Source of the DNA: Minisyncoccota bacterium
Lineage (GTDB): Bacteria; Patescibacteriota; Minisyncoccia; Phycocordibacterales; SBAW01
Direction: 5' to 3'
Assembly: GCA_035546615.1 (NCBI GenBank)
Contig: DASZWM010000002.1
Span: forward strand, 61,661 to 125,660
Length of the DNA: 64,000 bases
Under the pieces are notes generated by a model, which had not been told where the DNA came from, did not search any database, and saw only the letters and a list, made by a program, of their open reading frames with translations. Made by a program: the position numbers and the translations under genes. Of this stretch, positions 1 to 64,000 are shown piece by piece; positions within the stretch are counted from its first letter, which is position 1; each line of letters opens with the position of its first letter.

Positions 1-490
1 GTTGTGCACCGCGTTGTCTGCCGCCGCGTAGGCGGAGAGGAGCGCGCTTGCGGCGCTGGTGCCTGAAATGCCGGCGGAGGCCTGCGCCGCCTCGACGCCG
101 GCCTGCGCCTGGAGCACCGCCGCGCGCTCGGACGCGTTCTCGACTTCCGCTACCACCGCGCCCGCGCCGACGTAGTCGCCGAGCTGGTAGTTGAGCGAGG
201 TAATCTCGCCGGATTTCTCCGCGCGCACGGTAGCCTCGGACTTGGAGCTCACGGTGCCCGCTACCGAAAGCCCGGAGGTCTGGTTGGAAAGGTCGGCGAT
301 GGAGCGCAGCTCAACGCTGCGGGTATTGTTCGGCGCCGCCGCTTCGGAAGCGCCGCCTGAGAACGCCGCGTGGAGGACGATAAGCAGGACGACCAGAACG
401 CCCGCCCCCGCGGCGAGTTTTTTCCAGCCCAGACGCTTGGCTGTACGGGTCAGATACGAAACGAAGTCCTGGAGGCGCGCGAAAATAGAT
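1..490 (-). CDS. efflux transporter periplasmic adaptor (membrane-fusion protein, HlyD/RND MFP family), N-terminal part; gene runs off window edge
   Basis: Reverse-strand ORF starting ATG at 488-490 (MLQSIFARLQDF...), N-terminal TM helix then Ala/Gln-rich coiled-coil-like region typical of MFP adaptors; not in ORF track because truncated by window edge. Confidence 0.5.
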
Positions 491-507
491 TGCAACATAT
501 GAAAATA

Positions 508-759
508 TTATCTGTTCTTCTTAATAATACCCTGAATGACGTTGAGCCGCTTGGACAGGTGGGTGGCGAACTTCTCGACGCCCGATAGCTTCGCGAAGGT
601 CACCATCTCGCCGCCCATGCCGAACACAAGCAGTTTCTGGCCCTTCTTGAGGCCCATCGCCTCGCGGGCGTCCGCGGGAATGACTATCTGGCCCTTTTCG
701 CCCAAGGTCGTGATGCCGTATATCTTCTCCGCGGGGTGGTGAGCATGGTTCTTAAGCAT
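508..759 (-). CDS. AbrB/MazE/SpoVT family DNA-binding protein
   Basis: 83 aa; GQIVIPADAREAMGLKKGQKLLV matches SpoVT-AbrB swapped-hairpin domain; sits directly upstream of the MFP gene on same strand. Confidence 0.7.
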   Translation of the reverse strand: MLKNHAHHPAEKIYGITTLGEKGQIVIPADAREAMGLKKGQKLLVFGMGGEMVTFAKLSGVEKFATHLSKRLNVIQGIIKKNR

Positions 760-830
760 AGTATGAAATGTATTACTTTTCCTACACTGTACCGCAGGAA
801 GGCCGTGCGGTCAATGAAGGCTTACGTGGC

Positions 831-867
831 GTAAAAAATGCCCCGCGCGACTATGAGTCGCGCGGGG
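831..867 (-). terminator. rho-independent terminator (12-bp perfect stem ccccgcgcgact/agtcgcgcgggg, T-run on minus strand)
   Basis: Perfect hairpin 841-867 preceded (plus strand) by A6 = T-run on minus strand, 16 bp after gcrA stop. Confidence 0.6.
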
Positions 868-882
868 TGATGTTGTCTGGGC

Positions 883-1410
883 CTAGTAGGCCCCATACTG
901 CGGATTGACCGGCGTTGCGGCCTGCCGTCCATAATGCGCGTGATAGAGGCAATACTGATTCCTTTTTCCTCCCGTATCCGCGCCGCAGTACAGCGCGGGG
1001 CTCGTTTCCGTCTGGTCGCGCACGATAGTGTGACACATCCCTTCCTCAACCTGCAGGAGCGTCACGTTGATGCTCTTCGGTTGCGGGATTTCCATGACGG
1101 CACGGGGCAGCGCAGCCTGCCGCGCGGCTTCCGGATGCAGCTTGGGCGGCTCGCGCCTTGCTTTTATCCGTAACCGCATGAGCGCGGCATTGTTTGTTGA
1201 GCCTGTTCGCGGTTTGCGCGGCCGGGCCTGGCTGGGTGCGGGCTTCGGCCGTCCGGAAAGGTTGAGACGGTGGATTTTTCCAATGACGGCATTCGCCGTA
1301 ACTCCGCCCAGCTGGGCGGCTATCTGGCTTTTGGAAAATCCCTCGCTCCAGAGCTTTTTGAGCAATTCAATGCGCTCGTCCGTCCAGCCATGATTCTTGG
1401 TAGAACCCAT
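883..1410 (-). CDS. gcrA: GcrA family cell-cycle regulator
   Basis: 175 aa; N-term WTDERIELLKKLWSEGFSKSQIAAQLGGVTANAVIGKIHRL and C-term C..W..GD...YCG...YC..HA match Caulobacter GcrA architecture. Confidence 0.8.
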   Translation of the reverse strand: MGSTKNHGWTDERIELLKKLWSEGFSKSQIAAQLGGVTANAVIGKIHRLNLSGRPKPAPSQARPRKPRTGSTNNAALMRLRIKARREPPKLHPEAARQAALPRAVMEIPQPKSINVTLLQVEEGMCHTIVRDQTETSPALYCGADTGGKRNQYCLYHAHYGRQAATPVNPQYGAY

Positions 1411-1463
1411 AGGCTTTTACTCCTTGTACTGATAGTGGAACAAATGTCCTGTCCTTACTATAA

Positions 1464-2324
1464 CTATGTCCGTACTATCTTGCCAAGACGCTCTTCTACG
1501 AGCCCGCGGATCTGCAGCGATGAAAGCGCGATGTTCGCTTCCTGAGCGGAAAGCCCCGCGCGCTCAATAAGCTCGTCTTTTTCGAGTGCTTCGGCCAATG
1601 CCTCGAGTATTTTCGCTTCGGCAGGCGTCAGATCGGACGGGAAGGAGGCTTCCGCAGCATCTTCGACTTTCAGTCCGAGCGCTTCAAGAATATCTTCGCT
1701 GTTGCGAACGAGCGTTGCGCCTTCGCGAATCAGCCGGTTGACGCCCGCGCCGCTCTCGCGCCCCAGCTCGTGCGGCACGGCGAGCACTTCGCGGTTGTAG
1801 TCAAGCGCGAGCCGCGCGGTAATAAGCGTGCCGGACTTTTCTCCCGCTTCTATTATGAGCGTGGCAAGCGCCATGCCGGCCCCGATGCGGTTTCGCTTGG
1901 CGAAATCGAACAGCTGGGGCCGGTAGGGGCCGGGATTCTCGCTTACGAGCGCGCCGCCCTTCTCAAGTATCCGCTGCGCCAGCCCGCGGTTGCTTGCGGG
2001 ATATATAGAAGAGTCATCGCATGAGGAGGGGAGCACCGCTACGGTTGCCAGCCCGGCATCGAGCGCCGCCTTGTGCGCTTCGGCGTCTATGCCTAAAGCG
2101 AGGCCCGAGACTATCGCGACCGGATACCGCGCTAGCCCCGCGATAAGCGCTTGGCACATACGCCTTCCATATATAGACGTAGCGCGCGAGCCCACGACGC
2201 ACAGGAGCTTGTACTCGGGCGGGGGAAGTTCGCCGCGTAGGTACAGCATTTTCGGCTTGTCCGGAATTTCCCTCAAAAGGTCGGAAAATCCGTCAGGCGG
2301 CAGTTGTCGGATAGGGAAAGCCAT
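1464..2324 (-). CDS. dprA: DNA-processing protein DprA (Smf)
   Basis: 286 aa; Rossmann-like DprA core (VVGSRATSIYG..., GIDAEAHKAAL, SGTLITARLAL) and C-terminal winged helix. Confidence 0.9.
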   Translation of the reverse strand: MAFPIRQLPPDGFSDLLREIPDKPKMLYLRGELPPPEYKLLCVVGSRATSIYGRRMCQALIAGLARYPVAIVSGLALGIDAEAHKAALDAGLATVAVLPSSCDDSSIYPASNRGLAQRILEKGGALVSENPGPYRPQLFDFAKRNRIGAGMALATLIIEAGEKSGTLITARLALDYNREVLAVPHELGRESGAGVNRLIREGATLVRNSEDILEALGLKVEDAAEASFPSDLTPAEAKILEALAEALEKDELIERAGLSAQEANIALSSLQIRGLVEERLGKIVRT

Positions 2325-2349
2325 TGTATTCTATGGATATTCTGAACAT

Positions 2350-3621
2350 ATGTTAGATATCACGTTCATCCGCGAGAATCTAGAGCTCGTGAAGGCCGGC
2401 GCCAAGAAGAAGCATATCGAGGTCGACCTCGACCGGCTCATGTCCGTGGACGAAAAGCGCCGCGCGCTCCTGGTGGAGATAGAGACCATGCGCGCCAAGC
2501 AGAACGAGGTGTCCGACATGGTGGTCAAGGCGAGCCCCGAGGAAAAAGAAAAGGCTATCGGCGAAATGCGGGTGCTCAAGGAGACGCTTCAGGGCAAAGA
2601 GAAGGAAATGGAGGAGGTGATGCATGAATGGCAGCTCCTTATGGTGGCGGTGCCGAACATTCCGGATTTGTCAGTGCCCGACGGCGACTCCGACGCGGAC
2701 AATAAAGAGGTGAAGGTGTGGGGCGGAAAGCCGCAGTTCGCTTTTACCCCGAAGAGCCACGTCGAATTGATGCAGGACCTCGAGATGGCGGACTTCGAGC
2801 GCGGCACCAAGGTCGCCGGATTCCGCGGCTACTTCCTCAAGGGCGACGGGGCGCTCTTATCTTTCGCTATCTGGCGCTACGCGCAGGATTTTTTCCTGAA
2901 AAAGGATTTTACGCCGATGATAGTGCCGAGTTTGGTAAAGCGCGTCGCATTTTTGGGCAGCGGGTACCTGCCCCAGGGCGAGGACGACCTGTATAAGACG
3001 CAGGACGGCGATTTTTTGGCCGGCACCGCGGAAGTGGCGACGATGGGGTACTACATGAACGAAGTATTGCCGAAAGAAAAACTGCCGATGAAATTCCTTT
3101 CCTTCTCGCCGTGCTTCAGGCGCGAGGCGGGCGCGCACGGCAAGGACGTCAAAGGCCTTATCCGGGTACACGAATTCTTCAAATGGGAGCAGGTCATCGT
3201 GTGCGAGGGCACGCATGAGGAGTCGGTCAAATGGCACGAATGGGTGAATCGCAACACGGAAGAGTTCATCGAGTCGCTTGAGATCCCGTACCACACGGTG
3301 CTCAACTGTGGCGGTGACCTCGGGCTGGGCCAGGTAAAAAAGTATGACATCGAGCTGTGGGTGCCGGGCGAGAATACGTATCGCGAGATAAGCTCGGCCT
3401 CGTACTTCCATGACTTCCAGACCCGCCGTCTTAACATCCGCTATCGCGACGAGAACGGAAAGATGCAGTACTCGCATTCGCTTAATTCCACCGCCATTCC
3501 GACTCCGCGTATCCTCGTGTCTTTGATAGAGAATTACCAGCAGGAAGACGGCTCCATCCTCATCCCGAAAGCCCTGCAGCAGTACATGGGCAAGGAAAAA
3601 ATAGAAAAAGCGAAAGCGTAA
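2350..3621 (+). CDS. serS: seryl-tRNA synthetase
   Basis: Track ORF 1990..3621 has an upstream extension overlapping dprA; true start ATG 2350 (MLDITFIRENLELV...); N-terminal coiled coil plus class II aaRS motifs. Confidence 0.9.
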   Translation: MLDITFIRENLELVKAGAKKKHIEVDLDRLMSVDEKRRALLVEIETMRAKQNEVSDMVVKASPEEKEKAIGEMRVLKETLQGKEKEMEEVMHEWQLLMVAVPNIPDLSVPDGDSDADNKEVKVWGGKPQFAFTPKSHVELMQDLEMADFERGTKVAGFRGYFLKGDGALLSFAIWRYAQDFFLKKDFTPMIVPSLVKRVAFLGSGYLPQGEDDLYKTQDGDFLAGTAEVATMGYYMNEVLPKEKLPMKFLSFSPCFRREAGAHGKDVKGLIRVHEFFKWEQVIVCEGTHEESVKWHEWVNRNTEEFIESLEIPYHTVLNCGGDLGLGQVKKYDIELWVPGENTYREISSASYFHDFQTRRLNIRYRDENGKMQYSHSLNSTAIPTPRILVSLIENYQQEDGSILIPKALQQYMGKEKIEKAKA

Positions 3622-3623
3622 GT

Positions 3624-4463
3624 ATGGCACGCGTGCAACTGCCGGTCTCCAAGCTCAAGGCGCGCAAGCGCCGCAGGCGCGTGCTTGCGCTGGTGTTCGC
3701 GCTTGCGGGCGCCCTCGCGCTTGCGGCAGGCGCGATAGCGCTTACATGGGCGCCGTTCCTGCGCATCCAGAAGCTTGAGGTAGCAGGAGTGTCGTCGGTA
3801 AATAAAGAGCTGGTGGAGGAGCAGATCCGCAAAAGCCTCAGCGGCGCGTATTGGGGCGTATTTCCGCGCGACAATATCTTTTTGTATTCCAAAGCCGAGA
3901 TGCGCGCGCGGCTGCTTTCGCAGTTTCCGGTGTTCGCAAGCGCGAGCCTTTCTTCCGAGGGCTTCGACGGCCTGCGCGTAGACCTGGTCGAGCGCAAGCC
4001 GGCGGCGCTTTGGTGCGGCGAGGGGCCGGAGCTTTCAGGCTCATGCCTTACGCTCGACGAAAGCGGCGCGGCGTATACCCTCGCGGCGGATTTCTCCGGC
4101 TCGGTATATGCGCGGTACACCGGAGCGCTTCCGCAAGGGCCTTTGCCGCGGCAGTTCCTGGCGCCCGAGCAGTTCCGCGGCCTTGCAGCCTTCGTGAGCG
4201 AGCTGTCGGGCAAGCTTTCAAGCACGTCGATAAGCGTCGTCGCTGTCGGCGGGGACGGCGACGTGCAGGTGGTGTGCGAGAACGGCTTCAGGCTGGTGTT
4301 CTCGCTGGATGATAACGGCGCCGATGTGCTTGAGCGCTTCGCGCTGGCGCTGACCGCGGGGCCGTTCGCAACCCACAAGCTTTCGGACTTTGAATATCTC
4401 GACCTTCGCTTTGGCGACAAGCTGTACTACAAGCTGAAAGGGGAGGAAAAAGCGGAAGAATAA
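3624..4463 (+). CDS. FtsQ/DivIB-like cell division protein (TM anchor + POTRA-like domain)
   Basis: 279 aa; basic N-term, single TM, then POTRA-like region (LRIQKLEVAGVS...). Confidence 0.55.
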   Translation: MARVQLPVSKLKARKRRRRVLALVFALAGALALAAGAIALTWAPFLRIQKLEVAGVSSVNKELVEEQIRKSLSGAYWGVFPRDNIFLYSKAEMRARLLSQFPVFASASLSSEGFDGLRVDLVERKPAALWCGEGPELSGSCLTLDESGAAYTLAADFSGSVYARYTGALPQGPLPRQFLAPEQFRGLAAFVSELSGKLSSTSISVVAVGGDGDVQVVCENGFRLVFSLDDNGADVLERFALALTAGPFATHKLSDFEYLDLRFGDKLYYKLKGEEKAEE

Positions 4464-4500
4464 AAGAGGGCGCGCCGTACGGCGCGCCCCGCTTCGTTTT
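4464..4500. terminator. bidirectional rho-independent terminator
   Basis: Perfect palindrome gggcgcgccgtacggcgcgccc (4468-4489) followed by cgcttcgtttt; lies between convergent genes. Confidence 0.6.
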
Positions 4501-4745
4501 CATCGCCCGGTGAGATTTCCCCACCAGTCGTCTATTCGCTTCAGCAGCCGCCGGAGTTTGCCCGGCTCCTTCTGCTTTTGCTGCATGGGCTCTTCGGGAT
4601 CCTCGGGTTCAGGCTTCATGACCTCAAGGCAGCTTGCCTCCCAATCATAGTGAATGCCCTGCTTTCCGGGCGGGATTTGCTTTAAAGCCCGTTCTGCCGG
4701 GGAATCACCCGGGTTGATCGGACCCAGTCCTATTCTGGCTGTCAC
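4500..4745 (-). CDS. hypothetical protein
   Basis: 81-aa ORF between convergent ftsQ-like and dus; no recognizable motif. Confidence 0.35.
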   Translation of the reverse strand: MTARIGLGPINPGDSPAERALKQIPPGKQGIHYDWEASCLEVMKPEPEDPEEPMQQKQKEPGKLRRLLKRIDDWWGNLTGR

Positions 4746-4806
4746 GTCGATTGCTCCTCGTACTGGTTCAGTTGACTATTACACCGCCGCTCGGTAGCCT
4801 TGTCAA

Positions 4807-5784
4807 ATGAAGTCAAAAGAAAGCTTCTGGAACGGCCTTCCCAAGCCCTTGTTCGTGCTCGCGCCTTTGGCGAACGTCACCGACGCGGCGTTCCGGCGCA
4901 TAATCGCCAAGTACAGCAAGCCGGCGGGGCCGCACGTGTTCTGGACTGAATTCGTCTCGGCGGACGGGCTTGTCCTCGCCAATGAGGAAGGGAAGGCAAA
5001 GCTCATGCGCGACCTTATATATACGGAAGCGGAGCGGCCCATAGTGGCGCAGTTCTTCACCTCGACTCCGGCGCATATGGAGAAAGCCGCCGCGCTTGCG
5101 GCCGAGCTTGGCTTCGACGGCATCGATATAAACATGGGATGCCCCGACAAAAGCATTGAGAAGCAGGGTGCGGGGGCGAAGCTCATTCAGACCCCTGAAG
5201 TTGCGCAAGAACTCATTGCCGCGGCAAAGCGCGGGGCGCCGAATCTGCCCGTTTCGGTCAAAACGCGGCTCGGCTACAACAAGGATATTCTTGAAGAATG
5301 GCTGCCTAAGCTGCTTGCCGCTGAACCGGCTGCCCTGACCTTGCACGCGCGCACGCGCAAGGAGATGTCGGCCGTGCCCGCGCATTGGGACAGAGTGAAG
5401 CGCGCGGTTGAGATCCGCAACGAGCTCGGAAGCAAAACTCTCATCATCGGCAACGGCGATGCGATGGACCTCGAAGATGCTAAAAAGAAGGCGGAAGAGT
5501 CGGGAGCTGACGGTGTTATGCTCGGCCGCGCCATTTTCGGCAAGCCGTGGCTCTTCAGCGGGGCCGAGGCACCCGCGCTTACGGAGCGGCTGCGCATCGC
5601 GGTGGAGCACAGCAAGCTCTTTGAGGAGCTTTTGGGCGATATCAAGAATTTTGCCATCATGAAAAAGCACTTCAAAGCATATGCCGAAGGGTTTCCGGGC
5701 GCGAAGGAGCTTCGCATGGAGCTGATGGAGACGAAAAGCGCCGCGGAGATAGAAAAGGTGGTTGAATACTTTCTCGCATCCTGA
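4807..5784 (+). CDS. dus: tRNA-dihydrouridine synthase
   Basis: 325 aa; LAPLANVTDAAFRRI, DINMGCP, TIM-barrel Dus motifs. Confidence 0.9.
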   Translation: MKSKESFWNGLPKPLFVLAPLANVTDAAFRRIIAKYSKPAGPHVFWTEFVSADGLVLANEEGKAKLMRDLIYTEAERPIVAQFFTSTPAHMEKAAALAAELGFDGIDINMGCPDKSIEKQGAGAKLIQTPEVAQELIAAAKRGAPNLPVSVKTRLGYNKDILEEWLPKLLAAEPAALTLHARTRKEMSAVPAHWDRVKRAVEIRNELGSKTLIIGNGDAMDLEDAKKKAEESGADGVMLGRAIFGKPWLFSGAEAPALTERLRIAVEHSKLFEELLGDIKNFAIMKKHFKAYAEGFPGAKELRMELMETKSAAEIEKVVEYFLAS

Positions 5785-5819
5785 TATAAAAACTGTAGGC
5801 AGTAGGCAGGGAGGCTTCA

Positions 5820-6134
5820 GTGAAGCAGGGACAGAAAAAGCCAATCACTACGGGTAGTCTGCTCCGGGCTGCCCGGGAGCTAAAGGCGGAGGGCCAAAAG
5901 GTCACGTATTCGAGTTTGGGAAAAAAGACTGGCCAACACGGCCATTCGATCAAACGTTTTTTAGATCGAGTGCCGTGGATAATTGCTGAACTCGAAATAG
6001 TACGGGTAGCAAAGGGATATGCTCCCCAAGAACCTGACCGGCTCAGACGGCTTATCTTGACGTTTCCTGAGGATGGAGCGTTCGGCTGGCTCGCCCAAAG
6101 GATCGGGCCTCGTATCTTTCAGGAAAGCTTGTGA
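5820..6134 (+). CDS. hypothetical protein (GTG start), GC lower than neighbours
   Basis: 104-aa ORF, GTG start; basic N-term; followed by a hairpin terminator. Confidence 0.4.
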   Translation: MKQGQKKPITTGSLLRAARELKAEGQKVTYSSLGKKTGQHGHSIKRFLDRVPWIIAELEIVRVAKGYAPQEPDRLRRLILTFPEDGAFGWLAQRIGPRIFQESL

Positions 6135-6148
6135 GTCCGCCCGCAGCC

Positions 6149-6186
6149 ACGACCGATGGTAGGAATACTATCGGTCGTTTTCGTTC
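6149..6186 (+). terminator. rho-independent terminator (9-bp stem acgaccgat/atcggtcgt + T-run)
   Basis: Hairpin followed by tttcgtt. Confidence 0.55.
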
Positions 6187-6214
6187 CTCTTAATTAGTAG
6201 CGTATACTAAGGCC

Positions 6215-6526
6215 ATGAACGAGCTGGTGCATGCCGATATCTTCTTTTTTATAACGTCCGTTGCTGTCATAGCACTGTCGGCCGCCATGCTCGTCCTCCT
6301 CTTGTATCTTATTCCGGCCGCACGCGATCTGCGGTCGATTACGGCCAAAGTGCGGAAGGCCGGCGACGAGATGGAGAAGGATTTCGAGGACCTTCGCGCG
6401 AATCTGCGGGCGGAAGGTAGCAAGGGAAAGATGCTGGTAGATATCGTGCTCGGCTGGGCGGGCCACGTACTCAAGGCGCCCGCCGCGCGTCGGGCAAAGA
6501 AACAGCCGCCTTCATCCGAAGTTTAG
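6215..6526 (+). CDS. small membrane protein (N-terminal TM, coiled-coil C-term; DUF948-like)
   Basis: 103 aa; hydrophobic segment FFFITSVAVIALSAAMLVLLLYLI. Confidence 0.5.
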   Translation: MNELVHADIFFFITSVAVIALSAAMLVLLLYLIPAARDLRSITAKVRKAGDEMEKDFEDLRANLRAEGSKGKMLVDIVLGWAGHVLKAPAARRAKKQPPSSEV

Positions 6527-6583
6527 GTTAGGGCTGTATTGTGAAGAAGAGCGGAAATATTCATTAACCTAATTACTGTTACT

Positions 6584-6991
6584 ATGGCAAAGAAAAATTC
6601 TGGAATGGGCATGTCAGTGGGCGTCGGGGCGGGGCTCGCTGCGGCTGCTACGGCTGGAGCGGCGGCGTACTGGCTCTACGGCTCCAAGCACTCGGCACAG
6701 CACCGCAAATTGGCCAAGAGCTGGATGCTCAAGGCGCGCGCCGAGGTAATGGAGGCGATAGAGAAGATACAGGACATAGACAAGGAGCAGTACATGGCTG
6801 CGGTCAACGGCGTGCTCAAGAACTACGCGGGCGCAAGCTCAACCGAGATGGCGGCCATGATGCGCGATTTCAAGACCGCATGGACCCACATGCAGGCCGC
6901 GCAGAAGAGCGGCAGCAAGGGCGCAAAGAGCGCCAAGCGCACCGGCAAGAAGATGGTGAAAAGCGCTCGTAAAATGGTCCGCGGAAAGTAA
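6584..6991 (+). CDS. hypothetical protein with Gly/Ala-rich TM N-term and Lys-rich C-term
   Basis: 135 aa ORF, coding-like composition. Confidence 0.5.
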   Translation: MAKKNSGMGMSVGVGAGLAAAATAGAAAYWLYGSKHSAQHRKLAKSWMLKARAEVMEAIEKIQDIDKEQYMAAVNGVLKNYAGASSTEMAAMMRDFKTAWTHMQAAQKSGSKGAKSAKRTGKKMVKSARKMVRGK

Positions 6992-7041
6992 TACTTTAAT
7001 CAGCAAGCAAAAGGTCGTCGAGGAAGGTTCCCGGCGGCCTT

Positions 7042-8118
7042 TTGTTATATACTGGCTTCATGGCAAAGGGCTCCAAGGAAGAAATCGCTGCGCCTATGGC
7101 GCTGTATCGCAAATACCGGCCTTCCGGCTTTGCGGAAGTGCGCGGGCAGGAAGAGGTCGTTTCGGTCCTTGAGGCCGCTATAAAGAAGAACGAAATCGCG
7201 CACGCCTACCTTTTCTCCGGCGGGCGCGGCACCGGCAAGACCTCGATGGCGCGCATTTTGGCCCGCGCGGTCGGGACCAGCGAGCAGGATATCTACGAGA
7301 TGGACGCCGCATCCAACCGCGGTATCGACGAGATACGCGAGCTTCGCGAAGGTGTCTCGACGATGCCGTTCGATTCCAAATACAAGTTCTATATCATCGA
7401 CGAGGCTCACGCGCTCACCAAAGACGCCTGGGGAGCGTTTCTCAAGACCCTTGAGGAGCCGCCGGCGCACGCGATATTCGTGCTTGCGACGACCGAGCTC
7501 GACCGCGTGCCCGAAACCATCCAGTCGCGCTGCCAGGTGTTCCGTTTCAAGAAGCCCAGCCACGAAACGCTTAAGAAGCTCGTCCTCGATGTAGCCAAGA
7601 AAGAAGGCGTCGCGCTTGCGCCCGCAGGTGCGGAGCTTGTCGCTTTGGTAGGGGAAGGCTCGTTCCGCGACACACTCGGCACGCTCCAGAAGGCGCTTAC
7701 GATTTCGGAAGACAAGAAACTGACGGAAGAGGAGATAGCGAAGGTAATTGGTGCGCCATCGGCCGGGCTGGTAAATAATTTTATCTCGGCGCTTGCCCAG
7801 AAAAATATAGACGACGCGCTTGCCGCCTTCTCGGCCGCGGTAAAAAACGGCTCGGAGCCGCAGATATTCATCTTGCTCGCCGTTGCGAAAGTGCGCGGGA
7901 TATTGCTCCTGCGCTTTGCCCCCAAAATGCGCGGAGAGCTTGCCGAGCAGTTCGGCGAGGACGATATGAAGCTGCTTGAGTCGCTCGCAAAGGGCGAGGG
8001 CGCAAGCATTAACTCCCAAACCCTGGCAGAATTCCTGACCGCGCTCATTGAAACTCCGCGCGCTCCGCTTCCGACTATTCCGCTGGAGCTTGCTCTGTAC
8101 CGCCTCTTCCAACAATAG
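7042..8118 (+). CDS. dnaX: DNA polymerase III subunit gamma/tau (short form)
   Basis: 358 aa; YRKYRP, Walker A GGRGTGKTS, DEAH box; start may be the internal Met at 7060. Confidence 0.9.
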   Translation: MLYTGFMAKGSKEEIAAPMALYRKYRPSGFAEVRGQEEVVSVLEAAIKKNEIAHAYLFSGGRGTGKTSMARILARAVGTSEQDIYEMDAASNRGIDEIRELREGVSTMPFDSKYKFYIIDEAHALTKDAWGAFLKTLEEPPAHAIFVLATTELDRVPETIQSRCQVFRFKKPSHETLKKLVLDVAKKEGVALAPAGAELVALVGEGSFRDTLGTLQKALTISEDKKLTEEEIAKVIGAPSAGLVNNFISALAQKNIDDALAAFSAAVKNGSEPQIFILLAVAKVRGILLLRFAPKMRGELAEQFGEDDMKLLESLAKGEGASINSQTLAEFLTALIETPRAPLPTIPLELALYRLFQQ

Positions 8119-8120
8119 AT

Positions 8121-8786
8121 ATGGAATTTATACAGTCATCGAATCCGAGCGAGGGCGCCCAGGCTATGGCGCAGAAGATAGTTGAATCTTTGCGGAAGGG
8201 AAAAGTGCTGTGGCTGATATGCGGCGGCTCGAACGTGCCGCTTTCGGCGGAGGCCATGGATGCCGTACGCGCCGCAGTTTCTGCGGATGAATTGCGGAAC
8301 CTAACGGTCGGCATGACGGATGAGCGGTACGGGCCGCTTGGGCACGCCGACTCCAACTGGAAGCAGCTTGAGGATGTTGGGTTCAATATAGAAGGAGTCA
8401 CGGCTATTCCGGTACTTACGGGAAAGCCGCTTGAAGAGACTGTTTCGGAATATGCTCAGAAGCTCGAAGATGCGCTGCAAGAAGAACCGCTTGTTATCGC
8501 GCAATTCGGCATCGGCGCGGACGGGCATATCGCGGGCATGCTTCCGCACAGCCCCGCGGTCTCAAGCACGGACACTATATACGCATACGAAGCCGCGCCA
8601 TTCACGCGCATTACAATAACCCAGCCGGTATTCAAGAAAATATCCGTCGCGTATGCGATAGTATTCGGCGAGTCCAAAAAAGCCGCCATCGACCGCCTCA
8701 AGAACGAGGACCTTCCGGTTGAGGAAATGCCCTGCCAGTTGCTTAAGCAAATCCCCGAAGCGTATTTTTATACCGACCAGCTTTAA
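8121..8786 (+). CDS. 6-phosphogluconolactonase / glucosamine-6-phosphate isomerase family protein
   Basis: 221 aa; ICGGSNVP and IAQFGIGADGHIAGMLP motifs of the Pgl/NagB fold. Confidence 0.7.
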   Translation: MEFIQSSNPSEGAQAMAQKIVESLRKGKVLWLICGGSNVPLSAEAMDAVRAAVSADELRNLTVGMTDERYGPLGHADSNWKQLEDVGFNIEGVTAIPVLTGKPLEETVSEYAQKLEDALQEEPLVIAQFGIGADGHIAGMLPHSPAVSSTDTIYAYEAAPFTRITITQPVFKKISVAYAIVFGESKKAAIDRLKNEDLPVEEMPCQLLKQIPEAYFYTDQL

Positions 8787-8787
8787 G

Positions 8788-8827
8788 AAAAACATCCTTA
8801 CAAACTTGAGAATGTAAGGATGTTTTT
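8788..8827. terminator. bidirectional terminator hairpin (15-bp stem, A5/T5 flanks)
   Basis: aaaaacatccttaca-aacttgagaa-tgtaaggatgttttt between convergent genes. Confidence 0.6.
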
Positions 8828-9131
8828 AGAGATTCTGGAAGGATTTTAGGAAGCGGACGAATATCTTACCGTAGGGCGAAAGCCGGTGCTCCACGAACTT
8901 GCCGCGATACTTTTTTGCGATAAGGCCGGCCACATAGAGCCGCCTGGTGTGCTCGCCGATGGTCTTCTCGTTCGCATTAAGGGTCGCCGCAATAGTATCG
9001 AGCGTAACGCCCTCGTGCCGGGCGATAAGAAGCAGTATCTCGATGCGGTAATGATTTGCCATGCCCTTGAGATGGCGTTCCATCTGCTTTGCCGTCTTCG
9101 TATTTTTCATGCGGGAGAGTATACATGACAC
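8826..9131 (-). CDS. ArsR/SmtB family transcriptional regulator
   Basis: 101 aa (GTG start; alternative ATG at Met8); winged HTH ANHYRIEILLLIARHEGVTLDTIAATL. Confidence 0.7.
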   Translation of the reverse strand: MSCILSRMKNTKTAKQMERHLKGMANHYRIEILLLIARHEGVTLDTIAATLNANEKTIGEHTRRLYVAGLIAKKYRGKFVEHRLSPYGKIFVRFLKSFQNL

Positions 9132-9137
9132 CCCAAC

Positions 9138-9159
9138 ATTCTCAAGTTTGTAAGGATGT
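9138..9159. promoter_or_regulatory. 22-bp element immediately upstream of the ArsR gene, reverse complement of 8793..8814 (part of the downstream terminator)
   Basis: cattctcaagtttgtaaggatg = reverse complement of catccttacaaacttgagaatg; candidate operator. Confidence 0.4.
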
Positions 9160-9230
9160 GTGGAAAGGGAAGAGGCGGGGCTGGAAGCGTTTTGTGAAGG
9201 AGCCTTAAATTTGCTATCCTCAGATTGTAT

Positions 9231-9303
9231 TGCCCGATCGTCTAATGGTAGGACAGAGGCCTTTGAAGCCTTTAATTGGGGTTCGAATCCCTGTCGGGCA
9301 GCA
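9231..9303 (+). tRNA. tRNA-Gln (anticodon UUG)
   Basis: Cloverleaf by hand: U1:A72 acceptor, anticodon loop cuUUGaa, T-loop UUCGAAU; CCA not encoded. Confidence 0.75.
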
Positions 9304-9525
9304 AATGTAGCGAAGCGTAATTTGCGCCCGAAGGAAGCAATGGGATTGCTTCCGGCAGGGATTCGAAAGCCGGAGCGGGACCCGCATCAGCAGATGCGGG
9401 AGCGAGGCAGGGTCGTGCGGCTAAAGTTGCGACGGCAACTTTAGAACGCCTGACCGAATCCCTAAGAAGTTTCTAGTTTTCTCTGTCTCTAGGCAGAATC
9501 ACTTTTTGATGGTAAATCTGTCCTG

Positions 9526-11199
9526 ATGCCGTATTCGACTGATATGTCAGTGTATTTAGATTTGGGCGGCGCTTTAGCTGCTTTTGGCCTTTTATTTACT
9601 GTTTACCAACTTCGGCGACCAAGGTGGGAGGTAATTTTGCGAATTAGAAATAATTGGCAAAGTGATATTTTCTGGATATTAGGTTTTATAGGTTTGTTTT
9701 ATGCCCTAGTTGGCGTGCTTGTATCTGAACTCCCAATTAATTCTTTCAACTTTCCGTTTAATACCCCATTACTTTACGAGGTGGCAGCGTACCTATCGTT
9801 TGTAGCTTCACCTCTGTCATTAATATATTTTGCGACCAATGACAAAAAGTTATTTAACGCAAAAACTGCAGAAACTTTCTACGAAGTAATCTTGCAAGAA
9901 ATTTCTAAATCTAGTGATGTAAACCTAGATGCGGCATTGGAAATAGTCTTGAGAAACTTTAATGAAATTTGTGATGCAACTCTTCAAAATACAGATAAAG
10001 ATTTGCGCTCATACGCAAGGTCAATTTTAGACGTTGTACTAAGTGACGAGTCTGTAGTAAAAGTGCTCACTACCAAGAGGCTTGATGCTTTGCAATATAT
10101 CTTTTATTTAATAAAGGAAAAGAATATCACTCGTGCTCATTCGGGGATAGGTATACCGAGAATTGTAAATAATCTTTTCTTTGACGAAAATTCCTTCCTC
10201 TATAAACAACTCGATAGAAAAGGGTTGGCACTTTCATCAAATATATACACGAGCATTTTTGAATCTCCAGTTATACTCACCAACTTTGATCTGTTTGGGT
10301 ACCCGACTATCGGTTATGGAATGAGTAGAGATACTGGCAATGCTGGTATAAGAGTATTTATCAAAGCCTTATCTCTAAGCATTGAAACTTACTTTAAAAC
10401 AGGGAGCGTGCCTCCGAGGCACATTAATAATGGGTTGTCTTACTTAAGCAATATATTTGGAGGGTTGTGTGCAAAAATTGCCATCAAAGAAAATAAAGGT
10501 GTTGATACTAAATCTAGTTTAGAAGATGAGTGGTGGGGCTTACATCAAATAGCCTCCTTTTTAGGACATGATTATATTTTTCTTGCCTATGAAGAAAAAC
10601 TAAATCAGCAAGTTCTGGAAAACGAAAAAACTGCCCATGAGGCTCGATTTGGCTCAAATGCAACTATAAATGAGGGTATTGCAGCTGTTATCTATAAAGC
10701 TTTTGAGCAGCTTTCACAAATTAAAAAAACCACAGACATATATCATACAGTTCTGGAGCTCTTGCATGGAATGATGAATGAGCCTACCTACAAGGAAGGT
10801 TATAGACCGCCTTTTGAAAAGAGACTCTGGCAACAAATCGGTGCAAATGTTGCTAAACGTTATTATCCTGCCGTCGTTAGAACGTATTTAACCTTTGTTG
10901 GGTTCTGTCTTGGCGCAGATGCAAACCAACGACAAGGTTGGATTGGCGAACAAGCGGAACGTATGAGACGACTTTTGTATATTGACCTTAAGCCTTTATT
11001 TGATAAGAATGAAAAAATGATAAATAAGGAATTTATGAAAGACGTTTTGCTCCCAGATTCCATGTCCTATAAAGATGGTAAATTTACTTATACCTCTGGA
11101 TTCGGAGAAGGTACAACCACTGAAGTAGCACCACCCCCTGAGGGTGCGACATCAGGTTTGGAAGGAATAGATTTAGAGAGTATGCCTCACTTCGTCTAG
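9526..11199 (+). CDS. hypothetical membrane protein (3 N-terminal TM helices + ~450-aa soluble domain); AT-rich
   Basis: 557 aa ORF, GC far below flanks, no motif recognised. Confidence 0.6.
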   Translation: MPYSTDMSVYLDLGGALAAFGLLFTVYQLRRPRWEVILRIRNNWQSDIFWILGFIGLFYALVGVLVSELPINSFNFPFNTPLLYEVAAYLSFVASPLSLIYFATNDKKLFNAKTAETFYEVILQEISKSSDVNLDAALEIVLRNFNEICDATLQNTDKDLRSYARSILDVVLSDESVVKVLTTKRLDALQYIFYLIKEKNITRAHSGIGIPRIVNNLFFDENSFLYKQLDRKGLALSSNIYTSIFESPVILTNFDLFGYPTIGYGMSRDTGNAGIRVFIKALSLSIETYFKTGSVPPRHINNGLSYLSNIFGGLCAKIAIKENKGVDTKSSLEDEWWGLHQIASFLGHDYIFLAYEEKLNQQVLENEKTAHEARFGSNATINEGIAAVIYKAFEQLSQIKKTTDIYHTVLELLHGMMNEPTYKEGYRPPFEKRLWQQIGANVAKRYYPAVVRTYLTFVGFCLGADANQRQGWIGEQAERMRRLLYIDLKPLFDKNEKMINKEFMKDVLLPDSMSYKDGKFTYTSGFGEGTTTEVAPPPEGATSGLEGIDLESMPHFV

Positions 11200-11201
11200 A
11201 T

Positions 11202-11759
11202 ATGAATCCAAACATTTGGTTTTACACTTTTAGTACAGCAGCCCAAGTAATGGCGGCTTTGGCCGGTTTATTTGCAGTATTTGTTGTATATAAGATTCAA
11301 GATTTTAGTCAGCTTATAAAAGACGCCCGCTCTAGTCTGTCCCGGTTGATTCCATACAATTCAGCGAATACGGGCGGAGATACAATCTCTAAGCAGGAAG
11401 TATTAGATATGACTGATAGAGAATTGGTTACTACGCTTGCCGAGTTGTTAGTACTTGAGACATCTCAGAATGGAGCGTTCTTTAGCGGACATTCAGAAAC
11501 TATAGATGGCACAACGATAGCTGTAAACTCGAATACCTACGACTATTTCGCAGCCCTTGTTGATAAAAAGGAAAGAATACTAAAACGTCTGATTTTTGTC
11601 TTGGGTTTAAGTTTAGGAACTATTTGTGTTTGTCTAGTATCATTGGTGCTAATTGACGTGTTATCAAAGTTTGAGTGGTTTATTTGGATGTGTTTGGCTT
11701 TATTTATATACACCCTTTGGACAATCGGAATGGATATTTACAAGATAACCCTAGAGTAA
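11202..11759 (+). CDS. hypothetical membrane protein (1 N-terminal + 2 C-terminal TM helices)
   Basis: 185 aa; 2-bp gap after the upstream gene; AT-rich. Confidence 0.55.
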   Translation: MNPNIWFYTFSTAAQVMAALAGLFAVFVVYKIQDFSQLIKDARSSLSRLIPYNSANTGGDTISKQEVLDMTDRELVTTLAELLVLETSQNGAFFSGHSETIDGTTIAVNSNTYDYFAALVDKKERILKRLIFVLGLSLGTICVCLVSLVLIDVLSKFEWFIWMCLALFIYTLWTIGMDIYKITLE

Positions 11760-11768
11760 TCTTTCTCT

Positions 11769-12092
11769 ATGAAAGGAATAATTATCGAAAATAGTCTCAA
11801 AGACAAAAGTATTATCACCGAAGCTGAAATTATTCGAACTTGGGAAGATGGAAGTTGGAAGTTGCGGGAGGTAAAAGTTTCAACAGAATGGGCTGAAAAA
11901 TTTGGAGGATACTTAAATGATGGACCCTGGTATGTTCACTTTTGGGAATCCGACAGCGACGATGTACTAGTAGTATTTAAAGACAAAAGCTTCTGGATCA
12001 AACATTCGGACAAGAATACTTGGCAAGATGCTATTGCTCATGGAAAGTCGTTACATATACCCGTGGAGCAATTAGACTTTCCTATTGATTGA
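11769..12092 (+). CDS. hypothetical small acidic cytoplasmic protein
   Basis: 107 aa; 9-bp gap after the upstream gene; AT-rich. Confidence 0.5.
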   Translation: MKGIIIENSLKDKSIITEAEIIRTWEDGSWKLREVKVSTEWAEKFGGYLNDGPWYVHFWESDSDDVLVVFKDKSFWIKHSDKNTWQDAIAHGKSLHIPVEQLDFPID

Positions 12093-12130
12093 GATTTCGA
12101 TTTCTCCCTTTTATATTATATAATCAAGAT

Positions 12131-12514
12131 ATGAAGTATTTGCTAATCACGGCTTTATTTTTGGTTGTCTTTGTGTTTGCTACTCCAGCAAAGGCCGCAC
12201 CATTAACCCAATCCCAAGTAAATGCAATAATTACTATTATGCAGTCTTTCGGTGTAGATAGTGCTACGATTTTAAATATCAAAACAACACTCTCTAATTC
12301 GACTTCCGCTAAGGTAGAATCCGTCGTCAAAACTACTTTTAAAGGAGTTCCTACCTACGCACAAGTGAAAAGAGAGTTAGCAAAATCACGCAATAAGGAG
12401 GTGACTTATATGGAGAATGGATGTGTATACTCAATAAACCATTTAGTGAGTGAACATATTTTCAAAACACGCGATATGAGTATTCGCGATCTTGCATCTG
12501 GAGCAAGTTGTTAG
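12131..12514 (+). CDS. hypothetical secreted protein (signal peptide MKYLLITALFLVVFVFATPAKA)
   Basis: Track ORF starts at TTG 12089 overlapping the previous stop; ATG 12131 gives a classical signal peptide; AT-rich. Confidence 0.5.
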   Translation: MKYLLITALFLVVFVFATPAKAAPLTQSQVNAIITIMQSFGVDSATILNIKTTLSNSTSAKVESVVKTTFKGVPTYAQVKRELAKSRNKEVTYMENGCVYSINHLVSEHIFKTRDMSIRDLASGASC

Positions 12515-12557
12515 TGCTCCTTGGTGTATAAAGTTTAAAAATATAGTTAATCTTCTC

Positions 12558-13040
12558 TTACCCCCGTCGCGCCGCATCAATAGCGGCAACGTCGAGCTTT
12601 TTCATCGTCATCATCGCGTCAAACGCGCGTTTTGCCTCATCGCCGCCCTTGGCAAGTGCTTCGGTCAGCGTGCGCGGCGTTATTTGCCACGATACTCCCC
12701 AGCGGTCCTTGCACCAGCCGCACTCGCTCTCCTGGCCGCCGTTTCCGACGATGGCATTCCAGTAGCGGTCCGTCTCTTCCTGATCGTCCGTCGCTATCTG
12801 GAAGGAAAACGCCTCGCTTTGCTTGAAATACGAGCCGCCGTTAATGCCCATGCAAGGAATCCCGCAGACCGTGAACTCTACCGAGAGCACGTCGCCTTTC
12901 TTGCCCGACGGGAAATCGGCAGGCGCATGGAAGACGCCCGTTACCTTGCTGTCGGGGAACGTAGCGGCATAGAAATTCGCCGCCCCTTCCGCATCCTTAT
13001 CAAACCAGAGGCAAATAGTGTTTTTTGGTATCATATACAT
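12558..13040 (-). CDS. VOC family protein (PhnB-like / 3-demethylubiquinone-9 3-methyltransferase-domain protein)
   Basis: 160 aa; CLWFDKDAEGAANFY...CGWCKDRWGVSWQI matches the PhnB-like family. Confidence 0.75.
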   Translation of the reverse strand: MYMIPKNTICLWFDKDAEGAANFYAATFPDSKVTGVFHAPADFPSGKKGDVLSVEFTVCGIPCMGINGGSYFKQSEAFSFQIATDDQEETDRYWNAIVGNGGQESECGWCKDRWGVSWQITPRTLTEALAKGGDEAKRAFDAMMTMKKLDVAAIDAARRG

Positions 13041-13140
13041 ATATTTTATAGCACCTCAGGATAATCTACAAAATAAGCGGAGGCTCCGGAAAAGGCCCGA
13101 CATCGTCCCAGAGGATCCATCCTTTGCTATACTGGCCACT

Positions 13141-13494
13141 ATGAAGGCTTTGATAAGACGCCTCTCACACCCGTTTCGCGGGCTTAAGTACGCCCTTATG
13201 CACGATTTCGCCGTACGCTTCGAAGTATTTGTCTTCGGGGGAATCGGCCTGCCGGCTGCGTACTTCTTTTTCGGGCCGTTTTCAGCGCGCGAAATGCTGC
13301 TGCTCATATTCTGCTGGTTTTTTGTGGTAGTGGCGGAACTGCAGAATTCGGCTATCGAAGTTGCCCTCGACAAGATTCATCCCGAACGCCATGAGGCGAT
13401 TGGCCGTAGCAAAGACCTGGCTGCAGCGGCCGTGGTGTGGGCGTCGTTTTTCGGCATTATAAGTTTTATTTTTGTAGTGACCGGATTGATCTAA
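13141..13494 (+). CDS. dgkA: diacylglycerol kinase (prokaryotic DgkA family)
   Basis: Internal ATG 13141 (MKALIRRLSHPFRGLKYALMHDFAVRFE...), three TM helices typical of DgkA; track ORF start at 13018 is an upstream extension. Confidence 0.75.
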   Translation: MKALIRRLSHPFRGLKYALMHDFAVRFEVFVFGGIGLPAAYFFFGPFSAREMLLLIFCWFFVVVAELQNSAIEVALDKIHPERHEAIGRSKDLAAAAVVWASFFGIISFIFVVTGLI

Positions 13495-13500
13495 AGGAGT

Positions 13501-13752
13501 ATGACTACCCAAAAAATCGCCGGAGGCGTGGTTCACACCATGCCGGACGACTTGCGAAAGGCGATTGCCTCGGTGCCTGCGGCGCTGGCCGTGTGGGAGG
13601 ACGTCACGCCGCTGGCGCGCAACGAGTGGATCTGCTGGGTCATCTCCGGCAAAAAAACGGAGACGAGAAGCATTCGCATCAAGAAGGCGATATCGAAGAT
13701 GAAGAGCGGCATGCGCAGGCCTTGCTGCTGGGCGGGCTGTCCGCATCGGTAA
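13501..13752 (+). CDS. YdeI/OmpD-associated family protein
   Basis: 83 aa; PDDLRKAIASVPAALAVWEDVTPLARNEWICWV motif. Confidence 0.6.
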   Translation: MTTQKIAGGVVHTMPDDLRKAIASVPAALAVWEDVTPLARNEWICWVISGKKTETRSIRIKKAISKMKSGMRRPCCWAGCPHR

Positions 13753-13853
13753 AATCTGCGCGAGGATATACACGCTCGGAAGGTATCTATAGACATTTTA
13801 TAAATTCCATTGTAGAGTACTCCCTGGATTGAAATACAAGATGGGAGCGAAGG

Positions 13854-14603
13854 ATGTATCTACCGACACAACCGGTTTTGGCTTCTCGCGTGATTAGGGG
13901 AATGGGCGGCGTGGGCAACTACGAGCTCTACCCCAGCAACGGCTCATACCTGCGTACGCCGGAGGGGAAGATGCTCCGCAAGGCGCCTCTCAAAAAGTGG
14001 CTCGCCTATATGTTCGAGACCGACAGCGGAATATACCGCGGAGCGATAACGGATACGATCCTTGTCGAGCGCATCATGGAGTACATGGCGCGCTATCATG
14101 GCAAGCATTTCACGAACTGCTCCGCGCTCGCGCACTTTCTGACCACCGGCGAGTTCGTCGAATGCTCGGAAGATCGAGGCCTGCTGGTTGCCGAACAGGG
14201 CATGCGCCTCTATACAGGCCAGACGGTCGGCGTAGGAGACATGCTGTGCATCTTCTATGCGAATGAGCGCCGCTTACGGTCCCGCAAGGAGCCGTGGCGC
14301 AGGCTCTACTTGAATTCGCAAAAGGGCCGGCATGAAGACGGGCGGTTCAGTCACGGATGCGTGCCGGCGCAGAAAGTCTTCACTGCGCAGGACCTGCACA
14401 AAATCCAAAAGGACTATCGCGTCGACGACTATCACTTTCTCGTGTGCGTCGCGAAGCATAACGGCGAGCCCGTTTGGATCGCGCAGTGGGGCTATTCTCG
14501 CCCTAATGAGGCGCCCGCCTCGCTGGTGCTTACGGTGGGAGAGCATGACGGCTACCATATCCGTACGCCATTCCTAGTGTTCATCAAGAAACGCAGGAAC
14601 TGA
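13854..14603 (+). CDS. hypothetical protein (Cys/His-containing, no recognised domain)
   Basis: 249 aa ORF, protein-like composition. Confidence 0.5.
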   Translation: MYLPTQPVLASRVIRGMGGVGNYELYPSNGSYLRTPEGKMLRKAPLKKWLAYMFETDSGIYRGAITDTILVERIMEYMARYHGKHFTNCSALAHFLTTGEFVECSEDRGLLVAEQGMRLYTGQTVGVGDMLCIFYANERRLRSRKEPWRRLYLNSQKGRHEDGRFSHGCVPAQKVFTAQDLHKIQKDYRVDDYHFLVCVAKHNGEPVWIAQWGYSRPNEAPASLVLTVGEHDGYHIRTPFLVFIKKRRN

Positions 14604-14657
14604 AGATCTTGAAGCGTTGGCGGCCGCGCAAGCGGCTGCCATTTCTTTTTTACGTAC

Positions 14658-15164
14658 TTACTTAGCCAGTTGTTTGTATTCCCGAAAGAGCAGTGTACAC
14701 GCCGCGGCCACGCCCGCAAAAATAGCCGCCGTGCCGGTTGCATACAGCGTGCCGGCTACTTGCGGCGTCCAGTACAAAAAGTTAGTCGTGCTCAGCAGGT
14801 AGTGCCAGTCGTGCATCACGCCATCGCCGCCCAGAAGCGGCAGCTGCATGGCAAGGGCATCGCCGGCGTATATGGAGACGTTCACCAAGCTTTGACCCGC
14901 CCACATGAGGCACACGGCCGCGGAGAGCTTTTGGCCGGTGTAGAAAAAATATCCGGCTAGGAACGCGGGGAGGGCAACCTGAAAACCGGAACCCATCAGG
15001 ACATGGATGAACTGCCCGAAGAATATGAATATAGCGTGGCCGGCCTCGTGGAAGATAAGGTTGGCGCCGTCGATAAAGTGCCATTGCGCGGGCGTTGCGG
15101 CGCAGCGCAGAAAATATATGCTTGCGAGCGCGACTCCGGCCGCCCGGGCGTACCAGGAATTCAT
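14658..15164 (-). CDS. membrane protein with HEXXH motif (putative intramembrane zinc metalloprotease-like)
   Basis: 168 aa, about 5 TM helices, FHEAGHAIF. Confidence 0.5.
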   Translation of the reverse strand: MNSWYARAAGVALASIYFLRCAATPAQWHFIDGANLIFHEAGHAIFIFFGQFIHVLMGSGFQVALPAFLAGYFFYTGQKLSAAVCLMWAGQSLVNVSIYAGDALAMQLPLLGGDGVMHDWHYLLSTTNFLYWTPQVAGTLYATGTAAIFAGVAAACTLLFREYKQLAK

Positions 15165-15196
15165 GCTGGTAGTATACTTCCTCTAAAAAACGTACG

Positions 15197-15235
15197 AAAA
15201 AGCGCCGCTTACTGAGAAGGTGAGCGGCGCTTTTT
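15197..15235. terminator. bidirectional terminator hairpin (A4-stem-T5)
   Basis: aaaaagcgccgctta...tgagcggcgcttttt. Confidence 0.55.
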
Positions 15236-15254
15236 AGCAATTCAGAACAAGTGG

Positions 15255-15719
15255 TCAGGCTACTGCGATGGCGAGCGACTGAGGCATGCGGCCTCCTATG
15301 CGCACATTCTCACCGCCGGCCGATTGCAGTTTCTCCAGGAACGGAAGGTACCAGAGCAGCCACACGACGTCTGCAGGGCTGTCGATGTATCCTTCAAACG
15401 CGTCGGCAACCTGTGCAGGTAACGGGGCAGAAGCCGGCATCGTACGCAAGCCGTCGGTTCCGGTCCTCACAAACGCGCCGAACTGGCCGATAATAGTCAG
15501 TACGAATTCCTCGTCCGGATTCAGGCTGCCACCGGCATACCATACGCTTTTCAGCGTTCCGTCGAGGAATAGGCGAGCTATCGCGGCCCGTTTCTGCGAA
15601 GGCCAGCCGTGCTTTAGGCCAATCCTTATCAGATGCGCATGATACGGCAGCCAAATGGCCAAGAACCAGAAAGCGGCTAAGCCTCCGCAGATCAGCAGGC
15701 AAATTTTCCAAAGAGACAT
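15255..15719 (-). CDS. hypothetical protein with N-terminal TM helix
   Basis: 154-aa ORF. Confidence 0.45.
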   Translation of the reverse strand: MSLWKICLLICGGLAAFWFLAIWLPYHAHLIRIGLKHGWPSQKRAAIARLFLDGTLKSVWYAGGSLNPDEEFVLTIIGQFGAFVRTGTDGLRTMPASAPLPAQVADAFEGYIDSPADVVWLLWYLPFLEKLQSAGGENVRIGGRMPQSLAIAVA

Positions 15720-15822
15720 GTCGCGTCCTCCGTGCTATCCAGGCGCGATTAAACCATACAAATCAGCCTAACAAAAGCAATACCCTCGCTTCTTTCTTTT
15801 GCTACAATAGCCCCACTATCCA

Positions 15823-17088
15823 ATGCCCCAAAAAAATTCATACGATGTCATAGTGGTGGGCGGCGGGGCCTCGGGCCTTATGGCCGCGGGCCGGGCCGCG
15901 GAGCGGGGGTTCAAAGTGCTTTTGTTGGAGAAAAATCGCAAAGTGGGGGAGAAGCTCAGGATAACCGGCGGGGGGCGGTGCAATATCACGAATGCCGAGG
16001 AAGACGCGCAGGCGCTTTTGCGCGCGTACGGCAAGGCGGAGCAGTTTCTGTACTCGCCGTTCTCGCAATTCGGCGTGAAGGATACGTTCGCGTTTTTCGA
16101 ATCGCGGGGATTGCCGCTTGTCGTGCAGGCCCGCAAACGCGCGTTCCCAAAGAGCGAGAAAGCGGCAGATGTCCTCGCGGTGCTCGAGAAATACACGAAA
16201 GATGGCGGGGTAATTTTCAAAACTGGTTCTCCGGTGACGGAAGTGCACGCGGCAGGAGAAGGAATCACGGGTATTTCCTGCGGCAAGGAAACATACGCCG
16301 CTTCCAACTATATTTTCGCGACCGGCAGCGTATCGCACCCGGAGACCGGCTCAAGCGGCGACGGGCTCAAGTGGCTCACTCAGCTTGGGCACACGGTAGA
16401 AGAGCCCACTGCGGCAATCGTGCCGCTTGCGGTGAAAGAAGACTGGAGCAAGGCGCTTGCGGGCACGACTATCTCGGGCATGAAATTGACGTTTTTCGTA
16501 GAAGGTAAAAAGGCGTTTTCTGAAACGGGCGGGCTTTTATTCACTCACTTCGGCCTTTCAGGGCCGCTTGTCCTCAATAGCGCGCATAAAGTCGCGGACT
16601 TGCTTCATGGCGGGGTGGTGACCGCAGCCATAGACCTCTACCCGCAGACCGACTTGGGGGCGCTTGAGAAAAAGATACTCGCGGCGTTCGATGCGAACAA
16701 GAACAAGGCGCTCAAGAATGTCGTGAAGGAATTCGTACCGGAAGGAACGCACAAGGGCGTTGCGATGCTCATCGCCGCGCAAACGGATATCGAGAAAAAA
16801 GTGCATCTCGTGAGCCGCGCTGAGCGCAAGCAGATGGCGAGGCTGCTCAAAGCCCTGCCGCTCACTATCGTGGGGCTCATGGGGTTCGATAGGGCGGTCA
16901 TCGCCGACGGCGGCGTCGTGCTTGAGGAAGTGGACACGCGCACGATGCGCTCCAAAAAAGTGCCGAACTTGTACGTGACCGGCGATTTGCTGCATATCAA
17001 CCGGCCTTCAGGCGGCTACAGCCTCCAGCTGTGCTGGTCCACCGGCTTCGTGGCAGGGGACCATGTCGGGGAGAAAGAGCCTCTCTGA
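15823..17088 (+). CDS. NAD(P)/FAD-dependent oxidoreductase, HI0933/BaiN family flavoprotein
   Basis: 421 aa; DVIVVGGGASGLMAAGRAAERG dinucleotide-binding motif, GGGRCNITN. Confidence 0.85.
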   Translation: MPQKNSYDVIVVGGGASGLMAAGRAAERGFKVLLLEKNRKVGEKLRITGGGRCNITNAEEDAQALLRAYGKAEQFLYSPFSQFGVKDTFAFFESRGLPLVVQARKRAFPKSEKAADVLAVLEKYTKDGGVIFKTGSPVTEVHAAGEGITGISCGKETYAASNYIFATGSVSHPETGSSGDGLKWLTQLGHTVEEPTAAIVPLAVKEDWSKALAGTTISGMKLTFFVEGKKAFSETGGLLFTHFGLSGPLVLNSAHKVADLLHGGVVTAAIDLYPQTDLGALEKKILAAFDANKNKALKNVVKEFVPEGTHKGVAMLIAAQTDIEKKVHLVSRAERKQMARLLKALPLTIVGLMGFDRAVIADGGVVLEEVDTRTMRSKKVPNLYVTGDLLHINRPSGGYSLQLCWSTGFVAGDHVGEKEPL

Positions 17089-17100
17089 TACAATGGATAG

Positions 17101-17976
17101 GTGAAGCATCTTCTTTATATAGGAATATGCGCCGCGGCCTTCTTCGCCTTTTTTCCTCAGGCCTCTTTTGCCGCCGCAGTTACGGCTCCTTCAATACTCG
17201 TTTCTTCAAGCACTCCGCTTCAGGGCGAGCCGGTGCTCGTGACGTTTGAGGGCGTCACCGCCACATCTTCCATACAAAGCATTTCGTATAACGGCGGCAA
17301 GCCGGGCACCTTCTTATACGCGGGCAAGGTCCATGCGCTTTTGGCTGTCGACCTGCATCAGAAGCCGGGGCCGTATGCTGTCTCGGCGCTTCTGGCCACG
17401 GGCAAGAAGCTCGAAAAGATTATTACGGTCATAGAGCGGCCGCAGGTAAAAGCCCCGCTGGGCATTCCGGAAAAGCTCGGCGGAAATACGGCGGCGAGCC
17501 AGGCGACGCTGGTATCCACGCTTGCGAGCGAGAATGCGAGCCTTGCGAACATTTGGACCGGCACGAAGGCGTTCTGGTCGCAGAACTTCCAGTGGCCGCT
17601 TAAAAGTATTACCGTGACCGACCCGTACGGCTACTCGCGGGAAACCGGCGCGTATTCGATCGCCCATAAGGGCACCGACCTTCGCGCGGCGGAAGGCACG
17701 CCCGTTGCGGCGATAAACCGCGGGGTAGTGCGCGTTGTGCACGAGTATCGCGACTACGGAAAGACGATAGTGGTCGACCACGGGCTCGGGCTGATGTCCT
17801 TTTACATGCATCTCTCAAAAATAAATGTCGTCGCGGGCCAGCTGGTGCTCCCGGGGCAGATAATGGGCTTGAGCGGCCATACCGGCTATGCCGACCAGCC
17901 GCACCTTCATCTCACCATCCGAATTAACGGAATCTCCATAGACCCGGTGCTGTTCTTCAAGCTCTTTAATTTATAG
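17101..17976 (+). CDS. M23 family metallopeptidase (LytM-like), secreted
   Basis: GTG start; signal peptide; HKGTDL...DHGLGLMSFYMHL...SGHTGYADQPHLH catalytic motifs. Confidence 0.85.
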   Translation: MKHLLYIGICAAAFFAFFPQASFAAAVTAPSILVSSSTPLQGEPVLVTFEGVTATSSIQSISYNGGKPGTFLYAGKVHALLAVDLHQKPGPYAVSALLATGKKLEKIITVIERPQVKAPLGIPEKLGGNTAASQATLVSTLASENASLANIWTGTKAFWSQNFQWPLKSITVTDPYGYSRETGAYSIAHKGTDLRAAEGTPVAAINRGVVRVVHEYRDYGKTIVVDHGLGLMSFYMHLSKINVVAGQLVLPGQIMGLSGHTGYADQPHLHLTIRINGISIDPVLFFKLFNL

Positions 17977-17991
17977 TGGTACGCTAAGGGT

Positions 17992-18690
17992 ATGAAAAAA
18001 CTAATAGGCCTGCTGTTCGTCGCTGGGGCCGTGGCGGTGAATATTCCGTACGCGCTCCTTATCTCCAATTTCAATTATCCGGATATCCTGCGCGAGCCGG
18101 CGGGGACGGTGCTGACGCAGTTCGCGGCGGGAGGCGATACTCTTATATACACCTGGCTTTTCTTCGCGCTCTCGGGCCTGCCGCTCTTGTTCGCTACGAT
18201 CCTGCTCGGCCGGCTGTGGAACGACGCGTCGAAGGCGCTGGTCGGCCTCGCGACGACCTTCGGGGTTATCGCGCTCACAGCCCAGCTTATCGGCCTGCTT
18301 AGGTGGGTGTTCGTCGTTCCGATGCTGGCGCGAGAGTACGCCGCGGCAGGCTCGTCGGACGCGCTCAAAGAGGCTTCGGTCGTCGCGTTCCAGACGGTGA
18401 ACCAGTTCGGCGGCGTGCTCCTGGGCGAATACGTCGGCCAGCTCTTCAGCATCATCTCGATGCTCCTGTTCAGCATCGTTATCTTCCGGGAGAGGCTTCT
18501 GAGCCGGGCGGTGGCATGGCTCGGATTCGCGGCGTCGGCGGTGTACTTGCTGGCCCAGGGTGAGCTCTTCCATACGGTCGTTCCGGCGTTCCCGGTACTT
18601 GATATAGCCGGCCTTTTGGGCAGCATGCTGTGGATACTCTGGCTTATCGCGCTCGGCGCTTTCCTCATTCTCCGCAAGGACCGTTCCTAA
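17992..18690 (+). CDS. integral membrane protein (DUF4386-like, about 6 TM)
   Basis: 232 aa, hydrophobic throughout. Confidence 0.55.
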   Translation: MKKLIGLLFVAGAVAVNIPYALLISNFNYPDILREPAGTVLTQFAAGGDTLIYTWLFFALSGLPLLFATILLGRLWNDASKALVGLATTFGVIALTAQLIGLLRWVFVVPMLAREYAAAGSSDALKEASVVAFQTVNQFGGVLLGEYVGQLFSIISMLLFSIVIFRERLLSRAVAWLGFAASAVYLLAQGELFHTVVPAFPVLDIAGLLGSMLWILWLIALGAFLILRKDRS

Positions 18691-18793
18691 TAAACGGCTT
18701 AGATACAGGCTTATTCGGGCACTATTGCCCGTACCCCGCCTGTGCTTTAATAGATAGGTTAGAGGGGCACCCGATTAGCCGTAATAATTTTCC

Positions 18794-19699
18794 ATGAAAA
18801 AATCACTCATTGCAGTTATTGTCATTATCCTCGTCATTATTCTCGGCGCCGGGGTCTACTTTTGGATGCAGCAATCCTCCAACACCGCAAACGTAACTCC
18901 GCCTGATACGACCGGCACTACGCCGGACACTACGCAAGCGACCACGACCGCGGAGGGAGCGTCGGTGGTCATCGGCAAGTCGGCCGGAGGCAACGACATC
19001 ACCGCGTACAACTACGGCACCGGCGATACCCGCATCCTCTTCGTCGGGGGCATACACGGCGGCTACGAGTGGAACACCTCGCTCGTCGCGTACCAGCTCA
19101 TGGATTATCTCGAAGCGCATCCGGACGCGATTGCAAAGAACGAAACCGTTACCGTCATCCCCGTGGTCAATCCGGACGGCCTTAAGAAGGTAGTCGGCAC
19201 CGCAGGGCCGTTTACCGCGGCGGACGTTACCGTCTCCTCGGCCGCGACCGTGCCGGGCCGCTTTAACGCCAACACCGTGGATCTTAACCGCAACTTCGAC
19301 TGCGACTGGCAGGCGGAGGGCACGTGGCAGAATACGAAGGTCAGCGGCGGCACTTCCGCCTTCTCCGAGCCGGAATCGCAGGCCATCAAGGCATACGTCG
19401 AGTCGCATGATCCGGCGGCCGTCATAGTCTGGTACTCTTCGGCGGGCGGCGTATATGCCTCGAGCTGCCACAACGGCGTTTCCGCCGCCACGGCCGCGCT
19501 CACAAAGACATTCGCCGACGCCTCCGGCTATCCGGCGCACCAGACCTTCGACTTCTACGAGATAACCGGCGACATGGTCAACTGGCTCGCCAAGAACCAG
19601 ATCCCGGCCATCAGCGTATTGCTCACCAACCACACCGACACCGAGTGGACTAAGAACTGGAAGGGCATCGCGGCGGTCCTCAACGCCTACGCCGAGTAA
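18794..19699 (+). CDS. M14 family zinc carboxypeptidase-like protein, N-terminal TM anchor
   Basis: 301 aa; HGGYEWN and NRNFDC motifs. Confidence 0.7.
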   Translation: MKKSLIAVIVIILVIILGAGVYFWMQQSSNTANVTPPDTTGTTPDTTQATTTAEGASVVIGKSAGGNDITAYNYGTGDTRILFVGGIHGGYEWNTSLVAYQLMDYLEAHPDAIAKNETVTVIPVVNPDGLKKVVGTAGPFTAADVTVSSAATVPGRFNANTVDLNRNFDCDWQAEGTWQNTKVSGGTSAFSEPESQAIKAYVESHDPAAVIVWYSSAGGVYASSCHNGVSAATAALTKTFADASGYPAHQTFDFYEITGDMVNWLAKNQIPAISVLLTNHTDTEWTKNWKGIAAVLNAYAE

Positions 19700-20583
19700 T
19701 GCCGCCTCTCGCTAAGCGCATTCTTATCGCGGTAATCGCCCTCGCCGTCTTGGGCGGGGGGATCGCCGCATGGATGGCGCTAAATAAAAAAGCTCCCGTT
19801 CCGGCCGCTCAGGCGCCGGTTGAGAAGCCCGGTCCTGTAGCCGAAGTCATCGGTTCTTCGGTGGAAGGCCGCAGCATCACTGCCTACACCTACGGCAAGG
19901 GCGCGACAAAGCTCCTATTCGTTGGCGGCATGCACGGCGGCTACGAGTGGAACAGCGTGCTCCTGGCATACCAGTTCATGGATTACCTTGATGCAAATCC
20001 CGCGGCCGTTCCCTCAAATCTCTCTATAACGGTCGTTCCATCCATCAATCCCGATGCGGTGTACGAAGCGGTAGGCAAGGAAGGCCGATTCACTGCAGCC
20101 GACGCGACGACGAGCGCTTCGGCGCTGGCGGCGGCGCGCTTCAACGCCCACAACGTGGACCTCAACCGCAACTTCGATTGCCATTGGGCACCGACGAGCA
20201 TGTGGCAGAACAAGACCGTAAGCGCGGGCACCGCGGCATTCTCCGAGCCGGAAGCGCAGGCGCTCCGCGGCTTCGTCGCCAGGTATCGCCCTGCGGCGGC
20301 GGTGTTCTGGCACAGCGCGGCCGGAAGCGTGTACGCTTCCGAGTGCGATGCGGGCGTCCTGCCGGGCACAATGGATGCGATGAACGCATACGCGAAGGCC
20401 GCCGGCTATCCCGCGGTCGCGTCGTTCGACGCGTATCCGATAACCGGCGACTCGGAAGGCTGGCTCGCCTCGCAGAACATCCCGGCTATAACAGTGGAGC
20501 TCTCAAGCCACACCGCGGTGGAGTGGGACAAGAACCTCGCGGGCATCAAGGCGCTCATCGCGCTCTATGCGTCCGCGCGGTAG
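19699..20583 (+). CDS. M14 family zinc carboxypeptidase-like protein (tandem paralogue), N-terminal TM anchor
   Basis: 294 aa; same motifs; start overlaps the upstream stop (TAATG). Confidence 0.7.
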   Translation: MPPLAKRILIAVIALAVLGGGIAAWMALNKKAPVPAAQAPVEKPGPVAEVIGSSVEGRSITAYTYGKGATKLLFVGGMHGGYEWNSVLLAYQFMDYLDANPAAVPSNLSITVVPSINPDAVYEAVGKEGRFTAADATTSASALAAARFNAHNVDLNRNFDCHWAPTSMWQNKTVSAGTAAFSEPEAQALRGFVARYRPAAAVFWHSAAGSVYASECDAGVLPGTMDAMNAYAKAAGYPAVASFDAYPITGDSEGWLASQNIPAITVELSSHTAVEWDKNLAGIKALIALYASAR

Positions 20584-20648
20584 AGTACTTTACTTAGTAA
20601 AGTATCGGCTGGTATACTGTACGCATATCACTAACTTTCAGTCATCCT

Positions 20649-21263
20649 ATGCGACTCTATTATTCTCCCGGTTCGTGCGCGCTGTCCCCGCATATCGTCG
20701 CGCGCGAAGCGGGGCTCGACGTCGAGATCGAAAAGGTCGTCTTCTCCGCCGACGGCCGCCGCACGCAGGAGCACGACGAGAACTTCTACGACGTGAATCC
20801 GCGCGGCTACGTGCCGGCCCTCAAGCTTGATTCCGGAGACATTCTGACCGAGGGCGTGGCTATCGTCCAATACTTGGCGGACCAGGCGCCCGGCGCCGGC
20901 CTAATGCCCAAGCATCAGAGCGGGGACTATTACAAAGCGCTCAGCTGGCTCACGTTCATCAGCTCGGAAGTGCATAAGGGCTTCAGCCCGTTCTTCCGCT
21001 CCAATCTGCCGGAGGAAGAGAAAAAGATAGCGCTGGACCGGCTGCTCAAGCGCTTTGACTGGATAAACGGCGCGCTTGAGGGAAACGATTATCTGGTGGG
21101 CGGAGCGTTCAGCATTGCGGACGCGTATTGCTACACCATCCTGCGCTGGCACCCGAAGGCCGGCATTGATCTGGGCAAGTATCCGAATATCAAGGAATAC
21201 TACGAGCGCATCGGCTCGCGCCCTGCGGTCAAGACGGCGCTTAAGGAGGAAGGACTCGAATAG
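20649..21263 (+). CDS. glutathione S-transferase
   Basis: 204 aa; MRLYYSPGSCALSPHIVAREAGL N-terminal thioredoxin-like fold, beta-class GST-like. Confidence 0.85.
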   Translation: MRLYYSPGSCALSPHIVAREAGLDVEIEKVVFSADGRRTQEHDENFYDVNPRGYVPALKLDSGDILTEGVAIVQYLADQAPGAGLMPKHQSGDYYKALSWLTFISSEVHKGFSPFFRSNLPEEEKKIALDRLLKRFDWINGALEGNDYLVGGAFSIADAYCYTILRWHPKAGIDLGKYPNIKEYYERIGSRPAVKTALKEEGLE

Positions 21264-21472
21264 CCTCTAGGCCCGATTTAAGAGCCTTCATCCTTTTCAG
21301 GACGAACTGTGGTAGACTGCTTATCTGGTCGCTTCTTACCAGCCGTTCGCTAATCGATATTGACTTTATGACAGACGAAACAACGAAGCCCGCAGCACCG
21401 GTCGAGATTCCTCCGATGGAACAGCCGGCGACTACGACCCCTCCTCAGGCGGACACGACGACCGCCTAAGCG

Positions 21473-21501
21473 AAAAACACCGGCCACGCGCCGGTGTTTT
21501 T
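21473..21501. terminator. terminator hairpin (8-bp stem, A5/T5 flanks)
   Basis: aaaaacaccggc-cacgc-gccggtgttttt. Confidence 0.5.
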
Positions 21502-21533
21502 CGTGCACCCCTTCAGTATTCCTTCATCGATGC

Positions 21534-22949
21534 GTGCTACCCTGTATATACGTGATTACATACCTGTATAAGGGCGCAGTTGGATTTGCGCTATGCTTGG
21601 CCATTATCCTGCCGTTCGGTTTTTTGTACACGCCTGCCCATGCCGCAACCCGGACATACGGGGGGTTCTATACGGCCGACGGCTCCAGCGAATCCTCCGC
21701 CGAGCGCCAGCAGCGCATAAACAGCTACCGCCGGCAATCGAGCGACCTGCAGAAAAAAATAGACGCGCTTGACGACGATGCCGACGAAGACGTTACGATG
21801 CCCGTTCTCTTCGGCGTGACGCTGAATGACATATCGCCGAACTTCGGCGACCCGCGCAGCGGGGGCCGCACCCACGAGGGCGAAGACATTCTAGGGGTCA
21901 AAGGCACGCCCGTCGTCTCGCCGACCGAGGCGGTCGTGCTGCGCGCGGTTACGGGAGCGAGCGAAGGCAATGCGGTATACACCGCCAACCCCGGCGGGGA
22001 AGTATTCGTGTATATGCACCTGGACCGCTTCGGCGAAGGCGTATCGGCCGGCGACGTGCTGGAGCGGGGCTCGCTTATCGGCTACTTGGGAGACACCGGC
22101 AACGCCGCGGGCGGGCCGGCGCACCTGCATTTCGAGATACACGACAAGTCAAACAAGCCTACCGACCCGTTCCCGCGCCTGACCGAGGAATTTTCGCTCA
22201 AGCAGAAGATATCGTATTTGGAAGACATCCTAAAGCAGACAGACGACGAGGACGAGCTGGCGGAATTCCTCGTAACCAATTTTCGCGCCACGTTCAATGC
22301 CGCCCTGGCCGCGGACATCGAACTCCCGGATTCCATGGTGAAGGCGCTTGCTACGGTGCCGGTTAACGCTCCTCGCGCCGCAAGCGCCGGCTCGGCGCTG
22401 CCGTCCGGCGACCTTGATCTCGGCTCATCCGGCGCGGCGGTCATAGCGCTGCAGACATATCTGATACAGGCGGCAAGCGGCCCGGCCGCCGCGAGCCTTG
22501 CCAAGGCGGGCGCCACAGGCACCTTCGGCCCCCTGACAAAAGCGGCGCTCATAGAGCTTCAGATCGGTTTGGCTATTAAGCCGGCAAGCGGCTACTACGG
22601 GCCGGAGACGCGTTCGTATGTAGAAAAGCATCCTAATAAGGGTTCCGCGGTTGTTACAACGCCGGTTGCTTCGCCGACACAAATTCCTGCTGCAGGCACG
22701 GCTTCCTCCGGTGCCGTACGCGACCTTGAACTGGGAATGACCGGCGAGGATGTGCGCGCGCTCCAGATAGTGCTGAATGCGAACGGCTATCCGGTGGCAA
22801 TAACCGGTTCCGGCTCGCTCGGCAATGAAACAACATATTTTGGCCCGGCTACGAAAGCGGCGGTTATAAAATTCCAGACAGAAAACGCCATACGGCCTGC
22901 GGCAGGATACGTAGGCCCGGTCACGCGCGCGGCGCTGGCGTTCTTATAA
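21534..22949 (+). CDS. M23 peptidase with two C-terminal peptidoglycan-binding (PG_binding_1-like) domains
   Basis: 471 aa; HEGEDI...HLHFEIH catalytic motifs; two LGxxGxxVxxLQ...GxxGxxT repeats. Confidence 0.85.
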   Translation: MLPCIYVITYLYKGAVGFALCLAIILPFGFLYTPAHAATRTYGGFYTADGSSESSAERQQRINSYRRQSSDLQKKIDALDDDADEDVTMPVLFGVTLNDISPNFGDPRSGGRTHEGEDILGVKGTPVVSPTEAVVLRAVTGASEGNAVYTANPGGEVFVYMHLDRFGEGVSAGDVLERGSLIGYLGDTGNAAGGPAHLHFEIHDKSNKPTDPFPRLTEEFSLKQKISYLEDILKQTDDEDELAEFLVTNFRATFNAALAADIELPDSMVKALATVPVNAPRAASAGSALPSGDLDLGSSGAAVIALQTYLIQAASGPAAASLAKAGATGTFGPLTKAALIELQIGLAIKPASGYYGPETRSYVEKHPNKGSAVVTTPVASPTQIPAAGTASSGAVRDLELGMTGEDVRALQIVLNANGYPVAITGSGSLGNETTYFGPATKAAVIKFQTENAIRPAAGYVGPVTRAALAFL

Positions 22950-22961
22950 AAAAGCCGCAGC

Positions 22962-23198
22962 CTACGCCATTTCGCTGTTATGGAGCGGAAGCCAATCCAT
23001 TATTTTTTTGCGGTGCTCGTCGAGCGACCAGGACTCGCCGTGCTTGAAAAACGAAGCATGCTCTTCCTTGAATTTCTTCAGGAGCGATTCGGAGGCGTGG
23101 GGAAAGCCCTCCGGAATGTTCTTATTGTACGACCGCAGGAACTCGCCGATGGATATCTGCACTTCGCTCACCGGGGTAGGCTTAGGAGTCATCTTCAC
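22962..23198 (-). CDS. hypothetical protein
   Basis: 78-aa ORF. Confidence 0.4.
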   Translation of the reverse strand: MKMTPKPTPVSEVQISIGEFLRSYNKNIPEGFPHASESLLKKFKEEHASFFKHGESWSLDEHRKKIMDWLPLHNSEMA

Positions 23199-23260
23199 GC
23201 CTTAAGAATACCATAAATAGGAGCGATAATCAACACGCTTTTGCTTGATATACTCATTCC

Positions 23261-23776
23261 ATGACGCTACGGATTCGCACGCTCGACGATTTTTATGAGC
23301 AGTCAAAGAAATATGCGGGGATCTTTGACGCATTCGCCGCTAAGCACGCCCTCGTCGGGGAAGTGAAGGCGGACCATATCTGCTACAAATGCGGCTCTGC
23401 GGAATCTTTCGAGCATATTCGCGCGCTTTTCGAGCAGGGGAGCCGGTACGTCTTCCAATCGATAATTTCCGGGAGGCGGATAGCGTATATCCGTATGAAA
23501 AAGGGTATCGAGACCTCGCTGGGCACCATAGAATTCCTCGAATTGTCCGATCAGAAACCCGACGGGCCTCAAAGGGACGGCTTCGACCATATAGAAGCGT
23601 ATGCGACGGCTTATTCGTATGACGACATGGTGAAAAAGCTCGAGGCGGTCGAAAAGGTAGTAAGGGTAGAGCGCCCGCACCATACCACGCATGATATCGA
23701 GATCGGCGAAGAATTCCTGTTTCGATGCACACGAGGGCCGCTCATCGAAAAGATAACCAAAGAAGAGATGCTATAA
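23261..23776 (+). CDS. YecM-like VOC-superfamily protein
   Basis: 171 aa; DHICYKC and GFDHIEAY resemble E. coli YecM. Confidence 0.55.
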   Translation: MTLRIRTLDDFYEQSKKYAGIFDAFAAKHALVGEVKADHICYKCGSAESFEHIRALFEQGSRYVFQSIISGRRIAYIRMKKGIETSLGTIEFLELSDQKPDGPQRDGFDHIEAYATAYSYDDMVKKLEAVEKVVRVERPHHTTHDIEIGEEFLFRCTRGPLIEKITKEEML

Positions 23777-24112
23777 TCGGGTAGTACCAAGTAAGTTTTA
23801 CATATGGGAAAAGGGAACAACGCGTATCGCAAGGACAAGAAGAAGCCGAAAAAGGGCGGCAAATAATACGCCCGTCTTAACCGAGCCTACATGCATGCTC
23901 GCGTATGCTTGGAGCGAGGTCGAGATTATTGGTCGTAAGAGCAGGAATTCGTATGGCAAACAATGATAGGAGTTCCAGCACGAGCAGCCGCAGCTCTTCA
24001 TCGGGCAGCAACTCGCATCAAGGGGGCAGTTCGCGCGGGGGGCGCTCAAGCGGCAGCGATAGCGACAGATAGCGTACACTAGCGCACAGGGATGCTGGAC
24101 ATCCGCTGTGCG

Positions 24113-24145
24113 GCAAAAGGCAGCCTTACACAGGCTGCCTTTTGC
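24113..24145. terminator. bidirectional terminator (13-bp perfect stem gcaaaaggcagcc/ggctgccttttgc)
   Basis: Perfect hairpin between convergent genes, preceded by a second nested hairpin at 24082-24110. Confidence 0.6.
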
Positions 24146-24195
24146 AGGGCCCCTATCAAAAGTAAAAGGGCGGCGCGCAAGCGCCGCCCCCAACG

Positions 24196-25020
24196 CTACC
24201 TGACCACGGCCCTCTTCTGCCGTATGTTGGCCTCCATGTTCGCTATTTCCGCGTCGAATGCCGGATCGTTCGACCGGCGCAGCTTCACCACGTTCACGCT
24301 ATGGAGAATGGTCTTTGAATCCCGGTCCCCGAAGTAGGAGGACATCTTCGCATAGATCATGCCGGTCATGGACCTCACCAAAAAAATCGCGACGTGACGC
24401 GCGAGCCGGTATCTGCCGACCTTGATATCGGATTCAAGATCGGAAACCGTTACGTCATAGTGCAGGGCAACAGTTTCCTTTATCAGCGTGATGAGGTCTT
24501 CCTCGTCCTCCGTGTTTTTCTGGCTCTCGAGTACCGCCTCAATCCCGTCGAAGCTCTCGAGAACGACAGGCGCTGCTGAGAGCGGCTGTGCAGCCGGCTT
24601 TTCAGAAGATGCGTCTTCAGGAGTATCCTCCCGGGGCGGCGGCTTAGCCTTCGCCTCGGTCTTGGGGTTTTTTGTCGCAGCGGCCTTTTTGGCGGCTTCT
24701 TGCGCAGCCGTGGCCGCTTGATAGATGCGGCCCTTTTGCGTCGCGATGCTGCGCACCGCAACCAGCACCTCCGTCACGCCGTTGCGCTCTGCCTGCCAGG
24801 CGGCAAGCAGGCGCGCGCGATAGATGTCGAGTATCTGTCTGCGCAGGCCCGCTACGGGGACGCTGACACTGACGGTTGCCTGCGTTATTCCTTCAAGTTC
24901 CATTCGCCGGAAGAAGGCACTGAAGGCATCCTCGCCCAGATCCTTTTTCAGGCGTTCCTGCACGCGCGACCACTGCTTTGCCGCGTTCGTGCCTTCCCCC
25001 ACGGGGGTTTGAGCATCCAT
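24196..25020 (-). CDS. DnaA-like protein with DnaA N-terminal (domain I-like) and C-terminal DNA-binding domain IV but no AAA+ ATPase domain
   Basis: C-term ...VSDLESDIKVGRYRLARHVAIFLVRSMTGMIYAKMSSYFGDRDSKTILHSVNVV... matches the DnaA domain IV signature; N-term resembles DnaA_N; Ala/Lys/Pro/Glu-rich linker; start taken at Met24 of the track ORF. Confidence 0.65.
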   Translation of the reverse strand: MDAQTPVGEGTNAAKQWSRVQERLKKDLGEDAFSAFFRRMELEGITQATVSVSVPVAGLRRQILDIYRARLLAAWQAERNGVTEVLVAVRSIATQKGRIYQAATAAQEAAKKAAATKNPKTEAKAKPPPREDTPEDASSEKPAAQPLSAAPVVLESFDGIEAVLESQKNTEDEEDLITLIKETVALHYDVTVSDLESDIKVGRYRLARHVAIFLVRSMTGMIYAKMSSYFGDRDSKTILHSVNVVKLRRSNDPAFDAEIANMEANIRQKRAVVR

Positions 25021-25124
25021 CCCTATACTCCTTTTGCCTCTTAGGCGCCCCAAGGCGCGAAAACAAAATCCAAATACACTTAAACACATCCTCCTGGATT
25101 TTCAAGTGAATGGGGCAGGGCAGA

Positions 25125-25153
25125 TTGACAATATCCGTTCTATTATATATAAT
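25125..25153 (+). promoter_or_regulatory. perfect sigma-70 consensus promoter TTGACA-N17-TATAAT upstream of the DEAD-box helicase
   Basis: ttgaca at 25125-25130, tataat at 25148-25153, 17-bp spacer; helicase ATG at 25183. Confidence 0.5.
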
Positions 25154-25182
25154 CATAAGCGACTGAATCTCTTTTAGTCGTT

Positions 25183-26421
25183 ATGTATCAAGGCAATTCT
25201 TCATCTCGCCGCCCTACTAACCGCTCCGGCGGCCGGCCTCAATTCGGTACCAGGAAGCCCTTTCACAGCGGCGGCCCTTCTAGGCGCTTTGCCCGCCCGG
25301 CTCCGCGCACGAACCATATCGACGTATCGCGCTATATCAACAAGGCGGTCATTACCGAGGAAGTGGAGCGCTTCGTGCCCGAGCACAAGTTCGCCGATTT
25401 CGCGCTTGATGAGCGCCTCAAGGCAAATATCGTAAAGAAAGGCTATGTCGAGCCGACGCCAATACAGGACCGCTCTATTCCGCACATCCTGCGCGGGGAA
25501 GACGTCGTCGGCATCGCCAATACCGGAACGGGCAAGACCGCGGCATTTCTCATACCGCTCATCCATAAAGCTATTACTCAACGCAGTGAGCGCGTGCTTG
25601 TTATGGTGCCCACGCGCGAGCTCGCCCAGCAGATAGCAGCGGAGCTCAAGGAGTTCACGCCGGGACTCCAGATATTCTCGGCAGTAGGCGTAGGCGGCGC
25701 GGGCATCGGCCCGCAGATGGCGGATCTCCGTAAGAAGCCGCAATTCGTTATCGGCACGCCGGGGCGCCTCAAGGACCTGCTCGAGCGCAAAGCGCTTATC
25801 CTCTCCAACTTCCAGACGGCGGTCCTCGACGAAGCCGACCGCATGCTCGACATGGGCTTTATCGCCGATATGCGCCGCATCCTTTCGCTTTTGCCTTCCC
25901 CGCGCCATACCCTTTTCTTTTCCGCGACGCTTTCCCCGGAAATAGAGAAGCTCATCGGCGAGTTCCTCCGCACGCCGGTGCGCGTCTCGGTTAAGACCCG
26001 CGACACCTCCTCGACCATCGACCAGGATGTCGTGCGCGTGGCACCCGGCACCAACAAGCTCGACGTCCTCCACGACATGCTCGTAAAGCCTGAGTTCAAC
26101 AAGGTGCTTATCTTCGGCCGCACCAAGCACGGCGTCGAGCGCCTCTCTAAAACGCTTGTGGAGCGCGGCTTCCGCGCGGAGTCCATTCACGGCAACAAGA
26201 CGCAGGGCAAGCGCCAGAAAGCGCTCGAGCTCTTCAAGCGCGACCATGTGCAGGTGCTCGTTGCGACCGACGTCGCCGCGCGCGGCCTGGACATCAACGG
26301 CGTCTCGCACGTCATCAACTATGACCTTCCTGCGTCGCATGAGGATTACATCCACCGCATCGGCCGCACCGGCCGGGCAGGGAAGAAGGGTCAGGCGCTT
26401 ACCTTTATCGACGGCAAGTAG
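25183..26421 (+). CDS. DEAD-box ATP-dependent RNA helicase (RhlE-like) with Arg/Gly-rich N-terminal tail
   Basis: 412 aa; Q-motif, GTGKT, DEAD, SAT, HRIGRTGR motifs. Confidence 0.9.
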   Translation: MYQGNSSSRRPTNRSGGRPQFGTRKPFHSGGPSRRFARPAPRTNHIDVSRYINKAVITEEVERFVPEHKFADFALDERLKANIVKKGYVEPTPIQDRSIPHILRGEDVVGIANTGTGKTAAFLIPLIHKAITQRSERVLVMVPTRELAQQIAAELKEFTPGLQIFSAVGVGGAGIGPQMADLRKKPQFVIGTPGRLKDLLERKALILSNFQTAVLDEADRMLDMGFIADMRRILSLLPSPRHTLFFSATLSPEIEKLIGEFLRTPVRVSVKTRDTSSTIDQDVVRVAPGTNKLDVLHDMLVKPEFNKVLIFGRTKHGVERLSKTLVERGFRAESIHGNKTQGKRQKALELFKRDHVQVLVATDVAARGLDINGVSHVINYDLPASHEDYIHRIGRTGRAGKKGQALTFIDGK

Positions 26422-26424
26422 GGG

Positions 26425-26610
26425 ATGGCACGAAATTTTATGAAAGAGAAAGAAGTGGAAAAAAAGAAAGCGAACACCTGGGGTCATTGGACCGCAGCTC
26501 CCCGCCGCACCACGACCCTGGTGTGCGAATGCGGCGCACGCTACATCAAGACCCGCCCGGGCCAGACCATGTGCATGGTATGCACCCGCAAGGCGGGGGA
26601 AGCAAAATAA
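26425..26610 (+). CDS. small zinc-ribbon protein (CxC...CxxC)
   Basis: 61 aa; four Cys arranged as CECG...CMVC. Confidence 0.45.
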   Translation: MARNFMKEKEVEKKKANTWGHWTAAPRRTTTLVCECGARYIKTRPGQTMCMVCTRKAGEAK

Positions 26611-26705
26611 GCGCCTCTTAATGTACGCTTCATGTGCCGCCCCTTACTGTGTGTAATGCAGGCGGTTTTTTAGACCCTTATTCATTAAATATCTATACCT
26701 AACTT

Positions 26706-26858
26706 ATGTTGGTAACTGTCGCAGCGCTTCTGGTTATTTTGTGGCTTCTCGGACTCGTGACGTCCTACACGCTGGGCGGCTTCATCCATATCCTTTTGGT
26801 GGTGGCCATCATCGCGGTGCTCATCCGCCTCATTCGCGGCGAGAACCCCATCGCCTAA
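26706..26858 (+). CDS. lmo0937-family small membrane protein (50 aa)
   Basis: MLVTVAALLVILWLLGLVTSYTLGGFIHILLVVAIIAVLIRLIRG matches this conserved small two-TM protein family; too short for the ORF track. Confidence 0.6.
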   Translation: MLVTVAALLVILWLLGLVTSYTLGGFIHILLVVAIIAVLIRLIRGENPIA

Positions 26859-26925
26859 ATTCTGGACTTCGTAAGTCCAGAATGGCACAAGCCCGCGTCA
26901 GGCGGGTTTTTGCTATGATGTATAC

Positions 26926-27453
26926 ATGCAAAAGGAAACTATCGTGCTCGGCGGCGGCTGCTTCTGGTGCACAGAAGCGGTGTTTAACATGTTGAAGGGC
27001 GTGTCGGGCGTCGAGCCCGGCTACGCGGGCGGGCACGTGGATAATCCTACCTATGAGCAAGTCTCGACCGGGGAAACCGGGCATATCGAGGTCATAAAAA
27101 TAGACTACGACCTCGACCAAATAGCGTTCGAGGAAATTCTCCAGGTGTTTTTCGAGACGCACGATCCGACCACCGCGAACCGGCAGGGGAACGACGTGGG
27201 GCCGCAGTATCATTCGGCCATTTTCTACACCACCGACCGGCAGAAGGAAAAAGCCGAGCACTATATAAAAATGATAGCGGGGAAATACACGAAGCCCATC
27301 GTCACGACCGTGGCGCCGCTGAAGACTTTCTACAAGGCCGAGGACTATCATCAGAAATACTACGAGAACCACAAGGACGCCGGCTACTGCCAGGTGATAA
27401 TCGAGCCGAAGGTAGAGAAGGTGCAGGAGAAGTTCAAGAATCTGCTCAAGTGA
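26926..27453 (+). CDS. msrA: peptide methionine sulfoxide reductase MsrA
   Basis: 175 aa; GGGCFWC active site. Confidence 0.9.
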   Translation: MQKETIVLGGGCFWCTEAVFNMLKGVSGVEPGYAGGHVDNPTYEQVSTGETGHIEVIKIDYDLDQIAFEEILQVFFETHDPTTANRQGNDVGPQYHSAIFYTTDRQKEKAEHYIKMIAGKYTKPIVTTVAPLKTFYKAEDYHQKYYENHKDAGYCQVIIEPKVEKVQEKFKNLLK

Positions 27454-27863
27454 CCGCGCAAGAGTTCGAAATACTCGTTGCAGAAGAATTTCCGGGAGCG
27501 GTGCCGGAAAAGTTTCGCGCGCAGATAGAGAACGTCGCGTTTCTTGTGGAGGAACAGCCGTCGGCCGATCTCCGGCGGGAAGAGGGCCTTGGCCCGCACG
27601 AGACACTGCTCGGGCATTACCGCGGCATTCCGCATACCAGCCGCGGCGATTGGTACGGCGTCGGAGGAACCTTGCCGGATACCATCACCCTGTACCGTTT
27701 GCCTATCGAAATGGAGGCGCAGGAGCTTGCACAGCGACTGAACCTCTCCGAAGAGGAGAGCGTGCGCAAGGTCATACGCGAGACCATCTGGCATGAGGTC
27801 GCGCATCACTTCGGCATGGACGAGCGCGAAGTGCGGGAGCGCGAAAGCGAAATGGGGTTTTAG
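27450..27863 (+). CDS. metallopeptidase-family protein (DUF1025-like, HEXXH)
   Basis: GTG start overlapping the msrA stop; WHEVAHHFG motif. Confidence 0.6.
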   Translation: MTAQEFEILVAEEFPGAVPEKFRAQIENVAFLVEEQPSADLRREEGLGPHETLLGHYRGIPHTSRGDWYGVGGTLPDTITLYRLPIEMEAQELAQRLNLSEEESVRKVIRETIWHEVAHHFGMDEREVRERESEMGF

Positions 27864-27885
27864 GCGGACGTGATACCATACGGAT

Positions 27886-28446
27886 ATGGAGCGGAAGATA
27901 CTTATTCTGATAGGAACGCTTGCGGCACTCGTTCTTATCGCCGCGGCGTATGCTGTCCTGCATGGCCCGCAGGGTGCGAACGGTTCCGCGCCGGGCTCTA
28001 AACTCGTTCCATACATTTCGCAGGACCTCGGCATAGCGTTCGCCTATCCCGCGCGATACGAATTGTCGGAAGACGTCACCGCCGGCGGATATGTGCTGAC
28101 GCTGGGCGATAAAGAGGCGCTCGCCGCCGCCCGCGCCAGGGAAGTATCCGAGGGTCCGCCGACCATCGCTATCGCCGCCGTCCAAAATCCCGACAACCTT
28201 TCGCTTGACGAATGGGTCAAGCAGGCGATAGAAGCCAATAGCAGCGCGACGGACCAGGAGCCCGCATCGACAATCCTGGCGGGGGAGCCGGCGCTCAAGT
28301 ACCGCCTTATCGGCCTGTACGACAGCGATGCGACGGCGCTGATCCATAACGGGAGGATATATGTCTTCAGCGTCGCATGGCTTACGCCCGCGGATTCCAT
28401 GGTCAAAGACTTTGAGCAAATCATAAAGAGCGTTACATTTATCTGA
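27886..28446 (+). CDS. hypothetical membrane-anchored or secreted protein
   Basis: 186 aa; N-terminal TM or signal anchor. Confidence 0.5.
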   Translation: MERKILILIGTLAALVLIAAAYAVLHGPQGANGSAPGSKLVPYISQDLGIAFAYPARYELSEDVTAGGYVLTLGDKEALAAARAREVSEGPPTIAIAAVQNPDNLSLDEWVKQAIEANSSATDQEPASTILAGEPALKYRLIGLYDSDATALIHNGRIYVFSVAWLTPADSMVKDFEQIIKSVTFI

Positions 28447-28877
28447 TGGAAAAGCCCCTCCTTGCCCCGTTCTATCTTATCGCCGCGACATTCATCGGCT
28501 TGGCGGACACCCTCTACCTTTCGTACTTCGCGTTTATGAACGCCGTGCCCGGGTGCGCCATCGGCGGCTGCGAGGCCGTGCTCACCAGCGCTTACTCGAA
28601 GTTCTTCGGCGTACCCTTGGCGTATATCGGCCTCGTCTTCTATATATACATGCTGGCGCTTGCCGTTCTTCTTGCAATGGAGCCGCGCTCGCGGACGCTG
28701 AGCCTGGCGACGCTCGGCTATACCCTCGTCGGCTTGGGGCTCTCGCTCGTGTTCGAGTTCTACATTCAGGGCATGCTCATCGGCGAGTACTGCATGTACT
28801 GCGCCATCTCAGCGGTAACGACCCTGGCGCTGTTCGGAACCGCGGTGTGGCATTTCCGGAGCACTCGCGTACAATAA
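28446..28877 (+). CDS. vitamin K epoxide reductase (VKOR) family protein
   Basis: 143 aa; 4 TM; loop cysteines PGCAIGGC and active-site CMYC. Confidence 0.75.
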   Translation: MEKPLLAPFYLIAATFIGLADTLYLSYFAFMNAVPGCAIGGCEAVLTSAYSKFFGVPLAYIGLVFYIYMLALAVLLAMEPRSRTLSLATLGYTLVGLGLSLVFEFYIQGMLIGEYCMYCAISAVTTLALFGTAVWHFRSTRVQ

Positions 28878-28888
28878 AGAAAAGATAT

Positions 28889-29635
28889 ATGACCGACATC
28901 CAGGGACAGAAATTTCTCGACAAGCCGTTCGTGCTTCCGGCGATACTGCTGGGCATCGGGCTTTTCCTGAGCGCCGTTGCGGTTTCCTACACTCTGTATG
29001 CGATACGCGGCCTGGATAACACGCTCTCCGTGACCGGCTCCGCCAAGCAGGACGTGAAGGCCGACAGCGCCAAGTGGACCGTGCAGGTGTTCCGCAGCGT
29101 GTCTGAGGAGGGCGTTTCCGCCGCGTACGGGCAGGTTGGCCGCGATGCCGACGCGGTCAAGGCGTACTTCGCGCAGGCGGGGATTCCGGCGGAAAGCATT
29201 ACCGTTACGACCGTCGTTGCCGACCAGGACTGGAGCTATAACCAGAACGGCGGCCCCAAGCACTACAACGTGCACGAGGACATCACGATACAGTCCGGCG
29301 ATGTTGAAAAGATACAGGGCCTTTCGCAGAACATAACCGCGCTCGTTGCCAAGGGCGTTTCCATAATGCCGCAGCAGCCGCAGTATTTCGTAAGCACCCT
29401 GCCCGATCTTCGCATACAGCTTCTGGGCCAGGCGATAGCCGACGCGAAGGCCCGCGCGCAATCGATAGCAGGGACCGCGGGTGCAGGCGTCGGCCGGCTC
29501 AAGAGCGCATCAAGCGGCGTGGTTCAGGTATTGGCTCCGAACGCGACCAACGTGGAGGATTACGGCTCGTACGACACCTCGACCATCGACAAGGAAGTGA
29601 TGGTCACCGCCCGCGCGACCTTCTTGGTGAGATAA
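28889..29635 (+). CDS. SIMPL domain-containing protein (DUF541/BP26-like)
   Basis: Internal ATG (MTDIQGQKFLDKPF...), N-terminal TM, SIMPL-like beta-rich domain; the track ORF 28553.. is an out-of-context extension overlapping the VKOR gene. Confidence 0.7.
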   Translation: MTDIQGQKFLDKPFVLPAILLGIGLFLSAVAVSYTLYAIRGLDNTLSVTGSAKQDVKADSAKWTVQVFRSVSEEGVSAAYGQVGRDADAVKAYFAQAGIPAESITVTTVVADQDWSYNQNGGPKHYNVHEDITIQSGDVEKIQGLSQNITALVAKGVSIMPQQPQYFVSTLPDLRIQLLGQAIADAKARAQSIAGTAGAGVGRLKSASSGVVQVLAPNATNVEDYGSYDTSTIDKEVMVTARATFLVR

Positions 29636-29638
29636 TTT

Positions 29639-30424
29639 TTAGTACGCGTAGCTCGGCCTGCGGAAGCGCTTATACGTGCGCCACAGGACGAAGAAAAACA
29701 GTATCGCAAGGAGCGGGTAGAAGATGCCCGCGCTTCCGACGAGGAACCGCAAGATAGTGAAGAGATATAGGCTTATCGTCGCCAGAAAGAACCAGAGCGT
29801 GCCCATGATGCCGCTTGGGCTCGGGTCGGCGGTAGAGGCGCCGAGCACTTCGCCGGGCTTCTTGCCGCCTGTCGTATCTTTTGCCCACTCGATGCCGCTG
29901 TCCAGCGCATCCGCCGCTTTGGAGCGCGCGGAATCTATTGCGTTGAAGACCGGCGCGGCGGCATTGGCCGCCGCGGGGGAATATTTTTCTATCCCGTCCT
30001 GAATATCCTGGGACGATTCGACAGCCGCGGCGGAAGAGCGCGTATTCGATGACGCCGGCTTCGGCTTTGCGTCAACCTTGAACGTCGCGGATTCCTTTTC
30101 TACGACCGCGCCGGCGGGATCGGTAAGCTCCGCGGTGACCGGATGAGAGCCGGGACCCGGCTTCCAGGAAATAGAAGTCGCCGCGGCGCCCCCGGGGGAA
30201 ATGGTCACGGCGACCGAGCCGATAGTGACGCCCTCGTCCGCGAATTTGACGCTTCCCGTGAATTTGTCGGCGCCCTCGTTCGCCACGACGGCGTGGATAA
30301 GCACGGTTTCGCCTTCCGTAACAGGGGTCTTTGACAGGAACAGGGATTCCTTTGCAAAACCCGCAGCCGAGGCGGGGAGAGGGAGCATTGCCAACAGGAG
30401 AAGCGCCCACGCCGTGATTCGCAT
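29639..30424 (-). CDS. secreted Ig-like (CARDB-like) domain protein with C-terminal TM helices
   Basis: 261 aa; signal peptide; C-terminal hydrophobic region. Confidence 0.55.
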   Translation of the reverse strand: MRITAWALLLLAMLPLPASAAGFAKESLFLSKTPVTEGETVLIHAVVANEGADKFTGSVKFADEGVTIGSVAVTISPGGAAATSISWKPGPGSHPVTAELTDPAGAVVEKESATFKVDAKPKPASSNTRSSAAAVESSQDIQDGIEKYSPAAANAAAPVFNAIDSARSKAADALDSGIEWAKDTTGGKKPGEVLGASTADPSPSGIMGTLWFFLATISLYLFTILRFLVGSAGIFYPLLAILFFFVLWRTYKRFRRPSYAY

Positions 30425-30447
30425 GATAGTATTGTACTACACAGCCT

Positions 30448-31593
30448 ATGAAGCCCGTGAAGGATTTTTTCAGGAAGGTTAAGGACCACTTCATTCCCTC
30501 CGCGCGCAATGTCTACCGTCCGCACGTGCTGCGCCGGCCGTTCCTCGTCTTTTTCCTGGCCGTCATACTCACCGCGGAAGGCGTGTTCGTATTCGACCTC
30601 GTAGCGCGCCAATACGCCTTCAATTTCCTTGCTTCGGTGCTTCCGGGCGAGGTCATCGCGCTTACCAATACCGAGCGCGTGGACAATAATGTCGGCCGGC
30701 TCAGCGAGAACGCGCTTTTGGACGCCGCCGCGCAGGCCAAGGCCGACGACATGGCGGCGAAGGGATATTTTTCGCACGTGGGGCCGGACGGCAAGGAGCC
30801 GTGGGCCTGGATAACGGGCGCAGGCTACGGCTACAACTCCGCCGGCGAGAACCTTGCCGTGCGCTTCTCCGACTCGACCGACGTGGTGAACGCATGGATG
30901 GCGTCGCCCACGCATCGCGCCAACATCGTGAAGCCGGTGTATCAGGAAATTGGCGTCGGCGTGGCACAGGGCACCTTCCAGGGTCAGCCGGCGACCTTCG
31001 TGGTGCAGTATTTCGGTACGCCGTTATCGACCGGACTTGCAGCCGCTCCTGAACAGCGTCTGGCAGTAGCTTCCGCGCCTGCGGCTCCGGAAGAAGCAGC
31101 TTCGCCCGCTTCGGCTCCGGCGGGCGCGGCCGCCTCCGCCGACGTGCAGGGCGCGGAAACGCAAGAGGCGGCCGCTGAAGGCACGCCGCCCGTCGAGGAG
31201 CAGCCCCAAGCTGCTACCGCTCCCGAGCCCGTCACCGCATCCGCGCCTGTTGAAGCGGCGTCTCAGCACAGCCAGACTCCCTGGAGCTCGTTCGCCCGCG
31301 AGCTGGTGCGCGGCGACGTGCAGCCGGGCGGCGCTATCTTGTGGGTGCTCGGGGGCACGGCAACGCTTCTCATAATCGCGCTTGCGCTCGCTTTCTTCGT
31401 CCACATACAGGTGCAGGCGACCGACATGCTGGTGGGCGGCGCGGTAGTGGCCGTGGTCGCCATTTCCTTCCTCGCGCTTAACGTAAAGACGCCCTACTCG
31501 GAACACGCGAACTATCAATCGGCGGCGGTGTTCGGGGCGATGCCGCACAGCGGCGGTTTCATAGATTCGGTAGCCGCCAGCACCCAGCAGTAA
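30448..31593 (+). CDS. CAP (SCP/PR1-like) domain protein with N- and C-terminal TM helices
   Basis: 381 aa; GYFSHVGPDG and GENL CAP motifs; Ala/Pro/Glu-rich linker. Confidence 0.7.
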   Translation: MKPVKDFFRKVKDHFIPSARNVYRPHVLRRPFLVFFLAVILTAEGVFVFDLVARQYAFNFLASVLPGEVIALTNTERVDNNVGRLSENALLDAAAQAKADDMAAKGYFSHVGPDGKEPWAWITGAGYGYNSAGENLAVRFSDSTDVVNAWMASPTHRANIVKPVYQEIGVGVAQGTFQGQPATFVVQYFGTPLSTGLAAAPEQRLAVASAPAAPEEAASPASAPAGAAASADVQGAETQEAAAEGTPPVEEQPQAATAPEPVTASAPVEAASQHSQTPWSSFARELVRGDVQPGGAILWVLGGTATLLIIALALAFFVHIQVQATDMLVGGAVVAVVAISFLALNVKTPYSEHANYQSAAVFGAMPHSGGFIDSVAASTQQ

Positions 31594-31600
31594 TCAGCGT

Positions 31601-32053
31601 CTACTTGGCCGATACAAAAGCGGCCCAGCGCTCGGACTTCGTAAAAAGCGGATCTTTCCAGCGTCGCTCAAATTCTTCGAGCACTAAGGAAGTCGTGCCG
31701 GTCCGAGAATCGGGATCGATAAGCGTTATTGCCCCCTTCTCTATCTTTTCAACGATAGCGTAGTGACCCCACTCAAGCACGGGCTCCGTATAGCATACGA
31801 CGCAGACTTTTTCTTCCGATACCGCAGCCGCTAAGTCGTCGATAGTCCGTTTTTCAGCCGCGTCCACTGACAGTCCCAGTCCTTTTAATGCGCCGACTAA
31901 TCCTTCTATAGGCGTTCCGACCTCTTCGTTTGTCTGGGCAAGGACGGCCGCTTCTTGCTGTGTTATCGTGCGTCCAAACGCGCCGAGCGTCATGGCGATA
32001 ATGGCCGGACCGCAAAAGTAATCGTTTTCCTGCAATACGTGAGGAATATTCAT
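31601..32053 (-). CDS. peptidase C39-like (papain-fold) domain protein
   Basis: QENDYFCGPAIIAMTLGAFG motif; start taken at the internal Met (MNIPHVLQEND...). Confidence 0.55.
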   Translation of the reverse strand: MNIPHVLQENDYFCGPAIIAMTLGAFGRTITQQEAAVLAQTNEEVGTPIEGLVGALKGLGLSVDAAEKRTIDDLAAAVSEEKVCVVCYTEPVLEWGHYAIVEKIEKGAITLIDPDSRTGTTSLVLEEFERRWKDPLFTKSERWAAFVSAK

Positions 32054-32127
32054 GCTTGGATAGTAATACATAATGCGCGGGGATAACAGGAGTTGCTTGG
32101 GCCCCTGCGGGGGAGTACCGTATACGT

Positions 32128-32598
32128 ATGACAACACAAACACTTATCCGGGGCATCGCGGTCACGGTCGCGCTGGCCGTCGTCCTCGTATTCTTCATCC
32201 TGTTCGGCAATCCGCTGGGCGGCGACATCCTATCCGGCTCGGTAGATCAGATGAGCGGGGGACAGCCGACCCAGCTTATCGCGCAGGACGAGGTTGTCGG
32301 CACGGGCGCGGAGGCGCGCGTGGGCGATACGCTTTCGGTCAATTACACGGGCAAGCTCGAAGACGGTACGGTATTCGACACGTCGGTCGGCCGCGGCCCG
32401 TACCCGTTCGTGCTTGGCGCCGGCGAAGTCATTCCGGGCTGGGACCAGGGGCTTGCCGGCATGAAGGTGGGCGGCAAGCGCCTCCTTATCATTCCGGCTT
32501 CGCTCGCCTACGGCTCGCAGGGCAGGGGCCCCATTCCGCCTAACGCGACGCTCATATTCGAGGTCCAGCTTGTTGGCATAACGCCGCAGGGACAGTAG
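32128..32598 (+). CDS. FKBP-type peptidyl-prolyl cis-trans isomerase, N-terminal TM anchor
   Basis: 156 aa; [16 protein letters not shown]...[27 protein letters not shown]. Confidence 0.9.
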
Positions 32599-32608
32599 AC
32601 TGCTTCCC

Positions 32609-33826
32609 GTGCGCCCTATTTCCTTCACTATCGAGAAAGAACTTCCCGGCTCCCTTGCGAGGGCCGGGATTTTGAAGACCGCGCACGGGGAATTGAAGAC
32701 CCCCGCCTTTATTGCCGTGGCGACCAAGGCGACGGTCAAAGGCATATCCTCGCAGAGCTTCCGGGAACTGGGCGTGCAGGGCGTTATCGCCAACACATAC
32801 CATCTATACCTAAACCCGGGGGAGAAAACGGTGGAGAAGGCCGGCGGCGTGAACAAGTTTATGCAGTGGAATGGCCCGAGTATGACCGATTCGGGCGGCT
32901 TCCAGGTGTTTTCCCTGGGCGTCGGATTCGGCAAGAAGCTCTCGAAGTTCCTTCCGGAGCAGGCCTCGCCGGAAGAGGGCGTTGCGGTGTTCGACGAGGA
33001 GCTCGCGACCTCCCACGGCAAGCTCGCGGTCATCGATGAGGACGGCGTGTCCTTTACCTCGCATTTGGACGGCTCTCTCCACCGCTTCACGCCGGAGCGC
33101 TCTATCGAGATACAGCACGCGCTCGGCGCCGATATCATCTACGCGTTCGACGAATGCACGGCGCCGAGCGCCGATTGGGACTACCAGAAGGAAGCGATGG
33201 ACCGCACGCACCGCTGGGCCCGCCGGAGTCTCGCCGCGCACCGGGGCAATGTCGCCAAGAACGCCGCGCAGGGCATCTACGGCATCGTCCAGGGCGGCCG
33301 CTACGCGGACCTGCGCATCGAGAGCGCCCGCGAGATAGCGTCGATGGATTTCGACGGCATCGGCATCGGCGGCTCCTTCAGCAAGCACGACCTGCTCGGC
33401 ATCCTCGACAAGGTGAATGCGGAACTCCCCAAGGAAAAGCCGCGGTACCTATTGGGCATCGGCGAGCCGGAGGATATCTTCATCGGCGTTGCCGCGGGCA
33501 TCGACACCTTCGACTGTGTGCTCCCGACGCGCACGGGCCGCACCGGCGGGCTCTATACTAGAGGCGGCAAGATACAGATCCCGAACGCACAGTACAAAGA
33601 GGACTTCACGCCGATAGACGACAAGTGCGGCTGCCCGGTCTGCACAACGTTCACTAAAAGCTATATCCACCACCTGTTCCGCAGCGGCGAAATGCTGGGG
33701 CCCATGCTCGCGAGCGAGCACAATCTCTATTTCCTGGCCAATCTCACCGCGCGGATACGCGAATCGCTTATTGACGGGAGCTTCGATAAGTTCCGCGATG
33801 CGTTTTTAGGGGGTTATCACCGTTGA
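32609..33826 (+). CDS. tgt: queuine tRNA-ribosyltransferase (tRNA-guanine transglycosylase)
   Basis: 405 aa; TIM barrel; zinc site CGCPVCTTF...H. Confidence 0.9.
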   Translation: MRPISFTIEKELPGSLARAGILKTAHGELKTPAFIAVATKATVKGISSQSFRELGVQGVIANTYHLYLNPGEKTVEKAGGVNKFMQWNGPSMTDSGGFQVFSLGVGFGKKLSKFLPEQASPEEGVAVFDEELATSHGKLAVIDEDGVSFTSHLDGSLHRFTPERSIEIQHALGADIIYAFDECTAPSADWDYQKEAMDRTHRWARRSLAAHRGNVAKNAAQGIYGIVQGGRYADLRIESAREIASMDFDGIGIGGSFSKHDLLGILDKVNAELPKEKPRYLLGIGEPEDIFIGVAAGIDTFDCVLPTRTGRTGGLYTRGGKIQIPNAQYKEDFTPIDDKCGCPVCTTFTKSYIHHLFRSGEMLGPMLASEHNLYFLANLTARIRESLIDGSFDKFRDAFLGGYHR

Positions 33827-33913
33827 CGCTGAACCGAGTGAACGTATAGTGAAAAAGTCGACGCTTTGTCCGGCACTTCCTCCCTCCGGACTCCCTGGGC
33901 GACGACCACCTTC

Positions 33914-33953
33914 GGACCGCCTCGCCCTCCGCGAGCGGTCCTTTTTCTTTTTT
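33914..33953 (+). terminator. rho-independent terminator downstream of tgt
   Basis: ggaccgc...gcggtcc stem followed by tttttctttttt. Confidence 0.55.
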
Positions 33954-34000
33954 CGGCAAAATATATAAAAATACGCTGCAATATGTTAAAATGCTTGTAA

Positions 34001-36049
34001 ATGGCCAATTTCAAGCTCAAATCCGAATACGCTCCGGCCGGCGACCAACCCAAGGCTATCGAGGCGCTGGTAAAGGGTATCAAGGCGGGGGAGCGGCACC
34101 AGACGCTTCTTGGCGTTACAGGCTCCGGCAAGACATTCACCGCGGCGAACGTCATCGCGCAAATAGACAAGCCGACGCTCGTTATCGCGCACAACAAGAC
34201 GCTCGCGGCCCAGCTGGCGCAGGAGTATCGCGAGTTCTTCCCCGACGCGTCGGTGCAGTACTTCGTGTCCTACTACGACTATTACCAGCCGGAGGCGTAC
34301 ATCCCGCACAGCGACACCTATATAGAAAAGGAGGCGCAGATAAATGAAGAGATCGACCGTCTGCGCCACGCCTCGACCCAGGCGCTTCTTTCGCGCAAGG
34401 ACGTCATCATCGTCGCCTCCGTCTCCTGCATCTACGCGCTCGGCAGCCCCGAGGAATACCGCAAAGTGCACCTGGAGATAACGCCGGGGCGCAAAGTGAA
34501 CCGCGCGGAGCTTATCCGCGAGCTCATTTCTGTGTACTTCAGCCGCACGCCCGCCGACATCACGCCGGGCACGTTCCGCGCGCTCGGCAACTCCATCGAG
34601 ATAATGCCCACCGGCGAGCGCGTGCTCTACCGCGTCGAGTTCGAGGGCGAAACGATATCGCGCGTGCGCGTGATAGACGCGATAACCCGCGCGGAAGAGG
34701 CGCCGAAGACTTCGCTCTTCCTTTTTCCCGCAAAGCATTACGTAACGCCGGAGGATGAGCGCGTGCGGGCTATCGAGGACATCAAGCATGAGCTGAAGGA
34801 ACAGCTCGCCGAGTTCGAGCGCAAGGGCAAGGTGCTCGAGGCGGAGCGCCTCAAGCGCCGGACCAACCACGACCTCGCGATGATACGCGAGATAGGCTAT
34901 TGCAACGGCATCGAGAACTACTCGCGCCACTTCGACGGCCGGAGTCCCGGCCAGCCGCCGTTCTCGCTTCTTGAATACTTCCCGCACAAGAAGGACGGCA
35001 CGCCCGACTTCCTCACCATCATCGACGAAAGCCACGTAACCGTGCCGCAGATAGGCGGCATGTACGCCGGCGACCGCGCACGCAAGGAGAATCTCGTCGA
35101 GTACGGCTTCCGCCTGCCCAGCGCCATCGACAACCGGCCGCTGAAGTTCGAGGAGTTCGAGGAGCGCGTCGGGCAGGTCATCTACACGTCCGCTACCCCG
35201 GGCCCGTACGAAAAAGAGCACTCCGGAGCAAATGTTGTGGAGCAGATAATCCGCCCGACCGGGCTGGTTGATCCGGAAATCATAGTGCGCCCCGTAACGG
35301 GCGACCGCGACGCCGATCGCCGCGGCCAGGTGGAGGACTTCCTGGAGGAGGCCGACAAGGTCATCGAGCACGGCGGCCGCATCATGGTAACGACGCTCAC
35401 CAAGAAGATGGCCGAGGACCTCGCGGAGTTTTTGAAGGACCGCAAAATAAAAGCGGCGTATCTGCATAGCGACGTCGAGACCCTCGACCGCATCACGACG
35501 CTCACTGAACTCCGCCGCGGCATGTACGACGTGCTTGTGGGCGTGAACCTGCTTCGCGAGGGGCTGGACCTGCCGGAAGTCGAGCTTGTGGCTATCTTGG
35601 ACGCCGACAAATCGGGCTTCCTGCGCTCGGAGACCTCGCTTATCCAGACCATCGGCCGCGCGGCGCGCAATATCTTCGGCCGGGTCATCCTGTATGCCGA
35701 TGAAATGACGCCGCAGCTCACGAATGCCATAAACGAGACCAACCGCCGCCGCGCGATACAGGTTGCCTACAATACCGAGCACGGCATCACCCCGCAGACC
35801 ATCATAAAGAAGATAAAGGACATCACCGACGAGCTTAGAAGCGAGCACGGCAAGGCGGTGCACGAGATGCTCGAGATAGAGCAGAACGAATACAAGAAGA
35901 ATCCGCGCAAGTTCATCACGGCTAAGCGCGCCGAGATGGCCGAGGCGGTGAAGAACCTGGACTTCGAGACAGCGGCGCTTATCCGCGACGAGATATACGC
36001 CATAAGCGGGGAAGGAAGCGAAGGCAAGCCGAAAAAGGCGAAAAAATAA
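34001..36049 (+). CDS. uvrB: excinuclease ABC subunit B
   Basis: 682 aa; GVTGSGKTF, beta-hairpin region, helicase motifs, C-terminal UvrB-UvrC interaction motif. Confidence 0.95.
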   Translation: MANFKLKSEYAPAGDQPKAIEALVKGIKAGERHQTLLGVTGSGKTFTAANVIAQIDKPTLVIAHNKTLAAQLAQEYREFFPDASVQYFVSYYDYYQPEAYIPHSDTYIEKEAQINEEIDRLRHASTQALLSRKDVIIVASVSCIYALGSPEEYRKVHLEITPGRKVNRAELIRELISVYFSRTPADITPGTFRALGNSIEIMPTGERVLYRVEFEGETISRVRVIDAITRAEEAPKTSLFLFPAKHYVTPEDERVRAIEDIKHELKEQLAEFERKGKVLEAERLKRRTNHDLAMIREIGYCNGIENYSRHFDGRSPGQPPFSLLEYFPHKKDGTPDFLTIIDESHVTVPQIGGMYAGDRARKENLVEYGFRLPSAIDNRPLKFEEFEERVGQVIYTSATPGPYEKEHSGANVVEQIIRPTGLVDPEIIVRPVTGDRDADRRGQVEDFLEEADKVIEHGGRIMVTTLTKKMAEDLAEFLKDRKIKAAYLHSDVETLDRITTLTELRRGMYDVLVGVNLLREGLDLPEVELVAILDADKSGFLRSETSLIQTIGRAARNIFGRVILYADEMTPQLTNAINETNRRRAIQVAYNTEHGITPQTIIKKIKDITDELRSEHGKAVHEMLEIEQNEYKKNPRKFITAKRAEMAEAVKNLDFETAALIRDEIYAISGEGSEGKPKKAKK

Positions 36050-36553
36050 GGGCGTTTATATTGCCAAATCTAGAACTTATTGTGTAATATAAAGAGTACT
36101 TGCATGCCCGCGGCATTTGCTTACAATGGTCAATCTAACTCCTGGGCTGAAGTTTCTACGGTGCCGAGCAATCGGACGACTGGGAAATGGAAACCGGGGT
36201 TGAGGATCGAAAGGGATATAGGGCCGCAAGGTCCGGTATTCCGAGGAAAAGGCAGGGAGCAATCTTTGCCAGGAACTGCTAAGTTGGAAGCAGGCGCAAG
36301 CCCGCGGAAGACCCGAAGCGTTCTCAAGAGCTAGCAGTGAGGCATGAAGGCGCGAGTCGGCATGTTTACACAGAAGGATAGGCGAACCGAAAGGAACGCC
36401 AGTCCGGATAGCCTCCTCCCAAGCGCTGCTTACGTCGTGAAAACGAAGTCGGCTGACCAAGTTTCTGATCCGAGAAGGGTTCTGGCGCGCAAGTGCCAGG
36501 ACCCTTTTTCTTTTCATAACCCGGGACTATTTCTGCAAGCGCCCATAGGGCGC

Positions 36554-36582
36554 TTGACAAATACTTTAAATAGGTATATAAT
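36554..36582 (+). promoter_or_regulatory. perfect sigma-70 consensus promoter TTGACA-N17-TATAAT inside the uvrB-uvrA intergenic gap
   Basis: ttgaca 36554-36559, tataat 36577-36582, 17-bp spacer. Confidence 0.5.
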
Positions 36583-37054
36583 AGAGAGTAGAAGGCCGGG
36601 TCACTGCTGCGGAGGTACACCGCAGTTCGGCTGTTCGTAGGAGTTTTTCTTCCCGTGTCTCCGAAGCGTTTTTTTCGCGACGGCGCCATGACAACGAATG
36701 TGATGAGTAAACGGTATCGTGAGTAGATGGTCCACCATTCGCCCTTTTTCAAGGCGAGCGGTGGACCATCATTGTTTGTGGCATATGAGCACTCGCTTTG
36801 CTCGTCTCATATAACCGTCGCTCGCTCGGAAATACGCGCTGCGCGCTACCTGTCCCATATCTGTCCTAAAAAATAAGCAAGCTTCCTTTTTAGTCCATAT
36901 AATAGGGACAGCCGCAAGCTTTATTTCTCTCACTCGCTAGGTTATAATACTTGTGTATGTGTACCCCTTGGAGCGCTCCAAGGGCATATATGCGTGGACG
37001 ACGAACTTGTGTACGATTGGCGGCTCAATATCAAGGTCGAACCTTGCTGAAACT

Positions 37055-39709
37055 ATGGAAGACAAAATAACGATCAAAGGGGCGAAGACCCACAACCTCA
37101 AGAATGTCTCGCTGAGCATTCCGCGCAATAAGATGGTGATTTTCACGGGCCTCTCCGGTTCCGGGAAGTCGTCATTGGCATTCGATACTATTTTTGCCGA
37201 AGGCCAGCGCCGCTATGTTGAGTCCCTCTCCGCTTACGCGCGGCAATTCCTGCGCCAGATGCAGAAGCCCGACGTGGAGGAGATAACCGGACTCTCGCCG
37301 GCCATTTCCATCGACCAGAAATCGCGCTCCAACAATCCGCGCTCGACAGTGGCGACTATCACCGAGATCTACGACTATATGCGTATTTTGTTCGCGCGCG
37401 TCGGGAAGCCGCACTGCCTCGTATGCGGCCGCGAGATTAAGAAGCTTTCGAACGAAGAGATAATCCAGAGCATTGTCGACAGCGTCGGCAAATCCGCGCC
37501 GAAAAAGACCCGGAAGGTGATGGGCGTCGACATCCACGAGGACACGGTGAAGATATTCTCGCCGCTTGTGGTAGGTCGCAAGGGCGAGTACTACCAGCTC
37601 TTATACGACCTCCTCGGCAAGGGGTTTGAGAAGGCCAAGATTGACGGCACGGTTCGGAACCTGCGAGAACAAGTCATCCTTTCCAAATACCAGAAGCACA
37701 GCATCGACGCGCTCGTGGACGAGATACTGGTGACCGACTTTGCGCTTGCGCAAAAAGATTCAAAGCGCCGCGAAGCGGCGCTCGAGCGCCTTTCTGAAGC
37801 GGTGGAGCGCGCGCTCACCGAAAGCGACGGCCTGGTGAAGATAGAGGACGCGCACGGGGAGCGGCTCATTTCGGCCAAATTCATGTGCCCGTACGACGGG
37901 TTCTCGTTCCCGGAAGTGGAGCCGCGCCTGTTCTCGTTCAACTCGCCGTACGGCGCGTGTCCGGCCTGCAACGGGCTGGGCACCAAGCACTTCATGGGCG
38001 AGGAGCCGTGCGAAGTCTGCCACGGCGCGCGCCTGCGTCCCGAAGCGCTCAATGTATTTTTAGAGAAGGAGCAGAAGGATGCGGGCGAGCCTATGCCGGA
38101 GGCGTCTGTTCGCCGCAAGGAAGGGCGCTTCAATATCGTCGAGATAACCGATCTCTCGATACAGGACGCGCACGAGTACTTCATGGCGCTCAACCTTTCC
38201 AAAAAAGACCAGGAGATATCGAAAACCGTCATCAAGGAGATATGCGCGCGGCTGAAGTTCATGCTCGACGTGGGGCTCGACTACCTGACCCTCGACCGCC
38301 GCGCCAATACGCTCTCCGGCGGCGAAGCCCAGCGCATCCGTTTGGCTTCACAGCTGGGCTCCGGCCTCGTAGGCGCTTTGTACGTGCTCGATGAGCCGAC
38401 CATTGGCCTCCACCAGCGCGATAACGAGCGGCTTATAAAGACCCTCGTGAACCTGCGCGACCTGGGCAACACCATCATCGTAGTCGAGCACGACGAAGAC
38501 ACCATTTATTCCGGCGACTACCTCGTGGACATCGGCCCGGGCGCGGGCGTGCACGGCGGCCATGTGGTCGTGGCCGGCGACCTCGATAAATTGCTTACCG
38601 CTAAGAAGAACGACAGCGGCTCGGTAACGCTCGCGTATCTGCGCGGCGAGAAGGCGGTGCCTGTGCCGGACTATCGCCGCGACAAGGAGAAGGGGTGGAT
38701 AAAAATAAAAGGCGGCGAGGCGTTCAACATACATAATCTTTCCGTCGATATTCCGCTTGGGCGGCTCGTGGCGGTCACCGGCGTCTCGGGCTCGGGCAAA
38801 TCGACGTTCCTCTACGAGGTCTTGTACGAGAACCTGCGCGCGCGCTTCGACAAGCGCTACCGCACCAGCAAGGTGTTCAACGCCGCGAGCGTCGAAGGCA
38901 TGGAAAATTTGAGCCGAGCGATACTCATCGACCAATCGCCGATAGGCCGCACGCCTAGAAGCAACCCCGCAACCTACACCGGCGCATTTACCTTCGTGCG
39001 CGACCTGTTCGCCGAGACTAACGAGGCGCGCGCGCGCGGCTGGAAGTCCAGCAGGTTCTCCTTCAATGTGCCGCAGTCGCGCGGCGGCGGCCGCTGCGAG
39101 GCGTGCGAGGGCAACGGCACCATCGCGGTGGAGATGGCGTTCTTGCCGACCGTGTATGTCACCTGCGACGTATGCAACGGCAAGCGCTTTATGAAGGAAA
39201 CGCTCGAGGTCAAATACAAGAAGAAGAACGTATACGAGGTGCTCGACATGTCCGTGGAGGAGGCGCTCGCGTTCTTCAACGACATTCCGGCTATCTACGA
39301 CCGCTTGAAGACGCTTGAGGAGGTGGGACTCGGCTATCTGAAGCTGGGGCAGTCCGCCACGACGCTCTCCGGCGGCGAAGCGCAGCGCGTGAAAATATCC
39401 GCCGAGCTCTATAAGCCGCATCTGCAGAAGACCATCTACCTGCTGGACGAGCCGACGGTCGGCCTCCACTACGAGGACGTGCAGAAGCTCATTGATATAT
39501 TGAACCGGCTGGTAAACGCGGGGAACTCGGTCGTGCTTATCGAGCATAATATGGACATCATCAAGAACGCCGACTGGCTGCTCGATTTCGGGCCGGAAGG
39601 GGGAGTGGGCGGCGGGAAGCTGGTGGCAAAAGGCACGCCGGAGGACGTGGCCAACAGCAAACATTCCCATACCGGCAGATACCTGCAGAAAATATTGAAA
39701 GGAAAATAG
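37055..39709 (+). CDS. uvrA: excinuclease ABC subunit A
   Basis: About 884 aa from ATG 37055; two ABC ATPase modules ([22 protein letters not shown]), zinc fingers. Confidence 0.95.
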
Positions 39710-39711
39710 AA

Positions 39712-39745
39712 AAGGGCCGGCTATGCGCCGGCCCTTCTTCTTGTT
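39712..39745. terminator. bidirectional terminator hairpin (gggccggc-tatg-cgccggccc)
   Basis: Perfect GC-rich hairpin between the uvrA stop and a convergent small ORF. Confidence 0.6.
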
Positions 39746-39750
39746 CAGCC

Positions 39751-40086
39751 TTATCCGCTCAAAAGCAGGGCGGTTGCCGCGTCAGCGTCGCTCATCGACG
39801 CGAAATACATCCGGGTCACCGCATATTTAGGCGCCAGCGGCGTTATACATCCCGTATGCCCGTCCCGCTTGCGGGTTACCCAGCAGCGCGCTTCGTAGGC
39901 TTTGAGCGCCCGTTTGATCTCATCCAAAGAAGGGATGATGACCGCCGGCTTCCCGCATTCCGTCGCCTTAACGCTTGCGGCGGCGCGCATCCGTTCGAGC
40001 CGGAGCTCCGCGATCGAGTACTGCAGTTCCGCAGCCGTCTGCTGAGGCTGTATCAGCAGGGCCGTAAAGAGGTCGTCGTGCCGCAC
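39751..40086 (-). CDS. hypothetical protein
   Basis: 111-aa ORF, more protein-like than the overlapping plus-strand frame. Confidence 0.4.
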   Translation of the reverse strand: MRHDDLFTALLIQPQQTAAELQYSIAELRLERMRAAASVKATECGKPAVIIPSLDEIKRALKAYEARCWVTRKRDGHTGCITPLAPKYAVTRMYFASMSDADAATALLLSG

Positions 40087-40144
40087 CGCTTGTCTCCCCG
40101 TATATGAGTGAGTCCGAGGAGATTAATATCATGGATATGGTATA

Positions 40145-41437
40145 ATGTCAAAGATGCTGCTTGAAGACTACAACAACCTGAAAAAAGAGATGCCCGACAG
40201 CCCCGGCGTGTACTACTTCCTGGGCCCCCGCAAGGAAGTGCTCTACATCGGCAAGGCGACCAGCCTGAAGAGCCGCGTGCGCAGCTACTTCGCGCCCGAC
40301 CTCATTGAGACCAGGGGGCCTCTGCTGGTGGAGATGCTCGCGCTTGCTAAGAATGTGGAGTGGAAGCAGGCCGACTCGGTGCTGGAAGCCCTGATACTGG
40401 AGGCGAACCTCATCCGCTCGCACCAGCCGCCCTACAATACGCTGCTGAAGGACGACAAGAGCTTCAACTACGTCGTCATCACGAAGGAGGATTTTCCGCG
40501 CGTGCTCGTGGTGCGCGGCAAGAATCTGGAGGACGAGTTTCCTGAGAAAAAGCGCAAATACGTGTTCGGTCCGTTCCCGCACGGGCTCCAGCTGCGCGAA
40601 GCGATGAAGCTGGTGCGCAAGATATTCCCGTATCGCGACACCTGCACGCCCGCGGCGGATCTTATGGCGCAGGGCAAGAAACCGCGGCCCTGCTTCAATG
40701 CTCACATCGGGCTGTGTCCCGGCGTGTGCTCGGGCGCGATTTCAAAAGAGGAATACGCGCGTATCATCCGCCACATCGCACTGCTGTTCGAAGGCAAAAA
40801 GAAGCAGCTTTTAAAGACCCTTGAGCGCGAGATGAAGGCGGCGGCGAAGGCGGAGCGGTTCGAGGAAGCGGCGCGCATGCGCGGCCAGGTCTTCGCCCTC
40901 ACGCACATTCAGGACGTGTCGCTTATAAAGGAAGAGTACCGAAAGCCGAAAATCACGCTCGGCGTCACGCGCATCGAGGCGTACGACATGGCGCACCTGC
41001 GCGGCTCGGCCAACGTGGGCGTCATGACCGTGGTGGAGGATGGTGTCGCGCAAAGGAGCGACTATCGCAAATTCCGCATCCGCGCCGCCAGCCCCGGCGA
41101 CGACGTGGGCGCGCTTCGCGAAGTGCTTACGCGCCGGCTGGGACATGAGGAGTGGCCCCTGCCGCGGCTCATCGCGGTTGACGGCGCGGCGGCGCAGATG
41201 AACGCCGCACAAAAGGTGCTCGACGAATTCGGCATGACCATTCCGATCGTCGGCGTCGTAAAGGACGAGAAGCACCGCCCGCGCGACATCCGCGGTGACC
41301 GGGAGCTCATCCAAGGCCGCGAACGCGATATTTTGCTCGCCAATGCCGAGGCGCATCGGTTTGCCATCAATTATCACCGCAAGACCAGCCGCAAAGGGCT
41401 AACTGAAATTGGATGGTCGGAAAGAACCATCCGATAA
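40145..41437 (+). CDS. uvrC: excinuclease ABC subunit C, short form lacking the C-terminal (HhH)2 domain
   Basis: 430 aa; GIY-YIG (GVYYFLG...LYIGKA), UvrBC-binding region, RNase H-like endonuclease domain; ends without helix-hairpin-helix. Confidence 0.8.
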   Translation: MSKMLLEDYNNLKKEMPDSPGVYYFLGPRKEVLYIGKATSLKSRVRSYFAPDLIETRGPLLVEMLALAKNVEWKQADSVLEALILEANLIRSHQPPYNTLLKDDKSFNYVVITKEDFPRVLVVRGKNLEDEFPEKKRKYVFGPFPHGLQLREAMKLVRKIFPYRDTCTPAADLMAQGKKPRPCFNAHIGLCPGVCSGAISKEEYARIIRHIALLFEGKKKQLLKTLEREMKAAAKAERFEEAARMRGQVFALTHIQDVSLIKEEYRKPKITLGVTRIEAYDMAHLRGSANVGVMTVVEDGVAQRSDYRKFRIRAASPGDDVGALREVLTRRLGHEEWPLPRLIAVDGAAAQMNAAQKVLDEFGMTIPIVGVVKDEKHRPRDIRGDRELIQGRERDILLANAEAHRFAINYHRKTSRKGLTEIGWSERTIR

Positions 41438-41461
41438 ATAAAAGCGTTATATACTTCAAGT

Positions 41462-42466
41462 ATGAGAACGGTGGTGGGAGTGTTGCGCGGCGGGCCGTCG
41501 AGCGAATACGAGGTATCGCTTAAAAGCGGCGCGTCGATATTGCAGTCGCTCGACCGCGAAAAATACGAGCCGCGCGACCTGTTCATAGACCGCTCGGGGC
41601 AGTGGCACGCCGCCGGCGCCCCGGTCACTCCGGAACGGGCGCTACGGGGCGTCGACGTCGCATTTAACGTCATCCACGGCGAGTACGGCGAGGACGGCCG
41701 CCTGCATGACGTGCTCGATTCGCTCGGCGTGCCGTACACCGGAGCCAATGCGGAAGCCTCGATGCTTGCGTTCGACAAGGCGCGCACCAAGCAGGCGCTC
41801 AAGAAGCTCGGCATCAGGACGCCGCGAGTCCTGCTCGTAACCCAGGACGACGCGCAAGGCGGGTACGAGAAGCTCGCGCTCGACATATTCCGCTCGTTCC
41901 CGCACCCGGCCATCGTAAAGCCCGCCATCGGCGGCTCCTCGGTCGGCATAACCGTCGTCAATACTTTCCATACGCTCGCCTTCGCCCTTGAGAAGGCGTT
42001 CGCGGTCTCGCCGCGGGTGCTGATAGAGGAATATATAAAGGGGCGGGAGGCGACGGTGGGCGTTATCGACGATTTTCGCGGCGAAAAGACGTACGCGCTC
42101 ATGCCTATCGAGATAATCCCGCCGCCCTCGAGGCCGTTCTTCGATTACGACGCGAAATACGGCGGAGAGACCGTCGAGCGCGTGCCCGGCAACTTTACCG
42201 CTGGGGAAAAGGAGGAGCTGGCGGCGATAGCGCGCGCGGCGCACGAGGCGCTGGGGCAGGCGCATTACTCGCGCTCCGATTTCGTCGTTTCCCGCCGCGG
42301 GATCTTCTTCCTGGAGACCAACAGCGCGTCGGCCGTCGGCATGACCCGGGAATCGCTCTTCCCGAAGGCGCTTTCCGCCATTGGAGCAAGCCTGGGCCAT
42401 TTTACGGACCATGTGGTGACCCTTGCGCAGGGCGGCAGAAGGGTGGTACATACACGCCATGGCTAG
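41462..42466 (+). CDS. ddl: D-alanine--D-alanine ligase
   Basis: 334 aa; ATP-grasp motifs. Confidence 0.9.
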   Translation: MRTVVGVLRGGPSSEYEVSLKSGASILQSLDREKYEPRDLFIDRSGQWHAAGAPVTPERALRGVDVAFNVIHGEYGEDGRLHDVLDSLGVPYTGANAEASMLAFDKARTKQALKKLGIRTPRVLLVTQDDAQGGYEKLALDIFRSFPHPAIVKPAIGGSSVGITVVNTFHTLAFALEKAFAVSPRVLIEEYIKGREATVGVIDDFRGEKTYALMPIEIIPPPSRPFFDYDAKYGGETVERVPGNFTAGEKEELAAIARAAHEALGQAHYSRSDFVVSRRGIFFLETNSASAVGMTRESLFPKALSAIGASLGHFTDHVVTLAQGGRRVVHTRHG

Positions 42467-42797
42467 CAAACTCGCGAAAAAGAAGTGCGTGCCCTGCGAG
42501 GGGGGAGTAAAGCCCCTCACCGAAGAGGCTGCGCAGGACCTTATGAAGGAGCTCGACCCGGAATGGGCGCTCATAGATGAAGCCCACATACTGGCCCGGG
42601 GCTTTCACTTCAAGGATTTCAAAAAGACGATGGTATTCGTCAATAAGGTTGCCGCCATTGCCGAGGAAGAGCAGCACCACCCGGACCTGACCATTTCCTA
42701 CGGCGATGTGGGGGTGGAACTGACCACCCACGCTATCCACGGCCTGTCCGAGAACGACTTTATTTTGGCCGCGAAGATTGATATGCTGGGGGCATGA
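42459..42797 (+). CDS. 4a-hydroxytetrahydrobiopterin dehydratase (pterin-4a-carbinolamine dehydratase)
   Basis: Internal ATG (MASKLAKKKCVPCEG...); EEEQHHPD motif. Confidence 0.8.
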   Translation: MASKLAKKKCVPCEGGVKPLTEEAAQDLMKELDPEWALIDEAHILARGFHFKDFKKTMVFVNKVAAIAEEEQHHPDLTISYGDVGVELTTHAIHGLSENDFILAAKIDMLGA

Positions 42798-45013
42798 AGC
42801 ATTTTAATCTTGGGCTGGCCGCTTTCGCTTTACTTATTATTCCGGGCGTCGTTTCCGCAACGGGGTACTCCTCTGACAGGACCCCTCCAGTTATTTCTTC
42901 GCACTCCAACGTTACCGTAACCGCAACGACGAATGCGGGCGCCAAGGTCACGTATACGCTTCCGACCGCAAAAGACGCGAAGGACGGCACCGTTTCCGTC
43001 TCCTGTACTCCTTCATCTGGCAGCCAGTTTCCCATAGGGAACACCACGGTCACCTGCAGCGCCAAGGACAGATCCGGCAACGAGGCGCGAAGCTCTTTTA
43101 AAGTGACGGTCAATCCGTTGCCTCCGGACAGGACGCCCCCGACGATAGCGTCGCATCCTAAGATAGTCGTAGACGCCACTTCAAGCGCCGGCGCGTTCAT
43201 CGATTACGCGCTTCCGACCGCCAACGACGCGCGCGACGGCGTCGTACCCGTATCTTGCTCGCCTCTTTCCGGCACGACGTTTTCGATAGGCGTCACGACG
43301 GTCCGCTGCTCCGCGCACGACGCCGCGGGCAATACCTCCTCAAGCTCCTTCACCGTTACGGTCAAGCCGGTGCCCCCTCCTCCGCCCGACAGGACGGCGC
43401 CGAAGCCTCTCTCTATCCATATCCAGAGCAATAACACCAATCCGTCGCAGGCCAAGGCGGGCGACACGGTGACGATAAGCTTTACCGCCAGCGAAAAGGT
43501 CAACCCCGTTGTCCTTGTGGAGAGCCGCGTGCTCTTCGCGAAGTCGGTCAACACCGGCGGCAATTCCTGGGACGCTTCCTATGTCGTGACTTCCAAGGAC
43601 AGGACCGGCAACAAAGTAGACTATCTTCTTACGCTCAGGGATACGGCGGGCAATATATATGCCTGCTCCTCCGCCCGCCTGCCGCTTGTCGGCTACTGCC
43701 CGACGACCGACGGCTCTTCGGTCACTATTTACAAGCAGACGACGCCTCCGGCCGACACGACCGCGCCGGTCATCGCCGCGCACGCGGACGTTACGGTTAC
43801 CGCCACCGACTCGTCGGGCGCAACGGTAACCTATTCGCTTCCGACCGCCAACGACGCCAAGGACGGCGCGGTGCCGGTTTTGTGCGCTCCTGCATCCGGA
43901 ACCCTGTTCGCGATAGGGAATACCACGGTCACCTGCACCGCGGCGGACATCGCCGGCAATGCCGCCTCGACGACCTTCAGCGTGATAGTCAACCCCCTTC
44001 CTCCGGACACGACGCCGCCCGTTATCAACTCATCCACTAATATCGCAGTTGATGCCGATGACGAGAACGGCGCTTCGGTTGCATACGTCGTCCCGAACGC
44101 GACCGACGCCCGCGACGGCGCGGTAGCCGTATCCTGCACGCCCCCTACAGGCAGTGTATTCGCGATAGGCACCACGCCGGTTAACTGCTCCGCTACCGAC
44201 GCCGCCGGAAACACCTCGTCGAGCTCGTTCACTGTTACCGTCAATCCGCTTCCGGATAGAATGGCGCCGACTCTGGAGTCGCATGATGACATAACCGTCG
44301 AGACTTCCGACGGCGCCGGGGCTTCCGTTACCTACACCGCACCCTCCGCGACAGACAATATCGACCCGAATCCGACGGTTGAATGCGCCCCGGCTTCTGG
44401 TACCCTATTCGAACTCGGCGATACCGAGGTAGAGTGCGTCGCCGAAGACGCGACCGGCAATACCTCCTCCACCACGTCCTTCAAGGTAACAGTTGTCTTC
44501 GTTCCGCAGCCGTATACCATGGCCTCGCAGGAGGACGAGTCCAATTTCTGCAATCCGGATTGGCGCGAGTGCTATACCGGAGGAACTCCGGAGAGCGTAA
44601 TTAACTTGGGACAGGGGTCCAACTTTGGCAACGGCTCTCTCTTGAGCCTTACCATCGCTCGTGACGATAGCTATGGGCCGGTTTTGGAGGATTATCCATG
44701 GACGATAGAGATCCGTTGTTACACTAATTCGGCGTACACTTCTGCTTGTCCTGACTGGACAGCGCCTAACGCATGGAATGGAGACCGAGCCTACTTCGTG
44801 AGAGAAGCGGCGACCTCCACACAGGACCTCAAATACTGGACGGCATACTTTACCGACCCGAGTCACGAGACTAACTTTGATGGTTCCGCGCCAGTCGTAT
44901 TTAATCCCGCATATTACTACCGTCTCTCGATCAACGATAATAATATAATTATTGGTGCCTACGGTTCTGCTACCGAACCCTATTGGGTAATGACAGGAAT
45001 GACACGACCGTAG
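42794..45013 (+). CDS. large secreted cell-surface protein with about five HYR (hyalin repeat)/Ig-like domains
   Basis: 739 aa; signal peptide; repeated about 80-aa units ...TPPVISSHSNVTVTAT...AKDGTVSVSCTP..G..F.IGNTTVTCSA.D..GN...F.VTVNP. Confidence 0.8.
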   Translation: MKHFNLGLAAFALLIIPGVVSATGYSSDRTPPVISSHSNVTVTATTNAGAKVTYTLPTAKDAKDGTVSVSCTPSSGSQFPIGNTTVTCSAKDRSGNEARSSFKVTVNPLPPDRTPPTIASHPKIVVDATSSAGAFIDYALPTANDARDGVVPVSCSPLSGTTFSIGVTTVRCSAHDAAGNTSSSSFTVTVKPVPPPPPDRTAPKPLSIHIQSNNTNPSQAKAGDTVTISFTASEKVNPVVLVESRVLFAKSVNTGGNSWDASYVVTSKDRTGNKVDYLLTLRDTAGNIYACSSARLPLVGYCPTTDGSSVTIYKQTTPPADTTAPVIAAHADVTVTATDSSGATVTYSLPTANDAKDGAVPVLCAPASGTLFAIGNTTVTCTAADIAGNAASTTFSVIVNPLPPDTTPPVINSSTNIAVDADDENGASVAYVVPNATDARDGAVAVSCTPPTGSVFAIGTTPVNCSATDAAGNTSSSSFTVTVNPLPDRMAPTLESHDDITVETSDGAGASVTYTAPSATDNIDPNPTVECAPASGTLFELGDTEVECVAEDATGNTSSTTSFKVTVVFVPQPYTMASQEDESNFCNPDWRECYTGGTPESVINLGQGSNFGNGSLLSLTIARDDSYGPVLEDYPWTIEIRCYTNSAYTSACPDWTAPNAWNGDRAYFVREAATSTQDLKYWTAYFTDPSHETNFDGSAPVVFNPAYYYRLSINDNNIIIGAYGSATEPYWVMTGMTRP
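42890..44480 (+). repeat. tandem about 250-bp intragenic repeats encoding HYR domains
   Basis: Repeat units begin near 42890, 43130, 43750, 43995 and 44240; an unrelated domain is inserted 43385-43740. Confidence 0.6.
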
Positions 45014-45025
45014 GTATAACTGTGC

Positions 45026-45484
45026 ATGCAACATAAAGTCCTACGCGGCTTCACATTGATAGAGCTTCTGGTCGTTATAGCTATAATAGGGATACTTTCT
45101 AGTATTGTATTAGCGGCACTCGGGAAGGCTAGGGACGGCGCACGCGATGCGCGACGTGTCAGCGAGCTGCGAAGCATAGTACAAACTCTATTCCAATTGG
45201 ATATAAACAATCCAAATCAATCGCTCGATTGTGATGGCAGCGGTTTTACAACTGGTTGTAATTACATCAGCCAGTATAAAGATCCTACCGGTACGCTGTC
45301 GTGCGTTGTATTCCCTCCTAGTTCTGCCCGTGTGTGTCAATACACTATTACAAGCCCTTCCGGAGGCACTATCACCAGTTCTAACTTCAAGGTATGTACC
45401 TATTTAGAGGTAGGTTCAGGGGGTTTGCCGAAAGGAAATATAAATATAAATAGCAGTACTTACACCCTTACCGCCGGCTGCTAG
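45026..45484 (+). CDS. type IV pilin / pseudopilin (prepilin-type N-terminal cleavage/methylation domain)
   Basis: 152 aa; GFTLIELLVVIAIIGILSSIVLAAL. Confidence 0.8.
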   Translation: MQHKVLRGFTLIELLVVIAIIGILSSIVLAALGKARDGARDARRVSELRSIVQTLFQLDINNPNQSLDCDGSGFTTGCNYISQYKDPTGTLSCVVFPPSSARVCQYTITSPSGGTITSSNFKVCTYLEVGSGGLPKGNININSSTYTLTAGC

Positions 45485-45492
45485 AATGGTAG

Positions 45493-45563
45493 TGGACCTG
45501 GCGAGAATCGGACTCGCGACTCGGCAATGCGAATGCCGCGTAATACCACTTTACTACAGGCCC
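45493..45563 (-). tRNA. tRNA-Ala (anticodon CGC), T-loop UCCGAUU
   Basis: Hand-folded cloverleaf GGGCCUG/CAGGUCC acceptor with G3:U70 Ala identity pair, anticodon loop UUCGCAU; C instead of U at position 55. Confidence 0.7.
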
Positions 45564-45655
45564 GCTGAGATTTTCTTAGCGTTCTGCGCCTTAGAAAATC
45601 CAAGTGCACTTGGTGCTACCAAGGTGCCTTTTATCAAAATGCGTGCAACCCAGTG

Positions 45656-45720
45656 TCGGGATGCCGAGAATCGGACTCGGGAGTCGGTTCTACGCACCGA
45701 CTCAATTCAAGAAATGCGCA
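45656..45720 (-). pseudogene. tRNA 3' fragment: anticodon stem with a 20-nt loop, T-arm (UCCGAUU) and acceptor 3' strand CAUCCCG+A
   Basis: Shares anticodon-stem and T-arm sequence with the tRNA-Pro 70 bp away; no adjacent 5' half. Confidence 0.4.
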
Positions 45721-45745
45721 CCCTTCTCAATTTTCAGAGGCTCTG

Positions 45746-45816
45746 TCGGAGTGCCGAGAATCGGACTCGGGTCTTACGCACCCGAAGCGCATGTAATACC
45801 ACTATACCACACTCCG
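45746..45816 (-). tRNA. tRNA-Pro (anticodon CGG), T-loop UCCGAUU, with a 16-bp extended acceptor helix (45739..45824)
   Basis: C1:G72 and A73 (Pro identity), anticodon loop UUCGGGU with G37; leader GGCUCUGU pairs with trailer ACAGAGCC. Confidence 0.7.
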
Positions 45817-45824
45817 ACAGAGCC

Positions 45825-45861
45825 TCCGATGGCCTACGTAATACCATTATACCACATCCCG
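45825..45861 (-). pseudogene. tRNA 5' fragment (acceptor CGGGAUG + D-arm GUAU-AAUGGUA-UUAC)
   Basis: Acceptor 5' strand is the exact complement of the 3' strand of the fragment at 45656..45720. Confidence 0.35.
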
Positions 45862-46018
45862 ACACTGGATTTCACAGGACTTTTTTGTGGTCACAAATCG
45901 AATTTTCTCGACAGAAAATTCGTTCGCGACCCCAGCTCGCGGTTTTGCAAGTGCAAAACATCGCTACGCTTTGCCCCCAGGCGTCCACTCTGCCGCAGGG
46001 CAAAGTGGACGTCCTGTG

Positions 46019-46092
46019 TGCACCCTGAGAGGCTCGAACTCCCGACCTCGCCCGTGTGAAGGGCGCGCTCTAGCCAACTGAGCTAAGGGTGC
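46019..46092 (-). tRNA. tRNA-Val (anticodon CAC)
   Basis: Canonical cloverleaf GCACCCU...UUCGAGC...AGGGUGC-A, anticodon loop UUCACAC. Confidence 0.8.
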
Positions 46093-46191
46093 GGTAGGAA
46101 CATCATAGCGGAAAAAGCGTATGCAGACTAGCGCGGAATTTTTTGGGACATAGACGGAAAGGAGAAAAAATGTTTGAATGGGGCATACAGC

Positions 46192-46264
46192 GGGCCCTTA
46201 GCTCATCTGGTAGAGCGCCTCATTTGCAATGAGGAGGTGACCGGTTCGATCCCGGTAGGGTCCA
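46192..46264 (+). tRNA. tRNA-Ala (anticodon UGC)
   Basis: GGGCCCUUAGCUCAUCUGGUAGAGC..UUUGCAA..UUCGAUC..AGGGUCC-A; G3:U70. Confidence 0.85.
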
Positions 46265-46279
46265 CAAAAGACAGAAATA

Positions 46280-46307
46280 CCTCCCCTGCGGGAGGTTTTC
46301 TGCTTTT
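46280..46307 (+). terminator. rho-independent terminator after tRNA-Ala(UGC)
   Basis: cctccc-ctgc-gggagg followed by ttttctgctttt. Confidence 0.6.
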
Positions 46308-46429
46308 GTGGAGGCTGCAGCCATGTCCTGCAAGTGCAGGACGGCGAGGCGGGGTCGAGAGGCGTTTTCGCGACGGCGAAAACGAATTCGTGACCATACA
46401 AGCATAAGTCTTAAAATTAAGATGCTAAA

Positions 46430-47254
46430 ATGAAGCCAATGGACTGGCTCAGCGGATTTTCCGTCCTTAACCCGCAGGGCGCGGTGGGGCTTGCCGAGCG
46501 CGGGCTCATGATCCACGCGGTCGAGTTCATGCTCATTGTCGCCATTCCGGTCTATATTCTTCTGTTCTTTTTTGCCTGGCACTACAGGGCGGGCAATAAG
46601 GAGGCGAAATACACGCCTGACTGGGAACACGCGAAGATAGACGAGCTTATCTGGTGGGCGATACCGTTTGAGATAGTCCTGGTGCTGGGCGCGCTCACCT
46701 GGACCAGCACGCACCAGCTCGCGCCTACTAAACCGCTTGAAGGAGGCCCGCCGCTTGTGGTCGAGGTAGTGGCGCTCGACTGGAAGTGGCTTTTCATTTA
46801 CCCGGAGCAGGATATCGCCACAGTCAATTACCTGCAGCTGCCGGTCGGCCGCCCCGTGCGGTTCGATGTCACCGCCGATGCGCCTATGAATTCGTTCTGG
46901 ATTCCGCAGCTGGGCGGGCAGATATACGCGATGACCGGCATGGTGAATTCTCTCAACCTGGTGGCCGACAGTCCGGGGACGTTCAAAGGGGGCTCCTCTA
47001 ATTACAGCGGCGAGGGCTTCGCGCAGATGAAGTTTTCCGTCGATGCGGTGCCGCCCGAGGATTTTGATGCGTGGGTCAGGGTGACGCAGGCCCGACCCGC
47101 CGCCTTAACGCTCGATACGTACCATACGCTTGAAGCCCAGAGTACCGTTAAAGACCCCGTGTACTATGGAGATGTGGACGAAGGCCTATACGATGCTGTT
47201 GTGGGCCAATTCATGGGCCACGGCGATTCGGGAGAAGAGGAACACAACCACTAA
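46430..47254 (+). CDS. cyoA: cytochrome o (bo3) ubiquinol oxidase subunit II
   Basis: 274 aa; signal/TM region and cupredoxin-like domain lacking the CuA ligands, typical of quinol oxidases. Confidence 0.9.
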   Translation: MKPMDWLSGFSVLNPQGAVGLAERGLMIHAVEFMLIVAIPVYILLFFFAWHYRAGNKEAKYTPDWEHAKIDELIWWAIPFEIVLVLGALTWTSTHQLAPTKPLEGGPPLVVEVVALDWKWLFIYPEQDIATVNYLQLPVGRPVRFDVTADAPMNSFWIPQLGGQIYAMTGMVNSLNLVADSPGTFKGGSSNYSGEGFAQMKFSVDAVPPEDFDAWVRVTQARPAALTLDTYHTLEAQSTVKDPVYYGDVDEGLYDAVVGQFMGHGDSGEEEHNH

Positions 47255-47257
47255 TCT

Positions 47258-49210
47258 ATGTTCGGCAAACTCACGTTAGATGCGTTCATCCATGGCCCCG
47301 TCGAGACCGGCGGGCAATTGGGTGTTGTCCTCGGCGCGCTCGCGGTAATCGGGCTCCTGTTCTATTTCAAGCGCTGGAAGTGGTTCTACCGCGAGTGGCT
47401 CACGAGCGTGGACCACAAGAAAATAGCGGTCATGTATATCGTGCTTTCCTTCGCGATGCTTGCGCGCGGCGCCGCGGACGCGTTCATGATGCGCGCGCAG
47501 CAGGCGGTCGCGGTGGGCGACAGCGCGGGGTACCTGTCGGGCGACCACTTTTCGCAGATATTCACCGCGCACGGCGTCATCATGATATTTTTCGTTGCGA
47601 TGCCGTTCATGTTCGGGCTCATCAATCTTATTATCCCGCTCCAGATAGGGTCCCGCGACGTCGCATACCCCTTCCTTAACTCGCTTTCCTTCTGGCTAAC
47701 CGCTACGGGCGCGGTGCTTATAAATCTATCGCTCGTCGTAGGCGAGTTCGCCGCCACCGGCTGGCTCGCGTACCCGCCGCTGTCGGAACTCCAGTACAGC
47801 CCCGGGGTAGGGGTGGACTACTACATTTGGGCGCTCCAGATAGCGGGCGTCGGCACGCTGCTGTCGGGCATAAATTTCCTCGTGACCATCGTCAAGATGC
47901 GCGCGCCGGGCATGAATTTCATGCGGATGCCGATATTCTCATGGACTACGCTAGGCTCCATGGCGCTGGTCATATTCGCGTTCCCTATACTTACCGTAAC
48001 CCTGGCGCTTCTCGGGCTCGACCGTACGCTCGGCATGCACTTTTTTACGACTGACCTGGGCGGCAACGCGATGATGTACGTGAATCTCATCTGGGCGTGG
48101 GGGCATCCGGAGGTGTACATACTCATCCTGCCCGCCTTCGGCATATTCTCCGAGGTCGTGCCGGTATTCTCGCAGAAAAAGCTCTTCGGATACACGTCGA
48201 TGGTCGTGGCAACGCTCGTCATCGTGGTGCTGTCCTTCCTGGTGTGGGTGCACCATTTCTTCACCATGGGCGCGGGCGCCGACGTGAACGCCTTCTTCGG
48301 CATCATGACGATGGCCATCGCGATCCCGACCGGCGTGAAGGTGTTCAACTGGCTCTTCACCATGTTCCGCGGGCGCATCCTCTTTACCACTCCCATGCTG
48401 TGGTTCATGGGATTTCTCACGACGTTCGTGCTGGGCGGCATGACGGGGGTGCTCATGGCGGTGCCGGGAGCGGACTTCCAATTGCATAACAGCCTGTTCC
48501 TCGTGGCGCACTTCCATAACATGATAATCGGCGGCGTGCTCTTCGGGTTCTTTGCCGGGTTCGTCTACTGGTTCCCGAAAGCCTTCGGCTTCACGCTTAA
48601 CGAACGGCTGGGGCGCTACGCGTTCTGGAGCTGGATCATCGGGTTCGTACTCGCGTTCATACCGCTGTATCTCCTCGGGCTCATGGGCATGACGCGCAGG
48701 CTTTCTCAAGTTGACCCGGCATGGCACGGACTCCTCATTGTTGCCGCCATAGGCGCGGGCATCATCGCGCTGGGCATATTCTTCCAGGTGCTCCAGATGG
48801 TCGTGAGCATTTGGCAGAGGAACCGGAATCGCGATACGACGGGCGACCCGTGGAACGGCCGCACGCTCGAATGGTCCGTTTCTTCGCCGCCGCCGTTCTA
48901 TAACTTCGCGCTCATTCCGCGCGTGCACGGTCGCGACGCGTGGTGGATGATAAAACAGGGCCACGCTCCCGCGCATTCCCGCCTGTACGAGGACATCGAG
49001 ATCCCGTGCAATACCTTTGTCGGGGTGCTGGTGGCCGGAGGCGCGTTCCTCTTCGGATTCGGCATGGTCTGGCACATCTGGTGGCTCGCTGTCCTGGGAA
49101 TACTCGCCGCCGCCGCGCTGCTTATCGCCCGTTCGTTCAACGAGGATATCGAATACGTGCTTCCTGCGGCCGAAGTGGCGCGGATAGAGGCCGCGCGCAA
49201 AACTACATGA
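47258..49210 (+). CDS. cyoB: cytochrome o ubiquinol oxidase subunit I
   Basis: 650 aa; heme-copper oxidase subunit I helices with conserved His ligands. Confidence 0.95.
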
Positions 49211-49794
49211 CGAACAACACTTCACACTCGCATGCGCAGGACAGGGTAGCGTTCGGCTTCTGGGTCTATCTCATGAGCGACTGCGTGCTCTTCGCCGCGC
49301 TGTTCGCAACCTATGCGGTGCTCCAGCATGCGACAGTAGGGGCGCTGGAAATGTCCGACATAGTCAGCTTACCCTTCGTACTCGTGGAAACCCTGCTCCT
49401 CCTGACCTCCAGCTTCACGATCGGCCTCGCGATGCTCGCGGCGCATGCAGAGAAAAAGCTCCTTACGATTATCGCGCTTGCCGCCACGCTTTTGCTGGGC
49501 GTTTCGTTCCTCGGGATGGAAGTGAGCGAGTTCTCGAAGCTCATTGCCGAAGGCCGCGGGCCCGACCAGAGCGCGTTCCTCTCATCCTTCTTTACGCTGG
49601 TGGGCACGCACGGGCTTCATGTGGCGCTCGGGTCGCTCTGGATGCTCGTTCTTATCGGGCACGTGTTCCTGAAAGGCCTCACGGCGGGGAGCGTGCGCAA
49701 GCTTCTGTGCCTGAGCCTCTTCTGGCACTTCCTTGATATCATCTGGATATTCATATTCACCCTCGTATATCTTTTCGGAGCGCTTGCCTTATGA
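49207..49794 (+). CDS. cyoC: cytochrome o ubiquinol oxidase subunit III
   Basis: Internal ATG 49207 ([25 protein letters not shown]...); the track ORF 48940.. is an upstream extension into cyoB. Confidence 0.9.
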
Positions 49795-50156
49795 CATTGC
49801 TGAAAACATACATACTCGGGTTCGTCCTTTCGATAGTGCTTACCGTCGTTGCATTCTGGCTCGTATGGCGGCATGTCGCGTCCGGCCACGAGTTTCCTTC
49901 GCACGAAACCCTGGTGCCGCTGCTCGTACTGCTGGCGCTGGGGCAGCTCGCGGTGCAGCTCATCTGTTTCCTCCATGTGGCTCGGGAAAAGCGCCCCCGC
50001 TGGAACCTTGCCGCGCTCGGTTTTGCCGTACTCATCGTCGCGATTCTTGTCGGCGGCACCCTTTGGATAATGCGCAACCTTGAGCATATGCAGGGGATGC
50101 AGAAGACGATACCGTTCGAAGAAGGGGCGATCACTCCGCAGACCGAAAATGATTAA
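49791..50156 (+). CDS. cyoD: cytochrome o ubiquinol oxidase subunit IV
   Basis: 121 aa, 3 TM; overlaps the cyoC stop. Confidence 0.8.
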   Translation: MTLLKTYILGFVLSIVLTVVAFWLVWRHVASGHEFPSHETLVPLLVLLALGQLAVQLICFLHVAREKRPRWNLAALGFAVLIVAILVGGTLWIMRNLEHMQGMQKTIPFEEGAITPQTEND

Positions 50157-50838
50157 GTCGTACTACCGGCTCGCGAAGCCCGGCATCATATACGGCAACG
50201 CGCTCGCGGCGGCGGCGGGCTTTTTGTTCGCCGCGGCCGGCGCCGTCGATTGGGCCCTGTTCCTTGCGATGCTTCTTGGACTTTCGCTCATTATCGGGAG
50301 CGGCTGCGTGCTCAACAACATATATGACCGCGATATGGACGCGCGGATGGAGCGCACCAAAAACCGTGCGATGGCAACCGGTGCCATACCGCGCAAGCAT
50401 GCGCTTATATACGCCCTTGTCCTAGGCGTTATGGGAGGACTGCTGCTGGTTTTGTATACGACGCCGCTGGCGTTTGCCTTCGCGCTCGGCGGGTTCTTCG
50501 TATACGTGCTTCTGTATACGCCGCTAAAGTCAAAGAGCGCGTTCGCGCTGTTCGTGGGCGCTGTTGCGGGCGCGGTGCCGCCCGTTGTTGGCTACGCCGC
50601 GGCAGCCAATACGTTCGACGCGTACGCTTTCTGGCTGTTCGCGGCGCTCTATGTCTGGCAGCTGCCGCATTTCCTCGCCATAGCGACCTACCGATATTCC
50701 GAATATCGCGCGGCGGGGGTGCCTCTGCTCATTGCGCGCGAGCCTTCGGCCCGGGCAAAGCGATGGGGAAGAACGGTGTTCTACGCCTCGCTCGCGGTCC
50801 TTCTTTTGGCGTGCGGCGCCTTGATGCTCCACAGGTGA
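50149..50838 (+). CDS. cyoE: protoheme IX farnesyltransferase (heme O synthase)
   Basis: Start at the internal Met (MIKSYYRLAKPGIIYGNALAAAAGF...); UbiA-family motif NNIYDRDMDARMERTKNR. Confidence 0.85.
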   Translation: MIKSYYRLAKPGIIYGNALAAAAGFLFAAAGAVDWALFLAMLLGLSLIIGSGCVLNNIYDRDMDARMERTKNRAMATGAIPRKHALIYALVLGVMGGLLLVLYTTPLAFAFALGGFFVYVLLYTPLKSKSAFALFVGAVAGAVPPVVGYAAAANTFDAYAFWLFAALYVWQLPHFLAIATYRYSEYRAAGVPLLIAREPSARAKRWGRTVFYASLAVLLLACGALMLHR

Positions 50839-51347
50839 AGCAGGTAGGGGGCGATAGTGCCCAGCAGGAAGGCTCCAACGACGCTCGTGGCTATGGCAAG
50901 CGGTTCCACCTCGCGATATAGCACCGTACTGAAACCCACCAGGTTTATAAGCAGGAGCGCGCCCATAACAGAATAGAAGTTTATGACGCTCCACCAGGTA
51001 AATTTTTTGAAGTCGGTCGGATGTATGTGCGCGAAATGCTGTACGTAATGCGTCAGTCCCTGCGCTTGCAGCTTGGCCTGCTCCGTGCGCACCCCGAGCA
51101 GATAGCCGATAAGCGCGCCTAAAAGCCATGCCGGAATAGTGAAGGGAAGCGTGTCCAGGGTGTACTTCCAGAAGGAAATGGTTATCGTGGCGACGATAAA
51201 AAGGAAGAAGAGCGTCATGATGAGGCGCGTGCGGGTAAATTCGTCCTCAATGGCGTATTTGAGCGCCGTGATTATTGAAAGGAACACGGTCAGCGCGGCA
51301 ACAGTGATGGTTATGGAGTTCGGCAGCTGTTCCATAGGTATATGCAA
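50781..51347 (-). CDS. hypothetical integral membrane protein (4-5 TM)
   Basis: 188-aa ORF; its 3' end overlaps the cyoE 3' end by about 58 bp, so the start or extent is uncertain. Confidence 0.45.
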   Translation of the reverse strand: MHIPMEQLPNSITITVAALTVFLSIITALKYAIEDEFTRTRLIMTLFFLFIVATITISFWKYTLDTLPFTIPAWLLGALIGYLLGVRTEQAKLQAQGLTHYVQHFAHIHPTDFKKFTWWSVINFYSVMGALLLINLVGFSTVLYREVEPLAIATSVVGAFLLGTIAPYLLHLWSIKAPHAKRRTASEA

Positions 51348-51402
51348 ATATTAGCATGGAGAGACAATAGCGCCGCCTCTCACGAGGCGGCGCGGAGCCG
51401 GG

Positions 51403-51933
51403 TTAATGCATCCCGGGATAGGTCGGACACTGGGCGGAAAACGCAAATCGGACGAGGTCTGCCTTCCATCCAAGCCCGGTCAAATCGACGTACCTGCCCT
51501 GCACTTCGTACGCCTGGTGCTCGGTCTGGTTCAGGCACTGGAATTTGGTGCTGTACGCGACAAGCTTGCCGTCGATGTCGATGTCCCCATGCTCGAACTG
51601 CAGCACGTGCACGAGCTCGTGGACCACGATGTAGTCATCCCGGGGAGACTGATAGTCGTCCCGGACCGTGATATGCGTGCCGACCGTGTAGGCTTCAATA
51701 TCCTTCTGGCCGGCATATGCTTGTCCATAGTAGCGCTTATTGATGTCGTCGATCTTATCGAAGCTGACCGTGGGCTGGACGTACGCGACCGAGTAGCCGG
51801 TCTGATTTCCGACCCACGGAAGCAGCGTAGCCACGCGGTCGTCGACCGAACTCGCGTGTGCACACGCCGCACTTAGGAAGCCGGAGCAGAACGCGATCAC
51901 TAATCTTGTGATTAGGCGCATTGTCGTCACCAC
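51403..51933 (-). CDS. lipoprotein with HEXXH zinc-metalloprotease-like motif
   Basis: 176 aa; lipobox LSAAC; HELVHVLQFEHG. Confidence 0.55.
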   Translation of the reverse strand: MVTTMRLITRLVIAFCSGFLSAACAHASSVDDRVATLLPWVGNQTGYSVAYVQPTVSFDKIDDINKRYYGQAYAGQKDIEAYTVGTHITVRDDYQSPRDDYIVVHELVHVLQFEHGDIDIDGKLVAYSTKFQCLNQTEHQAYEVQGRYVDLTGLGWKADLVRFAFSAQCPTYPGMH

Positions 51934-52083
51934 CTTTCTTACAAGGAGCGAGTGAGGTGATGCCCTGCATTTCCTCCTATTGTACTAAATGAACTATGCG
52001 CTTAAGAAATAGCATGTCAAGAAATAGGGAAGTGGATAATGAAAAGCTCCCGTACGGGAGCTTTTCATTATGAGAGCTCTTTT

Positions 52084-52485
52084 CTAGAAGTTAAAGTTGA
52101 GCCCGCCGTTTACATCCGCCTTAAGCGAAGCGTTCGTATCGAGGCTGCTTTGCGAACCCGACGTCTGGGCATCCGACTGCGCATGTGCGCGTACGGAAGC
52201 ATCGGCGTCCGTGTCCGCGTTCAAGCGGCTTTCGCCGGTATTGTCGGCTTCAGCATCCGCGTTTGTATCGGAATCCGCATCGGCGTTGAGATGAAGAACG
52301 GCCTTGACGGAAGAGCCGACCGACGTGAATTCGTGCGCGGTCGCTACGGCGCCGGCGCGAACATTGTCATTTACATGCACTTTGTACTGGTAGAGCGGTT
52401 CGCTGGGCTTTGCATGGTCCGCTGCAAGCGAAACACCGCCGCCCAAGAATACTGCCGCTGCAAGAGCTATAGCGATAAAAGGCAT
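52084..52485 (-). CDS. secreted Asp/Ala-rich repetitive protein
   Basis: 133 aa; signal peptide; low-complexity DADA/NAD repeats. Confidence 0.45.
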   Translation of the reverse strand: MPFIAIALAAAVFLGGGVSLAADHAKPSEPLYQYKVHVNDNVRAGAVATAHEFTSVGSSVKAVLHLNADADSDTNADAEADNTGESRLNADTDADASVRAHAQSDAQTSGSQSSLDTNASLKADVNGGLNFNF

Positions 52486-52601
52486 AGGTAGTGTAGTTAC
52501 CTGCTAATCTTCTCGCACAAACATGAAGACGTCATACTCGATGGGTTATTACAGACCCACGTATATCAAAAAGCCGTTTTTGTGTTATAGTGTAACGAAC
52601 T

Positions 52602-53369
52602 ATGGAGTCAGGCCTGCACATCACGCTCGCTTCGGAGCGCCTGTTCAACTTTTTCGGGCTGCCTATAACCAATACTCTCATAACCACCTGGCTAGTCATG
52701 GGCTTGCTTCTCACTATCGCATTCTTCGTCGGCCGCGGCCTTAAGCTGACCCCTGGCCGGTTCCAGAGCGCGGTCGAGATGGGGCTTGAATATGTCTACG
52801 CCTATGTCGCGGAGACCCTGGGCGACGAAAAGCTCGCGCGCCGCTATTTTCCGCTTATCGCGACCATTTTCATCTTTATCCTTACGGCAAACATGTTCGA
52901 TTTCCTGCCGGTCTTCGGCTCATTCGGCCTGCACCATGGCGAGGAATTCGTGCCGCTCCTGCACCCGGTGAATGCCGACCTCAACACCACGCTGGCGCTC
53001 GCCATCATTGTATTTTTCGTCATCGAATTGTCCGGAATCCTCACTCTTGGCGTGTTGAAATACGGCTCCAAATTTGTTAATGTAACCAATGGCGCGATGA
53101 ATTTCGCCGTGGGGCTGCTTGAGCTTATCGGCAACTTGGCGCGTCTCATCTCGTTCTCCTTCAGGCTCTTCGGGGCGATCTTCGCCGGAGAGGTCCTGCT
53201 TATGGTCATCGGCTCATTCGTCCCTGTCCTGCTTCCGGTGCCGCTTATGGCATTCGAGGCGTTCATCGGGCTCCTGCAGGCGGCGATATTCGCCATCCTT
53301 ACGCTTGCATTCATCAAGATCGCCATCGCGGAGCCGCACGGGCACGCGGAGGCGCACGCAACGCATTAA
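52602..53369 (+). CDS. atpB: F0F1 ATP synthase subunit a
   Basis: 255 aa; conserved Arg-containing helix region. Confidence 0.9.
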   Translation: MESGLHITLASERLFNFFGLPITNTLITTWLVMGLLLTIAFFVGRGLKLTPGRFQSAVEMGLEYVYAYVAETLGDEKLARRYFPLIATIFIFILTANMFDFLPVFGSFGLHHGEEFVPLLHPVNADLNTTLALAIIVFFVIELSGILTLGVLKYGSKFVNVTNGAMNFAVGLLELIGNLARLISFSFRLFGAIFAGEVLLMVIGSFVPVLLPVPLMAFEAFIGLLQAAIFAILTLAFIKIAIAEPHGHAEAHATH

Positions 53370-53389
53370 TTATCCGTTTTTATTCATAG

Positions 53390-53626
<237 letters not shown>

Positions 53627-53647
53627 TAAATTTTATTCCTTTAGGTA

Positions 53648-54097
53648 ATGGAAGCGATACTCACAACCTTCGGCATTGATTGGCGGCTTCTGCTCATAAA
53701 CGCCATCAACTTCGGCCTGCTCCTGTTCGGGTTGTGGTACTTCCTGTACGGCCCGGTCATGCGGATGCTCGATGAGCGTCGCACAAAGGTCGCGCAGGGA
53801 GTAGCCGACGCGCAGAAGGCGGCTGACGAGCTCCGCGGCATCGAGGATTCCCGCGCAGCAGCGCTCGCCCAAGCCGGAAAGGAGGCGGACAACCTCGTAT
53901 CGCAGGCGCGCGCTTCGGCCGCGCAGAAGGAGCGCGAGATAGTCGCGCAGGGCGAGGCCGCCGCCGCCCGCATCGTAAAGGAAGCGGAGGCCCAGGCGCA
54001 GGAAGCGAAGGCGCAAGCCATCGCGGAGAGCAAAGAAGAGGTCGCCCGCATGATAGTGCTTGGCATGGAAAAGACGCTAACCGGCAAAAGCGCATGA
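53648..54097 (+). CDS. atpF: F0F1 ATP synthase subunit b
   Basis: 149 aa; N-terminal TM plus long Ala/Glu/Lys-rich coiled coil. Confidence 0.85.
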   Translation: MEAILTTFGIDWRLLLINAINFGLLLFGLWYFLYGPVMRMLDERRTKVAQGVADAQKAADELRGIEDSRAAALAQAGKEADNLVSQARASAAQKEREIVAQGEAAAARIVKEAEAQAQEAKAQAIAESKEEVARMIVLGMEKTLTGKSA

Positions 54098-54345
54098 AAT
54101 TAGAGGAAATGTACGCGCATGCGCTGCGCGAGTCGGATATAGGCGACGCGAAGAAGGTTCTCGATTCGTTAAAGGCCTCGCTTAAGCGCCGCGGACACGA
54201 AAAGCTCCTGCCGAGGATCTTCGCTGAGTATCAGAAGCTCGGGCTTCGCGAGAAGCGGATGGAGGCCCATAAGGCGGTAACTCCGGAAAGCGAGCGCACA
54301 AGGATATTGCTGCAGCTCTACAGGAAACTAGTCGCAAGCCGCTAG
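54094..54345 (+). CDS. atpH: F0F1 ATP synthase subunit delta, unusually short (83 aa)
   Basis: Position between atpF and atpA; overlaps the atpF stop; less than half the usual delta length. Confidence 0.55.
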   Translation: MKLEEMYAHALRESDIGDAKKVLDSLKASLKRRGHEKLLPRIFAEYQKLGLREKRMEAHKAVTPESERTRILLQLYRKLVASR

Positions 54346-54367
54346 TGACCAGCCAATCAAAAAGTAT

Positions 54368-55933
54368 ATGCAAAACTTCATCGAACAATTTAAAAAGGAA
54401 ATAGAAGGCTTCACGCCGGAAAAGCGCTCTGCAGGCGCCGGCGTCGTTCTGCGCGTCTCGGACGGCGTTGCCGAGATCGAGGGCCTTTCAAACGCGGTGA
54501 TGTCGGAAATGATCCGCTTCGATACCTCCCACGGCAAGAGCCTCAAGGACGCGGTCGCCTCGAGCCAGGAAGTCTACGGCGTTATTTTGAACCTGGAGGA
54601 AGAGTCTGTGCGCGCAATCATTTTGGGCGACTCGGCAGCGGTGCGGGAAGGCATGCAGGTGGAGGCGACCGGCGAGGTGCTTTCCATTCCGGTGGGCGAC
54701 GCGCTCATCGGCCGCGTGGTTTCTCCCTTGGGTGTGCCGCTGGACGGCCAGGGCGCTATCGCTGCCACGAAGAAAAACCCTATCGAGCGCGAGGCCTACG
54801 GCGTTATGGACCGCCAGTCGGTCAACCAGCCGCTCCACACCGGCATCAAGGCTATCGACTCGATGATCCCCATAGGCCGCGGACAGCGCGAACTCATCAT
54901 CGGCGACCGCTACACCGGCAAGACCACCATCGCGATGGACACCATCCTCAACCAGAAGAGCGAGCCGGCCGACACGCGCCCCATCTGCATTTATGTTTCT
55001 ATCGGCCAGAAGGAGAGCAAGACCGCGCGCCTCGTGCAGCAGCTTCGCGAGCGCGGAGCGCTCGAATACTCGATAGTGGTGGACGCGGGCGCATCGGCCC
55101 CGGCCGCCATCCAGTACCTGGCGCCGTTCGCGGGCGCCGCTATCGGCGAGTTCTTCATGGACTCCGGCCGCGACGCGCTCGTCATCTACGACGATCTTTC
55201 CAAGCACGCCGTCGCATACCGCCAGCTCTCGCTCCTTCTTCGTCGCCCGCCGGGCCGCGAGGCATATCCGGGCGACGTCTTCTACCTCCACTCGCGCCTG
55301 CTTGAACGCGCGGCAAAGCTTTCCAAGGAAAAGGGCGGCGGCTCTTTGACCGCGCTTCCGGTCATCGAGACGCAGGAGAACGACGTGTCAGGCTACATTC
55401 CGACCAACGTCATTTCCATTACCGACGGTCAGATATTCCTCGAGACAGACCTCTTCAACAAGGGCATTCGCCCGGCAATTAACGCGGGCGTGTCGGTGTC
55501 CCGCGTGGGTTCGGCCGCGCAGACCAAGGCGATGAAGAAGGTCTCCGGTAAGATAAAGCTCGAGCTCGCTCAGTTTCGCGAGCTTGAAGCGTTCATGCAG
55601 TTCTCGCAGGACCTCGACGCCGACACCAAGCGCCGCATCGAGTCCGGCCAGCGCATGATGGCTACGCTCAAGCAGCGCAACGGCAATCCGATGGGCTTCG
55701 AATATCAGGCCATCTCCATTTACGCGTCGGTAAACGGCTACCTCAAGGGTGTTGCAGTGGACCGCGTGCCGGAATACGAGGAAAAGCTGCTCGCCTACAT
55801 CGAGGCGGAAACTCCCGAGATACTCAAATCTATCCGCGAATCCCGGATCATAGCCGAGCAGACCGAGGAGCACCTGAAGGCCGCGCTCGCGAGCTTCGCA
55901 GAAACGCATCCGGACCTGGTTAGTAGGGTATAG
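54368..55933 (+). CDS. atpA: F0F1 ATP synthase subunit alpha
   Basis: 521 aa; GDRYTGKT Walker A. Confidence 0.95.
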   Translation: MQNFIEQFKKEIEGFTPEKRSAGAGVVLRVSDGVAEIEGLSNAVMSEMIRFDTSHGKSLKDAVASSQEVYGVILNLEEESVRAIILGDSAAVREGMQVEATGEVLSIPVGDALIGRVVSPLGVPLDGQGAIAATKKNPIEREAYGVMDRQSVNQPLHTGIKAIDSMIPIGRGQRELIIGDRYTGKTTIAMDTILNQKSEPADTRPICIYVSIGQKESKTARLVQQLRERGALEYSIVVDAGASAPAAIQYLAPFAGAAIGEFFMDSGRDALVIYDDLSKHAVAYRQLSLLLRRPPGREAYPGDVFYLHSRLLERAAKLSKEKGGGSLTALPVIETQENDVSGYIPTNVISITDGQIFLETDLFNKGIRPAINAGVSVSRVGSAAQTKAMKKVSGKIKLELAQFRELEAFMQFSQDLDADTKRRIESGQRMMATLKQRNGNPMGFEYQAISIYASVNGYLKGVAVDRVPEYEEKLLAYIEAETPEILKSIRESRIIAEQTEEHLKAALASFAETHPDLVSRV

Positions 55934-56028
55934 CCAATAGCGACTAGCCACTAGTAAAAACCAATACTATGAAAACTACTGAAAATATCCTCCCTAAACC
56001 CTATTGGCTAGTGGCTAATTCCTAATAT

Positions 56029-58333
<2,305 letters not shown>

Positions 58334-58385
58334 AACCAGCGAGGTCCGACCTTGATATCAAGGTCCGACCTCGCTGAAAACAAGT

Positions 58386-58619
58386 ATGAAAGTCGTAATC
58401 GCAAAAGTTGATGAAGTATATTTCGACGGCGAGGCGCAGTCGCTGACCGCGCCCGGCGTGGAAGGGGAGATGACCATCCTCGGCGAGCACATGCCGATGG
58501 TAACGACGCTCAAGGCGGGCGAACTTATCGTACGCGTCAAAGGCGAGGCGGATAAAAAGTTCCCGGTCGAAGGCGGTGTCCTCGAGATCCGCCACGACGG
58601 CGCTACTGTTATCCTATAA
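58386..58619 (+). CDS. atpC: F0F1 ATP synthase subunit epsilon (beta-sandwich domain only)
   Basis: 77 aa; lacks the C-terminal helical hairpin. Confidence 0.8.
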   Translation: MKVVIAKVDEVYFDGEAQSLTAPGVEGEMTILGEHMPMVTTLKAGELIVRVKGEADKKFPVEGGVLEIRHDGATVIL

Positions 58620-58675
58620 GGGGTGATTTTCTCTAAAAAGCTCTATTGTATTTATAGTGCGCCGCAGCTATGCGC

Positions 58676-58720
58676 ATACACCACCTCGCTCCTATAGGAG
58701 CGAGGTGGTGTATGTGGTTT
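58676..58720 (+). terminator. strong rho-independent terminator of the atp operon (17-bp perfect stem, tata loop)
   Basis: atacaccacctcgctcc-tata-ggagcgaggtggtgtat then gtggttttg. Confidence 0.7.
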
Positions 58721-58724
58721 TGAA

Positions 58725-58752
58725 AAGCAAAAACCCATCGACGCAATGGGTT
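58725..58752 (-). terminator. minus-strand terminator (aacccat-cgacgca-atgggtt + T-run)
   Basis: Hairpin followed on the minus strand by tttttgc, 20 bp after the stop of the small minus-strand ORF. Confidence 0.5.
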
Positions 58753-58774
58753 AGTGCCATGCGTGATGGGCGGT

Positions 58775-59005
58775 CTATTCGGGCTTGATGCCCAGTAGCG
58801 TCACCAAGAATTGCTCTCTGCTGCGGTCGAGGGGGGTAAGAGTGTGGGAAATGGTATTCGGCAGAACCCCTTCGCTCAGGAGATGCCGGGTTTCCTGAAT
58901 CAGTATTCCGCTCAGGCGTTCTTCGTATTCCCGGTTCGACAATCTCCCGGGCGTGAGTCCCGACATACCGAAGGTGATAACTCTGCAAACCGGCTTTCCG
59001 CTCAT
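58775..59005 (-). CDS. hypothetical small protein
   Basis: 76-aa ORF in an AT-rich stretch, followed by its own terminator. Confidence 0.35.
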   Translation of the reverse strand: MSGKPVCRVITFGMSGLTPGRLSNREYEERLSGILIQETRHLLSEGVLPNTISHTLTPLDRSREQFLVTLLGIKPE

Positions 59006-59070
59006 GGTCTCATTCCTCTGTTCAGAGTGGCAGGTAACTTTCTATATAATTATACACCCAACTAAAGTAT

Positions 59071-59098
59071 TTGTCAAGTTTTAGAAATCGTGTAAAAT
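59071..59098 (+). promoter_or_regulatory. near-consensus sigma-70 promoter (TTGTCA-N16-TAAAAT) upstream of tRNA-Ala(GGC)
   Basis: ttgtca 59071-59076, taaaat 59093-59098. Confidence 0.4.
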
Positions 59099-59176
59099 TA
59101 AAAATCTCGGCGGCAGCTTGCGCGATGCGGCTGCACTTGGATTTTCTAAGACGTAGGACGTTAAGAAAATCTCGGC

Positions 59177-59249
59177 GGGCCCGTAGCTCACTTGGTAGAG
59201 CGCTTCCATGGCATGGAAGAGGCAAGGGGTTCGATCCCCCTCGGGTCCA
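59177..59249 (+). tRNA. tRNA-Ala (anticodon GGC)
   Basis: GGGCCCGUAGCUCACUUGGUAGAGC..AUGGCAU..UUCGAUC..CGGGUCC-A; G3:U70. Confidence 0.85.
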
Positions 59250-59276
59250 CAAAAATTCCCGTGCTAACATTAAGCC

Positions 59277-60344
59277 ATGTCCTTTCCGGTTGATATCGTC
59301 AACCTTATCTTGTATTGCGTGCAGCAATTGGGGGTTATGCTCGGCGTGGGTGCCGAGACGGTCATCCTTATCGTCTATTTCCTCTCCCTGCGCGACGGGC
59401 GGATAGAGCCCAAAGAAGAGCAGTTCGGCCGCGCGGTGCACAAGGTGCTCAAGTGGGGCCTTTTGCTCGTTATCGCCTCCGGCTTTCTTATCACCGCTAT
59501 ACATCTGTTCTTCGGCCAGCTCGCTATAATCCTCCAGCCCGCATTCCTTTTGAAATGGCTGCTTATCGGCGCGGTGTGGGGGATGGAAGTGGCGCGCCGC
59601 AGGCAGGTGTTCGCCAACTACCTATGGGAGGGGATTTCAGGCATGAACTGGTACGCGCTGTTCGCGCTCCACATTCTCGCGCCGATCGCCACCTGGGGCG
59701 ACCTGTTGGTGCTGTATGCGATATGGGCCGCGGGGTTCATGGCGTGCTACGTGTCATTCGTGCATGGCATCGGCATACCGGTGCCCGGGTACGCCCGCCC
59801 GCATCCGCGTCCGGACGCAACCGCACCCGCGCAGAAAAAATTCGTCCCGCCTCCTGCGCCCAAGCCCGTATTCAAACCGCAGCCTAAGCCTGTTCCAAAG
59901 CCGGTCATAAAATTCGCTCCGCCGCCTCATATTTCCAAACCCACCCCGCCGCCGGCGCCCAAACCGGCTCCCCTGCCGCCGCCTATGGCTCAGCCGAAAC
60001 CCGCGCCGCCGCCGCTTCCCGAACGCAAGCCTCAGCTGGACCTTCCGGCGCCCGGGCCAATGCCGCCTCCGCCCATGGTTATTCACGCGGAAGCCGTCTT
60101 GCCCGCGACGGTAGCGAAAGCGCCGGTAAAGCCTCCGATGCCGATACCGCAAAAGCCTAAAATGGCCGTCCCGCCCATGCCGCACAAGCCGCAGAATCAG
60201 ATCCCGATTCCGAAAAAGCCGGACGCAAGCGGCGCCCCGCATCACTTCGGCCTGCCCGCTATACGCGTCATGCCGAAGTCGCAGGAGGATGTGGACAATC
60301 AGAACCGCGCGACTGCCGTACAATTAAGCGAGGTCAAGATATAA
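59277..60344 (+). CDS. membrane protein (4 TM) with long Pro/Lys-rich PxxP-repeat C-terminal region
   Basis: 355 aa; KPVPKP / PPAPKP repeats. Confidence 0.6.
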   Translation: MSFPVDIVNLILYCVQQLGVMLGVGAETVILIVYFLSLRDGRIEPKEEQFGRAVHKVLKWGLLLVIASGFLITAIHLFFGQLAIILQPAFLLKWLLIGAVWGMEVARRRQVFANYLWEGISGMNWYALFALHILAPIATWGDLLVLYAIWAAGFMACYVSFVHGIGIPVPGYARPHPRPDATAPAQKKFVPPPAPKPVFKPQPKPVPKPVIKFAPPPHISKPTPPPAPKPAPLPPPMAQPKPAPPPLPERKPQLDLPAPGPMPPPPMVIHAEAVLPATVAKAPVKPPMPIPQKPKMAVPPMPHKPQNQIPIPKKPDASGAPHHFGLPAIRVMPKSQEDVDNQNRATAVQLSEVKI

Positions 60345-60347
60345 CCC

Positions 60348-60965
60348 ATGTCTTTTTTCCACGACAGCACCCAGCGTAAAAAAATAGTCGTTCTCATCGG
60401 CCATCCCGATTCGGACTCGACCATCACGAGCCAGCTCGCGCTTTTGTATGAAGAGTCGGCAAAGAAGGCGGGCCACGAGGTGAAGCGCTTCCACTTGGCC
60501 GAAATGCGCTTCGACCCCATCCTCCACAAGGGGTACAAGGTCATACAGGCGTACGAGCCGGATCTGGTAAAGCTCCAGGAGGCGATAAAATGGTGCGACC
60601 ACTTCGTTATCTTCTACCCCAACTGGTGGTGCACGATGCCCGCGCTCCTGAAGGGCCTCTTTGACCGCATGTGGATGCCCGGATTTGCCTTCAATATGCG
60701 CAAGACAAAGCAGGGGACCCCGGCGCTCGGCTGGTACAAGCGGCTTAAGGGCAAGACCGCGCGGGTGTTCATACTCTCGGGCACGCATCCGCTCCTTATA
60801 TGGTTCTTCTTCGGCGACTACACCAACGAGATAAAGCGGGGGATACTCTGGTTCGCGGGCTTCCGCGTGAGGAGCACCCTGATGGGCCCGTCCGAAACCG
60901 CGCCGGAATGGAAGCGCAACGAATGGCGCCGCAAGGTTACCCACCTCGGCAAGCTCGCGAAGTGA
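60348..60965 (+). CDS. NAD(P)H-dependent oxidoreductase (flavodoxin-like, NAD(P)H:quinone oxidoreductase/azoreductase family)
   Basis: 205 aa; [13 protein letters not shown]...[10 protein letters not shown] motifs. Confidence 0.8.
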
Positions 60966-61046
60966 TCCGCTATCACTATATTCATATCTTTACGGGACCT
61001 TTCGCACGAAAGGGCGTGTAATAATTTTGGTATACAGAAGGAGGAA

Positions 61047-61313
61047 TTAAAGAAGTGAGATCGTCAGACGCGCTATGGGAGGAAGCGGGTAGGACAGCCG
61101 GAAAAACGTGAATCCGGAACGGGACTCCTTTTCCAATACTTCTGCCGCTACGAGCTGGCTCAGATGCTTGGAAGTCGACTTATAGGAAAGTCTGAGATGC
61201 TCGGCAATGTCGCCCAGGTTCGCGTCCTTTTCTCCGTTTAAATACCGCACGATGGCAATCCGCCGCCGGTTAGCTAAGGCTTTATGGATCTTCTCCAGTT
61301 CTTTATCGGTCAT
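61047..61313 (-). CDS. ArsR/SmtB family transcriptional regulator
   Basis: 88 aa; HKALANRRRIAIVRYL...ANLGDIAEHLRLSYKSTSKHLSQL winged HTH. Confidence 0.8.
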   Translation of the reverse strand: MTDKELEKIHKALANRRRIAIVRYLNGEKDANLGDIAEHLRLSYKSTSKHLSQLVAAEVLEKESRSGFTFFRLSYPLPPIARLTISLL

Positions 61314-61350
61314 TTTTTCAGCCCTAGCAAATACGGCAAGGATTATAGGG

Positions 61351-61365
61351 CCTTTCGTGCGAAAG
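61351..61365. promoter_or_regulatory. palindrome cctttcgtgcgaaag upstream of the ArsR gene; reverse-complement copy at 60998..61013 downstream of it
   Basis: Same palindromic core on both flanks of the regulator gene; candidate operator and terminator. Confidence 0.4.
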
Positions 61366-61459
61366 AGTCAATAGGGCAATATAGGATCAATACCGGGACT
61401 GGAAAAGAAAAAGGGAACCCCGTCCGGGTTCCCTTTCAATTATGGTGCCGCTCAGGCCT

Positions 61460-62227
61460 TCATGTCGTCTCGTAGCGGCGGAACTGGTTATGCGCGGCGA
61501 AGAGATATTTTTGCGCCGCGTAGACGTCAAGGTCGTCGTGCAGGTCGCGCAGCCGGCCTTCGGCGTCGATGCTGAAGGCGCCGAATTGACGCACAAGTGG
61601 ACGCAATTGCTCGAGGTTGTTCGCCGCAAGTCCGCCCGCGATGCCAAAGCCGACATGTTCGATCTTCTCAAGTTCTGCAAAGCACCGCTTTGCGAACTCG
61701 TAATCGAATCTCTTGCCCTTGCCGGCACTGCCGTCGATGAGCACGTAATCGATGCTGTCGCCGTAGCTGCGTACGCGCTGGGCGATCTTCTTCGCGGAGC
61801 CTTCGCAGGCCTCGATGGCCGTCGGTCCGCACTGAAGTACGATAGTCTTGCGCGTGAAGAAGGATGTCTTCTTGTAGCTTTCCAATATCTTCTTTTCCGG
61901 CCACGGCACGTTTATCTGGAAGCCATGGCAGTGTGGTCCGGCTTCGTCCTGGGCGCGAAACATGTCGCCTACCAGCTTTTCCTGTTCATCTGTTGCGAAG
62001 TGCAGCAGATTGAGCACATTGTGACGATCGAAGAAGATGTCGCTGATGCGGTCCGATTTCGGATACCGGCGCGGATATTTATTGGGCATGCCGCGCAGCG
62101 TCTTGCCGCTGACCAGCACGCCCACCATCACAAGCTGTTGGGCGCCCAGCGGAAGTGCCGCGAGCACCGGATGTATTTCTTCCCGGTTCATAAAACCGGT
62201 CACTCCAATGTACGATGCGGGGCGCAT
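61460..62227 (-). CDS. TIM-barrel protein of the phosphoribosylanthranilate isomerase (TrpF)-like family
   Basis: DGSAGKGKRFDYE and GFGIAGGLAANNL resemble TrpF signature segments; start taken at the internal Met. Confidence 0.45.
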   Translation of the reverse strand: MRPASYIGVTGFMNREEIHPVLAALPLGAQQLVMVGVLVSGKTLRGMPNKYPRRYPKSDRISDIFFDRHNVLNLLHFATDEQEKLVGDMFRAQDEAGPHCHGFQINVPWPEKKILESYKKTSFFTRKTIVLQCGPTAIEACEGSAKKIAQRVRSYGDSIDYVLIDGSAGKGKRFDYEFAKRCFAELEKIEHVGFGIAGGLAANNLEQLRPLVRQFGAFSIDAEGRLRDLHDDLDVYAAQKYLFAAHNQFRRYETT

Positions 62228-62337
62228 GTATACCTCCCGTTGTTGAGCCAGCGATGATAGTACTGCAAAAACTCCCAAAAAGAAAAGCCGCCCGACAAAA
62301 CGAGGTCGCCGGAGGGCTTTTCGTTAGTGAGGCGGGA

Positions 62338-62625
62338 TCAGGGCAAGGGAAACAGATACATACCGTTATGTCCAACCATGAAGTGAGTTATCTGGCGGCC
62401 GTCGCGGTAGAAATAAACATACGCGCATTCCTTTTTGCCACCCCATTCGTCCATGTCGATGAGCATTCGATCGCCGACTTGGAGATGTCTGCACTGGTCC
62501 CATGCTGCGGGCGGGAATTCGACCTTCGTGCCCTCGTGGAGAACGATATTTACTCGTTCATCCACCGTCCGTACTTCAGCAAATACGTGCTTGATAGATG
62601 CGCCGGCGCTACGAACCTCTGTCAT
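62338..62625 (-). CDS. hypothetical protein
   Basis: About 95 aa; protein-like composition; divergent from ychF. Confidence 0.4.
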   Translation of the reverse strand: MTEVRSAGASIKHVFAEVRTVDERVNIVLHEGTKVEFPPAAWDQCRHLQVGDRMLIDMDEWGGKKECAYVYFYRDGRQITHFMVGHNGMYLFPLP

Positions 62626-62691
62626 GACACTCTCCGTTGTGTACTTAATCAGAAGAGACAATACCATGAAAATATTGTATATTCTAGTCTC

Positions 62692-63642
62692 ATGGCTTTA
62701 AGCATCGGCATTGTCGGGCTCCCTAACGTAGGGAAGTCCACTCTTTTTAACGCCCTCACGCGCAAAAGCGTGTTGGTGGCGAATTACCCGTTCGCTACCA
62801 TTGACCCGTCGGTCGGCGTCGTGGCAGTGCCCGACGAGCGCCGCGAGAAGCTCGCGAAGTTCTCGGAATCGGCCAAGGACATTCCGGCAGCTGTCGAATT
62901 CGTTGATATCGCGGGGCTGGTGAAGGGCGCGTCGGAAGGGGAAGGGCTGGGCAACCAATTCCTCTCGCATATCCGCGAGGTGGATGCTATCGCGCACGTG
63001 GTGCGCATCTTCGACAACCCGAACATCGCGCAGGTGGAGGACACGATAGACCCGGTGCACGATATCGAGCTTATCAATACCGAGCTTGCGCTCGCCGATA
63101 TCGAAACGAAAGATAAGACGCGCCTGCTCGCCTCAAAGCCGATGCTCTACGTGCTCAACAAAGAGTCCGGCGGGCATAACCTCGACGAGAACCCCGGCGA
63201 CGAGCGCTGGGTGCGCCTCATGGAGTTTTTTGAAAAGAATAACGCCAAGTATGTCATCGTGGACGCGAATGTCGAATCCGACTTGCGCGAGCTCGATACC
63301 GGCGACAAGACCTCGTTCCGCCGCGAGTACGGGATATTCGAGGACGGGCTCGACGCGCTTATCCGCGCGGGCTACGACTTGCTCGGCCTTATGAGCTTCT
63401 TCACGACCGGCAAGGACGAGACGCGCGCGTGGACCATTGTCCGGGGCTCAACGGCCCCAACTGCAGCTGCGGCAATCCACACTGACTTTAGAGACAAGTT
63501 CATTCGTGCCGAAGTCATCGGCTGGGACAAATTAATCGAGGCGGGAAGCTGGACAAAAGCGCGCGAGCTTGGTGCCATACGCACGGAAGGGAAGGAATAT
63601 ATCGTACAAGACGGCGATGTTATGGAGTTCCTCCACGGCTAA
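62692..63642 (+). CDS. ychF: redox-regulated ATPase YchF (Obg-family GTPase) with C-terminal TGS domain
   Basis: Internal ATG (MALSIGIVGLPNVGKSTLFNALT); the track ORF 62215.. is an upstream extension. Confidence 0.9.
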   Translation: MALSIGIVGLPNVGKSTLFNALTRKSVLVANYPFATIDPSVGVVAVPDERREKLAKFSESAKDIPAAVEFVDIAGLVKGASEGEGLGNQFLSHIREVDAIAHVVRIFDNPNIAQVEDTIDPVHDIELINTELALADIETKDKTRLLASKPMLYVLNKESGGHNLDENPGDERWVRLMEFFEKNNAKYVIVDANVESDLRELDTGDKTSFRREYGIFEDGLDALIRAGYDLLGLMSFFTTGKDETRAWTIVRGSTAPTAAAAIHTDFRDKFIRAEVIGWDKLIEAGSWTKARELGAIRTEGKEYIVQDGDVMEFLHG

Positions 63643-63674
63643 TTAAGAAGCGGAGTTTTTGCACGGGTAAGTAT

Positions 63675-63714
63675 AAAAACTAAGATCCGGCGCGTCTTAC
63701 AAGACGCGCCGGAT
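63675..63714. terminator. 12-bp perfect hairpin (tccggcgcgtct-tacaa-gacgcgccgga) with A-run, so T-run on the minus strand
   Basis: Between convergent ychF and the minus-strand small ORF. Confidence 0.55.
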
Positions 63715-63730
63715 GCCTGCTGCCCGCAGC

Positions 63731-63961
63731 CTACCTGCGGACTACGCCGAACAGGGTCTGCACGCCCAATCCGGACTTCTGCCGGTACGGGTACGCAAGA
63801 ATATCGTACACCGCGACCAGGGTGAGAATGAGGGCGATGAAGGCCCAAAGCATGACCGTCATGATCCCATATCCCATCCGCGTCATCCGAGACGGCGGCG
63901 GGTTTTCGTGCACGCGGCGCGGAACGCTTCCCGGGCCGGCGTCAATCGTGTTGTTGAACAA
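63731..63961 (-). CDS. hypothetical small membrane protein
   Basis: 76-aa ORF with one TM helix. Confidence 0.35.
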   Translation of the reverse strand: MFNNTIDAGPGSVPRRVHENPPPSRMTRMGYGIMTVMLWAFIALILTLVAVYDILAYPYRQKSGLGVQTLFGVVRR

Positions 63962-64000
63962 GATCTCCTCCTCGTTTTTGAACGCCTCTTACTCTAACAC

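Follow-up and report, generated by a model that had tools for sequence, protein, structure and literature searches.

What is the short AT-rich block that interrupts an otherwise GC-rich chromosome directly behind a tRNA-Gln gene, and do the four genes that it carries belong together? The block lies in the 64-kb stretch of DNA that was analysed as a whole (referred to as the window), and its genes are called G1 to G4 (Table 1). The initial annotation had recognised no family in any of the four, and searches with Pfam, NCBIfam, PHROGs, and PADLOC likewise returned nothing.

Table 1. The acquired block, its genes and its borders, in positions of the window.
Feature	Position	Strand	Basis or remark
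tRNA-Gln(UUG), left anchor	9231-9302	+	ARAGORN; Rfam RF00005, 60.7 bits
Spacer, host-like GC, strongly structured	9303-9462	+	RNA MFE; inverted T-arm copy
Compositional island	9462-12560	none	GC 0.375; limits from cumulative GC walk
G1, 557 aa	9526-11199	+	ORF; NCBI start at Met7 (9544)
G2, 185 aa, membrane	11202-11759	+	One N-terminal and two C-terminal TM helices (hydropathy)
G3, 107 aa, acidic (pI 5.0), soluble alpha/beta, motif DGPWYxHFW	11769-12092	+	
G4, 127 aa, basic (pI 9.5), signal peptide MKYLLITALFLVVFVFATPAKA followed by AP	12131-12514	+	ORF
VOC-family gene (PF06983), resident, right border	12558-13040	-	Pfam 3.4e-48; host-like GC

A foreign block between tRNA-Gln and a VOC-family gene

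The composition of the block is uniform and foreign; it deviates from that of the host in GC content, tetranucleotide usage, and GC3. Its GC content of 37.5% compares with 58.3 ± 1.9% in all other 3-kb segments of the 64-kb stretch (z = -10.7). When 300-bp segments were used, values of 0.33-0.43 were obtained across positions of about 9450-12500, and nowhere in the rest of the window does the GC content fall below 0.49 (2-kb segments). The tetranucleotide L1 distance amounts to 0.74 for the island compared to 0.26 ± 0.03 elsewhere, where the maximum is 0.37. GC3 ranges from 0.32 to 0.37 in G1-G4 vs. 0.72 in dnaX and 0.64 in the next gene, and the overall GC content is virtually the same in each of the four genes (37.8-38.0%). 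The sharp drop in GC over the four genes, which had been described before, is thus supported by the GC segments, the cumulative GC walk, and the tetranucleotide distance. The flanks, however, were said to exceed 60% GC, while 50-59% was measured for the immediate flanks.

The island is about 3.1 kb long, and its compositional border is located 160 bp past the tRNA gene. The ATG of G1 (9526) follows 223 bp past tRNA-Gln, in good agreement with the approximately 220 bp given earlier. RNA transcribed from the spacer next to the tRNA has a predicted minimum free energy of -78.2 kcal/mol (z = -6.0), with none of 200 shuffled sequences folding equally well, and the spacer contains an inverted repeat (I4, positions 9352-9367) of 16 nt that is 94% complementary to the T-arm of the tRNA. 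A reading of this GC-rich spacer as a degenerate tRNA or another known RNA found no support, as there was no Rfam match up to E = 1. An alignment of the tRNA-to-cargo spacers across loci yielded a string common to only two of them (L012 and L015, see below). On the right, the island is limited by the stop codon of the VOC gene (PF06983), whose position on the opposite strand and high GC content are as the initial annotation had described them; a DAGK_prokar gene comes next. Around the island, the gene order is dnaX, pgl, ArsR, tRNA-Gln, VOC, and dgkA. A search for the identical VOC protein, by which an empty site was sought, found no record. Att-type direct repeats were not detected in the window and the 3′ end of the tRNA is not duplicated at the right border, a test that is weak for serine recombinases because of their short cores.

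The foreign composition and the location directly downstream of a tRNA gene uphold the earlier view of an acquired island. The block is a genuine island that was acquired by horizontal transfer and lies at a tRNA gene.

The tRNA-Gln site as a probable integration hot spot

The G1, G2, and G3 families each recur immediately beside tRNA-Gln in other genomes. This tRNA is found 46 bp before a G1 homologue in L012 and 187 bp before another one in L015, it adjoins a G2 homologue in L097/L098 (48 bp ahead of it in L098), and it adjoins G3 homologues in L101 and L102/L103 (75-223 bp in L101 and L102). For G1, the association extends to co-oriented tRNAs in general, with 11 of them in 114 kb upstream of the homologues, compared to 9 in the 248 kb examined at a greater distance (Poisson P = 0.004). 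Six non-redundant loci, of which five have a G1 homologue and one a G2 homologue, are laid out as a tRNA, a cargo gene, and a convergent large serine recombinase of about 440 aa, and in five of these six the recombinase is followed by restriction-modification (R-M) genes. At tRNA-Gln itself, the order of tRNA, cargo, recombinase, and R-M is seen in L012, L015, and L098; in the latter, the G2 homologue is placed between the tRNA and the convergent recombinase, with HsdM next. The recombinases of the homologous islands comprise 433-453 aa with Resolvase, Recombinase, and Zn_ribbon_recom domains. A test for co-evolution of G1 and the adjacent recombinase was negative, the identities of cargo and recombinase being uncorrelated (r = -0.09), so that cargo is swapped between elements.

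L012 has dnaX and the upstream gene in common with the window. Its orthologous dnaX-tRNA-Gln site holds a different island, which consists of a G1 homologue, a recombinase, and R-M genes. In the window, neither an integrase or recombinase that would characterize an integrative element nor an R-M gene was found within the 64 kb, and a comparison with 278 recombinase- or R-M-like neighbour proteins from the homologous islands gave no match. The statement that no integrase or transposase is present therefore holds for the window, but a large serine recombinase is encoded in homologous islands at this tRNA.

Genomic islands and horizontal gene transfer within the phylum are common in Patescibacteria (PMC12455944). 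We consider it probable, at roughly 60%, that the block is a recombinase-less array of cargo genes in a tRNA-Gln hot spot of high-GC Candidatus Paceibacterota, imported in one piece from a low-GC patescibacterial donor. The island might descend from an element of the tRNA-cargo-recombinase-R-M type that has lost its recombinase and R-M half. Since the window holds no recombinase, no R-M gene, and no att repeat, this descent from a serine-recombinase element is something that we can only infer. Alternatively, the island could have arrived through homologous recombination between conserved anchors.

The G1 family and its neighbourhoods

All TM helices of G1 are N-terminal (residues of about 13-28, 43-68, and 81-104, according to hydropathy and the AF2 model). 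In the model they are followed by an alpha-solenoid (115-493), a C-terminal beta-hairpin, and a conserved tail. TM1 is strongly conserved in the family, and Q28, W34, H348, E367, D487, and K489 are invariant residues. Based on the positive-inside rule and the RRPRW...RIR loop after TM1, the 450-aa alpha-solenoid is most likely cytoplasmic and the N-terminus outside. The family is conserved and centred on Patescibacteria. It comprises 293 clusters among 1.84 billion proteins and was found in 16 of 185,579 species genomes, which belong to several CPR lineages and to Eremiobacterota. Homologues from Saccharibacteria include those of L010 and L017. In high-GC hosts, the GC content of the gene is 0.10-0.23 below that of the genome. 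Searches of Pfam yielded no match and no effector-like domain, and neither did relatives of G1 occur in IMG/VR viral contigs, INPHARED phages, or a plasmid collection. Foldseek against BFVD gave nothing with E < 0.08, and the best hit of the G1, G2, and G3 profiles in the PDB had E = 0.14, with none being significant. Judged by sequence and model, G1 represents an undescribed family of membrane proteins with no known sequence or fold relative. Distant G1-like proteins (21-26% identity) are located after a CBASS pair and after a SIR2/DUF4917 gene.

The neighbourhoods of G1 homologues are rich in genes for restriction and recombination. Among 41 non-redundant loci, R-M genes are present within 5 kb in 20, a recombinase in 13, either of them in 27, and neither in 14. 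A Pfam census of the genes up to 4 kb from G1 is headed by Resolvase (11), N6_N4_Mtase (8), ResIII (7), EcoRI_methylase (5), and HNH (5), and also includes Hsd, GmrSD, D12, and Fic, compared with mainly MreB, ABC, RF-1, FtsX, and HSP70 at 6-10 kb. The PADLOC annotation of the neighbourhoods is in accordance with this census. In many cases, a G1 homologue closes a restriction locus of type I, II, III, or IV or is embedded within it, and a co-directional and tightly coupled gene is found upstream of G1 in 18 of 51 loci, often a restriction subunit. G1 is the only one of the four families whose members reside preferentially beside defence genes, as counted over these loci and not genome-wide. The defence module proposed by the initial annotation can hence be retained in part, namely in the association of G1 with defence islands and mobile elements elsewhere, but not for the four genes as one module. 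Still, the linkage of G1 to R-M genes may merely reflect shared residence in islands.

With these neighbourhoods, G1 is a candidate for a second-line defence or exclusion factor that acts as a single gene. Its solenoid might bind a protein or nucleoprotein derived from an invader, and the conserved TM segment might transmit the signal to the membrane, leading either to permeabilisation as in abortive infection or to a block of DNA entry. This mechanism is solely an inference; neither a catalytic motif nor a fold relative of G1 was recognised. A more far-reaching reading, which we put forward as a tentative possibility, is that the family, centred on Patescibacteria, constitutes a novel type of immunity or exclusion protein that works as a single gene, serving as a back-up layer to R-M and travelling as swappable cargo of undescribed tRNA-targeting serine-recombinase islands; the window would then contain a stranded copy that is intact and probably expressed. 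Should G1 turn out to give protection, it would add a defence gene from a phylum that has yielded few. A small conserved family of membrane proteins linked to all types of R-M loci appears worth testing.

It is more doubtful whether G1 serves the mobile element itself, for example in entry or superinfection exclusion directed at related elements, in maintenance by addiction, or as an aid to DNA uptake or transfer. Such a role would be in line with the convergent serine recombinase that begins 15-35 bp after G1 in five non-redundant loci (others being located within a few kb), with the recombinase fragment of 134 aa that follows 12 bp after G1 in L009, and with L018, which resembles a minimal element made of tRNA-Ser, a G1 homologue, and a recombinase. 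In one locus, a tyrosine integrase is found directly upstream, and a membrane protein with a strongly conserved TM1 would suit such functions as well. However, about two thirds of the loci are devoid of a recombinase within 5 kb, coupling at 5-30 bp downstream of restriction genes is more frequent, cargo and recombinase do not co-evolve, and no ATPase, relaxase, or pilus domain was detected in G1.

One system or independent genes, and comparison with known systems

The alternative that all four genes form one co-functional operon, be it a defence or abortive-infection module, a toxin-immunity cassette, or a cell-surface cassette, has become unlikely. The genes are co-directional on the + strand, their equal GC content indicates that they arrived jointly, and their products have mixed predicted locations (membrane, cytoplasmic, and secreted). 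The topologies initially described for these products were confirmed by hydropathy and the AF2 model. As for the spacing, which had been given as -4 to +9 bp, gaps of 2 and 9 bp were indeed found, but the last one measures 38 bp and the TTG start at 12089 is not on record. The start on record for G4 is the ATG at 12131, where the signal peptide begins, in a 90% cluster with a single member. A sigma-70-like site (12089-12117) lies ahead of G4; the promoter scan performed no better than with shuffled sequence.

In contrast to what would be expected of one system, tblastn searches with G2, G3, and G4 against the 95 other G1 loci gave no match, so that none of these loci has a relative of any of the three beside G1, and the gene downstream of G1 homologues differs at almost every locus. 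No second locus was found in which any two of the four families are arranged as in the window, the exception being L037, where a distant G2-like protein (HMM E = 1e-6) is encoded directly upstream of a G1 homologue. Relatives of G2 and G3 stand alone elsewhere. The G2 family comprises 26 clusters with 28-89% identity and a nearly invariant N-terminal helix; its members occur without G1 or G3, and downstream of the relative with 89% identity lies a gene for 165 aa rather than 107 aa. G3 homologues are solitary in three unrelated contexts, and 36 members of the family had no match in Pfam. A homologous N-terminal TM module in G1 and G2, for which similar GLxFAV...Y[KQ][IL][QR] strings had been noticed, was rejected, as hhalign found no relationship between the two profiles (probability 0.8%). 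None of the proteins was recognised as a member of a toxin, nuclease, NTPase, or immunity family, and no toxin domain with an adjacent cognate immunity gene was found. The proteins did not match any known defence system either (PADLOC-DB v2.0.0, 0 families at E ≤ 1), and a prophage or phage remnant was not indicated, with nothing below E = 0.01 in PHROGs and no relatives in IMG/VR, INPHARED, or BFVD. A joint presence of the components in a constant order in unrelated genomes, as in conserved multi-gene systems, was thus not seen, and the operon-like single system is largely refuted.

According to these sequence comparisons, G1, G2, and G3 are separate conserved families of Patescibacteria that do not co-occur, and it appears likely that the four genes function independently. 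The spacing of 2 and 9 bp would nevertheless allow co-transcription of G1, G2, and G3, and a local functional coupling may exist. No relatives of G4 were found in 100 related loci, viral contigs, INPHARED phages, or the PDB; a single-sequence match to annexin in the PDB (E = 0.01) is weak and was judged to be due to chance. Only G1 has an informative context, while no functional lead is available for G2 (membrane), G3 (cytoplasmic), and G4 (secreted).

We regard it as very improbable that these are ordinary lineage-specific envelope or housekeeping genes of Paceibacterota which are AT-rich by coincidence, in the way that genes with high expression or for membrane proteins may be. The families are specific to Patescibacteria and well conserved, two of the three G3 contexts are housekeeping-like, and the G1 proteins of the window and L012 (50% identity) have diverged to a similar degree as the adjacent dnaX genes (46%). 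A GC gap of 20 points with a GC3 of 0.33 vs. 0.72 is, however, no expression effect, and G1 is present in just the 16 species representatives mentioned above, with a GC content below that of GC-rich hosts and a position adjacent to tRNAs and recombinases. A chimera of assembly or binning, in which low-GC DNA from a different organism became part of a high-GC contig, might be suspected from the abrupt switch in composition and from the source being a metagenome-assembled genome, yet it is next to impossible given that an independent Logan contig (L001, 3480 bp) matches positions 9247-12726 at 100% identity across both junctions, that these lie in intergenic DNA near a tRNA as expected of a real island, and that the tRNA-Gln-G1 arrangement recurs in other genomes.

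CPR bacteria (Patescibacteria) account for much of the diversity of bacteria, and to our knowledge their mobile elements have hardly been described. Most of them have no CRISPR; their protection from phages is believed to depend on R-M and on unknown mechanisms (PMC12455944). The recurrent architecture of tRNA, cargo, serine recombinase, and R-M, which is likewise worth testing, would carry such genes from one CPR lineage to another and as far as Eremiobacterota.

For G1, two groups of known proteins offer themselves for comparison. PrrC is embedded in EcoprrI and becomes active upon inhibition of restriction (PMC12707154). Genes of the PrrC/RloC type are linked to R-M operons, and G1 homologues often stand at the end of restriction loci or within them. 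Unlike PrrC and RloC, G1 resides in the membrane, contains neither an ATPase nor a HEPN nuclease domain, and is associated with R-M of all types instead of one; moreover, the G1 of the window has no R-M partner, and no sequence or fold similarity was found. Membrane proteins that act in abortive infection include RexB and the TM effectors of CBASS, Pycsar, and retron systems. G1 resembles them in its N-terminal TM helices, its predicted cytoplasmic domain, and its residence in defence islands, but differs in the 450-aa alpha-solenoid and in having no PADLOC match.

With regard to mobility, elements with large serine recombinases are represented by integrases of the phiC31 and Bxb1 type, the ccr genes of SCCmec, and the TnpX/TndX transposons. 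The homologous islands are similar in that they carry a recombinase of 433-453 aa at the cargo boundary, whereas the copy in the window is devoid of any recombinase. Large serine recombinases need no long direct repeats, and a window with no such repeats fits with this. At tRNA sites, integrases are usually of the tyrosine type, and the homologous islands differ from this in that their recombinases are mostly of the large serine type. We know of no description of serine recombinases that target tRNA genes with a fixed order of tRNA, one cargo gene, recombinase, and R-M.

The window itself contains only an immobilised cargo array with no assigned function, as is often the case for genomic islands. 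Known defence islands with a tRNA gene as anchor include 'hotspot 37' at leuX of E. coli (PMC12707154). In contrast to islands of the leuX type, the one described here has no integrase and no att repeat, is only 3.1 kb long, resides in a CPR host, and carries no cargo gene from a described family. As in these islands, a variable set of foreign genes follows the tRNA between conserved anchors, the content appears to vary at the orthologous site, judging from the window and L012, and R-M is a frequent cargo (PMC12707154).

Composition and borders of the island

The four + strand ORFs next to tRNA-Gln(UUG), here called G1 to G4, are located in a segment (approximately 9462-12560) with a GC content of 37.5% compared to a window average of 58%, corresponding to z = -10.7 against all other 3-kb windows (0.583 ± 0.019). 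In tetranucleotide usage, this island is 0.74 distant from the remaining window sequence vs. 0.26 ± 0.03 (maximum 0.37) for other segments, and the GC content at the third codon position is 0.32-0.37 in the four ORFs vs. 0.72 in the adjoining dnaX. The initial annotation had described a sharp GC drop beside tRNA-Gln(UUG), and both parts of this observation were confirmed; the immediate flanks, given there as above 60% GC, were measured at 50-59%. Since the GC contents of G1 to G4 are practically equal (0.378-0.380), the composition argues for a single import of the block from one donor. Both island junctions are real, as an independent Logan contig (L001) matches positions 9247-12726 at 100% identity. 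On the left side, the compositional border is found 160 bp past the tRNA gene, behind a strongly structured spacer of host GC content; on the right side, the resident VOC-family gene is followed by a DAGK_prokar gene. In the record of the Candidatus Paceibacterota MAG, the products of the four ORFs (VHD55_00715 to _00730) are annotated as hypothetical proteins.

The spacer (9303-9462) is predicted to fold with unusual stability (MFE -78.2 kcal/mol, z = -6.0), contains three strong hairpins and repeats 16 nt of the tRNA T-arm in inverted orientation (9352-9367 against 9282-9297). It had no match in Rfam. Possible identities are stacked terminators, a small RNA or the remnant of an att site. For G4, of the two starts originally proposed, TTG at 12089 and ATG at 12131, the latter is likeliest, being the recorded form and the point at which the signal peptide begins; instead of overlapping by 4 bp, G3 and G4 are thus separated by 38 bp. 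A sigma-70-like promoter match in the G3-G4 gap (12089-12117; TTGAGA, 17-nt spacer, TATATT; 10 of 12 positions) may permit separate transcription of G4.

Features of the island and layout of homologous loci (L numbers) fetched for comparison
Feature or locus	Position	Description
tRNA-Gln(UUG)	9231-9302	ARAGORN and Rfam
G1	9526-11199	557 aa
G2	11202-11759	185 aa
G3	11769-12092	107 aa
G4	12131-12514	127 aa
PF06983 (VOC) gene	12558-13040	resident; its stop codon is the right island border
L012		dnaX orthologue, tRNA-Gln(UUG), G1 homologue after 46 bp, convergent serine recombinase, ResIII helicase, two DNA methyltransferases, NOV_C protein
L015		tRNA-Gln(CUG), G1 homologue, L012-type recombinase (84% identical), D12 methyltransferase, HNH nuclease
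L098		tRNA-Gln(CUG), G2 homologue, recombinase of the same subfamily (57%), HsdM
L101		G3 homologue 75 bp from tRNA-Gln
L102/L103		G3 homologue 223 bp from tRNA-Gln; dnaX a few kb off

Protein families and their independent occurrence

In agreement with the initial annotation, which had recognized no family, G1 to G4 yielded no match in Pfam, NCBIfam, PHROGs or PADLOC. Despite this absence from family libraries, sequence searches indicate that G1, G2 and G3 are not orphans. Relatives of G1 with 48-65% identity fill more than 160 clusters, and an exhaustive profile search among 1.84 billion proteins retrieved 293 clusters (50% identity level); complete relatives are all 540-600 aa long, none with an extra fused domain. 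G3 is represented by at least 128 clusters, whose length is constant at 107-108 aa (mean column identity 66%), and G2 by 26, while G4, carrying a canonical signal peptide and otherwise nothing recognizable, is the sole member of its 90% cluster.

In the AlphaFold2 model of G1 (pLDDT 88.5, pTM 0.85), three N-terminal TM helices are followed by an alpha-solenoid (approximately 115-493) and a small beta-hairpin whose tail is conserved; across the protein, conservation is highest in TM1 and the C-terminal third. As the loop behind TM1 is strongly basic (RRPRWEVILRIR), we read the solenoid as probably cytoplasmic by the positive-inside rule. Neither a PDB profile search nor BFVD revealed structural relatives. 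G2 is a three-TM protein with a near-invariant N-terminal helix (NIWFYTFSTAAQVMAALxGLFAVFVVYKIQD; 11202-11300, residues 1-33), which suggests a specific intramembrane interaction; the remainder drifts to below 40% identity. G2 is not homologous to G1. The G3 model is a compact alpha/beta domain (pLDDT 96) with no neighbor in the PDB.

G1 occurs sporadically (16 of 185,579 species genomes), namely in Nomura-, Kaiser-, Campbell-, Magasanik- and Saccharibacteria, Paceibacterota and two Eremiobacterota, with a GC content 0.10-0.23 below that of every GC-rich host. The homologues in the two Candidatus Eremiobacterota MAGs (L020:10001-11614, L023:10001-10291; 43-49% identity; GC 0.55-0.575 vs. 0.60-0.68 for the host) apparently reflect transfer out of CPR.

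The proposal that the four genes form one operon-like system was not supported. Among 95 further G1-relative loci (16 of them taken from species-representative genomes, 73 from metagenomes and several through exact look-ups), tblastn found no match to G2, G3 or G4 in any, and the G2-family HMM gave one weak match, in L037, where it lies upstream of G1. Downstream of G1, nearly all loci have different genes. Conversely, relatives of G2 are found in the absence of G1 or G3 (the one with 89% identity is followed by a 165-aa gene), and G3 relatives occur alone in three unrelated neighborhoods. The four genes are therefore juxtaposed locally and do not make up a conserved unit.

A recurrent tRNA-side location

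Based on tRNA scans, Pfam assignments and synteny comparison, the recurring feature across relatives of G1, G2 and G3 is their location beside a tRNA. Besides tRNA-Gln, G1 homologues are preceded by tRNA-Ser (L016, L018, L047), tRNA-Arg (L003), tRNA-Glu (L011), tRNA-Leu (L044, 27 bp) and tRNA-Thr (L007, with a tyrosine integrase). Directly upstream of non-redundant G1 genes, 114 kb of sequence contain 11 tRNAs, all co-oriented with G1, vs. 9 in 248 kb of more distal sequence (P = 0.004). A common layout in Patescibacteria (L003, L012, L015, L016, L018, L098; e.g., L012:9659-15554) comprises a tRNA (Gln/Ser/Arg), one or few G1/G2-family cargo genes and a convergent large serine recombinase of approximately 440 aa; restriction-modification (R-M) genes point away from the recombinase, with L018 as an exception. 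We know of no description of this island class. Together with that of L014, these recombinases form one subfamily (52-84% identity). As their divergence is uncorrelated with that of the adjacent cargo (r = -0.09; in L012 and L015, recombinases are 84% but G1 genes only 53% identical), cargo is exchanged between elements.

VOC/glyoxalase-superfamily genes adjoin G1/G2 homologues in L036 (3518-4501), L049 (3-401), L017 and L099 (8550-8990) as in the window, and L099 shares with the window a 168-aa membrane gene (14658-15164 in the window), which in L099 is approximately 1 kb from the G2 homologue; these neighbors may mark a conserved variable region or be coincidental. In L005, ARAGORN reported a 'tRNA-Ser(ACT)' (1407-1496) overlapping the 3′ end of a 569-aa serine recombinase gene (1482-3191); at a distance of 16 kb (17532-17619) there is a normal tRNA-Ser(GCT). 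This pair may represent a duplicated tRNA fragment bounding a 16-kb element with a PrimPol gene and a G1 homologue.

Defence association and comparison with known systems

The sole functional lead for G1 is its genomic context. Of 41 non-redundant loci whose context covers 3 kb or more, an R-M gene was present within 5 kb of G1 in 20, a recombinase in 13 and either in 27. The 120 largest ORFs up to 4 kb from G1 were dominated by Resolvase/Recombinase (11), N6_N4_Mtase (8), ResIII (7), EcoRI_methylase (5) and HNH (5) as well as Hsd, Eco57I, GmrSD, D12 and Fic, whereas the 120 largest at 6-10 kb were mostly housekeeping; PADLOC results were consistent with this census. Tight coupling of G1 to a preceding co-directional gene (at most 45 bp) was seen in 18 of 51 loci; type III Res subunits, GmrSD-HNH enzymes and HsdS are frequent among these genes. 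Remote G1-like proteins of the same length (21-26% identity; L086:1407-6756, L094:2198-7023) are found directly behind a CBASS-like pair (patatin and SMODS/AGS_C, then a CHAP-domain gene) and behind a SIR2/DUF4917 gene. Among the genes 5-45 bp before G1 homologues in L025, L036, L091, L093 and L017 (131 bp in L072), several resemble by eye small PD-(D/E)XK proteins or type II restriction endonucleases, of a MutH/Sau3AI-like kind in L036 and a MvaI/BcnI-like kind in L072. Such surroundings are the 'guilt by association' pattern classically seen for defence genes. As they are also expected for any cargo of islands common to R-M systems, we estimate a chance of about one in three that G1 is a defence or exclusion protein.

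The window island fits the cargo side of such a tRNA island without the recombinase and R-M side, a state that could have arisen by loss of the recombinase or by entry of the block through homologous recombination between conserved anchors. The lack of att-like direct repeats and the distance of 160 bp from the tRNA to the compositional border bear on this question. Neither a recombinase nor att-like direct repeats were found at the island, two criteria of a complete integrative element; the terms degenerate island or cargo array describe it best. The island belongs to no described defence system, toxin-immunity cassette or prophage. The initial observation stands, and the interpretation given with it is supported in part. 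The 3-kb block itself is of less value than what it led to, namely a membrane-protein family, so far undescribed and structurally isolated, that is linked to every type of restriction system, and the recurrent serine-recombinase island architecture in CPR bacteria. Similar to the E. coli leuX hotspot (PMC12707154), the window locus behaves as a tRNA-anchored variable island or defence hot spot. Genomic islands are reported to be numerous in Patescibacteria and to be exchanged mostly within the phylum (PMC12455944), a pattern that the window locus fits.

Follow-up and report, generated by a model that had tools for sequence, protein, structure and literature searches.

Truncated relatives of the replication initiator DnaA are known to act as regulators. 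Hda (HdaA), the RIDA factor, is a truncated DnaA paralogue that serves regulation (PMC7049699), and is made up of the AAA+ domain III and an N-terminal clamp-binding motif, with neither domain I nor domain IV. HdaB (CCNA_01111 of Caulobacter, together with its alphaproteobacterial homologues) is a short, ATPase-less, DnaA-derived protein that keeps domain IV only, does not keep R399, and works through HdaA, which it binds to block RIDA in Caulobacter (PMC7049699). HdaB was the sole experimentally characterised domain-IV-based regulatory precedent that we found in literature searches; these searches found no published description of a DnaA-like protein combining domains I and IV, and no experimental study of any short protein of this kind.

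Here we describe such a protein, P0001, encoded by a candidate-phyla bacterium (Paceibacterota) within a 64-kb window, the whole stretch of DNA that was analysed. P0001 is the mirror image of Hda, since it possesses domains I and IV but no domain III. It differs from HdaB, its closest characterised relative, in that its 274 residues add domain I and a long linker to the shared domain IV. Alongside an AAA+-only and a domain-IV-only regulator, P0001, with the outer domains of DnaA and no motor, would be a third design, and it represents a natural experiment on domains I and IV without ATP. To our knowledge, cell-cycle control in Paceibacterota is essentially unknown, and few candidate regulators of replication or the cell cycle can be recognised in the group; this gene and a GcrA homologue not far from it are two of them.

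P0001 retains the two outer DnaA domains but no AAA+ module

A first-pass annotation of the DNA, made from the sequence alone, had assigned the two ends of the protein to DnaA domains I and IV. Pfam profile searches bore out both assignments at scores above the curated cut-offs: DnaA_N (PF11638) matched residues 15-76 (E=3.8e-09, 36.6 bits, cut-off 24.6), and Bac_DnaA_C (PF08299) matched residues 178-243 (E=7.9e-13, 48.7 bits, cut-off 31.5). The coding sequence and its parts are as follows.

24196..25020 (-), coding sequence of the DnaA-derived protein P0001, 274 aa: domain I, linker and domain IV, with no AAA+ module
24751..24987 (-), DnaA domain I, KH-like fold, residues 12-90 (AF2 pLDDT, Foldseek, residue statistics)
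24514..24750 (-), linker, residues 91-169, in place of domains II and III (composition, pLDDT)
24526..24561 (-), conserved linker motif LESFDGIEAVLE, residues 154-165, identical to the orthologue P0002 at 10 of 12 positions (83%)
24211..24513 (-), DnaA domain IV, helix-turn-helix DNA-binding domain, residues 170-270 (Foldseek, phmmer, pLDDT)
24298..24333 (-), recognition segment FGDRDSKTILHS, residues 230-241, equivalent to E. coli 429-440 FGGRDHTTVLHA in the 1j1v_A alignment

An AlphaFold (AF2) model of P0001 (pLDDT 85) was used for structural comparison. Within this model, domain I (pLDDT 93-97) matched B. subtilis DnaA domain I (4tps_D/B, TM 0.86-0.89 by Foldseek, with further matches to 2wp0 and 2e0g). 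Domain IV (pLDDT 92-98) matched 1j1v_A (TM 0.91, rmsd 1.0) and 3pvp (TM 0.91-0.92), and its phmmer matches were 2hcb, 1l8q and 1j1v. The two domains are thus homologous to those of DnaA both by profile and by fold, with a linker between them that sits where domain II does.

The linker is the low-complexity, Ala/Lys/Pro/Glu-rich segment that the first reading had described: residues 91-169 contain 18 A, 9 K, 8 E and 8 P. It begins with a predicted helix (residues 92-115), followed by a disordered A/K/P/E-rich stretch, and in the model most of it is either of low confidence or disordered (pLDDT 47-62 across about residues 121-170). Towards its C-terminal end, the linker aligns through residues 160-165 (IEAVLE) with the helix that closes DnaA domain III and joins it to domain IV. 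In its entirety, the motif LESFDGIEAVLE reads as a relic of the domain III-IV connector.

To define what is missing, we compared P0001 with an HMM of 474 positions built from 58 full-length DnaA relatives. P0001 covers only positions 2-120 and 365-473 (its residues 160-177 aligning to positions 365-380), so that positions 121-364, the entire AAA+ core, have no counterpart in the protein. Likewise, the Pfam profile search gave no AAA or Bac_DnaA (PF00308) match in P0001, and a pattern search found in it neither a Walker A (GxxxxGK[ST]) nor a Walker B-like motif, as the first reading had it. P0001 falls below the NCBIfam DnaA equivalog TIGR00362 (95.5 bits vs a cut-off of 343.9) and scores 20-40 bits against the remaining DnaA equivalogs, whose cut-offs are 410-657. 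Against PRK06030 (NF004688), a 123-position ‘hypothetical protein’ profile that we take to be the HdaB-type family model, it scores 19.5 bits vs a cut-off of 136. When three full-length DnaAs were searched by tblastn against the whole 64 kb, only the domain I and IV segments were recovered, and no full-length dnaA was found in the window. By its profiles and fold, P0001 descends from DnaA, lacks the ATPase, has a bona fide domain I and a bona fide domain IV, and cannot be an ordinary dnaA.

Two other arrangements of the locus were considered and ruled out. A dnaA broken in two, with domain III encoded by a neighbouring gene, would have left a domain III match within the window, where there was none, and a frameshifted dnaA would have left an AAA+ remnant in one of the frames of the window, where there was likewise none.

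Expression signals, orthologue and chromosomal neighbourhood

The gene is flanked by the following features.

24166..24191 (-), intrinsic-terminator-like hairpin and T-rich tail, immediately past the stop codon (terminator scan)
25028..25034 (-), Shine-Dalgarno site AAAGGAG, 7 nt upstream of ATG 25020 (sequence reading)
25100..25105 (-), TTGAAA block, possible -35 element, shared upstream of the gene in both genomes (alignment A2, columns 156-162)
25125..25153 (+), promoter of the helicase gene, TTGACA-17-TATAAT, with 12 of 12 consensus matches
25183..26421 (+), DEAD-box helicase gene, divergent from the P0001 gene (DEAD 162.9 bits, Helicase_C 115.8 bits)
883..1410 (-), GcrA homologue (114 bits)

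Although the ORF finder gave as longest reading frame 24196..25089 (-), with 297 aa from an upstream ATG, we consider ATG 25020 (274 aa) the better start, because it is preceded by the AAAGGAG site, is the start in the NCBI and Logan gene calls, and aligns with the orthologue from residue 1. The 297-aa reading from ATG 25089 lacks a Shine-Dalgarno site and is used neither by the gene callers nor by the orthologue. At the other end, the terminator-like hairpin comprises 11 pairs, 9 of them G-C, and is also kept at the orthologous locus (alignment A3, columns 10-42). Upstream, the TTGAAA block is a possible promoter element of the P0001 gene; there was no convincing -10 element near it, and a promoter scan gave no sigma-70-type site there. 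Footprinting of the upstream region between the two genomes revealed TTGAAA and short GC-rich blocks in common, and no clear operator.

NCBI has the identical P0001 protein in a Candidatus Paceibacterota MAG, and an independent contig in Logan also encodes it. Its orthologue, P0002 (287 aa), has the same two-domain layout and was recovered from three or more samples, on a total of four contigs. The P0002 locus (L002) is syntenic: its gene diverges from the same helicase gene, with MsrA, Zincin_1, YecM and dnaX close by. P0001 and P0002 are 46-49% identical (58% in domain I, 49% in domain IV and 39-40% in the linker) vs 62-91% for the neighbouring proteins, implying faster evolution. Given the Shine-Dalgarno site and terminator, together with a syntenic, like-built orthologue on independent contigs, the P0001 gene is real and functional rather than an artefact.

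The first-pass annotation had also drawn attention to the divergent DEAD-box helicase gene, with its perfect consensus promoter, and to a GcrA homologue in the same window, both of which are as described. Between the two genomes, the helicase promoter and 5'UTR show almost no differences. Around the P0001 gene lie housekeeping genes (MsrA, YecM, the DEAD helicase, TGT and UvrABC) with no integrase or transposase nearby, and its context is chromosomal and non-mobile. When two related MAGs were followed from uvrB, the gene was found in neither; one locus stops inside the helicase gene, and the other is arranged differently.

Residues that read the DnaA box and bind partners are replaced

In E. 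coli DnaA, base-specific contacts with the DnaA box are made by R399, P423, D433, H434, T435 and H439 (PMC7561715). In the 1J1V alignment, P0001 has K, A, D, S, K and H at these positions, so that two of the six (D433 and H439) are identical. The structural residues R407, R432, D433, T436 and H439 are kept. Two of the replaced positions are otherwise near-invariant: 89 of the 90 other relatives have His at H434, and all 90 have T, S or A at T435. Among the 92 sequences compared, H434 is changed to S or P and T435 to K only in P0001 and P0002. Substitutions of box-contact residues matter in E. coli, where T435M and R399A lead to a loss of DnaA-box binding (PMC5742627). Thermotoga DnaA lacks most of the six box-reading residues and reads a different 12-bp site (PMC7561715). 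Domain IV of P0001 is also not basic overall (pI 6.8, with K+R and D+E both 16), and DNA binding is for this reason not guaranteed.

A search of the window for DnaA boxes, of the kind that the first reading had proposed for oriC and the gene’s own promoter, revealed no enrichment: there were 11 TTATCCACA-like sites vs 6.8 expected, 11 was reached in 10 of 100 shuffles, the sites formed no cluster, and none fell in the promoter region of the P0001 gene itself. Judged from its residues, canonical DnaA-box binding by P0001 is doubtful.

A similar mixture of retention and replacement is seen in domain I. In DnaA, W6 drives dimerisation of this domain, and E21 and F46 bind DnaB (PMC5448010), although domain I of H. 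pylori does not self-associate, so that dimerisation is not universal (PMC5448010). The dimerisation Trp is kept in P0001, where W17 corresponds to E. coli W6, but the partner hot spot is replaced (E21 by A32, W25 by F36 and F46 by G58), and the residue equivalent to N44 is Val. Across the P0001/P0002 clade W25 becomes F or S and F46 becomes G or H. The combination of H434 to S/P, T435 to K, P423 to A, W25 to F/S and F46 to G/H is confined to this clade among the 92 sequences.

Short domain I+IV proteins recur in other genomes

We defined a short I+IV layout as a single polypeptide that has both PF11638 and PF08299, fewer than about 170 residues apart, and no PF00308. The gap between domains I and IV is bimodal, measuring 28-158 residues in the short proteins and 217-336 in the rest (261-336 in typical full-length DnaAs); with 82 residues between its domains, P0001 belongs to the short group. 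The layout was found in at least 35 other sequence clusters, pointing to a recurring design. Their sources are contigs that are Paceibacterota or CPR-like, and mobile islands in the chromosomes of Alphaproteobacteria; they include P0044, from another Paceibacterota MAG, and P0254 and P0316, from Methylocella-like genomes. One such island (L089) carries transposases, a recombinase, DUF2924/DUF3489 and Toprim-DUF3631, and another (L010) carries HTH_3 and Toprim_3.

While they share the two-domain layout of P0001, these proteins are only 21-29% identical to it, and almost all of them keep the box-reading GGRDHTTVLHA and the W25/F46 hot spot. Alignment to the full-length HMM showed that the end-points of the deletion vary between short lineages. 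In a neighbour-joining tree of only about 170 positions, the short proteins were scattered among full-length DnaAs, apart from one mostly-short clade, and P0001 and P0002 lay on a long branch near P0044.

The P0001 clade itself is rare. Only two clusters were found at E<1e-30 among 1.84 billion representatives, and a word-indexed homologue search with P0001 returned nothing but the self-match. A scan of GTDB genomes with the P0001/P0002 alignment gave 190 pattern matches and no relatives, and a degenerate DNA pattern for G[DN]RDxKTILH gave six matches there (about the number estimated by chance), none encoding a DnaA domain. Thus, the clade appears absent from the GTDB species representatives scanned. 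A JGI metagenome scan yielded two full-length DnaAs only, both judged alphaproteobacterial by sequence. The named full-length matches are also alphaproteobacterial, and N-terminal DnaA sequences judged to be of alphaproteobacterial type share up to about 45% identity with domain I of P0001.

Neither a relative of the P0001 clade nor any short I+IV protein was found in IMG/VR, phage and plasmid collections, and P0001 had no PHROG match. Viral contigs did contain 62 ORFs with domain IV but no domain I, spread across 67 loci, 41 of them shorter than 200 aa; the short I+IV layout occurred in none of the 67. As in P0001, the Bac_DnaA_C helix-turn-helix has in these phage and prophage proteins been reused outside the initiator, but there domain IV either makes up the protein by itself or follows an N-terminus unrelated to DnaA.

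Proposed role of P0001 and alternative explanations

By its architecture, P0001 is a real and conserved DnaA descendant that has lost the entire AAA+ ATPase (domain III), and a flexible linker of about 80 residues ties its domain I to domain IV with the helix-turn-helix. Lacking ATP binding, the arginine finger and ssDNA-binding elements, P0001 cannot form a DnaA filament or melt an origin, and hence is not an initiator. An N-terminal association domain, a flexible tether and a C-terminal helix-turn-helix together have the layout of a DNA-binding regulator. A regulatory role is likely, and we tentatively propose, as the leading reading though one with slightly less than an even claim, that P0001 is a re-purposed DNA-binding transcriptional or chromosome-site regulator with an altered target. 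Domain IV would still bind duplex DNA and, with H434, T435 and P423 replaced by S, K and A, would recognise a sequence different from the canonical DnaA box. Domain I, with its W6-equivalent Trp, may mediate self-association or association with the cell’s DnaA, and would no longer present the W25/F46 surface to which DnaB and other partners bind. Possible targets include its own promoter and that of the divergent DEAD-box helicase, or a replication-related locus. What the data show directly is the architecture, the folds, the conservation and the substituted residues; DNA binding, a changed specificity, dimerisation and the target genes are inferences. This proposal has to be set against the fact that footprinting, with just two genomes, identified no binding site, and against HdaB, a domain IV homologue that acts purely via protein contacts (PMC7049699). 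The fast divergence of P0001 relative to its neighbours, its non-basic domain IV and the lack of self-association in H. pylori domain I also count against it.

The first-pass annotation had suggested an ATPase-less regulator, possibly an anti-initiator acting at DnaA boxes. The first part of this suggestion stands; the second does not fit two of six contact residues and a window without box enrichment. As an anti-initiator or dominant-negative, P0001 would occupy DnaA boxes at oriC or at DnaA-regulated promoters, or cap DnaA oligomers by heterodimerising via domain I, and for want of an AAA+ module would stop filaments from forming, lowering initiation frequency. It holds exactly the two DnaA modules needed for box occupancy and DnaA contact, W6-equivalent Trp included, but lacks H434, T435 and P423, in a family where substitution of T435 or R399 abolishes E. 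coli box binding, and has no box-like 9-mers in its own promoter region. For P0001 we therefore regard such a role as unlikely, and a changed DNA target as more probable than competition at DnaA boxes. Anti-initiation is plausible for most of the other short I+IV proteins, because they keep the canonical box-reading residues and W25/F46. Alternatively, P0001 might not act on DNA at all, and instead modulate DnaA as a decoy that titrates an Hda-type inactivator or another domain I/IV contact. HdaB, with domain IV only and likewise no R399, binds HdaA and blocks RIDA (PMC7049699), both domain I and domain IV of DnaA are sites of Hda contact (PMC5448010, PMC5295017), and the P0001 genome has both an alphaproteobacterial-type GcrA and, in P0001, a weak PRK06030 match. 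That match is, however, far below its cut-off while the DnaA model scores much higher; the Hda-contact residue L422 is Tyr in P0001 (though Leu in P0002), and the N44-equivalent Val also departs from DnaA. Hda is known essentially from proteobacteria, and no Hda homologue was found in the 64-kb window. Taken together, a decoy function seems improbable.

We hold out a comparably slim chance that P0001 is a mini-DnaA of an integrative element or phage, marking the element’s origin or disturbing host initiation, which was carried into a Paceibacterota chromosome. The short I+IV genes of alphaproteobacterial islands, the many viral domain IV proteins without domain I, and the alphaproteobacterial affinities of the full-length matches and of domain I would fit such an origin. 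The housekeeping surroundings of P0001, syntenic in two genomes and free of integrases and transposases, do not, and nor do the viral, phage and plasmid collections, with no relative of the clade and no short I+IV layout at any viral locus. Its rapid divergence relative to its neighbours, and its extreme rarity, could also be taken as signs of a decaying dnaA pseudogene, or of an assembly or frameshift error hiding an ordinary dnaA, the outcome against which the first-pass annotation had cautioned. This explanation is effectively refuted. The ORF is intact, with its ribosome-binding site and terminator; both domains are predicted to fold with pLDDT above 90; and the domains are better conserved than the linker, in which the one conserved motif stands out. 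The same architecture recurs in independent assemblies, in the identical protein on the Logan contig and in P0002. Moreover, the gap of 82 residues is too small for an AAA+ core of about 245 residues, of which every frame of the window is devoid.

A broader and more speculative possibility, to which we give little weight, is that the short I+IV proteins form a recurrent class of replication or cell-cycle regulators from which the AAA+ module was cleanly excised, and that the Paceibacterota copy came from Alphaproteobacteria, perhaps with GcrA, and was rewired to a new DNA target. If so, P0001 would belong to a cell-cycle control circuit that a symbiont with a reduced genome had imported. For the re-purposed DNA-binding regulator that we favour, the change of near-invariant DNA-reading residues in the P0001 lineage would make it a tractable case of an initiator DNA-binding domain with a new specificity.

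The names under which these proteins are filed vary. Short I+IV proteins are called ‘helix-turn-helix domain-containing protein’ in NCBI and ‘chromosomal replication initiation ATPase DnaA’ in IMG, and the latter label is misleading for them. Separately, the ‘DnaA-like’ proteins of Rickettsia plasmids appear in the literature merely as annotations.

Domains I and IV of DnaA without the AAA+ core

The window protein P0001 (24196-25020, minus strand; 274 aa) matched Pfam Bac_DnaA_C at residues 178-243 (48.7 bits; cut-off 31.5) and DnaA_N at residues 15-76 (36.6 bits; cut-off 24.6), which bears out both domains proposed in the first-pass annotation. No further family was matched in this Pfam search, and the NCBIfam DnaA equivalog, whose cut-off is 343.9, gave 95.5 bits. 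The ORF finder entry is longer (24196..25089(-), 297 aa); the ATG at 25020 is a better start than the upstream ATG at 25089, since AAAGGAG lies 7 nt before it, the NCBI and Logan gene calls use it, and the orthologue aligns from residue 1 of the resulting protein. Just past the stop codon, a G+C-rich hairpin and the T-rich tail after it (24191-24166) are kept at the orthologous locus. In an AlphaFold2 model generated from 33 sequences (mean pLDDT 85), domain I (residues 12-89) and domain IV (170-273) are both confident; between them come a helix (92-115) and then low confidence as far as residue ~169. By Foldseek, the model superposes with TM 0.91 and rmsd 1.0 on 1j1v, the box-bound domain IV of E. 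coli DnaA; further superpositions were obtained with 3pvp (domain IV, M. tuberculosis) and, at TM 0.86-0.89, with 4tps (DnaA domain I, B. subtilis).

On a 474-position DnaA HMM built from 58 full-length relatives, P0001 aligned over positions 2-120 and 365-473, leaving the AAA+ core (121-364) without a counterpart. The 82 residues between the two domains are too few for an AAA+ module, and a pattern search confirmed the reported absence of Walker A/B motifs. Since tblastn with three full-length DnaAs over the whole 64 kb matched the two end segments only, there is no "split" domain III gene nearby. Nor is the loss an assembly artefact, the concern raised at first pass: an identical protein is encoded on an independently assembled Logan contig, and a 287-aa orthologue, P0002, has the same two-domain layout on four contigs from different samples. 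These findings essentially exclude a pseudogene or artefact, which we regard as extremely improbable. Within the linker, 10/12 residues of the motif LESFDGIEAVLE are identical between P0001 and P0002; its C-terminal part aligns to the last domain III helix, the connector of domains III and IV, and the motif appears to mark one edge of an ancestral deletion.

Close relatives and genomic setting

Of 1.84 billion cluster representatives scanned exhaustively with HMMER, 2709 matched at E<=1e-3; besides the query, only P0002 (49% identity) fell at E<1e-30. Its locus is syntenic, with the gene divergent from the same helicase and MsrA, Zincin_1, YecM and dnaX close by. Identity between the two genomes is 62-91% for the neighbouring proteins and 46-49% for the DnaA-like ones; given this lower figure and the identities by region (domain I 58%, domain IV 49%, linker ~39%), the gene is under selection but fast-evolving. 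The P0001/P0002 clade was not found in 185,579 GTDB species representatives, a JGI metagenome scan, IMG/VR, or phage and plasmid records.

NCBI lists the source of P0001 as a Candidatus Paceibacterota MAG, and the best matches of the window UvrB (78-93% identity) come from Paceibacterota, Adlerbacteria, Minisyncoccia and Patescibacteria MAGs, so the genome is a genuine CPR member. The P0001 gene lies among housekeeping genes (MsrA, a Zincin_1 protein, YecM, M23 peptidase, TGT, uvrABC), 17 kb from dnaX, with no integrase or transposase nearby. Divergent from it, as first annotated, is a DEAD-box helicase gene with a perfect sigma-70 consensus promoter.

Recognition residues

With the 1J1V alignment supplying E. 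coli residue numbers, P0001 was compared with 90 relatives, of which 60 were full-length and 30 were other short proteins. At the six base-contact residues of E. coli DnaA, R399, P423, D433, H434, T435 and H439 (PMC7561715), it has K, A, D, S, K and H, while the structural residues R407, R432, D433, T436 and H439 and the fold are kept.

Residues of P0001 and P0002 at DnaA positions (position; 90 relatives; P0001 / P0002)
H434; His in 89/90; S / P
T435; T, S or A in 90/90; K / K
P423; Pro in 75/90; A / A
W6, domain I; Trp in 80/90; W / W
W25, domain I; W or F in 87/90; F / S
F46, domain I; Phe in 78/90; G / H

In E. coli DnaA, T435M and R399A abolish DnaA-box binding (PMC5742627); Thermotoga DnaA, missing most of the six contact residues, recognises a different, 12-bp site (PMC7561715). 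The Trp of domain I dimerisation is W6; W25 and F46 are part of the hot spot that DiaA uses, DnaB and YfdR also use F46, and in other species SirA and HobA bind this same alpha2/alpha3 surface (PMC5448010). DnaA-box-like 9-mers, suggested as a check at first pass, were not enriched in the window. Upstream of the P0001 gene, what the orthologous locus has in common is limited to a TTGAAA block and short blocks rich in GC. A binding site could not be defined.

Short I+IV proteins elsewhere

Among 96 two-domain sequences from the representative search and cluster look-ups, the distance between domains I and IV was bimodal: ~35 sequences had 28-158 residues, and full-length DnaAs mostly had 261-336. 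The short proteins have a Met at the start, a DnaA-like end and no Walker A; a profile search brought further examples, some in 90% clusters with up to 21 members.

Contexts of other short I+IV genes
P0044, another Paceibacterota MAG: DEAD-box helicase and DNA polymerase III delta'-like gene on the same contig
CPR-like contigs, P0035 (L008, 5727-6467) and P0107 (L009, 5070-5888): YceG upstream and HhH-GPD glycosylase downstream in common; proteins distant from each other
Large proteobacterial or alphaproteobacterial chromosomes: L089, 10001-10678; L010, 8001-8930

The shared arrangement around P0035 and P0107 indicates a putative vertically inherited, chromosomal mini-DnaA lineage distinct from that of the window. 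The L089 and L010 genes belong to separate clusters, one of which has a Methylocella-labelled member and the L089 member on a 5.2-Mb contig; both lie inside mobile islands with transposases, a serine recombinase, DUF2924/DUF3489 and Toprim_3-DUF3631 primase-like genes, suggesting that these mini-DnaAs may be element-borne. The top scores of the short-protein profile were full-length DnaAs, where named from Beijerinckiaceae and related Hyphomicrobiales. In a weak neighbour-joining tree the short proteins are scattered among full-length DnaAs, and their deletion end-points vary, which hints that domain III may have been lost repeatedly.

The short I+IV layout was absent from all 67 IMG/VR viral loci with a domain IV match. 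These carry 62 ORFs with domain IV and no domain I, alone or with a non-DnaA N-terminus (41 under 200 aa), and full-length DnaA-like genes are among the ORFs of four contigs. P0026 (343 aa, ENA metagenome) has three tandem domain IV copies (residues 34-122, 138-216 and 242-320) without domain I or III, the last with an RDDKTILH motif resembling that of the window protein.

No DnaA-like protein of the domain I+IV type was found described in literature searches. In databases such proteins appear as "helix-turn-helix domain-containing protein" or, incorrectly, as "replication initiation ATPase DnaA". P0001 joins the known truncated DnaA relatives as a new layout, with changed recognition residues as an extra twist in its clade.

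Possible functions

Domain III of DnaA is needed for ATP binding, helical filament formation, ssDNA engagement and origin melting; lacking it, and with it these activities, P0001 is not an initiator. The layout, together with changed residues in conserved folds, leads us tentatively, at somewhat under an even chance, to a re-purposed DNA-binding regulator, in which domain IV would read a non-canonical DNA site and domain I would serve self-association or association with DnaA. The anti-initiator proposed at first pass, a competitor for DnaA boxes, fits the other short I+IV proteins better than P0001, where the box-contact residues H434, T435 and P423 are changed, and we consider it unlikely here.

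Origin of the gene from a mobile element has little probability: the alphaproteobacterial contexts of other short I+IV genes speak for it, but the P0001 locus itself does not suggest it. A decoy resembling HdaB is similarly improbable, as NCBIfam PRK06030, which we take to be the HdaB-type model, scored P0001 far under its cut-off and no Hda was found in the window. In its favour, HdaB is the only characterised protein we found that is built on domain IV alone (PMC7049699), and Hda touches DnaA at domain I as well as at domain IV (PMC5448010, PMC5295017).

Other features of the window

883-1410(-): GcrA homologue (Pfam GcrA, 114 bits, E=1.1e-32)
9231-9302: tRNA-Gln
~9526-13064(+): low-GC island adjoining tRNA-Gln
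23804-23866(+): 20-codon micro-ORF encoding MGKGNNAYRKDKKKPKKGGK
~25124-25215(+): conserved helicase leader
42794-45013: 739-aa protein with five HYR repeats
45026-45484: type IV pilin-like ORF
45492-46265: four tRNA genes on both strands (Ala-CGC, Pro-CGG, Val-CAC, Ala-TGC), adjoining the pilin-like ORF and near the HYR-repeat protein

The GcrA homologue noted at first pass is confirmed. GcrA is known chiefly as a cell-cycle regulator of Alphaproteobacteria, while the genome is Paceibacterota/Adlerbacteria-like by UvrB; with the named full-length matches of the DnaA-derived gene also alphaproteobacterial, the pair hints at possibly imported cell-cycle genes. The low-GC island (GC 0.38, ~0.58 elsewhere), whose ORFs of 557, 185 and 107 aa have no Pfam match, was possibly horizontally acquired. 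The window has six tRNA genes and matched no other Rfam family.

In the helicase leader, ~90 nt that take in the TTGACA-17-TATAAT promoter, a short 5'UTR with its CGACT...AGTCG hairpin, and the first codons are near-invariant between the window and the P0002 locus (L002, ~9810-9900), for coding DNA only ~77% identical; this suggests that the leader may be under strong regulatory constraint. The MGKGNNAYRKDKKKPKKGGK micro-ORF, with a TGCTATAAT extended -10-like element just 5' of it, lies directly downstream of the DnaA-like gene at both loci (L002, ~10926-10988(-)), though the following genes differ; its product is 100% identical in the two genomes, and the DNA 88% over 77 nt.

Follow-up and report, generated by a model that had tools for sequence, protein, structure and literature searches.

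The 1005-nt gap between uvrB and uvrA in a Candidatus Paceibacterota genome (Patescibacteria/CPR, G+C ~60%) is likely an island of two autonomous noncoding RNA genes, termed here RNA A and RNA B, whose products might act in trans, and not a regulatory leader of uvrA. Within the window, by which we mean the whole 64-kb stretch of DNA that was analyzed, uvrB occupies 34001..36049 and uvrA begins with an ATG at 37055; both identities are backed by homologues, and 100%-identical proteins in public collections bear those names. The gap (36050..37054) is the longest noncoding stretch of a window that is ~89% coding, the second-largest gap being at most 579 nt. It is a mosaic of separate units, namely RNA A, RNA B, a filler segment D and the control region of uvrA, with the following features.

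36061..36090, + strand: promoter-like site of RNA A (TTGCCA, 18-nt spacer, TAATAT), with 9/12 matches in a promoter scan
~36097..36514, + strand: RNA A, a candidate large structured noncoding RNA of ~418 nt, delimited by promoter, terminator, fold and homologues
36472..36518, + strand: intrinsic terminator of RNA A from a terminator scan, with a 17-bp GC-rich stem (36472..36509), a GCAA loop and then TTTTTCTTTT
36539..36553, + strand: short GC hairpin gcgccc-ata-gggcgc, read from the sequence and directly abutting the −35 hexamer of RNA B
36554..36582, + strand: promoter of RNA B, a perfect sigma-70 consensus (TTGACA-17-TATAAT), 12/12 in the promoter scan
~36589..36780, + strand: RNA B, a candidate RNA of ~190 nt, delimited by promoter, conserved 3' hairpin, profile and consensus fold
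36785..36925, + strand: segment D, filler or repeat-like, with an imperfect inverted repeat (I2) at 36858..36901
36943..37054, + strand: promoter and 5' UTR of uvrA, with invariant or nearly invariant blocks in a ten-genome alignment
36943..36948, + strand: −10 element of uvrA (TATAAT), from the same alignment
36951..36958, + strand: TTGTGTAT, an operator-like repeat in the uvrA 5' region
36965..36984, + strand: covarying GC hairpin CCCTTGGAGC/GCTCCAAGGG, a perfect 10+10 inverted repeat (I7)
37007..37014, + strand: second copy of the operator-like repeat, TTGTGTAC, in the uvrA 5' UTR

The preliminary description of this DNA had remarked on the unusual length of the gap and on its want of a credible open reading frame, and both remarks hold. 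ORFs within the gap have no Pfam matches, and the longest of them (146 aa, antisense) has no relative among 5.8 billion proteins or among 1.84 billion representative proteins. For comparison, we used the uvrB–uvrA region of nine related genomes, found via their UvrB and UvrA proteins. In L083 and L084, the one pair of relatives with alignable spacers, substitutions in the spacer fall evenly across the three codon phases, in contrast to 17/9/154 in uvrB, and just 4 of the 23 indels have a length divisible by three. The gap is thus noncoding. It also contains no tandem guide arrays and no CRISPR or TIGR-like repeats that we could find.

RNA A would be read from the promoter-like site at 36061..36090, a weak match to consensus that is set within an AT-rich inverted repeat (I3, 36055..36093). 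Its arrangement is shared with L083 and L084: in all three genomes, TTGCCAAA lies exactly 30 nt upstream of CTTGCATG, and 26 of 46 positions are invariant. The 5' end of the predicted RNA is an invariant CUUGCAUG at 36099..36106. At the other end, the 17-bp terminator stem with its following T run is the strongest feature in the gap, and its position is kept, with compensatory changes, in L083 and L084. With a promoter-like site and an intrinsic terminator of its own and no coding potential, RNA A has what is generically looked for in a stand-alone noncoding RNA gene. This terminator and promoter-like site, as well as the proximal promoter of uvrA considered below, were absent from the preliminary description.

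The predicted fold of RNA A is strand specific and unusually uniform in its loops. Compared with shuffled sequences, the segment 36095..36516 gives z = -3.1 on the + strand and z = -0.1 on the - strand. All seven hairpins of the minimum-energy fold are capped by GNRA loops (at 36168, 36226, 36259, 36296, 36389, 36439 and 36489); shuffled sequences yield a mean of 0.28 GNRA-capped hairpins and a maximum of 2, the reverse strand of RNA A has one among nine hairpins, and one per strand is the most seen in the window's other long gaps, the majority of which have none. The copies in the relatives also fold stably and are rich in such loops (GNRA on 7 of 10 hairpins with z = -7.3 in L083; 5 of 13 with z = -5.8 in L084). 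The invariant 5' end, (A)CUUG/CAUG, could pair with conserved CAAGU and CAUGA further along. A different closing helix had been proposed earlier, a P1-like pairing of cttgca with tgcaag; the letters are there, but this helix would span the strong terminator, and L083 has no TGCAAG past its terminator.

Homologues of RNA A lie at 6444..6966 in L083 and 6434..6978 in L084, the window copy being shorter by 65 to 85 nt. RNA A and RNA B are known from these three genomes, of which L083 and L084 are mutually close, and no partner protein gene travels with either RNA. A sequence profile built from L083 and L084 only did not detect RNA A in the window. A covariance model of the 3' domain (a GNRA hairpin between two CCAAG motifs, with the terminator after them), also built from L083 and L084 only, matches at a single place in the entire window (36411..36517, with 19.2 bits and a rough E of 1.6e-4); the best match of the corresponding mid-domain model falls at the expected 36195..36275 and is not significant (6.3 bits, E = 0.35). 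Based on these profile and model results, RNA A appears to be homologous at both ends, with a diverged middle.

Compensatory change points in the same direction. The consensus fold of RNA A in L083 and L084 keeps 140 pairs, 15 of which are changed on both sides, compared with 0 to 1 in slid controls, and the 3' domain shows 9 compensatory pairs across the three genomes, compared with 0 to 2 in slid controls. The comparison with homologous spacers that had been suggested at the outset therefore does return compensatory pairs above the controls, but as statistics these counts are weak, coming from three genomes and from structures derived from the same alignments. Among these genomes, identity at the fourfold-degenerate sites of uvrB is only 43 to 65%. 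Sequence free of constraint should thus be near scrambled, and the structure that is retained implies selection. The core of the earlier proposal, that at least one structured noncoding RNA is encoded here, is thus backed by comparative evidence; its details differ from the arrangement that had been drawn.

RNA B would be read from the perfect consensus promoter at 36554..36582, which was recognized in the preliminary description and is far above chance: the window has four sites with at most one mismatch to TTGACA-17-TATAAT, three of them perfect, where 0.08 are expected. The promoter is kept as TTGACAAAT...TATAAT in L084 or TATGAT in L083, and in both of these genomes a hairpin lies directly upstream of the homologous TTGACA, as the previously noted gcgccc-ata-gggcgc hairpin does in the window. 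The RNA itself comprises a 5' stem-loop (~36593..36636), within which lies ctgcgg/ccgcag (36607..36625); an internal T7 run (36669..36675); and, at 36726..36770, a 3' hairpin formed by the imperfect 18-nt inverted repeat that had also been pointed out, with AUUGUUUGU after it. Both the 5' stem-loop and the 3' hairpin (GAUGGYCCRCC...GGYGGRCCAU) are conserved in L083 and L084. The minimum-energy fold has z = -2.6, and in the three genomes these folds are branched, with a self-contained 3' hairpin. A profile built from L083 and L084 only finds RNA B at 36554..36786 (E = 3.8e-8), provided that the profile takes in the promoter region, and the three-genome consensus fold contains 8 compensatory pairs, some of them in the 3' hairpin. 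We considered a small conserved peptide within RNA B and rejected it, as the GTG ORFs of 23 to 29 aa are unconserved in sequence when compared by eye.

The preliminary description had suggested a small RNA of ~85 nt ending at the T7 run. The ctgcgg/ccgcag hairpin and the T7 run on which it was based are present, but an end at this point is improbable, the conserved block running on to ~190 nt. The transcript probably ends past the T7 run, at the 36726..36770 hairpin, because conserved sequence and structure continue up to there and the T7 run was not flagged by the terminator scan.

In nearly all of the nine relatives the gene order flanking the spacer is the same, but the spacer differs greatly among the ten genomes (80 bp to 2.3 kb), with the following contents.

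L085, 80 bp: uvrA promoter region only
L086, 178 bp: uvrA promoter region and a D-like insertion
L093, ~460 bp: AT-rich, without any of the RNAs
L082, ~630 bp: RNA C
L094, ~640 bp: RNA C
Window, 1005 bp: RNA A, RNA B and segment D
L083 and L084, ~1120 bp: RNA B, RNA A and RNA E
L081, ~1350 bp: an HD-domain-like ORF and RNA C
L092, 2.3 kb: small ORFs, a Y1-transposase-like gene and another RNA candidate

The two shortest spacers thus have neither RNA A nor RNA B, and the Y1-transposase-like gene of the longest is flanked by palindromes. In L083 and L084 (89% UvrB identity), the order of RNA A and RNA B is opposite to that in the window: there, RNA B precedes both RNA A and a further terminated unit, and does not adjoin uvrA. 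A scan of GTDB species-representative genomes with UvrB returned, as best relatives, Patescibacteria that are at most 68% identical, and their spacers have no DNA similarity to the gap.

RNA C, the alternative occupant, is 430 to 520 nt long and is found in L081, L082 and L094 with a conserved promoter and terminator of its own. Its fold is very stable relative to shuffled sequence (z = -7 to -10.7); 31 of 90 pairs show compensatory changes between L081 and L082, and the core has 9 compensatory pairs, compared with 1 to 3 in slid controls. We asked whether RNA A could be a diverged RNA C and rejected this, as nhmmer profiles of the two do not cross-detect and the gap gave no match to the RNA C core when searched with its covariance model. 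By UvrB identity the window is nearer to the RNA C carriers L081 and L082 (91 to 93%) than to the RNA A carriers (89%); the slot has thus been re-filled in recent evolution. Judged from these sequences, the spacer appears to be a landing pad of variable content where orphan genes for structured RNAs settle. Given their restriction to a few genomes and their replacement in close relatives, the RNAs could be dispensable or selfish.

The main rival to an island of autonomous RNA genes holds that the RNAs came with mobile or selfish elements in a uvrB–uvrA hot spot, as their cargo or as what is left of them, for instance guide-like or antitoxin-like RNAs or decayed insertion sequences, with a structure that serves the element and not the cell. 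Such a history would fit a spacer that ranges from 80 bp to 2.3 kb in close relatives with differing contents, an order of RNA A and RNA B that differs between genomes, and the recurrence elsewhere of parts of segment D and the uvrA 5' UTR. However, no terminal repeats, target duplications or transposase stand beside RNA A or RNA B in the window, and neither RNA has an extra copy in the 64 kb or in the other loci compared. Searches of phages and plasmids (blastn) and of viral contigs (pattern scans, then nhmmer) gave no matches, and the many-hairpin, GNRA-rich fold of RNA A is no simple palindrome. We regard the mobile-element explanation as unlikely.

To place the RNAs among known families, we searched Rfam. 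At gathering scores, the whole window contains six tRNAs only; with E up to 10 over 35950..37150, only sub-threshold matches appeared, the best being look-alikes of terminator hairpins. The same search of five related loci returned only tRNAs, terminator look-alikes and a tmRNA in L081, a permuted gene beside uvrB that both ARAGORN and Rfam detect (Rfam, 182 bits); neither program finds a tmRNA in the window. The detection of the L081 gene at this score indicates that the housekeeping RNAs of the clade are within reach of the models. The Rfam check for RNase P, SRP, 6S and tmRNA and for riboswitches, which had been recommended along with the initial proposal, accordingly gave no family match over the gap. 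Several candidates were rejected individually. RNase P RNA has no match to RNaseP_bact_a or RNaseP_bact_b in the window or the homologous loci, and SRP RNA (bacterial models with the domain IV motif) none in the gap or the homologous loci. There is likewise no Rfam match for 6S RNA, and in each of the three genomes RNA B is predicted to fold into a branched shape, not a rod with a central bubble. OLE, ROOL, GOLLD, raiA and HEARO gave no Rfam match at any threshold used. Group II intron domain V and the hammerhead also had no Rfam match, and the terminator hairpin has neither the bulge nor the AGC triad. A metagenome scan with the RNA A promoter and 5'-end pattern produced five chance matches, all inside coding regions, and we found no description in the literature of such large RNAs in this radiation. 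RNA A and RNA B belong to no Rfam family and are probably orphan structured bacterial RNA genes.

These searches bear on a second alternative, in which one of the two RNAs is a strongly diverged RNase P RNA, SRP RNA, tmRNA or 6S RNA that standard models miss. The usual large or abundant RNAs with promoters of their own do belong to these classes, the L081 tmRNA gene adjoins uvrB and so places RNA genes in this neighborhood, and 6S RNA is poorly conserved in sequence; furthermore, the strings GAGGAAA and GGUCCGG in the gap are reminiscent of RNase P and SRP RNA cores. It was from such islands that an RNase P or SRP likeness had been read at first, a likeness that does not survive comparison: the SRP-like and RNase P-like strings, those resembling P4 included, are unconserved in L083 and L084. 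Moreover, no Rfam family matches the gap at E = 10 save the terminator look-alikes and ARAGORN finds no tmRNA, even though the same Rfam library finds the L081 tmRNA at 182 bits. The branched minimum-energy fold of RNA B is not the 6S rod with its central bubble, and RNA A is replaced in genomes with 91 to 93% UvrB identity, unlike an essential orthologue. Taken together, we consider a missed housekeeping RNA highly improbable.

Downstream of RNA B, segment D (fold z = -2.3) has flanks that resemble, by eye, an insertion in the uvrA 5' UTR of L086. It is followed by the only part of the spacer that can be aligned across all ten genomes, the last 70 to 110 nt before uvrA. All ten have the extended −10 sequence TGTGGTATAAT, which in the window reads TTATAAT, and most of them have the second TTGTGTAT. 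This element lies ~110 nt upstream of the ATG, persists in relatives with spacers of 80 to 180 bp, and is the sole remainder of the 80-bp spacer of L085. These sequence features suggest that uvrA has a proximal promoter to itself and is transcribed apart from the two RNAs.

The preliminary description had offered, as an alternative to the small RNA, a 465-nt structured leader of uvrA starting at the 36554 promoter. We find this leader unsupported, because the control block is conserved in ten genomes and is all that the L085 spacer contains. In addition, two terminator hairpins (36472..36509 and 36726..36770) intervene, and the uvrA genes of relatives do without RNA A or RNA B, so that we rejected a cis-regulatory leader or riboswitch of uvrA as a candidate family as well. 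In its general form, the proposal that the gap is a long structured leader or cis-regulatory region of uvrA, from the 36554 promoter or otherwise, is very doubtful: the perfect promoter does point toward uvrA and structured elements do lie between it and the ATG, but a conserved hairpin with a U-rich tract closes the RNA B block at ~36780, the extended −10, the TTGTGTAT repeats and the hairpin lie within ~110 nt of the ATG in ten genomes, relatives with spacers of 80 to 180 bp keep this proximal element alone, and RNA B does not adjoin uvrA in L083 and L084.

Returning to the island of autonomous RNA genes, we propose that RNA A is read from the TTGCCA/TAATAT promoter, ends at its strong intrinsic terminator, and folds into a multi-hairpin RNA capped by GNRA loops, and that RNA B is read from the perfect consensus promoter and ends at its conserved hairpin. 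That the two RNAs are actually made is inferred from their sequence signals. RNA A might work in trans as a compactly folded RNA, for example as a scaffold for bound proteins or as a catalytic RNA stabilized by contacts of its tetraloops, by analogy with other large orphan bacterial RNAs; this proposal stems from its exclusive GNRA loops, the pairable invariant 5' end, and a structure kept despite saturating divergence. RNA B may be a small trans-acting RNA, and a probably abundant one given its perfect consensus promoter. The functions proposed for the two RNAs are guesses, which we would sooner expect to prove wrong than right. As a bolder and still tentative possibility, RNA A and, separately, RNA C could be new Paceibacterota-specific classes of ornate, GNRA-rich RNAs of 420 to 520 nt that occupy an exchangeable uvrB–uvrA slot and act in these ultra-small symbionts as ribozymes, as assemblies made of RNA only or as ribonucleoprotein scaffolds.

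Large, highly structured bacterial RNAs with no assigned function are rare, and several have proved remarkable, as ribozymes, membrane-bound particles or RNA cages; we know of no description of such ornate RNAs in ultra-small symbiotic bacteria. Patescibacteria have tiny genomes (~1 Mb), and in a window that is ~89% coding, the allotment of 1 kb to noncoding RNA genes suggests real use. If they are expressed, RNA A, RNA B and RNA C would be new families of structured RNA to characterize, and the slot would exemplify an exchangeable site for RNA genes. The repeats and hairpin upstream of uvrA would then also offer a conserved candidate for a damage-response operator, in a group whose gene regulation is, to our knowledge, essentially undescribed. 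The practical value of these RNAs is limited by their very narrow known distribution.

Several known systems resemble parts of this arrangement. As in sRNA islands, one spacer would hold several independently transcribed, terminator-bounded units, and the content of the spacer varies among close relatives; the usual islands differ in that here the host is a reduced-genome member of the Patescibacteria, the units are unusually large and structured, and an alternative RNA C can occupy the site. RNA B is like 6S and other abundant small RNAs in its length of ~190 nt and its position behind a strong (here perfect consensus) promoter, and unlike 6S RNA in its branched shape, its separate 3' terminator hairpin and its narrow distribution. 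RNA A shares with RNase P RNA a length of ~400 nt, GNRA-capped helices, a promoter of its own, and purine-rich strings that recall P4; in contrast to RNase P RNA, it is replaced by an unrelated RNA in sister genomes, and its P4-like strings are unconserved. OLE, ROOL, GOLLD and raiA motif RNAs are, like the predicted RNA A, stand-alone noncoding RNAs of several hundred nucleotides with many hairpins, with tetraloops fit for tertiary contacts and with no capacity to encode protein. RNA A is shorter than OLE, ROOL and GOLLD and is known from only three genomes, all of one Paceibacterota clade, with no associated protein genes or phage context seen. Among the systems compared, these four are nevertheless the nearest model for the way in which RNA A could function.

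The uvrB-uvrA spacer is the site, in three relatives, of RNA C, which carries a conserved promoter of its own (TTATCCACTTGT...) and a terminator, folds with z-scores of -7 to -10.7 and shows numerous compensatory changes. RNA C is a second orphan structured RNA, with no kinship to RNA A, one of the two candidate non-coding RNAs in the spacer of the window. The following features lie in the spacers of relatives:

L081:6893-7316, L082:6152-6604 and L094:3407-3922: RNA C, orphan structured RNA, 430 to 520 nt
L083:6962-7082 and L084:6972-7094: RNA E, a further candidate RNA of ~120 nt, which follows RNA A and precedes the uvrA promoter
L092:7153-7390: candidate RNA of ~190 to 230 nt behind TTGACG-17-TATAAT
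L092:7443-8096: Y1-transposase-like (RAYT-like) gene with TTCCAAGGGTAACCCTTGGAA palindromes on both flanks
L081:6102-6863, - strand: HD-domain-like ORF (judged by eye, no Pfam hit on record)

RNA E, which is not present in the window, consists of two GC-rich hairpins in tandem, and a T run comes after the second of them. The inserted HD-domain-like ORF, with uvrB on one side and RNA C on the other, adds to the evidence for a hot spot of insertion in this spacer. Immediately upstream of uvrB in the same Paceibacterota assembly lies a permuted (two-piece) tmRNA gene (L081:3595-3983, - strand; alpha_tmRNA, 182 bits; tmRNA_permuted, 100 bits); the corresponding position holds no tmRNA in the window or in the other relatives.

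Two pieces of the window itself may be dispersed or movable. Segment D, a repeat-like filler (window:36785-36925), is similar to L086:6140-6232. In the window it stands upstream of the uvrA promoter with an additional ~85-nt hairpin; the similar stretch of L086 is an insertion placed after the uvrA hairpin and before the start codon. Segment D looks like a movable piece. The second is a palindromic hairpin that could be a small dispersed repeat; one of its arms is similar to an insertion in the uvrA 5' UTR of the window that is missing from the relatives. This hairpin and the other perfect consensus promoters of the window are as follows:

58337-58379: palindromic hairpin (GGTCGGACCTTGATATCAAGGTCGGACC), one arm of which resembles the insertion at 37025-37050
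59049-59077, - strand: second perfect consensus promoter (TTGACAAATACTTTA...)
58775-59005, - strand: 76-aa ORF, preceded by the 59049-59077 promoter
25125-25153, + strand: third perfect TTGACA-17-TATAAT, with a 412-aa ORF (25183..26421) downstream of it

Because the second promoter is the same as that of RNA B, the other candidate RNA of the window's spacer, at ~26/30 positions, the pair suggests a duplicated promoter module. The 412-aa ORF behind the third is probably a highly expressed gene.

The uvrA control region (window:36943-37014) is conserved at the equivalent place in L081-L086 and L092-L094. It is composed of an extended -10 promoter, the TTGTGTAT repeat in one or two copies and, within the 5' UTR, a GC hairpin that covaries. 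We regard the region as a candidate operator of the damage response, or a candidate RNA element, in this phylum. In appearance it is unlike the classical form of the LexA box.
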